DNA from: Patescibacteria group bacterium
GTDB taxonomy: Bacteria; Patescibacteriota; Minisyncoccia; UBA6257; Colwellbacteraceae
Reading direction: 5' to 3'
Assembly (NCBI GenBank): GCA_023380305.1
Contig: JAMCQZ010000008.1
Span: 71,588-120,658, forward strand
Length of the DNA: 49,071 bases
Under the pieces are notes generated by a model. The model ran no database searches and was not told the DNA's origin. It saw only the letters and a program-made list of their open reading frames with translations. Position numbers and translations under genes: made by a program. Positions 1-49,071 of the stretch are shown in pieces (position 1 is the first letter of the stretch; the number at the start of each line of letters is the position of its first letter).

Positions 1-1
1 T

Positions 2-1015
2 GATCACTTCGATGATGCGCTCTATGCCCGCGGCCACTCCGACGGCCGGGATCAGCTTTCCGGACAAGGCTTCACCCAAATAGTCGTAACGTCCGCCACC
101 CATCAAGGCCAAATCGCTCTGGTCGGAAAAAATTTCAAAAACAGTGCGGCTGTAATAATCGAGTCCGCGGACCAAATACGGATTCAAGCTGTAGGGAAGA
201 CCAACCTCGTCCAAATATTCCAAGACCCCCTTCAGGTGTTGCCGGCAGGAAAAACAAAGATTATCGAGAATGCTCGGAGCCTGGGCTTTCAAATTGGCGC
301 AGATCTCGCTCTTGCAGTCGAGAAGACGCAAAGGATTGGTCTCCAGCCGCCTTTCGCAATCCCTGCAGACTACTTTGGTTTTTTTGGCGGCGTTGATCTC
401 TTTTTTATAAAACTCCTGCAATTTTTTCCGGTAGTTCGGCCGGCAGGTCTTGCAGCCGATGCTGTTTAGCTGGATTGCCAAGTTCTTGAGTTTTAAAGAT
501 TCTAAAAACCTCGCCCCAGCGACGATCACCTCGGCATCGTAAACCGGATCCGATTCTCCGCCGACGGATTCGAAACCCATCTGATAAAATTCGCGGTAGC
601 GGCCGGCCTGGGGATTCTCGTGCCGAAAGGCCGGACCAAAATAATAAACCTGCAAGGGCTGGCTGACGCGACTTAGACCGTGTTCGATATAAGCCCGCAT
701 CACCGGCGCCGTCATTTCCGGACGCAAAGCCAGATGATCGCCGCCGCGGGTCTTCAAAACATACATCTCTTTTTCGACGATATCGGTCGCTTCGCCGACG
801 CCCCGCACAAAGAGGTCGACGCTCTCGAGCATCGGCGTTTCGATGCGGTCGAACCCATAGAAAGCGGCCGTATCCTTGACCGCCTGTTCCACCCTTTCCC
901 AATACCAGGCGTCTTCGGGAAGAATATCGTGCATCCCCTTGGGCGCTTGCAAGACCGCCGGCTTCACGGGTTTCGAGGCTTTGGCGACCTTAATTTTTTT
1001 GGTGGCAGCGGCCAT
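2..1015 (-). CDS. hisS: Histidine--tRNA ligase (C-terminus runs off the window start)
   Basis: Not in the ORF track. Manual translation from the ATG at 1015 gives ...LQAPKGMHDILP...YGFDRIETPMLE...GEATDIVEKEMY...LALRPEMTAPVMRAY, and further on LVRGLDYYSRTVFE and GGRYDYL. These are HisRS motifs. Confidence 0.96.
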   Translation of the reverse strand, partial: MAAATKKIKVAKASKPVKPAVLQAPKGMHDILPEDAWYWERVEQAVKDTAAFYGFDRIETPMLESVDLFVRGVGEATDIVEKEMYVLKTRGGDHLALRPEMTAPVMRAYIEHGLSRVSQPLQVYYFGPAFRHENPQAGRYREFYQMGFESVGGESDPVYDAEVIVAGARFLESLKLKNLAIQLNSIGCKTCRPNYRKKLQEFYKKEINAAKKTKVVCRDCERRLETNPLRLLDCKSEICANLKAQAPSILDNLCFSCRQHLKGVLEYLDEVGLPYSLNPYLVRGLDYYSRTVFEIFSDQSDLALMGGGRYDYLGEALSGKLIPAVGVAAGIERIIEVI

Positions 1016-1029
1016 ATTGAATTATTGGA

Positions 1030-1572
1030 TTACGGCAAGGCCGAAAGGCCCTTTTCTTTCAATGCGTTTATGGCCCCAAACGGCCAGAGGCGCATCTGCA
1101 CCAAACCGACGATTTTTTCCCGCGACAAAGGCCCCCAATTGCGGGAATCGAAGCTGACGATACGGTTGTCTCCGAGAACAAAAAACTGGTTGGCTCCGAG
1201 GGTGAATTCGCTCTGTTGCAAAGTGCGCGTTACCGTTCCTTCGGGGAGATAGCTCTCGTCGAGTTTCGATTTGTTCACGAAGACTTCCCCGTCTTCGACA
1301 GCCACCGTCTCTCCCGGCAAACCGATAACCCGTTTGATATAGTATTGCTTCTCCTCGGTCGGGGCGCGGAAAACAATCACGTCTCCGCGTTCGGGATTTT
1401 TGAAACGATAGGAAATTTCGTCGACGAGCAAAAAATCGCCGTCGTCGAAGTTCGGTTCCATGCTGGCGCCCTGAACCAAAAAAGGCTGGGCTAAAAATTT
1501 GAAGGCGGAGGCGACAATGATCGCGATCGCCGCCACTTCAATGAATTCCCAGACCGCCAATAATTGCTTCAT
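1030..1572 (-). CDS. lepB: Signal peptidase I
   Basis: Motifs VQGASMEPNF (catalytic Ser), YIKRVIGLPGE (catalytic Lys) and FVLGDNRIVSFDSR, with one N-terminal TM helix. Start placed at MKQLL (1572); MRQ at 1581 is the alternative. Confidence 0.95.
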   Translation of the reverse strand: MKQLLAVWEFIEVAAIAIIVASAFKFLAQPFLVQGASMEPNFDDGDFLLVDEISYRFKNPERGDVIVFRAPTEEKQYYIKRVIGLPGETVAVEDGEVFVNKSKLDESYLPEGTVTRTLQQSEFTLGANQFFVLGDNRIVSFDSRNWGPLSREKIVGLVQMRLWPFGAINALKEKGLSALP

Positions 1573-1579
1573 CTGCCGC

Positions 1580-1592
1580 ATTTTAATACAAT
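1580..1592. promoter_or_regulatory. Back-to-back -10 boxes for the divergent lepB and pth genes
   Basis: On the minus strand TAAAAT (1580-1585) lies 7 nt before the lepB ATG. On the plus strand TACAAT (1587-1592) lies 8 nt before the pth ATG. Confidence 0.55.
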
Positions 1593-1600
1593 TTAAGCTG

Positions 1601-2140
1601 ATGAGCAAGTCAAAAATCATTTTCGGATTGGGCAATCCGGGAACGGAATACGAGAGCACCTACCATAACGCCGGAAGACTTTTTTTGGACTTTTTGGCCA
1701 AGAAAATCGCTCCCGAAAACCAATGGGAAACCGCCAAAAAAGAGGGTTTTGAATTTTTGAGGGCCGACGGGATGATCCTTATAAAGTCGCTTGGATTTAT
1801 GAACGAATCAGGACAAACCGCCAGGCTGGCGTTAAAACGCTTCGATTCCGGACCCGAGAACCTTGTCGTTGTTCACGACGATTCGGACATCGGTCTCGGC
1901 TCCTACAAATTATCCGATGATCGCGGTTCAGCCGGCCATAAAGGGACTCAGTCGATCATCGATTATTTAAAAACACAAAGCTTCTTGAGAATCCGCATCG
2001 GCGTCCGGCCGTCGAATCAAAAGAGCCAGGCGGGCGACTTCGTGCTAAAGACGATTTCCAAGCCGAATATGCTTGCCTTGAAAAAAGTATTCTCAGAAAT
2101 TCTCGCTTGCCACTTTGAAAGTAACGATAAAGGTGACTGA
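1601..2140 (+). CDS. pth: Peptidyl-tRNA hydrolase
   Basis: Motifs IFGLGNPG..Y..TYHNAG, FMNESG, VVVHDD, GSAGHKG and RIRIGV. Start placed at MSKSK (1601). Confidence 0.95.
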   Translation: MSKSKIIFGLGNPGTEYESTYHNAGRLFLDFLAKKIAPENQWETAKKEGFEFLRADGMILIKSLGFMNESGQTARLALKRFDSGPENLVVVHDDSDIGLGSYKLSDDRGSAGHKGTQSIIDYLKTQSFLRIRIGVRPSNQKSQAGDFVLKTISKPNMLALKKVFSEILACHFESNDKGD

Positions 2141-3628
2141 TCCGTCCGGATCGACCACCAAGTTCGCAAGCGGCTGTTCCACTTTCTGAAGCTGGGGAGT
2201 CGCCTTGAGCCTGTCGACGAATCTTTTCGACAGGTCGAGAGACGGAGAAGAGGCATTTAGAGTGATGCTGCCGTCAATCGGCTGGGTGGCGATCCTCAAA
2301 ATCGTGGCGTCGGTGCCCGCCAATTCTTTGATTTTTTTCAAAAACGGCGAAATAACCGTCTCCTGCCTCTTGGCGTCAGCCACCAGCCGCACCAAAGAAT
2401 TGAAACTGTCGACTTGGGCTCTTAGGGCGCTGTATTCTTGGTTTTCGCTCGCAGGGAGACTGATCGCCTGGCTCGCAATCAAGTTGTCTTTTATCCGACG
2501 CAAGAACAAATCGCTTCCGCTGTAAAGCACTGCGAGGAACGCCAGGGTAACCAAAAAAGCACTCCGCCAAGCATCCACCAGATTCAAAGATTGTTCTTGA
2601 AAATATTCTTCTTTGACGCTGATGGCGTTCAGGCTGATGAATTGGTCCTTCGATCTCGGCATGGCGCCCCTGATGGCCGCGCCCAAAACCGCCGACCAAT
2701 CCGCCGGCAAGCCGGCGGTCGCCGTCAATGAAAACTCCTGGGTGTTAATTTGAGGAAACCGCGACTTGATAGAAGCGGAAATTTTGGCGGCCAAATCCTC
2801 GGAGAAAACAAATATTTTCTCGATGGAAGTGTTGAAACGGCTGCTCGCGAAATTCAAAACGCGTTCGATTTCCGTAAACAGCACCTGTTCCAGATCGGCA
2901 AAGGCGATCTGCCGGCCGCCGGGACCAACGGATTTCCAAGGATAAAAATAATCAAAATAAAGATTGTTGTTTTTGATTATGGCGAAGTTCAAGCCGTCGA
3001 CGGCGACATTCAAAACCACGTAGGTCGATTTGGGGTCGACAATCTTTAAATAATCCATTGCCCTCGTCAGGCTCAAACTCTGAAACTCGATGGCGATCGG
3101 ACTAAACCCGGCTTCCTTCAAAAGGGACAGCCATTCGTCGGCGGTCGAGCTCGGAATAAAGGCGCCGAGAAGCTCTAATTGGCGGCCTCCATTCGCGACG
3201 ATACCCACGGGTTGATAGCTGTAATAGGCTTGTTTCAAATCTATCGGGGAAATCATCTGGAGATTTAAAAGAGCCGCTTCCTGCAAAGCCTTTTCCTCCA
3301 GGCTCGGAACGGTAAAAATCCTCGAATAAACAAGATTATCCTGCAGAGAAACGATGACATTGGCCTGACGGTCGCCCTTCGGGGAAACAACATAGGATTT
3401 CAAGGTCTCGAGCGCCTGCTTCGTCAAGGCCCGATTTTTTACCCGACCGCCCTCGATCAATCCGGGGGGCAAACGCAACGAAGCTTTAATCAGACGATTG
3501 TTTTCGTCGATCCGGACATACTTTAAAGAAGAGTCGTTGATACTCAACCCTCCCACTGGTTTAAAGGGGTTGATCAGTCTCCAGAAGGCCGCCAGTTTGT
3601 TTTTAGATTTGATTAAATTTTCCGTCAT
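2093..3628 (-). CDS. Type IV pilus assembly protein, PilM-like actin fold fused to a PilN-like TM/extracytoplasmic domain
   Basis: The N-terminus GGLSINDSSLKYV...LPPGLIEGGRV and the motif AVLGAAIRG are PilM-like. A TM helix and a PilN-like C-terminus follow. It is the last gene of the pilus operon. Confidence 0.75.
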   Translation of the reverse strand: MTENLIKSKNKLAAFWRLINPFKPVGGLSINDSSLKYVRIDENNRLIKASLRLPPGLIEGGRVKNRALTKQALETLKSYVVSPKGDRQANVIVSLQDNLVYSRIFTVPSLEEKALQEAALLNLQMISPIDLKQAYYSYQPVGIVANGGRQLELLGAFIPSSTADEWLSLLKEAGFSPIAIEFQSLSLTRAMDYLKIVDPKSTYVVLNVAVDGLNFAIIKNNNLYFDYFYPWKSVGPGGRQIAFADLEQVLFTEIERVLNFASSRFNTSIEKIFVFSEDLAAKISASIKSRFPQINTQEFSLTATAGLPADWSAVLGAAIRGAMPRSKDQFISLNAISVKEEYFQEQSLNLVDAWRSAFLVTLAFLAVLYSGSDLFLRRIKDNLIASQAISLPASENQEYSALRAQVDSFNSLVRLVADAKRQETVISPFLKKIKELAGTDATILRIATQPIDGSITLNASSPSLDLSKRFVDRLKATPQLQKVEQPLANLVVDPDGSVTFIVTFKVASENF

Positions 3629-3629
3629 A

Positions 3630-4100
3630 TTAAACCGCTATTTCTTTGATATAACTCACCCTGATTTCCCGCGTCGCCGGATCGACTGAAAGCACCGCTT
3701 CGACTTTCCTTCTCCGACTTGCGGCAAAACCCAGGGAACGCACTCGGAAATAGCATCCCCAGACAACACTGCAACTCCCGAATTTGGCGCTCAAATCTAT
3801 GGGGTCTTTTTCCACGGTGATCTCGGCCTTGCGCTCGCCTTGCGTTCCCGGCGTTCCGGTAACAGTCAAATTGTAAGAAGCTTGGTAATCTCCTCTGATA
3901 ATTTTATAGATGGCGTCATCGACGCCTGCGCGCGCCGTGAAAAGCGCCTCCGTCGAGAACCTCATGCCCGAACCGCTCTGGGTGAAAGCGTAACCGACAA
4001 CCACGCCGGCGATGGCGAGCTCCATAATAATGCCGCCGATCATGAGGACCGTCGGTAAAGTCGCTACTCCTGGTGATTTTTTATCGCATGAATAATTCAT
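3630..4100 (-). CDS. PilX-like minor pilin
   Basis: Class III-like leader (PG|VATLPTVLMIGGII) lacking Glu5, followed by ALFTARAGVDDA, typical of PilX N-termini. Pilus operon context. Confidence 0.7.
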   Translation of the reverse strand: MNYSCDKKSPGVATLPTVLMIGGIIMELAIAGVVVGYAFTQSGSGMRFSTEALFTARAGVDDAIYKIIRGDYQASYNLTVTGTPGTQGERKAEITVEKDPIDLSAKFGSCSVVWGCYFRVRSLGFAASRRRKVEAVLSVDPATREIRVSYIKEIAV

Positions 4101-4102
4101 CT

Positions 4103-5119
4103 TTATGGGCTCCAATTAACGATCACTCCGCTCACTTGCGGCGCGAGCGTCCGGGTCAAATCGCTCAAGATAACCATCCGATAACGGAAATATCTCTTGT
4201 TCGAATGCGTCTCTTTGTTTTTAATCGGCATGGGCACGTCCGGTCCGGAAGCGGCGTACAAATCGTCGGCAGCCGTGGTTCCGAGGGGCCCCAGAAAGGC
4301 GCCGTCGCCGGAAGTCTTCGAGCCGCCCCAACCGATATTCTGGTCGCAAGTCGGGGCGTTGGTCGCGCCGTTGCCGCAGTTCGAGGTGGCGAGCTGAAAT
4401 CTGACGTCTCCGGAATTAGCCACCCCTTTCCACAATATATAATTATAAGCCACTCCATCGACCTCGTCAGTATCAAAGGTGCTCGAGATCACCTCCCCCT
4501 CCAACGGCTCGATTGTCCAACCGGTCATCACTTTGTAATCGACCAGGCCGCAAATGCCGCTGGGATAACCCTCGTGAGGATTATTGCAGTTAAAGCTGAT
4601 CCAGCCGATAATGTCGTTCCACGCGAACCCCTCGAACTCCGCCTGTCCCGGATAAGAGACGCTGTTTACAACAGTCACTCCATAGTCGTGGCCCGCGCAA
4701 CCGCTCGTTCCCGCATTTTCACAGCTCAAACTGATCCAGCCAACGGCGTCGGACCAGGCCCAACCGGATAATTTACCGGTTTCGGTATTCGATACTTTAT
4801 AACTTACCGGGGTGCAGCTAGAGCCCGCCGGACCGCTCGCACAATTCAAAGATATATATTGCCAAGGGGCCGCTCCGTCTCCTTTGGCGCTGTACCTGGC
4901 GTATCCCTGGAGTTCGGTCATTGCGACATTAACCGTATCGGTGGAATAAAAATCTATCCATCCCGCGACATCGCTCCAGGCCCAATGAAGATAAGCCGGG
5001 GGAGCGTCCGCCGCGATATTTGTCGCGGCCACCGCGGTTTGCAAGGCAAAAATTAAAGCGAGCGCGAATAAGATAAGTGAGCATCCGAATAAAATCTTGT
5101 CCTTATTCATCATTTTCAT
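4103..5119 (-). CDS. Secreted Trp-rich repeat protein in the pilus operon
   Basis: Sec-type signal peptide, three (W/F)AW(S/N)DxxGWI repeats and several Cys pairs. ATGA overlap with the upstream pilin gene. Confidence 0.7.
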   Translation of the reverse strand: MKMMNKDKILFGCSLILFALALIFALQTAVAATNIAADAPPAYLHWAWSDVAGWIDFYSTDTVNVAMTELQGYARYSAKGDGAAPWQYISLNCASGPAGSSCTPVSYKVSNTETGKLSGWAWSDAVGWISLSCENAGTSGCAGHDYGVTVVNSVSYPGQAEFEGFAWNDIIGWISFNCNNPHEGYPSGICGLVDYKVMTGWTIEPLEGEVISSTFDTDEVDGVAYNYILWKGVANSGDVRFQLATSNCGNGATNAPTCDQNIGWGGSKTSGDGAFLGPLGTTAADDLYAASGPDVPMPIKNKETHSNKRYFRYRMVILSDLTRTLAPQVSGVIVNWSP

Positions 5120-5772
5120 TCCGTAATAAGCGTTATCCCGCCGTTATCGGGGGTAAAATCGACGGTCGAAGACACGGATGAAAAACCGTGCGGGGCGGCC
5201 GAAACCGTATACGGACCCTCCAGCCCAGGTCCGGCGGACCAGGCGGAAAAAAGCGCCGAGATATTCCGCGATCGGGTCAGATAGCCGACTATTTCGAAGG
5301 ATTGATCTGTCGGCCAGGTAACAGTTACCACTATTTTCTGGGTCGAAGGATCGTCCGTGCCTCCGGACTCGACGATGTTGTCGCTCCCGTCCCTCAAAAC
5401 ATTTTGAATATAAAAAGACTTGGTGAAAGTCGTGCCGTCGATAGCCGACGAGGTTGTTCCGTTATTGATCGCGAAACTTGTCTTGCCGGCCACGGTTACC
5501 ACGGATAAATAATGCGGATTGGTGGTTGACGGATTCACGTATTTCGTCGCGAGGTAGACGGCGTTCCAATTGGCCTCGGCTAAAACCCGCACGTTGTCGA
5601 GCTCTTGGCTGGCCAAACGGCTGGCGTTATTCAATTGTCTCGTCGACGCGCTCGAACGAACCGAAAGAAAAAGAGCGGTACTTACGCCGCCGATCATCAC
5701 GGCGCCGACCGCCAGCGCCACCAACGCTTCGATGAGCGACTGGCCCTTAATATGTGACCGTGCCGTTTGCAT
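5116..5772 (-). CDS. Prepilin-type minor pilin (PilV-like)
   Basis: KG|QSLIEALVALAVG cleavage/methylation motif and C-terminal KIVVTVTW. Confidence 0.85.
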   Translation of the reverse strand: MQTARSHIKGQSLIEALVALAVGAVMIGGVSTALFLSVRSSASTRQLNNASRLASQELDNVRVLAEANWNAVYLATKYVNPSTTNPHYLSVVTVAGKTSFAINNGTTSSAIDGTTFTKSFYIQNVLRDGSDNIVESGGTDDPSTQKIVVTVTWPTDQSFEIVGYLTRSRNISALFSAWSAGPGLEGPYTVSAAPHGFSSVSSTVDFTPDNGGITLITE

Positions 5773-6220
5773 TGACGGTGATTGTTTTGGTGACCGACGC
5801 GAAGTTCTTCAATCCAATTGTAATGGAAGCGGACGCGGCCGGCAAACCGGTCAGCTTTGCAAAAAGGACATCCGTATTCGATCCGGCCGCCGGAGCGATG
5901 AATTTTACTTCCGCGGGCAGCACCGTCCGCGAAGATTTCGTTCCGCCGGCGTAAGTGTCCCCGGAAAAAATCTCGAAGAACTGTCCGGACGCGTCATTGT
6001 TCAATCTCACCCCCCAAGCGGTGCCGTCTTTTTGACCCCTCGCGTTCTCATAGGCCAGGCGCAGATCGAAAACAATCTTTTCGGACGTGGTACTCAGGGC
6101 ATATTTGCTTCGGGTGCCGAAAAAGTTTCCAAGCGTGATCGTCAAAAGAAGAGCCATAAAGGTGATGACGAGCACGACCTCGACCAGCGTAAACCCGGAA
6201 GATCGTTTGTTTTTTAACAT
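5747..6220 (-). CDS. Prepilin-type minor pilin (FimT/GspH-like)
   Basis: SG|FTLVEVVLVI motif and C-terminal ITVNANGTV. Confidence 0.85.
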   Translation of the reverse strand: MLKNKRSSGFTLVEVVLVITFMALLLTITLGNFFGTRSKYALSTTSEKIVFDLRLAYENARGQKDGTAWGVRLNNDASGQFFEIFSGDTYAGGTKSSRTVLPAEVKFIAPAAGSNTDVLFAKLTGLPAASASITIGLKNFASVTKTITVNANGTVTY

Positions 6221-6223
6221 GGA

Positions 6224-7438
6224 TTAAATGGAAGAAACCAATTGATAAATCGGGACGATGACCGCAAGAGCGATAATCATGACGACAAAACCGATCATCA
6301 CGAGAAGCGCCGGCTCGATGAAGGAGACCATCACCTTGATCTTGGTGTCCACATCCGAAGCATAAAAGTCCGCGAGCGTTTCCAAAATTTCCTCCATATG
6401 CCCGGCTTTCTCGGAGATAGCGATCAGATTGACCACCACCCTCGGGAAATAAGGCTCCCGCCTGAAGGCCTCGCCGACGGTGATGCCTTTGGCCACGCCC
6501 TGACGCGCGATTCTCAAAAGAATCTCCTTGAGCTCCTCGGAACCGACGGCGTTTGCCGTGATTTCCAAAGACTCAAGCATCGGCAAGCCCGCCTTAAGAA
6601 GCGAAGCAAAAGTGGAAGCGAACCGCTGCAAAGCCAGCTGTTTCAAGACCGGACCGACGATGGGCATGCGATTCAAAAGCTTGATGCCGAACTTTTTTCC
6701 GGCTTGGGTTTTCGCGAGGAAGAACCACGTGCCGAAAATGCCGGCGACCATCAAAAAGATGATGACAATGATGTGGCTCCCGACAAAATCGCCGAAGGTG
6801 AAAACCGCCTTCGAAAAAGCCGGCGGTTCGGTCTCCCCCTGGCTAAATGATTTTGAAATTTTCGGCAGGGCGAAGGCCACCAGGGAAAAAAGAATGACGA
6901 AAGCGAAAACCAAAAGCAGAATCGGGTAAGTGACGGCTGATTTGATGCGGCTCCGCAGGTCTTTCTCTTTTTCCAGACCGACGCTCAAATCGGCGAAAAC
7001 CCGGTCGAGACTGCCAGACGCTTCTCCCGCCTTGATAAGATTGATGAAAACCGAAGAGAAATATTGGGGATATTTGGCGAAAGTGGCGTAAAAAGGCTTG
7101 CCCTGGCCGAGGTTATCCCTGATTTCGATAAGAAGCGATTTCACCACCGGCTTGTCGAAATCGGAAATCAAAATATCGATGGCATGAAACAAATCCGTGC
7201 CCACCCTGAGCATCAGGCTCAAATATTTGGTCAAAAACACTTGATCGTCGACGGTAATAGCCGGGCTGAAAAGCCCTTTTAAGCCTGGCGCCGCTTTTTT
7301 CGTTTCTACGGCCTTCAAGGAAATCGGCCGGAGATTCTGGGTGGCCATCCACTCCAAAACTTGGGCCGGCGATGCGGCTTCGACCGCGCCTTCGGTCACT
7401 TTACCATTCGGCTGAGAGGCTATGTAGCGGAAACGCAT
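6224..7438 (-). CDS. pilC: Type IV pilus platform protein (PilC/GspF family)
   Basis: MRFRYIA..G...G.VEA start, two T2SSF repeats (LIKAGEASGSL; ISEKAGHM), SAVTYP and IEPALL motifs, three TM segments. Confidence 0.93.
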   Translation of the reverse strand: MRFRYIASQPNGKVTEGAVEAASPAQVLEWMATQNLRPISLKAVETKKAAPGLKGLFSPAITVDDQVFLTKYLSLMLRVGTDLFHAIDILISDFDKPVVKSLLIEIRDNLGQGKPFYATFAKYPQYFSSVFINLIKAGEASGSLDRVFADLSVGLEKEKDLRSRIKSAVTYPILLLVFAFVILFSLVAFALPKISKSFSQGETEPPAFSKAVFTFGDFVGSHIIVIIFLMVAGIFGTWFFLAKTQAGKKFGIKLLNRMPIVGPVLKQLALQRFASTFASLLKAGLPMLESLEITANAVGSEELKEILLRIARQGVAKGITVGEAFRREPYFPRVVVNLIAISEKAGHMEEILETLADFYASDVDTKIKVMVSFIEPALLVMIGFVVMIIALAVIVPIYQLVSSI

Positions 7439-7442
7439 ATTT

Positions 7443-9149
7443 TTATTCTCTGATGACCCTCAATATTTCGTCGATGGTGGTAAGCCCTCTTTCGGATTTT
7501 CTTAAGCCGTCCTCGAACATGCTGATCATGCCTTCCTTTCGAGCCTCGGCTTTCAAAATGTCCAAAGAAAAATTGGGGTCGACGATAATCTTGCGGACCT
7601 GTTCGGTTACATTCAAAACTTCGAAAATAGCCATGCGACCCCGGTATCCCGATCCTCCGCACACCGGGCATCCCCGGCCGGCGTAAATCACCTTCGGAGG
7701 CGTAAACTGCTCTTCAAGGCCAAGCTCTTTCATCTGTCTTCGCAACGACTCGACGAGCTCCGGAGAAGGCGTAAGAGAATAGATACAGTTCGTACAGATT
7801 TTCCGGACAAGCCTTTGAGCGACGATGGCGTTCAAAACCGCAGCCACCAAAAAAGCCGGGACCTTCATATCTACCAGCCTCGGAATGACCGTCGGCGCGT
7901 CGTTTGTGTGCAAAGACGAAAGCACCAAGTGGCCGGTTAAAGCTGATTGCACGGAAATGGAGGCTGTTTCTTCATCGCGAATCTCACCGACCATGATGAC
8001 GTTCGGATCCTGGCGGAGGATGGAACGAAGCCCTGTCGCAAAAGTGATGCCCGCGACCGGATTGATCTGCGTCTGATTGATGTATTTGATGTCGTATTCG
8101 ATCGGATCCTCGATCGTTACGATATTTACTTCCGGTCGGTTCAACATACCGAGGATGGAATAAAGCGTGGTTGTTTTTCCCGAACCGGTCGGCCCGCAGA
8201 CAAGAAGCATGCCATAGCTTTTTTTGATATTTTCCTCAACCAGGGAGGCCATATCGTCGAACATTCCGAGCTCCTGCAGGGAAAGCGGTCTTTGCGTCGA
8301 AGGCAATAACCTCATCTCCACCTTTTCGCCGTAATAGGTTGGGATAATGGAGACACGGATATCGAGGACATCTGTGCCGATTTTATGGCGAAAGCGTCCG
8401 TCTTGCGGTTTGTAATGCTCGTCGATTTTGAGGGCTGCCAAAAGTTTGATGCGGGCAACAATCGCCGGGTGGACGTCTTTCGGAATCTTCAGAATCTCCC
8501 GCAAAATGCCGTCGATGCGGTAACGAACCAATATGCCGTCCTCGAAAATTTCAAAATGAATATCCGAAGCTCTCAACGAATAAGCGTAGGCGATGATGTT
8601 GTCGACGATGGCCACGATCGGCACATCCGCCGCCGCCTCTTCGCCGCGCTTCCCGAGCCGGAGCGATTCGGCGATGTTCGCCTCGATCATTTTTTTAAAA
8701 TCTTCCGATTGCCGCTGGCTGTAAAGGGTGAAGCCTTTGTTTAAGTCCGCCTCCACCGCGAGGTAAGGCTTGATCTTCGTCCGGATATAACGCTCGATGA
8801 ATTCGATGGTCTCAAGGTTCGACGGGTCTTCCATGGCCGCCGAAACGGTTCCGTCCGGCTCCTGGCCAAAAAGAATCACCCGGCGCTGCCTCGCCACGTC
8901 TTCGGGAAGCAGCCTCAAAATATTTTCATTGACCTGCTTCGCATTCAAATTGGCAAGCGGAACCTTGAAATAAGCCGAAAGCAGGTTAACCCAATAATCC
9001 TTGGTGAGCACGCCCTGGGAAATCAAAACGTCCGCCATATTTTGGCCGAGACGAGCTGTTTCTTTGGCGATTTCGTCGAATTTTTCCGCGCCAATCAGAC
9101 CTTCTTGAATCAGAAGGTTTTTTAAAGTTTCGTCGGGAATTTGAAGCAT
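7443..9149 (-). CDS. pilB: Type IV pilus assembly ATPase (PilB/GspE family)
   Basis: Motifs ASDIH, PQDGR, Walker A GPTGSGKTT, TIEDPIEY, LRQDPNVIMVGEIRD, TGHLVLSSLHTN, plus a tetra-Cys motif. Confidence 0.95.
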   Translation of the reverse strand: MLQIPDETLKNLLIQEGLIGAEKFDEIAKETARLGQNMADVLISQGVLTKDYWVNLLSAYFKVPLANLNAKQVNENILRLLPEDVARQRRVILFGQEPDGTVSAAMEDPSNLETIEFIERYIRTKIKPYLAVEADLNKGFTLYSQRQSEDFKKMIEANIAESLRLGKRGEEAAADVPIVAIVDNIIAYAYSLRASDIHFEIFEDGILVRYRIDGILREILKIPKDVHPAIVARIKLLAALKIDEHYKPQDGRFRHKIGTDVLDIRVSIIPTYYGEKVEMRLLPSTQRPLSLQELGMFDDMASLVEENIKKSYGMLLVCGPTGSGKTTTLYSILGMLNRPEVNIVTIEDPIEYDIKYINQTQINPVAGITFATGLRSILRQDPNVIMVGEIRDEETASISVQSALTGHLVLSSLHTNDAPTVIPRLVDMKVPAFLVAAVLNAIVAQRLVRKICTNCIYSLTPSPELVESLRRQMKELGLEEQFTPPKVIYAGRGCPVCGGSGYRGRMAIFEVLNVTEQVRKIIVDPNFSLDILKAEARKEGMISMFEDGLRKSERGLTTIDEILRVIRE

Positions 9150-9728
9150 CTAAATTTTAAGCTTCGGCCACCAAAAAGAATATTTCAGCCAAAACTCAAT
9201 AATCAGTATAACAAATAAAGCTATCGGAAACCATAAATTATAGAAGGACAATCGGCTTTTTTTTCGCGAAAACGCTAAAACGATCAGATGATAAACAACG
9301 TAAGCAAACAGCGCGACCGGAATGTAGACAAGCCAGGAGGGGTAGCTCATGGCAACGACGCTGATCGGCGCGAAATAGACTTCCTCTTTTTCAAAAAAGC
9401 GCTCCCCGGACCGCCCGTTCATCAAGGAAAAAACGCCGAGGATCGCGATAGCCGCGAGAAAAGCGATGATAACCGGCGCAAAAAACCTGGAGAAGGCGTA
9501 AAACAGGAAATAATCCAAAGATTGATAGGGCGGCAGGACGTATTGCATGACCGAAGGCACATTTTTCCAGTTGAGGTATAAAGCCGACGAACGACAGAAA
9601 GCGGTCGCGAACATCAAAGCCGACACCGACCAAAACACCGCCTTAAAGTTTTTAAAACCAGGCCGCCATTTGAGAGCGGCCTGGTTTAAAGTCACGATTG
9701 CCAGACTTTCGACGAAAAGAAGAGACAT
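9150..9728 (-). CDS. Multi-pass membrane protein, possibly a degenerate prepilin-peptidase-like fold
   Basis: About 5 hydrophobic helices. It lies between the major pilin and pilB, with its stop directly abutting the pilB ATG. Confidence 0.6.
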   Translation of the reverse strand: MSLLFVESLAIVTLNQAALKWRPGFKNFKAVFWSVSALMFATAFCRSSALYLNWKNVPSVMQYVLPPYQSLDYFLFYAFSRFFAPVIIAFLAAIAILGVFSLMNGRSGERFFEKEEVYFAPISVVAMSYPSWLVYIPVALFAYVVYHLIVLAFSRKKSRLSFYNLWFPIALFVILIIEFWLKYSFWWPKLKI

Positions 9729-9731
9729 CTG

Positions 9732-10304
9732 CTACCGGGTGAGCGAAGTGCCTACTTCATAGAAGGTGGCTTGGTCTCCGCCGTCCTTGCCATCATAGTC
9801 CAGGGTGGTCAAATACTTCGTGCTCTGGAATTTGGCGTCAAACTCGAAAGTGAGATCGGTATTGCTGCAAGCGTAACGATAGACATAATCGGTGCTGTTT
9901 GTCGGATCAATCGGCAATGACGGGATCGGCGATCCGCCGGCAAGGCCGGCAAAGTTAATCGGAACCCAACCGGTTCCATCAACCGTCCTGTCGGCATCAA
10001 CCAATCCAGCCGCGATCGATTTGGCAAAGCTGCCAGTCGTTACCGCGACATTGCTCAAGCCTTTGGAAGCGGCAGCCGCAGCGTCGGAACAACCGACAAC
10101 GGCGCCGTCCAGATCCGGACTGTCGCTATTAGCTATATAAATACCGACCGTATTCTTTAAGGTTTCCAAGTCTGTAACTCTCTGGGTATCCCTCGCCTGA
10201 GCCAACATCTCCGCCGGGTTCAAGACGACCAAAGTAGCCGTGGAAAGCACTGCCAGAATCGCAATCACAATAAGCAACTCGACTAACGTGAATCCCTTCT
10301 TCAT
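9732..10304 (-). CDS. Type IV pilin (probable major pilin)
   Basis: MKKG|FTLVELLIVIAILAVL...LNP..MLAQARD.QR..DL. It has its own promoter and an A-rich leader. Confidence 0.92.
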   Translation of the reverse strand: MKKGFTLVELLIVIAILAVLSTATLVVLNPAEMLAQARDTQRVTDLETLKNTVGIYIANSDSPDLDGAVVGCSDAAAAASKGLSNVAVTTGSFAKSIAAGLVDADRTVDGTGWVPINFAGLAGGSPIPSLPIDPTNSTDYVYRYACSNTDLTFEFDAKFQSTKYLTTLDYDGKDGGDQATFYEVGTSLTR

Positions 10305-10357
10305 AAAAACGTTGTATATAGTTTTTTACGACTTTTTATTGATTTTTATTGATTTTC

Positions 10358-10401
10358 ATTATACCACACCAGGCCTGCCGGCGCTTAATCCGTGTGGATA
10401 A
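10358..10401 (-). promoter_or_regulatory. Pilus operon promoter: extended -10 with an upstream DnaA-box 9-mer
   Basis: TGG-TATAAT (-10 at 10358-10363). A perfect TTATCCACA lies at 10393-10401 on the minus strand. Confidence 0.55.
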
Positions 10402-10402
10402 G

Positions 10403-10777
10403 TCAAATCCCAACGAAACTTTTGATCTTCGAAACTAGGTCATCGATAGAGGTCTGGGCTTTGATAAAATAGTCGATGGCCCCGAGCGACCGGCCCTTGG
10501 CCACGTCCGCATCCTGGCCAAGATTCGAAATAATCACCACCGGGCCGTGTTTTAAAAGAGGGTTCTGCTGGAGATTCTCCATCACTTCGAAACCCATTTT
10601 TTTAGGCAAAATCAAATCCAGCAAAATCAGGTCCGGCACCGCGGTTTTTAACACCTCCAAGGCGGCTTCTCCGTCTTCGACGTGGATAACGTTAATACCC
10701 TCCTTCTCCAGGCGGGTTTTTAAAAGGGAGGACAGAAATTTGTCATCCTCCACCAGCAAAACATTCTTAGTATTCAT
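10403..10777 (-). CDS. Stand-alone response regulator receiver domain protein
   Basis: Motifs VLLVEDD, PDLILLDLILP (phospho-Asp), IISN and DYFIK. No output domain. Confidence 0.93.
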   Translation of the reverse strand: MNTKNVLLVEDDKFLSSLLKTRLEKEGINVIHVEDGEAALEVLKTAVPDLILLDLILPKKMGFEVMENLQQNPLLKHGPVVIISNLGQDADVAKGRSLGAIDYFIKAQTSIDDLVSKIKSFVGI

Positions 10778-10837
10778 CGGATTAATCGAGCGGAAACTGG
10801 CAGTCCGCTTTTAATGATGATTATAGCCGTTTGAAGA

Positions 10838-10865
10838 CAAAAAGTAAACCTCTATCAGGTTTTAC
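10838..10865 (-). terminator. Putative intrinsic terminator downstream of the 16S gene
   Basis: Minus-strand hairpin with an AACCT/AGGTT core around a GATAG loop, followed by TTTTT. Confidence 0.5.
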
Positions 10866-10873
10866 GGCAAGCA

Positions 10874-10898
10874 AGTAAAAAACTTTTTTAGTTGTCCC
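10874..10898 (-). repeat. 3' arm of the 16S precursor processing stem (pairs with 12574-12598)
   Basis: AGTAAAAAACTTTTTTAGTTGTCCC is a near-perfect inverted repeat of GGGACAACTAAAAAAATCTTTTACT upstream of the 16S gene. Confidence 0.75.
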
Positions 10899-10968
10899 GG
10901 TGGATATTAACCTTCATATCCGATGGTGTCGTGACTTGAGGCTCCACGACCAAAACCTTGTATCTTGT

Positions 10969-12476
<1,508 letters not shown>

Positions 12477-12573
12477 GAGATTTAACAGGTTTTTACGCGG
12501 ATTTACGCAGAAGCGCTTTCCGCGGAAATCCGCATAGTCTAATCGTTTAGACAAACCTGTTTAATCCAGATTT

Positions 12574-12598
12574 GGGACAACTAAAAAAATCTTTTACT
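12574..12598 (-). repeat. 5' arm of the 16S precursor processing stem
   Basis: Inverted complement of 10874-10898. Confidence 0.75.
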
Positions 12599-12671
12599 GT
12601 GTTGTTTTGACTTATAGTCAAATATATTACTCGCTGAATTGGTAAAAAACCGTCCAAAATACCGTGCTACT

Positions 12672-12700
12672 ATAATAGAGGCCCGGAAGCGGCTTGTCAA
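12672..12700 (-). promoter_or_regulatory. Sigma70-type promoter of the 16S gene
   Basis: TTGACA (12695-12700), 17-nt spacer, TATTAT (12672-12677). Confidence 0.75.
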
Positions 12701-12713
12701 GCCATTAATTCTC

Positions 12714-12722
12714 TGATATTCT
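12714..12722 (+). promoter_or_regulatory. Extended -10 promoter for probably leaderless rpmE
   Basis: TG-A-TATTCT, then exactly 7 nt, then the ATG at 12730. Confidence 0.55.
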
Positions 12723-12729
12723 AGCTTTT

Positions 12730-13047
12730 ATGAAGAAAGACATCCACCCGAAATATTTCCCGGGCGCCACCGTCACCTGCGCCTGTGGCAAGACATTTAA
12801 GATCGGCGGCACTCTGGAAAAAGCCGAAATCGAAATCTGCAGCAGCTGTCATCCTTTTTACACCGGCCAGGAAAAACTTTTGGATACTGCCGGACGCGTC
12901 GAGAAATTCAAGGCTAAAAGGGCCAAAGCCGAAGCCAGCTCGAAGAAAGTCAGAAAAGTCAGAGTGAAAAAAGCGGCCGCGGAAAAGACGGTCAAGCCCA
13001 AAGCCAAAGCGAAGACCGCGACAAAGAGAAAGACGGCCAAAAAATAA
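12730..13047 (+). CDS. rpmE: 50S ribosomal protein L31 (Zn-binding type) with a Lys/Ala-rich tail
   Basis: [34 protein letters not shown]. Confidence 0.96.
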
Positions 13048-13052
13048 ACTTC

Positions 13053-13081
13053 AAAAAAACCCGCCTCATCGGCGGGTTTTT
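13053..13081. terminator. Bidirectional intrinsic terminator between rpmE and prfA
   Basis: AAAAAAACCCGCC-TCATC-GGCGGGTTTTT. Confidence 0.85.
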
Positions 13082-13086
13082 GTTTT

Positions 13087-13818
13087 CTAAGACTGACCCT
13101 TCTTCTTTCCAAAAGCTTCGACGATCTTATCCATATCGCCCTCCATAATCTTTTCTATGTTATGGAAGGACTTGTTCAAGCGATGGTCGGTGATCCGATC
13201 CTGGGGAAAATTGTAGGTGCGGACTTTTTCCGAACGTTCAGCCGAACCGATCTGCTCCCGCCGCAACTCAGAGACCTCGCCAACGGCCTCTTTTTGTTTC
13301 TGCTCGTAAAGCTTGGCCCGCAAAGCCTCCATCGCCCGCTCTTTGTTGGCGTACTGGCTCCGCTCCACCTGGGAAGCGACAATGATACCAGTCGGTCTGT
13401 GGGTAATCCTCACGGCCGTCTCCACCTTGTTGACGTTCTGGCCGCCGGGACCGGAGGAGCGGAAAAAAACAATATCGAGATCGCCGGGATTCACCTGCAC
13501 TTGGCCCGGATCAACGATAGGGAGCACGGCTACCGAAGCCGTCGAGGTGTGAACGCGGCCGGATTTTTCGGTTTTCGGCACCCTTTGGACGCGATGGACG
13601 CCGGACTCGTTTTTAAAAATATCGTAAACATCCGGCCCCTGGATCTGGGCGACCAGACTTTTGACGCCATAAAGCGAAGTGGCGTTCGAATCGAGCACAT
13701 CAAACTTGAAGCCCCTTCTGGCGGCGAAACGCTGATACATTCTCGCCAGATCACCGGCAAAAATAGCCGCTTCGTCTCCGCCGGCGCCGGCCCTGATTTC
13801 AAGCAAAATCTTATTCAT
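13087..13818 (-). CDS. prfA: Peptide chain release factor 1, lacking N-terminal domain 1
   Basis: EIRAGAGGDEAAIF, ESGVHRVQRVPKT (the RF1 PxT motif), SSGPGGQNVNK and RTYNFPQDRITDHR. Only 243 aa long. Confidence 0.9.
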   Translation of the reverse strand: MNKILLEIRAGAGGDEAAIFAGDLARMYQRFAARRGFKFDVLDSNATSLYGVKSLVAQIQGPDVYDIFKNESGVHRVQRVPKTEKSGRVHTSTASVAVLPIVDPGQVQVNPGDLDIVFFRSSGPGGQNVNKVETAVRITHRPTGIIVASQVERSQYANKERAMEALRAKLYEQKQKEAVGEVSELRREQIGSAERSEKVRTYNFPQDRITDHRLNKSFHNIEKIMEGDMDKIVEAFGKKKGQS

Positions 13819-13872
13819 AATAACGTCAATAAATTAACACAAATTCCCCAAAACGCCAATAATTTGGAGAGG

Positions 13873-15120
13873 TTATGGGTTCCAATAGACGATCTCGACT
13901 CCGTCCACCCAAATTCGGCCCTCAGCTCCGCCGCCCGTACCATAAATATAGAAGGTAACGCCATGAGTTAGAAGCTCCCAATCGGAAGTTATCGTAAACT
14001 CGCCGGTGATTTCGGTCCATTCGTTGGTCCGCGACAATAACTGATAAGTGGTGCCGCCGCCGCCTGCAAACGTGTTTGTCCCGAGAGAAATCGAATAATG
14101 GTAGAGTCCGAAATATGGATATTTGTCCGCCACGCTCTTTTTGGCGAGGAATCGGACCCGAACCTTGGTGCCCGCTGTCCAACCCTTGGAAACACCCGGC
14201 GTTGACCAACTTTGGTTCACGCCGAGCCAGCGGTGGCAATAACCATAGGCGCAATTCTCGTCGATATATTCAAGACAGCCGCTGTTGTTCAAGCCGCAGC
14301 TCGGATTGGCGTGCGCGTGATAACCGATATTCGGAGAGGAAACGCCGCTGTTGTAACCGGGGCTCCAAGCCGTAGCCGGCCGGTAATCGCCGTTTAAAAT
14401 CCCGTCCCAACCAGGACTGTAGCCGGAAACCAGATTGTCGATCTGTCCGTTCGCGACGATGTTGGCCGAAGTCGCGAGAGTCATGTTTGTGCCGACCTCG
14501 TAAAGGAAGACGTCTGTTCCATTATCCTTGACGGTTACGAGGCTATCTCCGGCCGGCCGGTAAGTGGCCGACTCCATTTCCGTCGATAGTTTATACGACC
14601 CTCCCTCCACAAAACTGTAGTAATAGGAAGCGTTGTTTGCCGGATCAACAGGCAAGACAGCGATAGGAGAACCTCCGGGAATGGAATTGAAGTTCACCGG
14701 TATCCAGCCTGTTCCGTCCACCTTCTTCAGGTTTGCTGTGGAAACGCAATGATAGCTGTAGCCGGAAGGAAGATCCGGGAGGCTGTAGGAAGAGCAATCT
14801 GGATTTGTGTCGGGCAAAGAAAGGTAGATGTTCTGCGGGTTTCCGTAGAGCTCCGACACCTGGGTGGTGTACGAGGTGAAAAGCTGGCTCAACGTCTTCA
14901 TATCGGCTAGCCTTTCCGAGTCCCTGGCTTGTTTCAAGAGCTCGGCCGGCCTCAACACGAGAACGGTGATTCCTCCCATGATTCCGAGGATCCCTATGAC
15001 AAGGAGGAGCTCGACGAGGGTGAAGCCCTGTTCCAGACTGCGATTTTGGGACGGGAAGAAAGAGAACGGCTGGAAAGCGGCCTTTCGGCCGAAACAAAAT
15101 CGCATCTGAGACAAAAGCAT
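13873..15120 (-). CDS. Type IV pilin paralog with a C-terminal beta-sandwich (carbohydrate-binding-like) extension
   Basis: QG|FTLVELLLVIGIL...RP.ELLKQARD. The core shares VDGTGW(I/V)P.NF..GGSPI..LP.DP and YEVGT with the pilin at 9732-10304, then adds about 200 residues. Exact start uncertain. Confidence 0.8.
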   Translation of the reverse strand: MLLSQMRFCFGRKAAFQPFSFFPSQNRSLEQGFTLVELLLVIGILGIMGGITVLVLRPAELLKQARDSERLADMKTLSQLFTSYTTQVSELYGNPQNIYLSLPDTNPDCSSYSLPDLPSGYSYHCVSTANLKKVDGTGWIPVNFNSIPGGSPIAVLPVDPANNASYYYSFVEGGSYKLSTEMESATYRPAGDSLVTVKDNGTDVFLYEVGTNMTLATSANIVANGQIDNLVSGYSPGWDGILNGDYRPATAWSPGYNSGVSSPNIGYHAHANPSCGLNNSGCLEYIDENCAYGYCHRWLGVNQSWSTPGVSKGWTAGTKVRVRFLAKKSVADKYPYFGLYHYSISLGTNTFAGGGGTTYQLLSRTNEWTEITGEFTITSDWELLTHGVTFYIYGTGGGAEGRIWVDGVEIVYWNP

Positions 15121-15128
15121 GATGCCGG

Positions 15129-16127
15129 TTACTTCCGACGCAAAACTTTTTTAACCGCCTTTTCGATATGGTTCGAAGCCATGCCGTATTTTTTGATAAG
15201 TTCCTCGCCTTCTCCGGATTCGCCGAAAACATCTCGCACACCCACGAACTCCATCGGAGTCGGATTTTCTTCGGACAAAAGCTCGGCGATGGCTCCGCCG
15301 AGACCTCCGGCGATTTGGTGTTCCTCCACTGTAACCACCGCTCCGGATTTCTTGGCCGCAGCGACGATCTGCCGGCTGTCTAAAGGCTTGATCGAGTGAC
15401 AATTAATAACCAACGTTTGGATTTTTTCTTTTTCGAGCGCTTTGGCGGCCAAAAGGCATTGATAAACAAGCTGCCCGCAGCCGATAATGGCGACATCGGG
15501 TTTTTTATTATTTTGGGGCAGCCAGAAAATATCGGCTTTTCCAGGAATAAAAGGCGTTTCCTCGGTCGTCATAACAACCGATGGATTCCTCGAGAATCGC
15601 AGATAAATCGGACCCCAGATTTTCGCGGCGGCGACGGTAATCTTTTTGGCCTCGATCGCGTCGCAGGGCGCGAAAACTTTCATATTCGGCAGGCTCCGCA
15701 TCAAGGCGATATCTTCGGTCGCCTGGTGTGTCGCTCCGTCCGCGCCGGTGGAGACTCCGGCATGGTGCCCGGCGATTTTAACGTTCGAATCGTTGTAACA
15801 GATGGTTGTCCGAATCTGCTCCCAGTTACGGCCCGGAGAGAAAACAGCGTAGGAAGAGACGAACGGTATTTTTCCGCTCACGCCGAAACCGGCGGCGATC
15901 GAAACCATATCCTGTTCGGCCACGCCGACTTCGAAAAATCTTTCCGGATATTTTTTGGCGAAGGCCTCGGCCCGAGTCGATTCCTCGAGATCGGCCGAAA
16001 GGGCGACCACGTCGCTATTTTCCAATCCAATTTCCAAAAGCCCCTCGCCATAACCGTCCCTCAAGGCCGCCTTTTTGGGCGTTTCGCTGAAAATGTCAGG
16101 GTTAAGATGCAGCTCGGGGTTTAGCAT
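15129..16127 (-). CDS. Transketolase, C-terminal (pyrimidine-binding) subunit
   Basis: Motifs ADLEEST, EVGVAEQ, EQIR, GADGATHQATED and TVEEHQIAGGLG. Confidence 0.93.
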   Translation of the reverse strand: MLNPELHLNPDIFSETPKKAALRDGYGEGLLEIGLENSDVVALSADLEESTRAEAFAKKYPERFFEVGVAEQDMVSIAAGFGVSGKIPFVSSYAVFSPGRNWEQIRTTICYNDSNVKIAGHHAGVSTGADGATHQATEDIALMRSLPNMKVFAPCDAIEAKKITVAAAKIWGPIYLRFSRNPSVVMTTEETPFIPGKADIFWLPQNNKKPDVAIIGCGQLVYQCLLAAKALEKEKIQTLVINCHSIKPLDSRQIVAAAKKSGAVVTVEEHQIAGGLGGAIAELLSEENPTPMEFVGVRDVFGESGEGEELIKKYGMASNHIEKAVKKVLRRK

Positions 16128-16129
16128 GA

Positions 16130-16477
16130 TTATTCTTCGTCTTTTTTACCGACGGCCAGCCGCCAATGATAAATATAAAGCGGCGCTCCGACGATGAGCA
16201 TCGCCAGGGCGTCGGCGGCTTCCCTCTCGCGCTGCTGCTTCAGCTGACGCCGGTTGAAAGCGGCTATTTCTTCCGGATCCGGCTCGACGTACCCGCCGTC
16301 TTTTGTCTCCGATGTCGGTTTGGCCGAAGGATAACTGTAATACTGGTCGGCCGCGGTAAAAACCAGCGCCTTCAACCCGAGATTCACGAGCTTGACCGAA
16401 GCGACGACGATAAGAACCAATCCGATGAGGGAAAAGAGATAAAGGTAGACGATTTTAACGATTTTTACGATGTTCAT
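16130..16477 (-). CDS. Small two-TM membrane protein (DUF5671-like)
   Basis: Pattern YLYLFSLIGLVL...ALAMLIVGAPLYIYHW. Confidence 0.7.
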   Translation of the reverse strand: MNIVKIVKIVYLYLFSLIGLVLIVVASVKLVNLGLKALVFTAADQYYSYPSAKPTSETKDGGYVEPDPEEIAAFNRRQLKQQREREAADALAMLIVGAPLYIYHWRLAVGKKDEE

Positions 16478-16485
16478 GCGATATT

Positions 16486-17340
16486 TTAATCAATTTGAAT
16501 TTTGCCGCCGAGCGACCGAAGCTCTTTCAAGGCGGCCATGGCCTCGTCTCTGGTCGGCGGTTTGCCGTGCCAAAGATAATTGTTTTCCATAAAGCTCACT
16601 CCTTTTCCAGGAATGGTGTGGCAGATAATCAAGGTCGGTTTCTCATAAATCGCCTTGGCCTCGTTTACGGCGTCGACGATTTCTTCGATACTATGACCGT
16701 TGATTTCCAAAACATGCCAGTTGAAAGCCTCATATTTCTGCCTCAGGGGTTCGAGCGGCATGATATCCTCGGTAAATCCGTCTATCTGAATATTGTTCCG
16801 GTCCATCAAAACAGTGAGGTTGTTCAATTTCCTCTTGGCCGCGAACATAACCGACTCCCAATGGTTGCCTTCGTCTTGCTCTCCATCGGAAACAAAACAA
16901 TAGATGCGGTATTTTTTCTGATCGAGTTTGGCAGCTAAAGCCATGCCTATGGACTGGCCCAATCCCGACCCCAAAGGACCGGAGGTTGTCTCAAGTCCAG
17001 GCAACGATTGCCTGTGCGGATGGCCTTGGAGTCGGGATCCGAGCTTACGCAGAGTGTTCAACTCATCGAGCGGGAAATAGCCGGCGTAGGCCATGGCCGC
17101 ATAGCGTACAGGGCAGATATGGCCGTTTGAAAGAACCAGGCGGTCGCGATCCGACCACTCCGGTTCTTCGGGTCGGTGGTTTAAAATATGAAAATAAAAC
17201 GCCGAGAAGACGTCGGCCATACCCAGAGGACCGGCCGAGTGTCCGGAGCCGGCTTCGTAGAGCATCTTGACGACGCTTTCGCGGATTTCGTTCGCCCGCT
17301 TCTCCAAAAACTTTATTTTTTCATCGGTCAATTCAAGCAT
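16486..17340 (-). CDS. Transketolase, N-terminal (TPP-binding) subunit
   Basis: Motifs AGSGHSAG, RDRLVLSNGH, LQGHP, GPLGSG, SDGEQDEG and TIPGKG. Start moved to MLELT (17340). Confidence 0.93.
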   Translation of the reverse strand: MLELTDEKIKFLEKRANEIRESVVKMLYEAGSGHSAGPLGMADVFSAFYFHILNHRPEEPEWSDRDRLVLSNGHICPVRYAAMAYAGYFPLDELNTLRKLGSRLQGHPHRQSLPGLETTSGPLGSGLGQSIGMALAAKLDQKKYRIYCFVSDGEQDEGNHWESVMFAAKRKLNNLTVLMDRNNIQIDGFTEDIMPLEPLRQKYEAFNWHVLEINGHSIEEIVDAVNEAKAIYEKPTLIICHTIPGKGVSFMENNYLWHGKPPTRDEAMAALKELRSLGGKIQID

Positions 17341-17980
17341 TGGATAAATCGAAATAGGCCTGGGCCGGGTCTCCGGCGTCGAAAATATAAGAACCCGAAA
17401 GAGCGACATCGGCTCCGGCTTCACGGATGGATTTGACGGTGTCCATATTGACGCCGCCGTCAACCATAATGGTTACGTCCGGCGCCGCCCACTTGATTTC
17501 CCTGATTTTGTCGAGAACCGTTGTCTGAAAAACCTGGCCGGAGAGTCCCGGATCGACGCCCAAAATCAGAAGCTTTTTGAAATCGTCGACGTAACCGAGC
17601 GCCGTCCGGCTTGAAGTCTCCGGGGAAACGGCGATCACTGCTTCGGCGTTGTAATGATCACAAAGGTCTTTAAAAAAGTCCCTGTCGGCCAACGCCTCGA
17701 GATGGACCGCCACTTCGCTGGCTCCGTTACGCAGCCATCTTTCAACCGATGATTCCGGTTTATCCACCATGAGATGGACCGCCACCCGAAGCGTGCTGTC
17801 ATAAGCGTCCATCATCGGCTTTAAATCGTCGGCATCGTTCCAGGTGATGTTTTTGGTGAACGTCCCATCGGCAATGTCAAAATGAAGCGTTCCTCCCTGC
17901 GGCAGAAAAGTTTTCGCGGTCTGGATCCTCCTTTCAACACAAGAAAGATTTTCGCAATTGATGGCTGGAAAAATTTGCAT
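17333..17980 (-). CDS. rpe: Ribulose-phosphate 3-epimerase
   Basis: Motifs HFDIADG.F, VHLMV, PGLSGQ, VDGGVN and SGSYIF. Confidence 0.92.
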   Translation of the reverse strand: MQIFPAINCENLSCVERRIQTAKTFLPQGGTLHFDIADGTFTKNITWNDADDLKPMMDAYDSTLRVAVHLMVDKPESSVERWLRNGASEVAVHLEALADRDFFKDLCDHYNAEAVIAVSPETSSRTALGYVDDFKKLLILGVDPGLSGQVFQTTVLDKIREIKWAAPDVTIMVDGGVNMDTVKSIREAGADVALSGSYIFDAGDPAQAYFDLSNA

Positions 17981-17986
17981 TTTATT

Positions 17987-18445
17987 TTACATCCCCAAGG
18001 ATGATTCAATGTCTTTTATTTTCTGGATCCTCCTTCGGTGTTTTTCCTCTCCGGAAAAAGGCGTCTGGAGCCAGACGGAAACGATCTTTTTCGAGGTCTG
18101 GTCGTCCGTGATGTCGGCCGCCAAAGAGAGCACATTCGTGTCGTCGTCGTTGCGGCTCATATAGGCCTGGTCCGGGCTCGTAATGAGCGCCGAGCGGATA
18201 TTTTTGAATTTGTTCGCCACCACGTCGACGCCCACTCCGGAGCCGCAGACGAGAATGCCCCGACGGTTATCCGGATCGATGGCCGCTTCCTTGGACAGTT
18301 TGGCGGCGAAATCGGGATAATCGTCGTTCGGATCCAAGACAGCATTGCCCTCGTCGACCACCGTATAGCCGAGGTCTTTCAAAAAGACCTTCAGGGATTC
18401 CTTCAAGTTGAACCCGCGGTGATCCGCGCCGATATAGATGACCAT
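17987..18445 (-). CDS. rpiB: Ribose-5-phosphate isomerase B
   Basis: Motifs IGADHRG, DDYPD, GILVCGSGVG, ANK and NVLSL. Confidence 0.93.
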   Translation of the reverse strand: MVIYIGADHRGFNLKESLKVFLKDLGYTVVDEGNAVLDPNDDYPDFAAKLSKEAAIDPDNRRGILVCGSGVGVDVVANKFKNIRSALITSPDQAYMSRNDDDTNVLSLAADITDDQTSKKIVSVWLQTPFSGEEKHRRRIQKIKDIESSLGM

Positions 18446-18448
18446 AAT

Positions 18449-19459
18449 TTAGATTTTCACTTTTTTGACGTGTTTCAAAAGCACCGAGCCATACCCCCAC
18501 TCGTTGTCGTACCAAGAAAGCACTTTGACGAGATTCCCATCGATCACCTTGGTAAAAGTAAGATCGACGATGGCAGCGTAAGGCGAACCGACAATATCCG
18601 AGGAAACGATCGGCTCGCTCGTCGCCGCAAGCACTCCCTGCCATTGCGGCATCGCCGCCGCGTCCATCAAAATCTGGTTTATCTCTTCAGCCGTGGTCGG
18701 ACGCTTGGAAATAAAAGTAATGTCGGCGATGGATCCGACGACCGTGGGCACGCGCATCGAAATGCCGTCGAATTTTCCGGCTAAATCCGGAAAGGCCCGG
18801 GTAACGGCCAGGGCGGCGCCGGTGGTCGAAGGCACGATGTTGTCGGCGGCCGCTCGGCCGCGGCGCCAATCGCTCCCCTTCACTGCTCCGTCAACCAGCG
18901 ACTGGGTGGCGGTATACGAATGGACCGTGTTCAAAATGGCTTTTTCGATGCCGGGGTTTTGGGCCAAGACCGCGATCACCGGCGAAGCGGCGTTTGTGGT
19001 GCAGCTTCCATTCGAAGTGATAATCGCCGCCTCGAAATCCGGCTCATTCACCCCCACCAGGACGGTTTTCGCATCTCCGGAATCGGCGTCTTTAGCCGGG
19101 GCGGTTAAAACCACCCTTTTGGCGCCGGAAGCGATATGCTGTCTCGCCAGTTCGAAAGATTCGAAAACGCCTGTCGCCTCGACGACAATATCGATATTCA
19201 AATCTTTCCACGGCAATTCCGCCGGATTTTTTATCTGAAAGAATTTTATTTCCTTTCCGTCGATAAGAAGCGAGGTCCCGCTCGTCTTGATGTCTTTGTT
19301 GAAAAGTCCATAGACCGAATCGAACTTCAAAAGATAGGCGAGGTTTTCCAGGTTGCCCAGGTCGTTGATCGCCGCCACCTCTATCTCCGGATCCAAGATG
19401 GCCTGCCGGAAAAACAAACGGCCGATGCGGCCGAAGCCGTTGATAGCTATGCGTTTCAT
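18449..19459 (-). CDS. gap: Type I glyceraldehyde-3-phosphate dehydrogenase
   Basis: Motifs AINGFGRIGR, SNGSCTTN, RVPT and WYDNEWGY. Confidence 0.97.
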   Translation of the reverse strand: MKRIAINGFGRIGRLFFRQAILDPEIEVAAINDLGNLENLAYLLKFDSVYGLFNKDIKTSGTSLLIDGKEIKFFQIKNPAELPWKDLNIDIVVEATGVFESFELARQHIASGAKRVVLTAPAKDADSGDAKTVLVGVNEPDFEAAIITSNGSCTTNAASPVIAVLAQNPGIEKAILNTVHSYTATQSLVDGAVKGSDWRRGRAAADNIVPSTTGAALAVTRAFPDLAGKFDGISMRVPTVVGSIADITFISKRPTTAEEINQILMDAAAMPQWQGVLAATSEPIVSSDIVGSPYAAIVDLTFTKVIDGNLVKVLSWYDNEWGYGSVLLKHVKKVKI

Positions 19460-19462
19460 GGC

Positions 19463-20707
19463 TTAATTATAGCAGAAAAACAAAATCAAAGCGGCGAAAC
19501 TCGGCGCCCAATGCATTTTTTTGAAGAATCCGTTGAAACTCACCAGAGAAAAAATGACTAATCCGGAAAAAGACATGGTCGCGCCGTAGATAAAGGCCGT
19601 TTGGGCGCCGAGTTTCGTCCATAAGATTCCGCCTATGAGACCGGCAAGCAGAGAAGAGAAGCCAATGGCGGCATTTAGAAATCCTTCTCCGGTCGCGAGA
19701 AGCTGGGGCTCCACCAGTTTGGCGGTGAGCACCCGGCCGGCGCCCTCGGTCGCCGCCGGATACAAGCCGTATAAGGCGAAAGCGAGGACCGTCGGCCAGA
19801 GCGTGCCGGTAGTCGCGAGCACCAGATAAGCAGCGATTGAGGCCAAAAAACCGACGGTGATCACTATCCGTTCGCCCACCTTGCTCGACCATTTTCCGAA
19901 AGGAATGGCCGTCAGGGTAAAAGTCAGGCCATAAAGAAAATACATCAAGGGAACATTGCCGACCTTGATGCCGATTTCAAGCGGCCTCAAAAGCATGAGC
20001 GCGATCGGCAGTTCCCCGAGGCCGAAAATAAAAACGCTTGTGATGAAGAAAAGGAGCTCTTTGTTCCGCTTGAGAAGCTGGATGTCCAGTTTCTCTTTGA
20101 TAACCGCCTCGGTCGAAATCGGCTTTTTGGCTTCCCGCACGAAAGAATAAGCCAGGATCGAAAGAAGGCCCACCCAGAAAGAAACCAGGAAAAATCTTCC
20201 GTAATCGCCGTCGTAAAGTTTGAAAAACCAGATGGCGAGAAGGGGGCCGATTAGGGCGCCGGCGGCGTCCATCGCCCTCTGGAATCCGAAGGAAATTCCC
20301 AGATCGTTTTTATGGACCGACTCGACGATCAAAGCGTCCCGCGGCGGTTCCCGAAAGCCCTTGCCCGCCCGGTCGATGACCCTCAAAAGGAAGGCATCCT
20401 TAAATCCGGAGATAATCGTAAAAAAGGGGCGGGTGGCGACGGACAAGGCGTAGCCCAAAGCCGAAGGCAGTTTTCTCCTCTTGATCCGGTCGGAAAACCA
20501 GCCGGAAAAAATCCTGGTGAAACTCGCCACGGCATCGGCAAACCCCTCGATCAAACCCACAAAAAACGGCGGAATGCCGAGGACCAAGGAAAGATAGGCC
20601 GGCATCACCGACTGGATCATCTGGTTAGAGGCGTCGTTGAAAAAACTGACGAGTCCCAGAAGGAAAACGTTCCGATGCAGCCCAAAAATTCTTTTTTCCT
20701 CGTCCAT
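19463..20707 (-). CDS. MFS transporter
   Basis: About 12 TM helices, MFS motif A variant SGWFSDRIKRRK, and DRAGKGFREPPRDALI. Confidence 0.9.
   Translation of the reverse strand: MDEEKRIFGLHRNVFLLGLVSFFNDASNQMIQSVMPAYLSLVLGIPPFFVGLIEGFADAVASFTRIFSGWFSDRIKRRKLPSALGYALSVATRPFFTIISGFKDAFLLRVIDRAGKGFREPPRDALIVESVHKNDLGISFGFQRAMDAAGALIGPLLAIWFFKLYDGDYGRFFLVSFWVGLLSILAYSFVREAKKPISTEAVIKEKLDIQLLKRNKELLFFITSVFIFGLGELPIALMLLRPLEIGIKVGNVPLMYFLYGLTFTLTAIPFGKWSSKVGERIVITVGFLASIAAYLVLATTGTLWPTVLAFALYGLYPAATEGAGRVLTAKLVEPQLLATGEGFLNAAIGFSSLLAGLIGGILWTKLGAQTAFIYGATMSFSGLVIFSLVSFNGFFKKMHWAPSFAALILFFCYN
19466..19474 (-). promoter_or_regulatory. Extended -10 promoter for probably leaderless gap
   Basis: TG-C-TATAAT, then 6 nt, then the ATG at 19459. 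It is embedded in the last codons of the MFS gene. Confidence 0.6.
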
Positions 20708-20708
20708 A

Positions 20709-21194
20709 TTACGGTTTCGGAGTTATTTTGTCTCCGATCTGGAGATCCATTTCGGCCGCGGCGCCGGCCGGAAGCTCCAAGACTTCGTCGATGGCTCCTG
20801 GCGATTCGTAGATTTTGGGGGCGCCAGCCGAAGGCTTGTATGGCAGGGCATCGTACTCGATGCCGATGACTGCGCCGTCCTTGATCCAAACGATGTCGAG
20901 CGGGAACCGCATAGCCATCATCCAGAAACGCCTGACTTTGGAGGCGTCAAAGACGAACAACATGCCGTCTATCCCCGAAAGTCGCCGCCGGCCGGACAAA
21001 CCCCGGGCCTGGCTGATCGGGTCAATAGCCGTTTCCACCTTGAGCGTCCGTTTGGTCGTCCCGGCTCTCGAAACAACGATTTCGGTTTTCTGGACGTTGC
21101 CCATATCCTGGAGAAAATAATAGAAAGCCATCCAAAAGAAAATCAAAACGACGATAAGGACGAGAAGCGTGATCATCTTCGTTATCGGAGACAT
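20709..21194 (-). CDS. DUF192 family protein
   Basis: ARGLSGR...GMLFVF...FWM..MRFPLDIVWI...VLELPAG, with an N-terminal TM anchor. Confidence 0.88.
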   Translation of the reverse strand: MSPITKMITLLVLIVVLIFFWMAFYYFLQDMGNVQKTEIVVSRAGTTKRTLKVETAIDPISQARGLSGRRRLSGIDGMLFVFDASKVRRFWMMAMRFPLDIVWIKDGAVIGIEYDALPYKPSAGAPKIYESPGAIDEVLELPAGAAAEMDLQIGDKITPKP

Positions 21195-21212
21195 TATGAA
21201 TCTAATTATAAC

Positions 21213-21677
21213 CTATTTCCTCAAGGAAAAGGCGGCGATGCCGAAGGCCACGGCCACGTTCAACGATTCCTTCTTTCCGGCCATGGGGATTTCGATGATT
21301 TTGTCGGATTTTTCTAAAACGGATTTGGGCAAACCCCTCACTTCGTTCCCGACGACCAGAGCGATTTTGTCTTTTCGGGAAAATTTGATCTTGTCAAAAG
21401 GAATCGAACGCCCGTCCTGCTCGAGACTGACCACTTTGTAGCCATCTTTTGAAAGCCGGTTGAGCAACCGGCCGGTTGATTTCGCTTTTTCCCATTCGAG
21501 ATATTTTTCCGCGCCCAAAGCCACCTTGCTCATCTGCGGACGGATCCGGCCGAAGCGATCGACCGGCTCCGGAGTGATGCCGCAGAGATAAATTTTGGAA
21601 AATCCGGCGGCATCGGCCGTCCGGAAAATCGAACCGACGTTATGGAGACTGCGGACGTTGTGCAAAACAACGATCAT
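21213..21677 (-). CDS. TrmH/SpoU family RNA methyltransferase
   Basis: SPOUT motifs LHNVRSLHNVGSIFRTAD, VGNEVRG and IPMAGKKESLNVAVA. Confidence 0.92.
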   Translation of the reverse strand: MIVVLHNVRSLHNVGSIFRTADAAGFSKIYLCGITPEPVDRFGRIRPQMSKVALGAEKYLEWEKAKSTGRLLNRLSKDGYKVVSLEQDGRSIPFDKIKFSRKDKIALVVGNEVRGLPKSVLEKSDKIIEIPMAGKKESLNVAVAFGIAAFSLRK

Positions 21678-21714
21678 GGAATGATTTCAGGATAAACGAA
21701 TCGAATAGATATGA

Positions 21715-22095
21715 TAAGGCCCCTGGCGTCATAGACGACAGGGGCCACTACATGGGTGGAGACATCCTTCCGTGCGGTTCTCGCGCGGACATCTCCGTGT
21801 TGTTGGGAATAAACACCGCGATCTCTCCTCTCCGTCAATCTGCAGATTATGGGGAGGGGCCCGATAGAGCGGACAGCCCTATATGACCGGGCCCCCTCCA
21901 GCTCGCTATTGAGTTGATGCTTTCAACTGGGAAGAAACGTCGATAGGATTCCCCCTTTATCTGGTGTTTGGCGATCTCGTTGCCGGCCCGGTCATCAGAT
22001 AGACGCGGTCATCCTATGACTCTTCAGTATAGGCATCCCCTCCATTGGTGATTTATCCCGCCAAAGACCAAAATGGCGGTAAAACCACCATTGAT
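21715..22095 (-). ncRNA. Putative ~380-nt structured non-coding RNA of unknown family
   Basis: No ORF of 60 aa or more. Upstream TTGACA-N17-TATAGA promoter, many GC-rich helices and a closing hairpin at 21718-21746. Confidence 0.55.
21718..21746 (-). terminator. Terminator-like hairpin closing the putative ncRNA
   Basis: GGCCCCTG...CAGGGGCC stem with an inner CGTC/GACG extension. The U-tract is weak (TTATCAT). Confidence 0.5.
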
Positions 22096-22101
22096 AAGCT
22101 A

Positions 22102-22130
22102 TCTATAGCATACTAAAAGGGCCCTGTCAA
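22102..22130 (-). promoter_or_regulatory. Sigma70-type promoter of the putative ncRNA
   Basis: TTGACA (22125-22130), 17-nt spacer ending in TGC, then TATAGA (22102-22107). Confidence 0.6.
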
Positions 22131-22158
22131 GTATGAGAAAAATACGCTTTTCCCCTGT

Positions 22159-25100
22159 TTATGGCGCGAAATAGTATTTGTGGCCGTCATTCGCGAGCAG
22201 CACACCATTACCGTACAGATCGAATTCATAAAAACCGATAGTGAAAAAATCCGAGGCGGTCAAAGTCTCCATCGTTTTGTCGCTATTCAAGATTCCGCTC
22301 GTTTCCAAAATAATCCGGCCAGATCCCACTCCTGGGACGGGGACAAGCGCACCGGACCGTGGAAGATTGGTCCAGGACAAGCAACGATTGGGTCCGGTCG
22401 TGTTGCTTCCGAAGCTGTCTTCTACGGCTTCTGCTGTTTCAGCTAAAATCAAAATAGGAAAGTCACGGTAAATATTTGCTGGATTTGCCGGGTCATAATC
22501 AATACATGAAAAGTGTTTTGTCTGAATCTGAGCGTAGTCTCCCCCAGAATATCCGCCGCTATAGCTTTCTGGCGGCAGACGATTGAAATAAAAAATCATC
22601 GCCTTGAATCCAGGACCTCCGGTAATAAACGGATAGTTTTGATAATCAAAGTTCAAAATTTTCTGTCCTAGTCCGACATCATTCTTCCAGGATAGATTCG
22701 AAAGCCCGAAAGGAACAGGCACATCCGGCGCGATATAATCCTTTTGAAGTATTTCGGAAGTAATTCCAAAATCGTCAATCGCCTTAATGCGCAAAGAGTA
22801 AGGCGAACTTGGCGAAATATTTTTTCTGTTAACCAACGCGCCCGTCTCCCAAGCTGATCCTCCATCATAGCTGACTTCATAACGCAGTAAAGCATCCAGG
22901 GAGTCGGGATCGGTTGCCGCCGGAGCAGACCAGGTTAGTTCAGATTTGATCGCATCAAAAGAGGTATTTATTTCTCCCGACATTGAGGGTGCCCGATGGC
23001 TCGGAACATCACCGAAAGAATAATGCCCACTGTCGACTGCCAAAAGTTTAAAAATATCTTTGGTCATGTCTCCGGCCGGATAAAACCTATAAAGTCCGTA
23101 GAAAGCGACTGTGATGAAATCTTCCGATGAAAAACTTGCTTCTCCCGACGGCTTTATGACAGAAAAAGATAGATGATTGTCTCCTTCAGAAAGATAAGTG
23201 TTGAAGACCATGGCGCTGTTCGGTATGCCTCCGATAAAAATATTGCATCCCTCGGCCGCGTCGGCCAACACGATTGACGAACGTTCGCTATTCGATACTC
23301 CGCCGCAAATGTCATATCTAGTTTTTAAAATATCTGCTGAATATTCGCCCGATGGAAATTCGCCATCTAAAAACAAGCTCTTCGGCGCATCTCGATTCAG
23401 ATATAGAACCATGATTTTATAATTCGGGGCGGCAGGTTCACCGTACGCTAACGCCAAATTGGCATCTCGTGGCATAAAAGGATAGATATCATAAGAAAAC
23501 TCGAATATCGGTTCGTCTACCTCGTCCCCTTGAATCCCGCGGTGAACAGCCCGGTAAAAACTCGCATTCTTGATATAACTGGGGATATTAATCGATTTAA
23601 AATCGGAGTATTCCGAAGCTAAACCGTCCCGGTCAACCGCTTTTACCTGATACCGATAATCCCGGCCAATCTCATCTATTCGTTTTGAAAAAGTTCCAGA
23701 CATCAATAAGCCGCTATTCGTGGTTTCATCGTTTATGACATCTAAAATGCGGTAATTAACGGCGTCGTTAATTGGTAGGGTAAAATCCACGGAGGCTTTA
23801 TCGAAGTTATAATTTATTTGCCAGTCCGCCGCGGTTAAAGCAGCCGGCGCCTCCCGAGGTTCTAATAGGCTGCTAACGTTCTGCGGTCGCGGCGTCATCC
23901 GTTCGGAAAAGCCCGTAGCCGTATTGGAAGTGCCGCAACCATTCCCTAAGAATTCTCCCTCATCCGAGAAAGCGTCCAAACAAAATCCGTTATTCCAGGC
24001 TTTTCTTTCCAAAGATTTACCTTCCACGATACCCTCATACGCAACCTCATCCACTACACCCCCAATCGCATGGTCGGCATTATAAAGCAAAACAGCATTA
24101 TCCGAATAAGCCAAGCTATTATCCGTTGAATAACGGATATTCGGCTGTAAAGAACCCGCATAATTGGCATGGGTTATCAAAAAAAATCCTTTTGCCGGAA
24201 TCGTGCCGATAAAGGCATCGCTGTCTAAAAGGTTGGTCTCGTTTCCCGAAGAAACCACCTTTTTTCTTAGCTCCCAGCCATCAAGAACTACCGGTTGATC
24301 GGTCGGGTTATATAATTCGACGAACTCGTCTTCCGCCGCCCCACTCTTCCCGACCATTATTTCGCTGATTACCACGTGTCCGGCTTTTGGCGCGACGATT
24401 TCCTCGTTCTGGTTACCTCCCGCTCCAGGCGCGCTATTTTCCGCTTTAGGTGTTCCATTAACGCCGTTCGCGCCGGCCCCGTTATAGGTATGCCAAGACT
24501 CCGCGTTTGTCCTTTCGGCTGTCCGGTATTCCGGCCCGGTAGACCCGCCGATGTTCTGCCAATTGGCGCCGACATCTATCACTTGGTCCACCAGCCCGCA
24601 GTTTTGATTAAATAGCCTTAAAGTTTCATCGGAGTTATTAAGCGCTCCGGAGTATAATTTGTCGGCTAAAATCCCCGAGATAAAATTCTGACTACCTCTT
24701 TCTAGAAGATAAAAACCTCCAGCCGGGAGATTATCCGTATCAGAAAAAATAATTTTGATATCGTTCGTCTTATCTAAAAGCTGCCAACCAGCCAAAGAAA
24801 TCGCTATTTGGGAAACATTTTTGAGCTCGATCCACTCGGAAGAGGAGGACGCGCTATCCCCGGCCCAAGCGACTTCGTTGATTAATATTTGGCGCGTCGG
24901 AATATCATCGATTGCTTGGCCGCACCAAGCAATCTGATTTGGAGCAACCGATGATGAACCTCCACCACCGCCGGATTTAGTTGACTCGCCGATAGAGTTC
25001 TCTTGTTTTGGCGTTCCTTCAACAAAAGAAGACGTGTGCCACCCGAATCCAGAAACGTCCCTTTCCATAGTCTTTCTCGAGGTAGCGGCTCCAGCTGGCC

Positions 25101-27063
25101 AGCCATCGCTAGCCGCGATAACATCTATCACGGCGCAGGAGGCATTGAATAATTTCAGACTTTCCCCGCTATTGGAGAGCGCTCCGGAGTAAATCAGGTC
25201 CGCTGTCACCCCAGGAACGCTCGCGTCATCGGTGCGCTCCAAAAGGTAAAAACCTCCGGGAGAGATCTCAGCTGTTGCCGGAAAAACAATCTTAATACTG
25301 GCGTCTTTAGCCACTATCTGCCAGCCAGCCAGACTGATTTTCTCAGCGCTGATGTTTTTAAGCTCGATCCACTCGCTGTTGGCGCTCGTGGTCGAACCCA
25401 TCCAGGCGATCTCATTGATAATAACTTTTTGGCCGGCGCTGGTAGCCGCATTGAAATCGCAGAATAACGTCTCGGCCGGTTTACTGGTTTTAAGCGACTC
25501 TTTTGAATCTTCTCCTTCCTCTTTGATAATCTTCTCTCTTTGAGGGTCTAAAGATTCCCGTAATTCGAATTTAACTCTATCGGTGATAATTCCCGAAACA
25601 GAATCTTTAACAGAAATGTAATAAACGCCGAGCGGATCATAGGCGGAGGCAGAATATTGATAGTTTAATCCGCCCTGACTATCGGTTATAGCTGAAGCAT
25701 TGATTTTGATCTTATCCGGCCGCTCGATCAAAATATCAACTGGATTATTCTTAACAAAACGCACTCCGATCAAGTGGAGGCTATCCCCTCGCGCGATTTG
25801 CGATTTGTCCAAAGAAATAACCGGCTTTAACAAAGACGCTGGAGGAGTCTGTTCTTTTGGTTGCTTCGGCGCCTCTGATTGCGTAGTAAACTCGTCGATG
25901 GTTTCGAGCTTCGAGGAGCCGCCAAACATCTCAGAAAAGGCGTCCTGGCTGGCAGTAAGAATATTAGCAAGCCAATTGGTCGCGTTGTTTATAAGTTGAC
26001 CGAAAAATGACGTCTTTTTCTCGATAGGGACGGGATTTAATTTATGGGCTTCTTTGGCGGCTTGAGCTTCCTTAAAGAAGAGATCAATCAAGCTCGCGCT
26101 GTATTGAACCGCTTGGGGAGAAAGGCGGGACCAATAGTCCTTTTTAATTAAGTCATTATTTATAGAAGCATCCATCGCATTCATTGTTAAAACATTACCG
26201 GAAAGAGATTTCTTAAACATTAAATAATAAGTTCCTCCATCATCTCGTGCTATACCATACAAGAATCCTCCGCGCGGCTGGAAATAATCTGGTTGTGGTG
26301 TTTTATATCCGCTTTGAATGCCAATAGTGTCTTTGCTGTAAAAGTTATTATTGGAATAGGTAGCTAAGTTATTGAAGGCTATCGAAAGGCTATCTATATT
26401 CAATAAATCCCTGGTTATTAAGCCGGAGCCCAACATCGGATCCGGCTTTCCTAAAACAAACTTATCAGAATAAAGCTCATATGGGCTATCGGCCATATGG
26501 GCGTCGTTTCTCGTATGGTCAGGCACAGACATGTCTTCCATCAAGTGCAAGACATGCCCCAAAGCGAACATTGCTTCCTCGTTTTGGTCGATGGCGTACA
26601 AACCGACGGCTCTTGACCAGGTAAAGTCGGTTTCACTCGAAATAGCGGTGATTTTTTTCTGCTCCACGGCCGTCAGAATCGAAGCAATGGTCGCCGGCAC
26701 TTTATAAACAGCGCTGTTCTGGTTAGCGCTGTCATCAGCCCAATCTTTGGCAGTCTCCCAAGACCCGATAGGCAATAGGGGCGTGATGGCCGCGTCGGTC
26801 GTGATTCCGCGATTGTTCACCGGATCATAAAAATGGTTCATAAAACGAGGGACATCATCTTCCCGCCTTGAACCATCGATCAAAAACGCTTCCAAGTCCG
26901 GAGATATTTTGGATTTCGCGGTTTTTTGATTGAAGAAGTCAACAGCTTCGTCAGTAAGATAAGCATGCGTTTCCGGACCATAAGCCAAAACCGGCTTAGA
27001 AACAATAAAAAATAATCCCAATAAAATTGGGATTAGATATTTCACATGCTTTCTATTTTCCAT
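22159..27063 (-). CDS. Large secreted multidomain protein: Zn-dependent phospholipase C/S1-P1 nuclease-like domain, three lamin-tail domains, Ig/FN3-like modules
   Basis: Signal peptide, then ETHAYLT, HFYDP and LGHVLHLMEDMSVPDH (PLC/P1 Zn ligands). Three lamin-tail-type repeats of the form (I/V)I(N/S)E(I/V)...E(W/F)(I/V)EL.N.....L.GW.L follow. Confidence 0.8.
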   Translation of the reverse strand: MENRKHVKYLIPILLGLFFIVSKPVLAYGPETHAYLTDEAVDFFNQKTAKSKISPDLEAFLIDGSRREDDVPRFMNHFYDPVNNRGITTDAAITPLLPIGSWETAKDWADDSANQNSAVYKVPATIASILTAVEQKKITAISSETDFTWSRAVGLYAIDQNEEAMFALGHVLHLMEDMSVPDHTRNDAHMADSPYELYSDKFVLGKPDPMLGSGLITRDLLNIDSLSIAFNNLATYSNNNFYSKDTIGIQSGYKTPQPDYFQPRGGFLYGIARDDGGTYYLMFKKSLSGNVLTMNAMDASINNDLIKKDYWSRLSPQAVQYSASLIDLFFKEAQAAKEAHKLNPVPIEKKTSFFGQLINNATNWLANILTASQDAFSEMFGGSSKLETIDEFTTQSEAPKQPKEQTPPASLLKPVISLDKSQIARGDSLHLIGVRFVKNNPVDILIERPDKIKINASAITDSQGGLNYQYSASAYDPLGVYYISVKDSVSGIITDRVKFELRESLDPQREKIIKEEGEDSKESLKTSKPAETLFCDFNAATSAGQKVIINEIAWMGSTTSANSEWIELKNISAEKISLAGWQIVAKDASIKIVFPATAEISPGGFYLLERTDDASVPGVTADLIYSGALSNSGESLKLFNASCAVIDVIAASDGWPAGAATSRKTMERDVSGFGWHTSSFVEGTPKQENSIGESTKSGGGGGSSSVAPNQIAWCGQAIDDIPTRQILINEVAWAGDSASSSSEWIELKNVSQIAISLAGWQLLDKTNDIKIIFSDTDNLPAGGFYLLERGSQNFISGILADKLYSGALNNSDETLRLFNQNCGLVDQVIDVGANWQNIGGSTGPEYRTAERTNAESWHTYNGAGANGVNGTPKAENSAPGAGGNQNEEIVAPKAGHVVISEIMVGKSGAAEDEFVELYNPTDQPVVLDGWELRKKVVSSGNETNLLDSDAFIGTIPAKGFFLITHANYAGSLQPNIRYSTDNSLAYSDNAVLLYNADHAIGGVVDEVAYEGIVEGKSLERKAWNNGFCLDAFSDEGEFLGNGCGTSNTATGFSERMTPRPQNVSSLLEPREAPAALTAADWQINYNFDKASVDFTLPINDAVNYRILDVINDETTNSGLLMSGTFSKRIDEIGRDYRYQVKAVDRDGLASEYSDFKSINIPSYIKNASFYRAVHRGIQGDEVDEPIFEFSYDIYPFMPRDANLALAYGEPAAPNYKIMVLYLNRDAPKSLFLDGEFPSGEYSADILKTRYDICGGVSNSERSSIVLADAAEGCNIFIGGIPNSAMVFNTYLSEGDNHLSFSVIKPSGEASFSSEDFITVAFYGLYRFYPAGDMTKDIFKLLAVDSGHYSFGDVPSHRAPSMSGEINTSFDAIKSELTWSAPAATDPDSLDALLRYEVSYDGGSAWETGALVNRKNISPSSPYSLRIKAIDDFGITSEILQKDYIAPDVPVPFGLSNLSWKNDVGLGQKILNFDYQNYPFITGGPGFKAMIFYFNRLPPESYSGGYSGGDYAQIQTKHFSCIDYDPANPANIYRDFPILILAETAEAVEDSFGSNTTGPNRCLSWTNLPRSGALVPVPGVGSGRIILETSGILNSDKTMETLTASDFFTIGFYEFDLYGNGVLLANDGHKYYFAP

Positions 27064-27671
27064 AGTTGAGAATATTGATTCTTATTTAAGAACATCGAAT
27101 ATTGTGCCATTCCCTGATTATTTGGCACGATAAAGATATAACTATTATCTGTATTCATTTCGAAAGAAGGCTTTAATGACTCTGCAATACTAATAATTTC
27201 AGAAAGAGATCCGTTTTCTTTCCGTGTTTTTAAAATACTCAATATCTCCGGATTCCTACTTCCATCTTCACGCAAAACAAAATATTTGCTCGCCAATTCC
27301 ACATCTCCTTTTTTTAAAGCATCCACAAACATATCCAGCGTCTCCTGCGGGGTTTGACCGCCATAAGTGTCGTTTTTCATAGCGGTTTCGTATTGATTTA
27401 TATATTTAAGATAGGCGCCATAAGCTTTCTGCGCTTCCCTGTTTGATTTGGCTTGCGGGCTCAAATAATTGTTCCAAGCAAGGTAGCTTAATTGTGCCAA
27501 AGCAACTATTCCGACAATGGCCACGAAAAATTTCCAACGGCGGACTTTGCGCTTCTTTTTTGGTAAAGCCACGGTGGTTTCCGTGTAGTTTATTTGCTTC
27601 TCAGTCGGAGCCGCGTATTCCTCGATTTCGTTTTCCGCTTTTTCGCCGTCTATTTTGAATTGTTCGTCCAT
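27042..27671 (-). CDS. Membrane-anchored hypothetical protein
   Basis: Single TM helix, then DTYGGQTPQETLDMFVDALKKGDVELASKYF. It overlaps the start of the 1634-aa gene. Start placed at MDEQ (27671). Confidence 0.75.
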   Translation of the reverse strand: MDEQFKIDGEKAENEIEEYAAPTEKQINYTETTVALPKKKRKVRRWKFFVAIVGIVALAQLSYLAWNNYLSPQAKSNREAQKAYGAYLKYINQYETAMKNDTYGGQTPQETLDMFVDALKKGDVELASKYFVLREDGSRNPEILSILKTRKENGSLSEIISIAESLKPSFEMNTDNSYIFIVPNNQGMAQYSMFLNKNQYSQLWKIESM

Positions 27672-27729
27672 GTTTTTTGTTTTCGTAAATAAAAATGAGG
27701 GGCTACCACCCCTCACCAGGCTTAATTTC

Positions 27730-27765
27730 AGTATAACAAAGCGGCTGATCCCCAAAAGTGGATAA
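27730..27765 (-). promoter_or_regulatory. Extended -10 promoter with a DnaA-box-like 9-mer upstream
   Basis: TTATCCACT (27757-27765), 21-nt spacer ending in TGT, then TATACT (27730-27735). Confidence 0.5.
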
Positions 27766-27775
27766 CCGTTTTTTG

Positions 27776-28696
27776 CTATTTCAGACTATTTAGATAGCTA
27801 TTGATATTCAACACCGCTTTGACGGCGTCGCCGACAGCGATATTGTTCTGCTTGTAGAGGCCGTCTGAAACGTCTCCGGCGGCCCAGATGCCCCGACTCG
27901 ATGTGGCGCCGGTCTGGTGATTGATAATAATGAATTTCCCCTCGTTCATATCAACCAGGCCCTCGAAAAGTTCGGAGTTGGGTAAAAGCCCGATTTCCAC
28001 GAAAATGCCCGAAACCAAAAGCTCTTTCGAGGTATCGGAAACCTTGTCGTGATATTTGATTCCGGTAACAAAATCACCTCCCTTAACCTCCTCGACTTCG
28101 GCGTTCCAGATTATCTCCGCCTTGGGAGAAGCCTTGATCTTCTCCTGGGTTACTATATCTCCCTTCAAAACATCGGAACGGACCAGAAGATAGACTTTGG
28201 AGGCATAATTCAAAAGATCGACGACCGCCTCGAGGCCGGCATTTCCGCCGCCAACCACGGCCACCTCCTTACCTTCGAAAAGCGGAGCGTCGCAAGTGGA
28301 ACAATAGGCGACGCCCTTTCCCTCGTAAATCGCTCCGCCGGGAACATCGAGTTTGCGACGACGACTCCCGGTGGCGACTAAAATGGTTTTCGTTCCGAAA
28401 ACTTTTCCGGATTGCGTTTCCACCTCGAAGAAATCCCCCTTCTTCCGGATAAAAACCGCCGGATCGTCGATCAAAATCTCGGTATTCTTTTCCGAACGCA
28501 GATGATCCTCGATCGATTGCATAAGGTCGTATCCCGAAATCGATTTCAGGCCGATCCAGTTTTGAATATTTGCCGAAAGCACAGGCTGGCCGCCCAACTC
28601 CTTTGAAATCAAAAGGGCGCTCAGCTTCTTCCTTCCGGCATAGATGCCGGCGGCCATACCGGCCGGCCCTCCACCGATAATAATGAGATCGTACAT
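27776..28696 (-). CDS. trxB: Thioredoxin-disulfide reductase family FAD oxidoreductase
   Basis: Motifs IIGGGPAG, VATGS, GVAYCSTCDAP (CxxC), VVGGGNAG and WAAGDV. Confidence 0.88.
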   Translation of the reverse strand: MYDLIIIGGGPAGMAAGIYAGRKKLSALLISKELGGQPVLSANIQNWIGLKSISGYDLMQSIEDHLRSEKNTEILIDDPAVFIRKKGDFFEVETQSGKVFGTKTILVATGSRRRKLDVPGGAIYEGKGVAYCSTCDAPLFEGKEVAVVGGGNAGLEAVVDLLNYASKVYLLVRSDVLKGDIVTQEKIKASPKAEIIWNAEVEEVKGGDFVTGIKYHDKVSDTSKELLVSGIFVEIGLLPNSELFEGLVDMNEGKFIIINHQTGATSSRGIWAAGDVSDGLYKQNNIAVGDAVKAVLNINSYLNSLK

Positions 28697-28701
28697 AAAA
28701 C

Positions 28702-28935
28702 TTATTTTATTCCCAACTTCTCCGCCAAGTCGCGGCGGTTGAATCCAATGAAGATTTCGCCGTCGATGTCGATAACCGGAACGCCCATCTGGTGGGATTT
28801 CGCCACCATCTCTTCCGCCGCCCTTCTGTCGGCGGCGACATCCACCTCCTCAAACTTTATATTGTTTTTTGTGAAGAACTCCTTGGCCATGCGGCAATAG
28901 ATGCAGGCCGGAGTCGAATATATTTTTATTTTCAT
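28702..28935 (-). CDS. Glutaredoxin/NrdH-like redoxin
   Basis: IYSTPACIYC...GVPVIDI...GF. TG-T-TAATAT lies 6 nt before the ATG. Confidence 0.92.
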   Translation of the reverse strand: MKIKIYSTPACIYCRMAKEFFTKNNIKFEEVDVAADRRAAEEMVAKSHQMGVPVIDIDGEIFIGFNRRDLAEKLGIK

Positions 28936-28954
28936 CGTGATATATTAACAAACG

Positions 28955-29116
28955 TTATTTCTTTTTACCACGGCAACCGCAAAAGCTCCAGCAGGCGGTA
29001 AGAATGAGCGCCGTCCCGAGCAAGATGTTGCTGTAAAAAACGGTTGTCCCGACGTTGCCGGTAAAGAAGGGCGAGACCACGGCCCAGGTTCCAAAAAATA
29101 TCAAAGCGGCGTTCAT
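28955..29116 (-). CDS. Small SPW-repeat-like membrane protein (53 aa, not in the ORF track)
   Basis: Manual translation: MNAALIFFGTWAVVSPFFTGNVGTTVFYSNILLGTALILTACWSFCGCRGKKK. The GxWxxxSP...SN..LG pattern resembles SPW repeats. TATAAT lies 8 nt upstream of the ATG. Confidence 0.65.
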   Translation of the reverse strand: MNAALIFFGTWAVVSPFFTGNVGTTVFYSNILLGTALILTACWSFCGCRGKKK

Positions 29117-29149
29117 ACGCCTTCATTATACACGCGCTTTGCAGGACGC

Positions 29150-29177
29150 AAAAATCCCGCGTTTCCACGGGATTTTT
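29150..29177 (-). terminator. Intrinsic terminator
   Basis: AAAAATCCCG...CGGGATTTTT inverted repeat downstream of the CxxC-x17-CxxC gene. Confidence 0.75.
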
Positions 29178-29205
29178 GAGAGCTCTCCCCTTTCCGAGGA
29201 ATCGC

Positions 29206-29397
29206 TTAGCGGCGGCCTCCGCCGAAAGAGTTTCTCCTCTCGCGATGGCAATCGCGGCAAAGAAGAGAACCCGTTCTGGACGGATCCGGCTCAAAAGGAA
29301 GCTCGGTGATCGGCGCGCCGCACTTGGCGCACTTCCAATCGCCCTTGAACATCTGCCTCGGCTCCCTGTTGAAACCGCTGTTATCGTTATAAGCCAT
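29206..29397 (-). CDS. CxxC-x17-CxxC-type zinc-ribbon domain protein
   Basis: RQMFKGDWKCAKCG..ITELPFEPD.....LCRDCH. Confidence 0.85.
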   Translation of the reverse strand: MAYNDNSGFNREPRQMFKGDWKCAKCGAPITELPFEPDPSRTGSLLCRDCHRERRNSFGGGRR

Positions 29398-29547
29398 TTG
29401 GGTTTTAACTTGTGACCTTTTAAAATTAGTCGAAACACAATGGCTTAACGTTCTTTTAAAACTGCCTGATGTTGTCTCAAAACTAACTGATTAAGCATCG
29501 TTAATTTTGGACTTTTTGTCAAATTAAAGGCAAAATAAAAAGGCTTT

Positions 29548-30966
29548 ATGAACAAAACTATCGCCCGAAACTCCCTGTTGATGCTCCTCGGCCAGACGCT
29601 CGGCCGCCTGCTCCGGGCCGGAATTATTATCTACGCCGCCCGCGTTCTTGGCGCCGGCAACTGGGGAGCGCTCGAAAACGCTTTGAGTATCTCCGCCTTT
29701 TTTGTTATTTTCGCCGACCTCGGCATCAATTCCCTGCTTATCCGCGAATCGAACAAAAAACCCGAGGAACAGAAAACCTATCTCGCCACCTCGCTTCTCA
29801 TCAAAATCACCCTGGTGGCCGTCCTCGCCCTCCTCATGAACCTTTTTGCCGGAAAGCTCAGCCACCTTCCCGGAGCCGTCGCCCTGATGCCGATCGTCGC
29901 CCTTGTCTTCATTTTCGATTCCCTGCGGGACCTGGGAACCGCTTTGAGCCGCGCCATCGAAAAAATGGAAATCGAGGCGGCGGCGAACGTCATCACCAAT
30001 CTTTTCATCGTTGTCCTGGGATTTGTCGCTCTGCGGCATTTCGGCACCAACCAAAGCTTCGCCATCGCCTACGCGATCGGCGCTGGACTCGGAGCCGTGG
30101 CCGTTTTCATCCCTCTCCGGGGATATTTCCAAAAAATCTGGAAGCACGTCGACAAAAGGCTGATAAAATCCATTATTTTTTCGGCTTGGCCGTTCGGATT
30201 GGTGAGCTTGCTCGGCATCGTCATGATCAACACCGACGTCATGATCCTCGGCCTCATGTCCACCGCCGAACAAGTCGGATTTTATTCAGCCGCCCAAAAG
30301 CCCATTCAATTTATTTATATCATTCCGAGCCTTCTTTCAGCCGCTTTTTTGCCGAGCCTTTCAAGACTCGCCGGAAAAGAAGAAAAGATCAGCCATTTCC
30401 GCGACCGGATCGAGCAAGGCGTCAAAGCCACCCTTTTTGTCGCTATTCCGGCGACGATCGGCGGAGCCATACTCGCGAAACCAATCATGCTTCTTTTATA
30501 CGGCCCGGCTTATCTCTCAGGCACGACAAGTTTTTTCATACTCTGCCTGACCTTCATTGCTGTTTTCCCATCGGCCCTCATTGTAAACGCCGCTTTCGCC
30601 GCCGGCAGCCAGAAAGAATTCGTCATTTACTCATTCCTCGGAATCTTCGGCAATATCGTCCTTGATATCCTTCTTATTCCAGCTTTCGGCATCGCCGGAG
30701 CGGCCCTTGCCACGCTTCTAAATCAAGTTTTCGTAAACGCCTATGTCTGGCGGAAGATGAAACAGATGACACGCTTTACTATCCTGCCGCATCTTCAAAA
30801 GATCATCCCAGCGGGATTGCTTATGGGGATCACCTGCTATGCTGGCCTTCAATCGGGCCTGCCGGTTTTGATCAACATCGCTTTTTCCGGAGGCGTTTAT
30901 TTAGGGATACTCTGGCTATTCAAAGAAAATCTTTTCAAGAAATTCACCGAACTGGAATTGGAATAA
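29548..30966 (+). CDS. Wzx/MOP-family polysaccharide flippase
   Basis: IARNS start, ARVLG...G, FADLGI, VGFYSAA and LIPAFGIAGAALAT, with about 12-14 TM helices. Confidence 0.88.
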   Translation: MNKTIARNSLLMLLGQTLGRLLRAGIIIYAARVLGAGNWGALENALSISAFFVIFADLGINSLLIRESNKKPEEQKTYLATSLLIKITLVAVLALLMNLFAGKLSHLPGAVALMPIVALVFIFDSLRDLGTALSRAIEKMEIEAAANVITNLFIVVLGFVALRHFGTNQSFAIAYAIGAGLGAVAVFIPLRGYFQKIWKHVDKRLIKSIIFSAWPFGLVSLLGIVMINTDVMILGLMSTAEQVGFYSAAQKPIQFIYIIPSLLSAAFLPSLSRLAGKEEKISHFRDRIEQGVKATLFVAIPATIGGAILAKPIMLLLYGPAYLSGTTSFFILCLTFIAVFPSALIVNAAFAAGSQKEFVIYSFLGIFGNIVLDILLIPAFGIAGAALATLLNQVFVNAYVWRKMKQMTRFTILPHLQKIIPAGLLMGITCYAGLQSGLPVLINIAFSGGVYLGILWLFKENLFKKFTELELE

Positions 30967-30974
30967 GAGACATC

Positions 30975-31011
30975 AAAAAAACCGCCCTTCGACAAGCTCA
31001 GGGCGGTTTTT
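30975..31011. terminator. Bidirectional terminator whose loop is a REP-like CCTTCGACAAGCTCAGG element
   Basis: AAAAAAACCGCCCT-TCGACAAGCTC-AGGGCGGTTTTT between convergent genes. Confidence 0.75.
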
Positions 31012-31023
31012 GAATCCAAACGA

Positions 31024-32763
31024 TTAGTGGCTCGCTTGAAGCTCAACCAATAACTGTTGGATCAACTGCTGGATCAAAACAATCAATTGCTCCTGAATCG
31101 TTCTGATCTGCACCTTGATCTGATCAACGGTGGCTCCGACAACCGGAGTGGTCGATGGCGCCTGGCCCGCGGGCACGACAACGAGAGCGGCTTTTTGGCC
31201 GACAGTCACAGTAACGCCCGTTCCCGGAGTTTCAACGGCTCCGGAACGATCAGTGGCGCGCGTCTTGATGACGTGCGGTCCTTCAGCCGGATTAGTCCAG
31301 GTATAGGTCCAATCAAAGCCGTAGTTGCTGTTCGAAGCGGTCGGCACGGCCTCAGACCAGGTGGATCCGCCATCGGTCGAAACCTCGACTTTCTCAATGG
31401 AAGAAGCCTCGGTGTCAGCGCTCGTTCCCCTGATAGTTACAGTCGCTTCTGCCGGAACAGTCGAATTGCTAGCCGGGCTTGAAATCGAGGAAGTAGGATT
31501 CGCCGCCGGCAAAGTCGTCAGACCGCTCGAACCGCCTGATCCAATGCGGCAGACCACACCGGTATTCGAAATAGCGGCCTGGCTGGTACCAGCGCCTTTC
31601 GCCTCTACGTTAAAGAAATAAACGGCGTTCGGCGCAAGACCGACCAAAAGATTCGATCCCGAAGACTGGCCGGGCGTGCCGCTCACAAAAGTATTCACGT
31701 AATCGGTGGCGGCATTGAATAAATTTTGGGTGGTGATATCGCCCGAAGAATAACGGACGACATAACCGGCCGTAACGCCAGCAGGAACGGTCCAACTAAG
31801 ATAGACCGCGCCGGCCTGGTTTGGACTCTGACAAGTCAAGGCAGTGATGGCCGCCGGATTAACTAGAAAAGCGGCGGAGTTGGCATTGGCCAAAGCCGCG
31901 TCGGCGGTCGTGGTCGTCGCCACCGCTACAGTATAGGTGCTGTTCGCCGTGGCGTGGTTGGTAATTTTATTAATTGTAATCGATTTCGCGCCGGCAGTGG
32001 CATTGGTTCCCGCGCCGTTGCGGGTGATCGTAACCACCTGGCCAACGACGCCGACGGCGAAGCCGCCGTCTATGCCCGAAGCGCCGGAGGCGGCGTCAGA
32101 GGCGACGGTGAATCCGGCCGGGAAAGTAACAGTAATCTTGCCGTCAGACGGAAGCACGCCAGTGGCGGGAATAGTAAAATTGATGACGTAATTGGTCTGG
32201 GTGCTGACTACGGCGCTAGCCGGAACCGCGGTAACCGCAGTCAAAGTATCCTCAGCGCCGTTCGCAACGACGATGGAAGCGTTCGGATCAGCCGAAGCGC
32301 CATAAGTAAGACCACCATCCACTGACCAAGTAAGGGCAGCACCGGCAGTCGCGCCGGTAACACCAATAACTTTTAATCCGCTGATCGCTAATGAGTCGCC
32401 GGCAGTCGCGCTAGCGGTTACATCAATAAGCAGGGTCTTGCTGTCCGGATAAGTGACAGCGGCGGCCACGGCCAAGGTGGCACCGGTCGGCGTCATTGTC
32501 GGGGCAAGAGCAGTGGTATCCCAAATGGCATTAACGCCTACCGGAATTTGAATCCGGATATCGTTGGCGAGAGTGATTTCTCCTCCAGCATCGGTAACAG
32601 TCAGATCAGGGACGGTAACAATCTGGCCGATATCAACAGTAAGCGGGGTGCCTCCAGCTGAAGTCAAAGTACCAGCCGGAGCAGCCTTGACGGACGGAAC
32701 AGCCAAAATGACTATTCCAAGCGCCAAAGCAACGACTCCTAAAACAGGAAATAATTTTTTCAT
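31024..32763 (-). CDS. Secreted Ala/Thr-rich surface protein with FN3 and Ig-like domains
   Basis: Signal peptide, FN3-like VYLSWTVP...YVVRYS...GLAPNAVYFF, Ig-like KVEVSTDGGSTW...W...G.HVIKTRATD, and a C-terminal Gln/Ile/Leu amphipathic helix. Confidence 0.75.
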   Translation of the reverse strand: MKKLFPVLGVVALALGIVILAVPSVKAAPAGTLTSAGGTPLTVDIGQIVTVPDLTVTDAGGEITLANDIRIQIPVGVNAIWDTTALAPTMTPTGATLAVAAAVTYPDSKTLLIDVTASATAGDSLAISGLKVIGVTGATAGAALTWSVDGGLTYGASADPNASIVVANGAEDTLTAVTAVPASAVVSTQTNYVINFTIPATGVLPSDGKITVTFPAGFTVASDAASGASGIDGGFAVGVVGQVVTITRNGAGTNATAGAKSITINKITNHATANSTYTVAVATTTTADAALANANSAAFLVNPAAITALTCQSPNQAGAVYLSWTVPAGVTAGYVVRYSSGDITTQNLFNAATDYVNTFVSGTPGQSSGSNLLVGLAPNAVYFFNVEAKGAGTSQAAISNTGVVCRIGSGGSSGLTTLPAANPTSSISSPASNSTVPAEATVTIRGTSADTEASSIEKVEVSTDGGSTWSEAVPTASNSNYGFDWTYTWTNPAEGPHVIKTRATDRSGAVETPGTGVTVTVGQKAALVVVPAGQAPSTTPVVGATVDQIKVQIRTIQEQLIVLIQQLIQQLLVELQASH

Positions 32764-32892
32764 TGCTTTTATTAATCTATTTTTGAATTAAATTTTGTTT
32801 TTATTAATTCTTCGGCATCGCTCAACGGCGTTATCGACCAAATCACTTTTTATTGAAAGATAAACGCGCGAGAAAGCAAACCGTATGACAAT

Positions 32893-32928
32893 ATTATACA
32901 CCAGAATTTCCGAAAACGCTGTGAATAA
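32893..32928 (-). promoter_or_regulatory. -10 promoter with a DnaA-box-like 9-mer upstream
   Basis: TTATTCACA (32920-32928), 21-nt spacer, TATAAT (32893-32898). Confidence 0.5.
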
Positions 32929-32958
32929 CCGAACAAATAAGCAAGCCTTGTTTATAAA

Positions 32959-32988
32959 AAAGCTCCTCCCCGTAAAGGGAGGAGCTTT
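32959..32988 (-). terminator. Intrinsic terminator of the S-layer-like gene
   Basis: AAAGCTCCTCCC/GGGAGGAGCTTT stem followed by a T run on the minus strand. Confidence 0.85.
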
Positions 32989-33052
32989 CGAGCAGTTTTC
33001 CTAACTCAAGAAGTTCATTCCAAAAATTTATTTGGAACGGACTAAAGGAAAA

Positions 33053-36000
33053 CTACGGAAGAGTGACAGTGTTCGCGTCAGCCGGAATAGACCAAGTGGT
33101 CGCGCCGTAACCGACAGCGCCAGAGTAGTCTTTGCCCGAAGTGATCGTCGAACCACCCAAACCACGGATATCGCCGACTTCAATGGTAGCGGCAGAAGCG
33201 CCAGCTCCCTTGATATAGAAGCCATCGGTTCCGTAGACGCCAGCCGCAGCGGCGGCGCCAGTCTTGCCGACAGCACCAGGATTGGTGATGGCAAGAGTCG
33301 GAACAACGATAGGTGTTCCAGCGACAACATCCGGATCAGCAGCGACCATGACACGTCCCGCATAACGACCGGCAGCTTTGTCGGCAGTATTCGGGATCAA
33401 AAGCGTATCACCAGCGGTGACGACGCCCGTGGCATTGCCAGCGACTCCAACCAAGTAAAGCTGATCAGTGCCCATAACGAAGGCAGCGCCAGCAACTCCG
33501 GTCTTTAAGATACCACCAGTGGTATTAGCGTGAGTCGGAAGCAAAATCGCGGTGCCGAAGTCCGTATCGGTGGCAGCGGCCAAATCGGTCGCAGTACCGT
33601 AGGAACCGACCGACACGTTAGCAGCAGAGGTAATAGACCACTGAAGCTGAGTGTTGATCGGCCAGACAGCGGTCGAAGTGGTAGTCACCTGCAAAGCAAT
33701 CATTTGTGAAACGCCACGGGTCAGCTGAAGCTGAGTGCCGATGATTCCATCAAAAGTAACAGTGCCGGCGACGTTATCCACAGCGCTCGCCTGAGAAGCA
33801 ATAACCTGACCGGTCGAGACATTGTACAACCTAAACATCGAAGTGGTCGCAAGATTACCAGCCACGTTCGGCAAGCCGACGCGGGAGGTAAAGACAATAC
33901 GGCCAATATTCAAGGTAGTAGCGGTTCCGTTAGCGGTCAATTTCCAGACGCCATGATTGACGAAAGTGCCGCGGACATTTCCCGAAGGAGAGGTCGCGTC
34001 CTTCACGACTTCCACAACGTTCGAGCGGACGGTATAGGTACCGCCGGTGCCCAAAGAAGTGGTCGTGCGAAGATCAATCAAAGCGCCGTTCGAAGCGACA
34101 ACACCAGAGGTCTTACCAAGGGTTTCCAAGGCAGTAGCAGCAATAGTGAAGCGCTCGGTCGCGGCTTCAGCAGCCGGAGTCAAAAGGTTGGCAACAACCT
34201 TCAAAGTCTTCGGCGTATTCAAGCTGAAGGTGGTCGGGGTCAAGACATCAGTCGCAGCGAAGCAGACATCGCCAGCATTAACATTACCGCCACCGGCGGT
34301 TGCCACAATACAATTGCTACCGACTAACGCCGTAGCAGCGCCTAAAGGCGCAACAAAATTAGTCACCTGAGTGTTACCATCGTAAAGGGCGACACTCGAA
34401 GCGACGGCGCTCAAGTTAGCAGCAACAGTAGTAACTGGGCTGAGTTGCGTTCTGCGAAGATCCTGATCCTCGTTTTGGGCGGTAATTTTCAAGTAACCAA
34501 GGGTTACCTGAGAAACCGGGCCGATAACATTCTGATCGATCGGGGTCAAAGTGCTATCGCCAACAGCCAAGAATGTGGCAGTGGAATTAATCGTCATAGC
34601 CGGTAAGACCAAAACCGAAGTCGAAAGAATATTATTCGGACCAGCGACACCAGACGAAGACAAGCCTGTCGCGACAATAGAAGACGCATTAACTAAAGCC
34701 AAAGTCGTATCAACAGTGGCAGTAGCCGGGCCAGTAATCGTATTAGTCGTACCTTTAACATACAACTTCTTGGTGGTATTAGCCGGAACCAACCAGTTCA
34801 TCGTGAAGGTGTTAGTGGTGACGCCAGCTGCACCAGAAGTCCATTGATCAGGATTTGTCGTGTTATCCGCAGTTAAAGTTAGCTGGTTCGACAACAACGC
34901 ACCGGTCTCGTCATATAAACCAACATTGGAAATAGTTCCAGCATTGGTTCCAAGATTAGTGGTTGAGGGGAAGCTTAAATTAACTGTGTTAATCAACATA
35001 TCTTCGCCGATAGCCCGGATATCATAGACGCCCAAGACCTGCGGGGTGATGGAGCGCACAACAACCGCGCCCGCACCAGCCGGAGACGAAGAGCTGACGG
35101 AAACCGACAACTGACCAGCGCCAATCGCAATCGCGCTCGTAGCGCCCAAGCGAACGGTAACGCCAGCGGCACCGCCGCCAGTAACGCCGACGCCAGAGAT
35201 GACGCCTAAGCCGTTAACCATGTTCAAGGGGTTATCAAGCTCGATCACGCGACCGGAGCCAGAAGCAATATCGGCGACAACTTGGAAAACCTTGGAGGTA
35301 CCCTTGCTCAAGACAATCGGGGTCGAGAGATCAATAGTAGCTCTCCTGGTCGAGAAGTTGGCCGGAGTGCCGACAACCGCGCCATCAACCTTCAACCGAA
35401 CATTGGAAAGATCGGTATCGGTGATGGTTGAAGCGGTGTTAGCGCCAGCGCCATAGCTGACATTGAACTGAGTGACTTTGACATCCTCGTTCGTGCCAGC
35501 GGTGACGATGTAATTGCCAAGGACAATGTCCTTAGCGCCGACATAGGTGTTATTAACCGCAGTCGGAGCACCGGCGGTAACAGTCAAAGTTCCGATCGAA
35601 CCGCCAGCGACGATGGTGTCAGCGTTGCCGACCACCGGGAAAGTGCCACCGAAAGTGGCGCCAATGATTTTGGCGGCAGATTCGATGCCCATTTTGATGG
35701 TGGCAGACGGCGTAGCACCAGGGGTCGCGGCGACGTCAACCGCGATAGACAGAGTCTTCGAGGTTCCTTTCGGAATGCTGATAGCCGGAGCAAAGGTGAA
35801 GGTCGAATTGCCGTTCACCTGGATTTGGGTCAAACCAACTTGGACAGAGCCATCGAAGATTTTAACCCGAGCGATGTCGGTAGCAGCCAAAGCCGCGGTT
35901 CCAAACGAATGGATGGTCAAACCAGTGATATTGGCATCGGCATCATTGCCAGCGGTGAAGACCAATTTGGTCACCACGTTGTTGGCGGAGCCAGCCAAAA

Positions 36001-36523
36001 TATTGGTTCCAACCGGGGTGTCGGAAGCTACGGACACAGTAAGCGGCGCTCCCACAACCGGAGTTGTCGGAGTCGTCGGGGTAGTCGTCACGGACAACGC
36101 GTTAACGTCAGCCCGTGTTTTAGGACCAAAATAGCCCAAGGTCGGAGTGATGCCTCTGGCGGCCTGATATTCGGCAACGGCATTTTTGGTCAAAGTGCCA
36201 AAATAGCCGGTAGCGCCGACAGCGGCCAAAGCCTTAGCAGCAGCTCCTTTATTCTGTGCGATAAGGAAATTCTGCAAAGCTGTAACGTCTGCACCCTTAG
36301 AACCAACGGTGAGGTCGGTGGTGAAGTTGTAGGCGGCAGCAGTGCCGGTTCCAGTAGTCGCACCAAGCTGAGCCTGTAACGCGGCAAGTTGGCTGGTCAA
36401 GGTCGCGATCATGGCCTGGATCTCAGCGGTCGTCATAGCGCCGTGAGCCACATTGCCAGAAAGCGAAGCGACCGTAGCCAAAGCCAAGGCCACAGACACA
36501 ACTTTCTGTGTGAACTTACTCAT
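33053..36523 (-). CDS. S-layer-like surface protein with an N-terminal peptidoglycan-binding domain
   Basis: Signal peptide, coiled IQAMIATLTSQLAALQAQL, PG-binding-like DLTVGSKGADVTALQNFL...TGYFGTLTKNAVAEYQ...GYFGPKTR, then about 1000 Thr/Ala/Val/Gly-rich beta residues. It has a long leader and a strong terminator. Confidence 0.8.
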   Translation of the reverse strand: MSKFTQKVVSVALALATVASLSGNVAHGAMTTAEIQAMIATLTSQLAALQAQLGATTGTGTAAAYNFTTDLTVGSKGADVTALQNFLIAQNKGAAAKALAAVGATGYFGTLTKNAVAEYQAARGITPTLGYFGPKTRADVNALSVTTTPTTPTTPVVGAPLTVSVASDTPVGTNILAGSANNVVTKLVFTAGNDADANITGLTIHSFGTAALAATDIARVKIFDGSVQVGLTQIQVNGNSTFTFAPAISIPKGTSKTLSIAVDVAATPGATPSATIKMGIESAAKIIGATFGGTFPVVGNADTIVAGGSIGTLTVTAGAPTAVNNTYVGAKDIVLGNYIVTAGTNEDVKVTQFNVSYGAGANTASTITDTDLSNVRLKVDGAVVGTPANFSTRRATIDLSTPIVLSKGTSKVFQVVADIASGSGRVIELDNPLNMVNGLGVISGVGVTGGGAAGVTVRLGATSAIAIGAGQLSVSVSSSSPAGAGAVVVRSITPQVLGVYDIRAIGEDMLINTVNLSFPSTTNLGTNAGTISNVGLYDETGALLSNQLTLTADNTTNPDQWTSGAAGVTTNTFTMNWLVPANTTKKLYVKGTTNTITGPATATVDTTLALVNASSIVATGLSSSGVAGPNNILSTSVLVLPAMTINSTATFLAVGDSTLTPIDQNVIGPVSQVTLGYLKITAQNEDQDLRRTQLSPVTTVAANLSAVASSVALYDGNTQVTNFVAPLGAATALVGSNCIVATAGGGNVNAGDVCFAATDVLTPTTFSLNTPKTLKVVANLLTPAAEAATERFTIAATALETLGKTSGVVASNGALIDLRTTTSLGTGGTYTVRSNVVEVVKDATSPSGNVRGTFVNHGVWKLTANGTATTLNIGRIVFTSRVGLPNVAGNLATTSMFRLYNVSTGQVIASQASAVDNVAGTVTFDGIIGTQLQLTRGVSQMIALQVTTTSTAVWPINTQLQWSITSAANVSVGSYGTATDLAAATDTDFGTAILLPTHANTTGGILKTGVAGAAFVMGTDQLYLVGVAGNATGVVTAGDTLLIPNTADKAAGRYAGRVMVAADPDVVAGTPIVVPTLAITNPGAVGKTGAAAAAGVYGTDGFYIKGAGASAATIEVGDIRGLGGSTITSGKDYSGAVGYGATTWSIPADANTVTLP

Positions 36524-36656
36524 TTTTTATTAATTATCTGTAGAAAGTTAAATGCTTTTTGTTTATCGGAAGATTATTCCCCGCGACATCATCGACCGGC
36601 TAATCCGGACTCGTGAGGCAAGTCTCACAAGCCGATGCTCGAAGATAATCCTGGTA

Positions 36657-36926
36657 TCATTTATCCCGTTCCAAATTCAAAAAATATTTCAGTCTAGCTT
36701 TAAGATATCTTTTCCCTCTGCCAGACTTTAGATATTTTTCTCGAGCCCTGGCGTCTTTCTCTGAAACGCCACACTCGTAATAGATTAATTGGAAAGGTCT
36801 TCTATGTTTGGTTGAATAAATCAACCCTTTGCTATGTAGTCCTATCCGGCGTTTCAGATTATTAGTCGAGCCGGTATACAGCTTTCCATCCGTGAGGCTT
36901 CTAAGCACGTATACATAACTCGGCAT
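36657..36926 (-). CDS. Small GIY-YIG nuclease family protein (89 aa)
   Basis: YVYVLRS...LYTGSTNNLKRR...H...STKHRRP..LIYYE.....DARAREKYLKSGRG. Start placed at MPSY (36926). Confidence 0.9.
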   Translation of the reverse strand: MPSYVYVLRSLTDGKLYTGSTNNLKRRIGLHSKGLIYSTKHRRPFQLIYYECGVSEKDARAREKYLKSGRGKRYLKARLKYFLNLERDK

Positions 36927-36948
36927 TTTAAATTTGGAACGGGATAAA
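36660..36948. mobile_element. Putative GIY-YIG cassette bounded by perfect 18-bp inverted repeats
   Basis: TTTATCCCGTTCCAAATT (36660-36677) and AATTTGGAACGGGATAAA (36931-36948) bracket the nuclease ORF. Confidence 0.6.
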
Positions 36949-37073
36949 ACAAACCTCGCTTGGGGCGAGGCAGAACAATCTAAATCGATCATGTCTTCGG
37001 ACTGCTGCGCCCGGAAACATGAAAACGGATGATCCGTTTGTTTAGGTTGCTTTGCCTCACTCAAAGCAAAACC

Positions 37074-37102
37074 AATATACCAACTTATCTATTACAACGC
37101 AA
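37074..37102 (-). promoter_or_regulatory. Promoter for the long S-layer gene leader
   Basis: TTGCGT, 17-nt spacer ending in TGG, then TATATT (37074-37079). Predicted start is near 37067. Confidence 0.55.
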
Positions 37103-37814
37103 TAATCGTCTCGGGGTTACGGTTTCCCGGGTTTTCCGGAAGCGCCGATTCGGCCACAGATTGGCTCTTCGGAAGCGGAATCACGGCCGCGGCCTGAGAA
37201 ACCCCAGTAGTGGCGCGATAAAAGCTGGCTGGGCCCGGATTTCCCACCCTTTCAATTTTACCTGATTTTCTAAGCTGTTCAATCACCCGACGCAAGGTAC
37301 GGCTGCTCAAGTGGCCGAAAGCCTGTTCTAAATCCTTGAACCTTGTTTCCGGACGCGTTTCCATAAATTTCCAAACCTGATCCAAGCTAGACGGCCGGCC
37401 AGTTCCTTGATTCGCCGGCTTGGCCATAACGTGGCCAGTTGGCCGTGTCATGCCACGATTTGGCCACTTGGCCATCTGACTAACAACCTGGCCATATTGT
37501 TTGTCCACGAACTCATCTTCAATAGTGACATCTGTCTCGGCCATAGCCACTTCTTTGGCCAAACCTTCCAGATGGCCAAGCTCCCTTAAAAGGACCTCGG
37601 CATTGATGTCCTTAATTTCTTGAATAGATTGGCCGAACCTTATTAGAGCCTTAAGCCTAGTAATTATTCTGTCTGATCCGGCCAAAACAAGATCAAACAC
37701 GGCCAGGTGAAGTTCGGCTTTTAACCTGTCCTGTTTAATCAATTCGGCCACCCTAAAAGTGGCGGCCGCAATGTCATTAGCAAGTTCCTGATACTGTGTC
37801 AGATACTCTGCCAT
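37092..37814 (-). CDS. Hypothetical DNA-binding protein: helical N-domain, linker, C-terminal winged HTH (DeoR-like)
   Basis: C-terminal RFKDLEQAFGHLSSRTLRRVIEQLRKSGKIERVG...FY is a wHTH pattern. Confidence 0.7.
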   Translation of the reverse strand: MAEYLTQYQELANDIAAATFRVAELIKQDRLKAELHLAVFDLVLAGSDRIITRLKALIRFGQSIQEIKDINAEVLLRELGHLEGLAKEVAMAETDVTIEDEFVDKQYGQVVSQMAKWPNRGMTRPTGHVMAKPANQGTGRPSSLDQVWKFMETRPETRFKDLEQAFGHLSSRTLRRVIEQLRKSGKIERVGNPGPASFYRATTGVSQAAAVIPLPKSQSVAESALPENPGNRNPETIIAL

Positions 37815-37887
37815 ATCACCCCGACACTATCAGAAAACGAGGACAAGTGTCAAGGCAATTAAGACAGCCATTCCGGCCACGTGGCCA
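37421..37887. repeat. Cluster of TGGCCA palindromes
   Basis: TGGCCA at 37421, 37432, 37461, 37469, 37489, 37556, 37573 and 37882, plus several one-mismatch copies. Confidence 0.7.
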
Positions 37888-38549
37888 AAAACAATTTTGG
37901 GTCTAATTCGGCCATTCAAGGAGACAAATAAAAGGTTTAAGGGCAGGGCAATCCAGCCGAAAATCAATAGAGCGGAAAGCATGTCTGCGTGCCAGGGACT
38001 TATCCACAGCCTATTTATAAAAACCCGGGGAAGATCCAACCAGGAGCAGGTAGAAAAGATTTCGAAGCCGATCAAGGTAAAAGCTCCGGCGAAAAGCCTG
38101 GCCCGCTTCGGATAATCCGGAAGCATCACCGAGAAAAACTCCCGGAAAAGGAGCAAAAGGAGCAAAGCGAGAAGCCAGGGAGAAACCGCTCCGGCAAGCA
38201 CGCCGAGAAAAGCGGCGATCATCACCGAAGCAAAAAGCAATCCGTAAACGAATTTCCGGTTGATAAACACCATATCTTTCACGCCCAGGAGAAGATAGAA
38301 AATAACGCCGGCGATCAGCCAGAAATCCGCGGCCGGGACAATGCCCGAGAACACGAATCCCAGGAACAAACTGATCAAAAAAGAAGTGATCAGTTTTTCG
38401 GTATTCAAGGCCGGGAAGAAATAAAAAACGCAGGCCACCAAGGCCGCGAACCAAAAAGGAAGGTAAAAAAACGAGGCGGCGAGAATAAGCGCCTTAACCC
38501 CTAATTTTAATTTCGGAGTTTTCCAGACCGATTTTAACTTTTCCTCCAT
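37830..38549 (-). CDS. Multi-pass membrane protein of unknown function
   Basis: About 8 hydrophobic segments. Its start overlaps the clpB 3' end by 56 nt. Confidence 0.7.
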
Positions 38550-41112
38550 TTTTTATTTCTCCTCTTATCAACCGATCGGCCAGCTGGTCGAGAATGGTCT
38601 TCTGAATGAAACGCTTAAGCGGACGCGCACCGAACTCGGGGTCGTAGCCCTTTTCAGCGATGTATTTCCTAGTGTCGGCGTCGATGACCGCCTTGATCCC
38701 CTTTTCCGCAAGCTGACGTCTCAAATTCTCTATCTGGATATCGACGATTTTCATAATATCCGGCTTGGTGAGCGAATGAAAAACAATGATGTCGTCCAAG
38801 CGGTTCAAAAACTCCGGCCGGAAACGATCGCGAAGCGCCTCCATCATCCTCGACCGGTAGTCGTCTTCTTTCCCCTTGAACTCATCAGCCGACATCTGGA
38901 AACCAACGCGTGAAATCTCGCGATTCAGCTCGGAACCGACGTTCGAGGTTAGAATAATGATGGCGTTTTTAAAATTCACCGTTTTCCCCTTGCCGTCGGT
39001 CAATCGGCCGTTATCCAAAACCTGCAAAAGCACGTTGAAGACCTCGGGGTGGGCTTTTTCGATCTCATCGAAAAGAATCAAACTATAGGGCTTGTGCCTC
39101 ACGGTCTCAGTAAGCTGGCCTCCCTCTTCGTGGCCGACATAACCCGGAGGCGATCCGATGAGCCGCGCCACCGAATGCTTTTCCATGTATTCGGACATAT
39201 CGATGCGGATAATGGCGTCGTCGCGATCAAACATAAATTCAGCCAAAGCCCTGGCGAGCTCGGTTTTACCGACGCCGGTCGGACCCATAAACATAAATGA
39301 CCCCAGGGGCCGGTTCGGATCGGCCAATCCGGCCCGGGCGCGGCGCAAAGCGTTCGAAACCGCCGAGATCGCCTCTTCCTGGCCTACCACGCGTTTGTTT
39401 CCTTCATCCTCGATCCTTACGAGCTTTTCCGCCTCGGATTCAAGCATGTTCGCCACCGGAATACCTGTCCAACGGGAAATAACCTTGGCCACATCCTCGG
39501 CGTCAACTTGCTCCTTGATAAAACGCTCTTTGCTGGCCTTGGTGCCGAAATGCTTCCTGTCATAGGCGCCGAATTCCTTTTCCGCCTGCGGCAATTCGCC
39601 ATAACGGATCTTCGCCACGGTCTCCAGATCGCCCTCGCGCTCGGCTTTTTCGGCGCTCCGGCGCAGATCCTCCAGTCTTTTTCTCAAATTATGGACGTTT
39701 TCGAAAACCAAACGTTCGGCCTGCCACTCTCCGGAGAGGCCGTCGTACTGCTTTTTCAAATCCTTCAAGGATTTATCGATGGCCTTCAATCTAGCCTCGC
39801 GTCCGGATTCCTTTTCCAGGGCCTTCCGTTCAATTTCAAGGCTCATAATCTGTTTCTTGAGGCTGTCGATCGATTGCGGAATAGACTCGCTTTCGAGCTT
39901 TCTCGCGGCCGAAGCCTCGTCGATCACGTCCACCGCCTTGTCCGGCAAGAACCTGTCGGAAATGTAGCGGGCGCTCAAATTGACGGCCGCCACTAACGCC
40001 TCGTCGGAAATCTTCAATCCATGATGGACTTCATATTTCTCCTTCAGCCCCCTCAAAATGGTAACGCTGTCCTCAAGCGACGGCTCCTCGACCATGATCG
40101 GCTGGAAACGACGCTCCAAGGCGGCGTCTTTTTCTATATGCAACTGATATTCGCGGGTGGTGGTCGCGCCGATGGCATGGAGCTCGCCCCGAGCGAGACT
40201 CGGCTTCAGCAAATTGGACGCATCCATAGCCCCCTCGGCCGAACCAGCGCCGATAATCATGTGGATTTCATCGATGAAAAGGATCATCTTGCCGCTCGAA
40301 TTTTTGATCTCTTTGACAAAAGCTTTCAGGCGGTCCTCAAACTCGCCGCGGAATTTGGTCCCGGCGATAAGCGATCCGAGGTCGAGAGAAATAATTTCTT
40401 TGCCCTTCAAGGTCTCCGGCACGTCGCCGGCGACGATTTTTTGCGCCAGCCCTTCAACGATGGCTGTTTTGCCAACGCCCGGTTCGCCGATCAGGACCGG
40501 ATTATTCTTGGTGCGGCGGGATAAAACCTGGATGACCCGCCGGAGCTCCTCGTCGCGGCCAATCAAGGGGTCAAGCTTGCCTTCGCGGGCCTTGTCGGTC
40601 AGGTTCTCCGAATATTTTTCCAGAACCTGAAACTTTGATTCGGGGGTCTCGTCGGTTACTTTGGCGCTGCCCCGGAGCTCGGCCAAAGCCCGCATCAGAC
40701 CTTCGCGGGTAACGCCAAAGCGCTCCAAAAGCATTTTAGCCGGAGAAACAACCTCGAAAACGCCGAGAAGCAGGTGTTCGCAGGAAATAAATTCGTCCTT
40801 ATTCATCTGGCTGAAACGAGCAGCCACGTCGATCACTTTGATGACCTCTTGGGAAAGATACATCTGGGAAACGTTGCTTTCGGAAAAAATCTTGGGTAAC
40901 CGGCGCAGTTCGTCGTTGATATCCGCTTCCAAAGCCGACAAATCAACGCCCAGCTTCTCCAAAATAGGTTGGGCCAAGGAATCGGGATCGCCGATCAAGG
41001 CATAAAGGAGGTGGAGACTGCGGAATTCTCCGTGCTTCATCGAAGAAGCGAGGTCCTGAGCGGATTGAAGCGCCTCTTGGGCTTTTAGGGTAAAACGATT
41101 GAAAGAATTCAT
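38494..41112 (-). CDS. clpB: ATP-dependent chaperone ClpB
   Basis: Clp N-domain, NBD1 GEPGVGKT, long coiled middle domain, NBD2 [19 protein letters not shown] and FGARPLKR. Confidence 0.95.
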
Positions 41113-41181
41113 AAAGGCTTTTGTTAATTATGACACATTTTAGCAGACCTAAAATAGCAATAGCGACCGGAAAAAGTCAAA

Positions 41182-42387
41182 TCATTCCGGCTTCTCGACG
41201 AGAGTCGCCTCGATTGTTAAATCTCCTTCTCTCCGCCTGACCTTCAAAACCAGGACATCGCCTACCTTACGCGCCTCGACAACCGAAGAAAGGGTCCGCG
41301 TTTTCGACAGGTTCGCGCCGTCAATGGACAAAATAATATCTCCCTCTTTCAAGCCGGCCTTGTCAGCCGGAGAACCCTTGACAACGGCCGACTCTTTGTC
41401 GCCGGTGATCTTGGCGCCGGCATCTGTCATAACGTAACGGACACCGAGATAGGGCACAATTATCCGGCCGGTCTGCCGAAACGAGCTGATAACGTTCTTG
41501 GCCTTGTTGACCGGAATGGCAAAGCCAATACTCTGGGCATCGGACACAACGGCCGTGTTAATGCCAATGACCTCGCCTTTAAGGTTTAGAAGTGGACCGC
41601 CGGAATTGCCGGGATTGATGGCCGCGTCCGTCTGAATGACATTATCAATGGTTTCTATCTGGCCTTGGCCGTTTTCCGCGGTTACGTTCCTGGCCAGACC
41701 AGAGACAACGCCCACGGACACGGTATTCTCAAACTCAGCCAAAGCATTGCCAATAGTAATGGCTGTCTGGCCAAGCCTAATAGTGTCAGAGTCGCCAAGA
41801 GGCAACGCGGTCAAGCCGGTGGCCGCAATCCGCATTAAGGCCAAGTCCCTGGACGAGTCCCTGGCCACAATTGTGGCCACGTATTTGTCCCCGTTATTCA
41901 ACAAGACCGTGTACTCGGCTTTAGTGTCCGCGACCACATGGTTATTAGTGACAAGAAGGCCGTCCTCGGAAACAACGAAGCCGGTGCCGCCGCCGATGGT
42001 TCGCTTTTCGGTTTTGCCCGAAGAAGGACAGGGAATAGTAAAGGAAAAACCCCGGCCGAGGAAACGGCTGTCAAAACCAGAGAACGGGTCATAGGGGCAC
42101 TCCTCGAGCACGGGCAAATCCTTGGAAACGACAATGGAAACGACGGCTGGACTCGCTTTTTCCACTGTTTTGATAACCGCGTTCTCGTACTCGACGGTTG
42201 GGGCGTAAAGTTCCGGAGCCGGCGCAACCGGCTTGACGGCATTTTGAGGCAGAACAATAAAGGGTTTCAAATATTTGTCGTAAAAGTCGCTCCAAACGCT
42301 CGCTTTAGCCGGTTGGACCCCTGCCAATACTCCGGCAAGAGCCAAAACCGCGACCATCGAGGAAAAAACCGCCAATTTATTTTTCAT
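41182..42387 (-). CDS. htrA: HtrA/DegP-family serine protease (trypsin domain plus one PDZ)
   Basis: GTGFVV, VTNNHVV, DLAL, QTDAAINPGNSGGPL and a PDZ domain (GSPADKAGLKEGDII). Start placed at MKNKL (42387). Confidence 0.92.
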   Translation of the reverse strand: MKNKLAVFSSMVAVLALAGVLAGVQPAKASVWSDFYDKYLKPFIVLPQNAVKPVAPAPELYAPTVEYENAVIKTVEKASPAVVSIVVSKDLPVLEECPYDPFSGFDSRFLGRGFSFTIPCPSSGKTEKRTIGGGTGFVVSEDGLLVTNNHVVADTKAEYTVLLNNGDKYVATIVARDSSRDLALMRIAATGLTALPLGDSDTIRLGQTAITIGNALAEFENTVSVGVVSGLARNVTAENGQGQIETIDNVIQTDAAINPGNSGGPLLNLKGEVIGINTAVVSDAQSIGFAIPVNKAKNVISSFRQTGRIIVPYLGVRYVMTDAGAKITGDKESAVVKGSPADKAGLKEGDIILSIDGANLSKTRTLSSVVEARKVGDVLVLKVRRREGDLTIEATLVEKPE

Positions 42388-42530
42388 GGATTTTAAAAAA
42401 TAAGATTTCAAGACCTTTTTAAAAAATGGACTTCGTTTGCAAATCCATTTTATGACCCCTATAATGCGAGGTCAATGCCAATCGACCATTTTCCTTTATC
42501 CGGCCGAGGCTACATAATATATAGGAAGGC

Positions 42531-43805
42531 ATGCTCGACACCATCGCCCAAATCACGGGTTACTTCGCGGAATTCTTCGCCCTTTTTATGGGTATCTTTT
42601 ACCTTCTCACTTTCATCGAAAATAAAGACCGGATTGAAGCTCCGGCCGAGACCGAGCCAAAAAATCCAAGCTACCCGAGTGTTACCGTGGTCATCCCCGC
42701 CTATAACGAGGAAAAAAATATCGCCGCGACCATCGCCTCGGCCGCCAACCTGGATTACCCGGCCGAAAAACTGAAGATCCTCGTCGTGGACGACGGATCG
42801 AAAGACAAAACCCTGGAAGCCGGTCGGGCGGAAGCGGCCAAACACCCAGAACGAAACATCAAGGTTGTCGCCAATCCCCACGGAGGCAAGGCGAGAACGA
42901 TGAACGCGGCCATCGCGATGATCAATTCCGAATTTATGGTTACCCTGGACGCGGATTCTTACGTAACGCCCGACGCTTTGAAAAGAATGATTCCCTATTT
43001 TTCGAAAAACGAACGGGTGGCCGCCGTCGTCGCCGCCATGAAAATCCGCGATCCCAAAACTTTTCTCCAAAAGATCCAGAGCGCCGAATATCTCCTTTGT
43101 TTCTACATCAAAAAGATGATGTCCCTGGCAAACGGACTGCTCGTAACGCCCGGGCCGTTCAGCGCCTACCGCATGTCGGTTTTCGAAAAAATCGGCGGCT
43201 TCGAAGAAGGCAACTTGACCGAGGACGGCGAAATCGCCTTGAGGCTCCAAAAACACCAGTATTCGATCGAGTACTGCCATAACGCCGAGGTCTTTACGAA
43301 CGCTCCGGCGACGCTCAAGGCCCTAAAGAACCAGCGCGTCAGATGGAACCGCGGCACGCTACGCAATTTTTTCAAATACCGCAAGCTCCTCGGCGACCCC
43401 AGATATGGGGATTTCGGGCTGTTTATTTTCCCTTCAGCGATCTTCTTCCTTATCATCGCCTTCGACCTGTTTTTGATTTCGGTCGCCCATTTCGCCATCG
43501 CCGCGGCCAAAAAGATCGAATACGGAACACTCTTCCATCTTCCAAGGCTCTCTCTCGAAGGAGGACTGCATATCAGCAACTTTTTCATCCAACCGACCGC
43601 CATGCAGCTCATCTCGATCGTCATCTTCAGCCTATCGCTCATCTCTTTTTATTTCATTTACAAATATTCTCCGAAGGATTTGAAGGGCATGACGCTCTTT
43701 TATATCCCCTACATCCTCATCTATTATCCGCTCTTTGTCATCGGATTCTGGATGATCACCCTCTTTTACGAATTGACTCATCAAAAACTCTATTGGTATA
43801 AGTAA
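42531..43805 (+). CDS. Processive GT2 glycosyltransferase (cellulose synthase/IcaA-like)
   Basis: Motifs IPAYNEE, VDDGSKD, GGKA, LDADS, TED and QRVRW, with flanking TM helices. Confidence 0.9.
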   Translation: MLDTIAQITGYFAEFFALFMGIFYLLTFIENKDRIEAPAETEPKNPSYPSVTVVIPAYNEEKNIAATIASAANLDYPAEKLKILVVDDGSKDKTLEAGRAEAAKHPERNIKVVANPHGGKARTMNAAIAMINSEFMVTLDADSYVTPDALKRMIPYFSKNERVAAVVAAMKIRDPKTFLQKIQSAEYLLCFYIKKMMSLANGLLVTPGPFSAYRMSVFEKIGGFEEGNLTEDGEIALRLQKHQYSIEYCHNAEVFTNAPATLKALKNQRVRWNRGTLRNFFKYRKLLGDPRYGDFGLFIFPSAIFFLIIAFDLFLISVAHFAIAAAKKIEYGTLFHLPRLSLEGGLHISNFFIQPTAMQLISIVIFSLSLISFYFIYKYSPKDLKGMTLFYIPYILIYYPLFVIGFWMITLFYELTHQKLYWYK

Positions 43806-43813
43806 TAGACATC

Positions 43814-44521
43814 ATGGAACAAACTCGAAGACAGCTCAGTCTGTTTAAGTTCGCCGCGGCCTTCGCCATTTCGTTCACCATTTTTATCGCCGGATTCGCC
43901 TTGAGTAATCGCTTGAGCCAATCACGGCTTCAAGATCTCCAAAACGACATCAACTCCCTCCAATCGGAATACAGCTCGCTCGAAATGCTCACTCTGATGG
44001 ACAAGACCTCGAACGTGAGTTGTGAAATGTACGAAGAACAAATCGTCAATTTCGCGAACGAAACCGACACCTTCGGACAAAAATTAGAGTTGGTGGCCAG
44101 CCGGCTTCCGGAACAAAACGCCGAGGTCGTCAACATGAAGACCAATTACTGGCTCATGGAAATCCGCGATTTCTTCACGCTGAAACAGATCGCGACGAAA
44201 TGCAATAAAAAATACACGACCGTCCTCTATTTCTTCGACCGGACCTGCGAAGATTGCGGCTATGAAGGAGAAATGCTCCGCCAGGTGAAACAGGAATATC
44301 CGGAAATCATGATCTACTCTTTCGATGTCTCGAACAAAGACATCTCCCTCATCAAAATCCTTTCGCAAATCTACAACATCAAAAACACGCCGACGCTGAT
44401 CATCGGCGATAAAAAGATAGAAAAAGAAATTTCCCGCCAGGAGCTGAATTCCATTTTGGGAATCAAATCCAAGCCCCTGATGATTTCTCCGGAGACAAAA
44501 CCGACAGAAACGACAAATTAG
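43814..44521 (+). CDS. Membrane-anchored protein with a C-terminal thioredoxin-like CxxC domain
   Basis: N-terminal TM helix and coiled region, then VLYFF...CEDC...IYSFD...YNIKNTPTLII. Confidence 0.7.
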   Translation: MEQTRRQLSLFKFAAAFAISFTIFIAGFALSNRLSQSRLQDLQNDINSLQSEYSSLEMLTLMDKTSNVSCEMYEEQIVNFANETDTFGQKLELVASRLPEQNAEVVNMKTNYWLMEIRDFFTLKQIATKCNKKYTTVLYFFDRTCEDCGYEGEMLRQVKQEYPEIMIYSFDVSNKDISLIKILSQIYNIKNTPTLIIGDKKIEKEISRQELNSILGIKSKPLMISPETKPTETTN

Positions 44522-44524
44522 CAA

Positions 44525-45745
44525 TCAGCCGAGAATCTTTTTGATAGCCTTCAAGCCGACCGCGAGGTCGGCTTTTTCAAGCTCGCGGCTGAAACTGAAG
44601 CGCACACTCTCCAGGGCTTCTTTCTCCGAAAGACCCATGGCGAGAAGCACGTGCGACGGCAAGAGACTCCGACTCGAGCAAGCGGAACCGGCCGAAGCGG
44701 CGACGCCGAGCATATCGAGCCGGCCGATCATCTCTTCGGATTTCATTCCGGGAAACCTGACGTTTAAAATATGGGGGCTGCTTTTCCCGGGCGGGGTGTT
44801 CAAAGCTACTTTCCGGCCCAAAGCCTTGAGGCTTCGGCTAAAATAATCCTTGAGGATTGATACTTTTTTGAAAGATTCTTTTCTTTTCCGGCTGGCGATC
44901 TTAGCGGCAGCGGAAAAGCCGACGATGGCCGGAACGTTTTCCGTGCCCGACCGCAAACCGAATTCCTGGCCGCCTCCGGTAATAATCGGTTTCAAACCGA
45001 TTATCTTTCCCGCCTGGCGCTCCCTTCTGGAAACAATCCGGTTGAAATACAAAACCCCGACTCCTTTCGGGCCGAACATCTTGTGTCCGGACAAAGTAAC
45101 AAGATCGGCCTTCGTCGCTTCCGGAGAGCAATCAAAATATTGGAAGGCTTGGACCGCGTCCATATGGAAAAGCGGAAAAACCTCCCCTCCTCCGAAGCTC
45201 TCGCGATATTCCCTGACGATCCCGCCGATTTCTTTAACGTTTTCGATCGCTCCGGTTTCGTTATTCACGTAGTGGACCGAGACAACGGCCGTCCGCTCGT
45301 CCAACGACTGCTTGAGTTTTTGAACGTCGATCAATCCTTTTTTGTCCACCGGAAGATAGACCACCTCGACACCTTCGGCTTCCAAGTCTTCGGCCGTCTT
45401 CAAAACAGAATCGTGCTCGGTCGCCGAAACGATGATTTTAACCGGAAGATATTTCTCATTCCTTTTTAAATTATAAAAATCCCTGACGCTCCCACGCAAA
45501 GCCAAATTATTGGCTTCGGTGGCCGAACCGGTAAAAATAACATTGCGGAAATCCTCCAGGATGTCCCCGGCCAAAAGCTCGATGATTTTTCCGCGGCTTT
45601 CGTCGACCGCCCTCATCGCTTCCTGACCGAGATAATGGATGGCGCCGGGGTTCCCGAACCTATCGGAAAAATACGGCGTCATCGCTTTCAAAACCGCCTT
45701 GTCCAGAGGTGTGGTGGCGGCGGCGTCCAGATAAATGCGGTTCAT
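44525..45745 (-). CDS. iscS: Cysteine desulfurase (IscS/NifS family)
   Basis: IYLDAAATTP, FTGSATEANN, HMDAVQ, SGHKMFGPKGVG, RSGTENV and SAGSACSS. TAAGCT lies 6 nt before the ATG. Confidence 0.93.
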   Translation of the reverse strand: MNRIYLDAAATTPLDKAVLKAMTPYFSDRFGNPGAIHYLGQEAMRAVDESRGKIIELLAGDILEDFRNVIFTGSATEANNLALRGSVRDFYNLKRNEKYLPVKIIVSATEHDSVLKTAEDLEAEGVEVVYLPVDKKGLIDVQKLKQSLDERTAVVSVHYVNNETGAIENVKEIGGIVREYRESFGGGEVFPLFHMDAVQAFQYFDCSPEATKADLVTLSGHKMFGPKGVGVLYFNRIVSRRERQAGKIIGLKPIITGGGQEFGLRSGTENVPAIVGFSAAAKIASRKRKESFKKVSILKDYFSRSLKALGRKVALNTPPGKSSPHILNVRFPGMKSEEMIGRLDMLGVAASAGSACSSRSLLPSHVLLAMGLSEKEALESVRFSFSRELEKADLAVGLKAIKKILG

Positions 45746-45793
45746 ATTATGAGCTTAAACCGAAACACGAAGAATGAAAAATAAAGATTGGCG

Positions 45794-45821
45794 ATCTGCC
45801 TTCGCCAAGGCTACGGCGGAT
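45794..45821. repeat. REP-like palindromic element
   Basis: ATCTGCC-TTCGCCAAGGCTAC-GGCGGAT. Its loop resembles the element at 30986-31002. Confidence 0.5.
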
Positions 45822-45867
45822 GCTCAATTTATCGAAGCTCGCTTTACTCGCTATAAATTGGCAAAAA

Positions 45868-46449
45868 CTAAAAAAGGGTGTTCGGGGCGGACGCCAGGTC
45901 GCGGAGGATGCCCGAAAAATCAAGACTGACTTTGGCGATTTCCCCGCTTTTCCGGTCGGGGATCAAAAGATGACCCTGCTCTCTCGCTAGCTCGTAGAGA
46001 TCCTTGGTGATTTTGACGTCGTTTAGACAATAATTTTCGAGCTCTTTGTGCTGGCCTTCATTCCAAAGCCTGATGGCCTCGAGGCTGTGATGGGTCTTGC
46101 CCGCTCCGATATTTGTCTGGGCGAGGATATCGAGTCCGATGCGACTGCCAAAGTTCGCCTCGATCTCCTCGAGAATATCCAAGCGTTTCAAGGCCTTGGT
46201 GGAAAAAGGGAAATAACGATCGAGCACCGGCAAATCAAAACGATTGATGCTAAAGCCGACGACCAATCCGGAGTCCTGAAGCAAGCGACCGAGTTCGGCC
46301 ATGTTCGGCTCCCAAAAACTTTTAAACTTAGCCTCGTTGTAGGAATAAACGCAGGCGACCGAAACTTCAAGGTCGCCAATGTGTTCTTCGCCTCCGACGT
46401 CGGCAAAGGTGTTTTTGGTTTCAATATCGATAACAACAACGTCTTTCAT
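45868..46449 (-). CDS. RNase H-like (DEDD/YprB-type) domain protein
   Basis: Acidic exonuclease-like motifs VVIDIET, VVGFSINRFDLPVL and YCLNDVKITKDLY. Confidence 0.8.
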   Translation of the reverse strand: MKDVVVIDIETKNTFADVGGEEHIGDLEVSVACVYSYNEAKFKSFWEPNMAELGRLLQDSGLVVGFSINRFDLPVLDRYFPFSTKALKRLDILEEIEANFGSRIGLDILAQTNIGAGKTHHSLEAIRLWNEGQHKELENYCLNDVKITKDLYELAREQGHLLIPDRKSGEIAKVSLDFSGILRDLASAPNTLF

Positions 46450-46569
46450 AAAAGATAATGAAGAATAGCCGCTTTCCGAATTTTTTTCAACCCGCGGCGG
46501 GGGCCGCTAATAATCGAAATCGGGCAAAAAAAATAAGCCTTTTAATGACGTGCTTAGGTCTTTTGCATG

Positions 46570-46875
46570 TTAGCTTTTCAACACAACTTCGTGGACATAC
46601 TGGCCGCAATCGTTCGAGTGCGGTACGTACGCGCCCGGCTTCAAGGGATATTCCCGAAGCTTGTCCTCCACCTCGTCGGTGAAGCGGCTATTATGGAGAA
46701 TCCACGGCCGCCCCACTTCGTCGTACACCGCGATCAGCCCGTTATTCCGATCGATCGTGTTGGGTTCCCCGCGCTTGACATAGATTTCTTTCGGCGTCAT
46801 CGCCGGATGTTCCGATGTTCCAAGAGCCGAGAAGAAACCGAGGTCGAGCAGAACGTGAGACAGCTTCGTTTTCAT
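46570..46875 (-). CDS. Hypothetical protein (101 aa) with its own promoter and an SD-like site
   Basis: Preceded by TTGACA-N17-TATACT, a hairpin leader and GAGGGGAG 8 nt before the ATG. No recognisable motifs. Confidence 0.6.
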   Translation of the reverse strand: MKTKLSHVLLDLGFFSALGTSEHPAMTPKEIYVKRGEPNTIDRNNGLIAVYDEVGRPWILHNSRFTDEVEDKLREYPLKPGAYVPHSNDCGQYVHEVVLKS

Positions 46876-46932
46876 TATGCAAACTCCCCTCTAAAGGACC
46901 GCGGTCCAAGTCTTAAATTCTTGGACAAAATT

Positions 46933-46961
46933 AGTATAACACATTTAGTTTAATTTGTCAA
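46933..46961 (-). promoter_or_regulatory. Near-consensus sigma70 promoter
   Basis: TTGACA (46956-46961), 17-nt spacer ending in TGT, then TATACT (46933-46938). Confidence 0.75.
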
Positions 46962-47006
46962 TAGTTATTCATTTTTCTTGATTTTTACTATATAATGAGG
47001 CTGTTT

Positions 47007-49071
47007 ATGTCCAAAAATAAGCAGCGCAAGCAGAAAGTTTCCGAACCCCAACCCGCTAAAGCCATGCTAAGCCCCGAAGTTAAACGAAGCATCGTCGGCA
47101 TTGCTTTCTGCGGACTAGCAGCCATTCTTTTCCTCGCCGCCGGCGGCCAAGCCGGACCAGTCGGCGACTTCCTTTATCGCAACCTCTCCATCGCTTTCGG
47201 CGTCGGTTATTATTTTATTCCGACCATCTTCGCCATTTTGGGAATCAGCCTGCTCACTTCCGGAGAAAAACGGGAGTTCGGCCGGAACGCCGTTTTCGGT
47301 GCCGTTTTGTTCGTCATCGCCGGGCTCAGTCTGCTCGACATCCTCTATCCGGAGAAAGGCGGCGTCGCCGGCAACATTTTCGGAATGATCGAAGCGCCCT
47401 TCGGCAAGATCGCCGGGCTCATCATCGGCATCAGCTTGTTTTTGATCAGCGTCCTCGTCACTTTGGATATCCCTCTCAAGCTCCCCGCCTTCAAGAAAAA
47501 GCCCGCGGAAGAAACCATTAAGCCGATTTTTCCGGCGATGGCCGAGGAAAAACCGCAAATCGTCTCGCCGATGGAGGCGGTAAAACCCAACGAAAGACCA
47601 AAAGAAAAGGAAACGGAGCTCGAAGTGAAAGAACCGGAAGAGTTCGGAGAAACCAAAAGAACCGGACCCGGGAAGAAAATCAGTTTTAAAAACTACGTTC
47701 CGCCTCCGCTTTCGCTTTTGAACAGCCAAAACGAAAAACCAACTTCCGGCGATTTGCGGGCGAACGCGAACATCATCAGAAGGACGCTCGAAAGCTTTGG
47801 CATTCCGGTGGAGATGGGAGAAATCACCATCGGCCCGAAAGTAACCCGATACACCCTTAAACCGGCCGAAGGCATCAAGCTTTCAAGGATCACTGCCCTA
47901 AACCAGGACCTGGCTTTGGCCTTGGCGGCCCACCCCTTGAGAATCGAGGCGCCCATCCCCGGCAAGTCGCTGGTCGGCATCGAGGTGCCGAACAAATCCG
48001 CGGCCATTGTCCGCTTGGGAAGCTTGATGGCTTACCCGGAATTCGGAAGCTCGAGCACCCTGACTTTCAGCCTCGGACGGGAAATTTCCGGCGATCCGGT
48101 ATTTCCGAACATCGCCAAAATGCCCCACCTCCTCATTGCCGGAGCCACCGGTTCCGGAAAATCAGTTGTCATCCATAGCCTGATCGTCTCGCTGCTTTAT
48201 AAAAATTCTCCGGAAACTCTGAAATTCATCATGATTGATCCGAAACGGGTCGAGCTCACTCCCTACAACAAACTTCCCCACCTGGTGGCTCCGGTCATCA
48301 CCGAAGGCAAAAAGGCCGTAGCTAGCCTCCGCTGGGCCATTTCCGAAATGGATCGTCGCTACGACACCTTGATGCAAAGCGGCAACCGCGACATCCAAAG
48401 CTACAACGCGAGCCACAAAGAAGAGCCGATGAATTATATTGTCATTGTCATCGACGAGCTCGCCGATCTCATGGCCGCCTATGGACGGGAAATCGAAGGA
48501 TCGATCGTGAGACTCGCCCAGATGGCACGCGCCACCGGCATCCATCTGGTTGTTTCCACCCAACGGCCTTCGGTCGAGGTCATCACCGGACTCATCAAGG
48601 CGAACATCACAAGCCGCATCGCTCTGCAGGTGGCGAGCCAAGTCGATTCAAGAACAATCCTCGACATGGCCGGCGCCGAGAAGCTTTTGGGAGGCGGAGA
48701 CATGCTCTATGTTACCTCCGATCTTTCCAAGCCGAAGAGGATCCAGGGCGCCTATATCACCGAAGGCGAGATCAAAGCGGTGGCCGGTTTCATCGCCGAA
48801 AACAACGAACCGGAGATGAAAGCCGTTGTCGATGATTCGGGCTCGACTCCCGGAGAGGCAATTTTCGACATTCCCGACTCCGGAGACGCCGATGATGAGC
48901 TTTATCCCAACGCCCTGCAGGTGGTAACCGAAGCCAAAAAAGCCTCGGCCTCGCTCTTGCAGCGGCGGCTGAAAATCGGTTATGCTCGTGCTGCACGGCT
49001 CCTCGATATTATGGAAGACAAGGGCATTATCGGCCCGGGAGAAGGGGCCAAGCCCAGAGACGTTTATTTAG
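47007..49071 (+). CDS. ftsK: DNA translocase FtsK/SpoIIIE (last codons run off the window end)
   Basis: Not in the ORF track. Manual translation from the ATG at 47007 gives N-terminal TM helices, GPKVTRY, RIEAPIPGKSLVGIEVPN, MPHLLIAGATGSGKS, IDELADLM, ARATGIHLVVSTQRPS and the gamma domain ASASLLQRRLKIGYARAARL. TATAAT lies at 46991-46996. Confidence 0.96.
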   Translation, partial: MSKNKQRKQKVSEPQPAKAMLSPEVKRSIVGIAFCGLAAILFLAAGGQAGPVGDFLYRNLSIAFGVGYYFIPTIFAILGISLLTSGEKREFGRNAVFGAVLFVIAGLSLLDILYPEKGGVAGNIFGMIEAPFGKIAGLIIGISLFLISVLVTLDIPLKLPAFKKKPAEETIKPIFPAMAEEKPQIVSPMEAVKPNERPKEKETELEVKEPEEFGETKRTGPGKKISFKNYVPPPLSLLNSQNEKPTSGDLRANANIIRRTLESFGIPVEMGEITIGPKVTRYTLKPAEGIKLSRITALNQDLALALAAHPLRIEAPIPGKSLVGIEVPNKSAAIVRLGSLMAYPEFGSSSTLTFSLGREISGDPVFPNIAKMPHLLIAGATGSGKSVVIHSLIVSLLYKNSPETLKFIMIDPKRVELTPYNKLPHLVAPVITEGKKAVASLRWAISEMDRRYDTLMQSGNRDIQSYNASHKEEPMNYIVIVIDELADLMAAYGREIEGSIVRLAQMARATGIHLVVSTQRPSVEVITGLIKANITSRIALQVASQVDSRTILDMAGAEKLLGGGDMLYVTSDLSKPKRIQGAYITEGEIKAVAGFIAENNEPEMKAVVDDSGSTPGEAIFDIPDSGDADDELYPNALQVVTEAKKASASLLQRRLKIGYARAARLLDIMEDKGIIGPGEGAKPRDVYL

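Follow-up and report, generated by a model that had tools for sequence, protein, structure and literature searches.

The source genome (G000; 544 kb in 11 contigs, 97% complete, CPR-type) contains, within the 49,071-nt stretch of DNA that was analysed (the window), a 481-bp gap poor in open reading frames (21678-22158) between a gene for a lamin-tail-domain protein and a SpoU/TrmH gene, with both genes encoded on the minus strand. The question raised by this locus is what such a gap encodes. The first-pass annotation had proposed a stand-alone novel non-coding RNA, possibly switching or pseudoknotted. The reading favoured here, which we consider to have about an even chance of being correct, is a genus-restricted, cassette-derived putative non-coding transcript that has a buried start site and is kept for its structure. 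The gap and the promoter that had been annotated in it were both present (TTGACA-N17-TATAGA at 22130-22102), and the flanking genes and promoter parts are as follows.

22159..27063, minus strand: upstream gene for a 1634-aa lamin-tail-domain protein, which marks the slot in all three genomes compared
21213..21677, minus strand: downstream SpoU/TrmH-family gene (trmH), which in the sister species looks leaderless with a -10 of its own
22125..22130, minus strand: sigma-70 -35 hexamer TTGACA, at the same position in G001 and G002
22102..22110, minus strand: extended -10, TG-n-TATAGA, with the usual last T missing (TG-n-TATCTT and TG-n-TATTTT in the sisters)

The promoter was unlisted by the consensus scan because the last T of the -10 is missing. 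BLAST of the source-genome element found no homologue in 60 relatives, and synteny with trmH was therefore used. In both same-genus genomes (2/2, G001 and G002, here called the sisters) a protein-less unit was found in the same slot with TTGACA in the same place, and TTGACA-N17-TAnnnT with the TG extension was located where the source-genome promoter lies. The lengths from the promoter to the next start were 456, 441 and 405 nt in the three species, and in all three copies GGUCYUU and CCAAUGG come after a 5' hairpin. The corresponding features of the source-genome copy are listed here.

22072..22092, minus strand: 9-bp 5' hairpin, P0, just past the inferred transcription start (~22095)
22063..22069, minus strand: GGTCTTT, a boxA-like instance of the cassette-leader motif G[GT]TCYTT, kept in all three copies
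22042..22062, minus strand: ribosome-binding-site position and CCAATGG start context
22046..22090, minus strand: alternative 15-bp hairpin, found in the source genome only, which buries the start region and shows GGUCUUU in a 10-nt loop

Three of the nine P0 pairs were changed on both sides across the three genomes, a result matched in 10/500 shuffles. The Shine-Dalgarno (SD) site reads GGCGGG in the source-genome copy versus AGGAGG in the sisters. With a model built from the sisters only, 22040-22130 scored highest (30.2 bits, E = 1.4e-4, filters off) of two matches in the 49-kb window, and a filtered genome-wide search with the same model missed the source-genome locus. Judged from its sequence, the 5' module (promoter, hairpin, GGUCYUU and CCAAUGG) is orthologous in the three genomes. 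The two sisters are 88% identical in the 5' module, 78% identical in the 3' module and identical at 39/58 (67%) of the fourfold sites of the downstream gene (5' module versus fourfold sites, Fisher's exact test, p = 0.013, computed on 51/58). Among 55 predicted pairs, 13 differ between the sisters by 3 double changes, 8 single changes of the G-U type and 2 breaks, so that 11/13 changed pairs still pair; these covariation counts are drawn from two to three distinct sequences and from helices picked by folding those same sequences.

The 5' end of the element was compared with the leaders of protein-coding genes in the lineage. About two dozen stand-alone orphan genes of the source genome, picked by eye, combine a strong promoter with an AAGGAGG-type site and a terminator, and often bear a boxA-like motif. 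These SD-led accessory cassettes are found although no CCUCC is present in the 16S tail of the source genome, indicating that the anti-SD is absent; of five genomes queried for the 16S tail, one gave no 16S match, and CCUCC was also missing from the three tails inspected (G001, G003 and G014). Loss of the anti-SD is described for a subgroup of Parcubacteria by Tsurumaki et al. (2022, PMC9297842). One ordinary cassette of the window served for comparison.

46570..46961, minus strand: SD-led cassette encoding 101 aa behind a leader of the same layout

The number of cassettes at this comparison slot is 1, 3 and 2 in the three genomes, and the cassettes differ by species. By BLAST the source-genome cassette was unrelated to those of the other genomes, and at the G002 slot several terminator-like hairpins without an ORF are stacked. 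Of the promoters listed from the two slots, 8/8 have G[GT]TCYTT after them and next the ribosome-binding position, a count that leaves out one further G001 cassette falling outside the promoter pattern. A leader pattern matched 11 times in 8/53 family genomes, and its reversed control once. Nine of these matches lie outside the element, of which eight lead ORFs of 73-171 aa and one falls within a gene and seems to be due to chance; the remaining two are the sister copies of the element, leading 12 and 9 codons. The source-genome copy falls outside the pattern because its SD reads GGCGGG. Element and cassettes share the promoter, G[GT]TCYTT, the SD position, the start context and a slot between conserved genes; they differ in the ORF (9-16 codons versus 73-171 aa among the pattern matches) and in the SD, which is altered in the source genome. 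A CCAATGG-type start context also precedes a 181-aa and a 111-aa ORF elsewhere. Given the shared layout, the element starts with what is, as far as sequence comparison goes, the standard leader of the SD-led accessory cassettes of this lineage.

The leader motif may represent boxA (consensus GYTCTTTAANA), which in E. coli suhB is separated from the SD by 6 nt (bioRxiv 10.1101/091223). As in that boxA/Nus leader, the boxA-like motif of the element stands a few bases 5' of the SD, and NusB is encoded in the source genome; the element differs in that GGTCTTT has 3-4 mismatches to the consensus, no Rho was found (search for Rho_N in the source genome) and there is no downstream gene to repress. 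With at most two mismatches allowed, boxA was found in 4/22 cassette leaders versus 10/379 other genes (p = 0.005, with a consensus that was loosened after the leaders had been seen). No clear boxA was apparent by inspection in the 16S leader of the source genome. Several other units were noted. Three tandem, near-identical SD-led cassettes of 204-205 aa (G000 C11:14939-17100, plus strand) each have a doubled AAGGAGGTGA site. Short units with a strong promoter and a hairpin plus U-tract within 30-90 nt, and with no evident ORF, at C4:34404 (minus), C8:64306 (minus) and C10:396 (plus) of the same genome are candidates for small RNAs or attenuators. At another locus (L057, upstream of 2501), a promoter and a GTTCTTT motif 5' of trmH are followed by tRNA-like sequences with unusual arms.

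The pairing probabilities predict the two-state fold at the 5' end that had been described as two mutually exclusive hairpins (22072-22092 versus 22046-22090). The predicted probability of P0 was 0.87 at a transcript length of 30-40 nt. That of the alternative 15-bp hairpin (folding z = -4.56) was 0.99 at 60 nt and 0.71-0.77 in long transcripts, and in the full-length transcript the alternative hairpin and P0 are predicted to mix at about 3 to 1. The start region had an unpaired probability of 0.24-0.32 versus 0.18-0.50 in 19 cassettes, indicating that its burial is not special. In the sisters a CCUCCU strand located over 200 nt downstream of the SD is predicted to sequester it (p = 0.95-0.99). 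The body of the source-genome copy has the following parts.

21853..21899, minus strand: large GC hairpin that may correspond to the one conserved in the sisters, and the best-ranked match of model R2
21883..21995, strand unassigned: perfect 11-bp inverted repeat (21883-21893 with 21985-21995), the arms of which are predicted not to pair with each other
21805..21817, minus strand: candidate for long-range pairing with 22047-22059, in a position like that of the strand that sequesters the SD in the sisters
21758..21796, minus strand: second-last hairpin with two G-U pairs on the minus strand (p = 0.82; z = -3.2 minus, -1.7 plus)
21718..21746, minus strand: closing GC hairpin (z = -5.5), without U-tract

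The perfect stems named in the first-pass annotation were found where it had placed them, and its description of dense pairing held for stems of at least 7 bp (11 observed versus 4.05 in shuffles, with 0/300 shuffles reaching 11) but not for stems of at least 6 bp, which were at chance (19 versus 15.8; 67/300 shuffles as high). A stem of 11 bp arises in 6/300 shuffles. The whole unit folds better than shuffled sequence, with z = -3.9 on the minus and -4.3 on the plus strand, but this strength overlaps that of ordinary cassette transcripts, since z for 10 small protein cassettes from the source genome, each folded together with its terminator, ranged from -0.1 to -5.8, with 4/10 at -3.3 or lower. 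Without the end hairpins the 296-nt core had z = -1.8 on the minus and -3.2 on the plus strand and thus had its better fold on the opposite strand. A general hyper-structuring of cassette ORFs found no support (mean z = -0.85 for 47 windows from 19 cassettes versus -0.72 for 75 windows from 253 other ORFs).

The proposed long-range architecture fared less well. The predicted probability of the 11-bp pairing between 21883-21893 and 21985-21995 was 0.0, and the proposed enclosing helix loses its 3' arm to a local hairpin (21796-21787 with 21767-21758, p = 0.82). The 7-bp ATAGGAT/ATCCTAT pairing, which had been placed in the loop of a small hairpin, takes the stem bases of that hairpin and is a nested helix in the minimum free energy structure, and it is therefore an alternative fold and not a loop pseudoknot. 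The SD-like purine runs were not enriched (11 versus 7.8; 183/1000 shuffles). The final GC hairpin exists, but it was absent from the terminator listing. The segment at 21805-21817 is the best duplex partner of the start region, yet an equally good one was obtained in 268/500 shuffles, and its predicted pairing probability is 0.18-0.28. CCUCC occurs once in the source-genome copy, inside a stem, and ACCUCC is absent from it. No significant alignment was obtained between the source-genome body and the sisters (59/300 and 31/300 shuffles), and the covariance model R2 ranked 21853-21899 top in 10 kb, yet with an E of only 0.3. The order of parts is alike, with a large hairpin, a strand able to pair with the start region and then two hairpins. 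G002 has two related SD-bearing hairpins versus one in G001, which suggests a putative internal duplication in the G002 copy.

As to known RNA classes, an Rfam check gave no match at gathering score and two chance-level matches at E up to 10, which agrees with the earlier failure to match the element to RNase P RNA, tmRNA, SRP RNA or 6S RNA. Neither Rfam (RF00023) nor ARAGORN found a tmRNA at the element, and a reading of its ends as G3-U70-like was abandoned, since the element lacks a T-arm and the genuine tmRNA lies on contig C1 (123 bits). RNase P RNA (RF00010-type) gave no match at the element. A candidate of ~490 nt for that RNA was observed at L002:1501-1993 (G000 C4:31396-31888, minus strand; 56 bits, E = 3e-17, below the Rfam cut-off) and is followed by an SD-led orphan cassette of 389 aa. 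6S RNA was rejected as the predicted fold is many-hairpinned and not a single long rod with a central bubble, and 6S RNA (RF00013) was found in 0/3 genomes (G000, G001, G002) at E up to 1; a divergent 6S RNA may be encoded elsewhere. Neither SRP RNA (RF00169) nor the SRP-binding domain of Ffh was found in the same three genomes (97-98% complete). Catalogued ribozymes and riboswitches gave no Rfam match at the element. A 3-kb SD-rich non-coding stretch on contig C10 was recognised by eye as the 23S rRNA gene. Decoy RNAs of the CsrB/RsmZ type have their own promoter and GGA-containing runs, and the element resembles them in these respects and in length. A CsrA sponge was rejected, with a GGA count at chance (11 versus 11.1) and CsrA found in 2/61 genomes and in neither the source genome nor its genus. 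Two csrA-like genes adjoin trmH in one genome of the same order (L042, L044; G051 C1:68495-69044). Stand-alone bacterial small RNA genes have their own sigma-70 promoter and an intrinsic terminator. The element is like them in being intergenic, hairpin-rich, with its own promoter and no conserved ORF, and with a terminator in the two sisters; it differs in its length of ~330-385 nt, its mRNA-type leader start, its occurrence in one genus and the lack of an Rfam match.

Further homologues were searched for in several datasets. BLAST of the G002 copy against 53 family genomes matched only G001 well, and a leader pattern built from the three copies gave 3 matches in 401 genomes of the order, namely these same copies. 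A profile search of 59 metagenome trmH loci gave one match (L045), nearly identical to G002, and among the trmH upstream regions listed from outside the genus none scored with the element profile. A pattern scan of a genome collection gave 6 matches, of which 2 were identical to the sister copies and 4 were without promoter or hairpin; viral contigs gave 0 matches, and BLAST against phages and plasmids none. Three further family matches of model R2 were rejected as antisense to coding genes. The five weak matches of model R1 comprised two ordinary cassette leaders, two sites without an SD-led ORF and one on the opposite strand of the G002 hairpin. In the sets searched, the element thus appears to be restricted to one genus. 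In the literature searched, no description of the element RNA or of the cassette leader was seen; a preprint about clusters of non-coding sequences has one mention of Patescibacteria, which concerns a cluster of the array type (10.64898/2026.10.21.760802). What is new here is a cassette-class member without a protein that occurs genus-wide, with some evidence that its folding is conserved.

According to the favoured reading, an accessory cassette would have lost its protein and would now be kept as a folded non-coding RNA. The sigma-70 polymerase would start near 22095 on the minus strand and produce a transcript of a predicted ~380 nt. P0 would form first and by 60 nt refold into the 15-bp hairpin, which would bury the start region and expose GGUCUUU, and the sisters would bury the start region by the distant CCUCCU strand instead. 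The part of the earlier proposal that survives in this reading is a promoter-driven, essentially non-coding and uncatalogued unit with orthologues in 2/2 sister genomes and pair-preserving changes; the pseudoknot and the long-range switch do not.

The main rival, which we regard as possible but doubtful, is that the element is a decayed cassette relic in which promoter and leader survive and the body consists of leftover leader and terminator hairpins and local inverted duplications with no RNA function. The swapping of cargo in cassette slots, as in the comparison slot with its ORF-less hairpin stack in G002, would be expected if this were so, as would a source-genome body that cannot be aligned with the sisters and a mixed result as to which strand folds best. 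The rewritten start region is moreover close to an inverted copy of the 5' hairpin, and template switching could yield such a copy. A relic would also fit the weakened state of the source-genome copy, with its imperfect -10, altered SD and closing hairpin without U-tract. Against decay, protein-less units of comparable length are present in all three species, conservation between the sister blocks exceeds that at fourfold sites, and the changes between these blocks keep the pairing on the transcribed strand. A cis-acting switch or attenuator of trmH, or a self-cleaving or pseudoknotted RNA, is very unlikely. The element is on the trmH strand with a predicted two-state 5' fold, and read-through into trmH is possible since the closing hairpin has no U-tract; in both sisters, however, a U-tract terminator lies ahead of a separate leaderless trmH promoter, no upstream region of trmH listed from outside the genus scored, and for a ribozyme or switch both an Rfam match and long-range alternatives with a predicted probability above near 0 were missing.

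The gap could also encode a micropeptide cassette or a unit similar to type I toxin-antitoxin systems, with a locked start site, a short peptide and a convergent antisense transcript. Only two frames are found in the gap.

21995..22045, minus strand: 16-codon micro-ORF starting with ATG, not conserved (12 and 9 codons in the sisters)
21674-21838, minus strand: 54-codon frame starting with TTG, the stop of which overlaps the start of trmH (ATGA); it has no match in Pfam and is not conserved in the sisters

The AUG context of the micro-ORF is invariant across the three copies and the SD-AUG spacing of the sisters is normal, which speaks for a micropeptide. Type I toxin mRNAs have an SD sequestered by distant pairing and encode peptides of 20-60 aa, according to the T1TAdb description (PMC8594479). 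The sister copies resemble them in predicted features (150-400 nt, a 5' hairpin, an SD hidden by long-range pairing at p = 0.95-0.99 and a 3' terminator), and they carry an antisense SD and ATG (L013:1841-2281, L014:1099-1503) leading 56 and 38 codons. The difference is that in the element the SD does not lead a peptide of 20-60 aa and an antisense unit is not conserved. The micro-ORF peptides of 16, 12 and 9 aa are below that range and the one of the source genome is unlike the others; the source-genome copy lacks the antisense SD-ATG and its altered SD is buried by a local hairpin; and a hydrophobic frame of the sister copies lacks an SD-led start and extends through the terminator. Given these points we consider a peptide-encoding unit quite unlikely.

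If the favoured non-coding transcript is made, what it would do can be considered in two ways. It could be an untranslated leader mimic, acting as a decoy for a factor that reads cassette leaders, which we consider unlikely; the most likely candidate for such a factor would be NusB-S10, with putative binding at the boxA-like motif. It is highly improbable that the RNA is part of the machinery by which bacteria without an anti-SD read SD sites. For this the ACCUCCU strand of the sisters, placed before a strong hairpin, would have to be released and act in trans on SD-led cassette mRNAs, and the source-genome copy would do the same job by showing the leader motif. Against it, the source copy has no ACCUCC and has its single CCUCC in a stem, and the element was not found beyond the genus in the sets searched, though SD cassettes are family-wide. 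If the RNA is made and kept, it would show a new RNA gene arising from a swappable protein cassette in a streamlined genome, and it would provide a natural ORF-less probe for what reads SD and boxA-like signals without an anti-SD. The weight of this is modest, as it concerns one genus-restricted candidate.

Elsewhere in the window, the gene at 13876-15120 (minus strand) has an N-terminal motif recognised by eye as type IV pilin-like. The 5' region of this gene is repeated at five contig ends and is shared by two paralogues, which suggests that the gene is probably a member of a multi-copy family that breaks the assembly.
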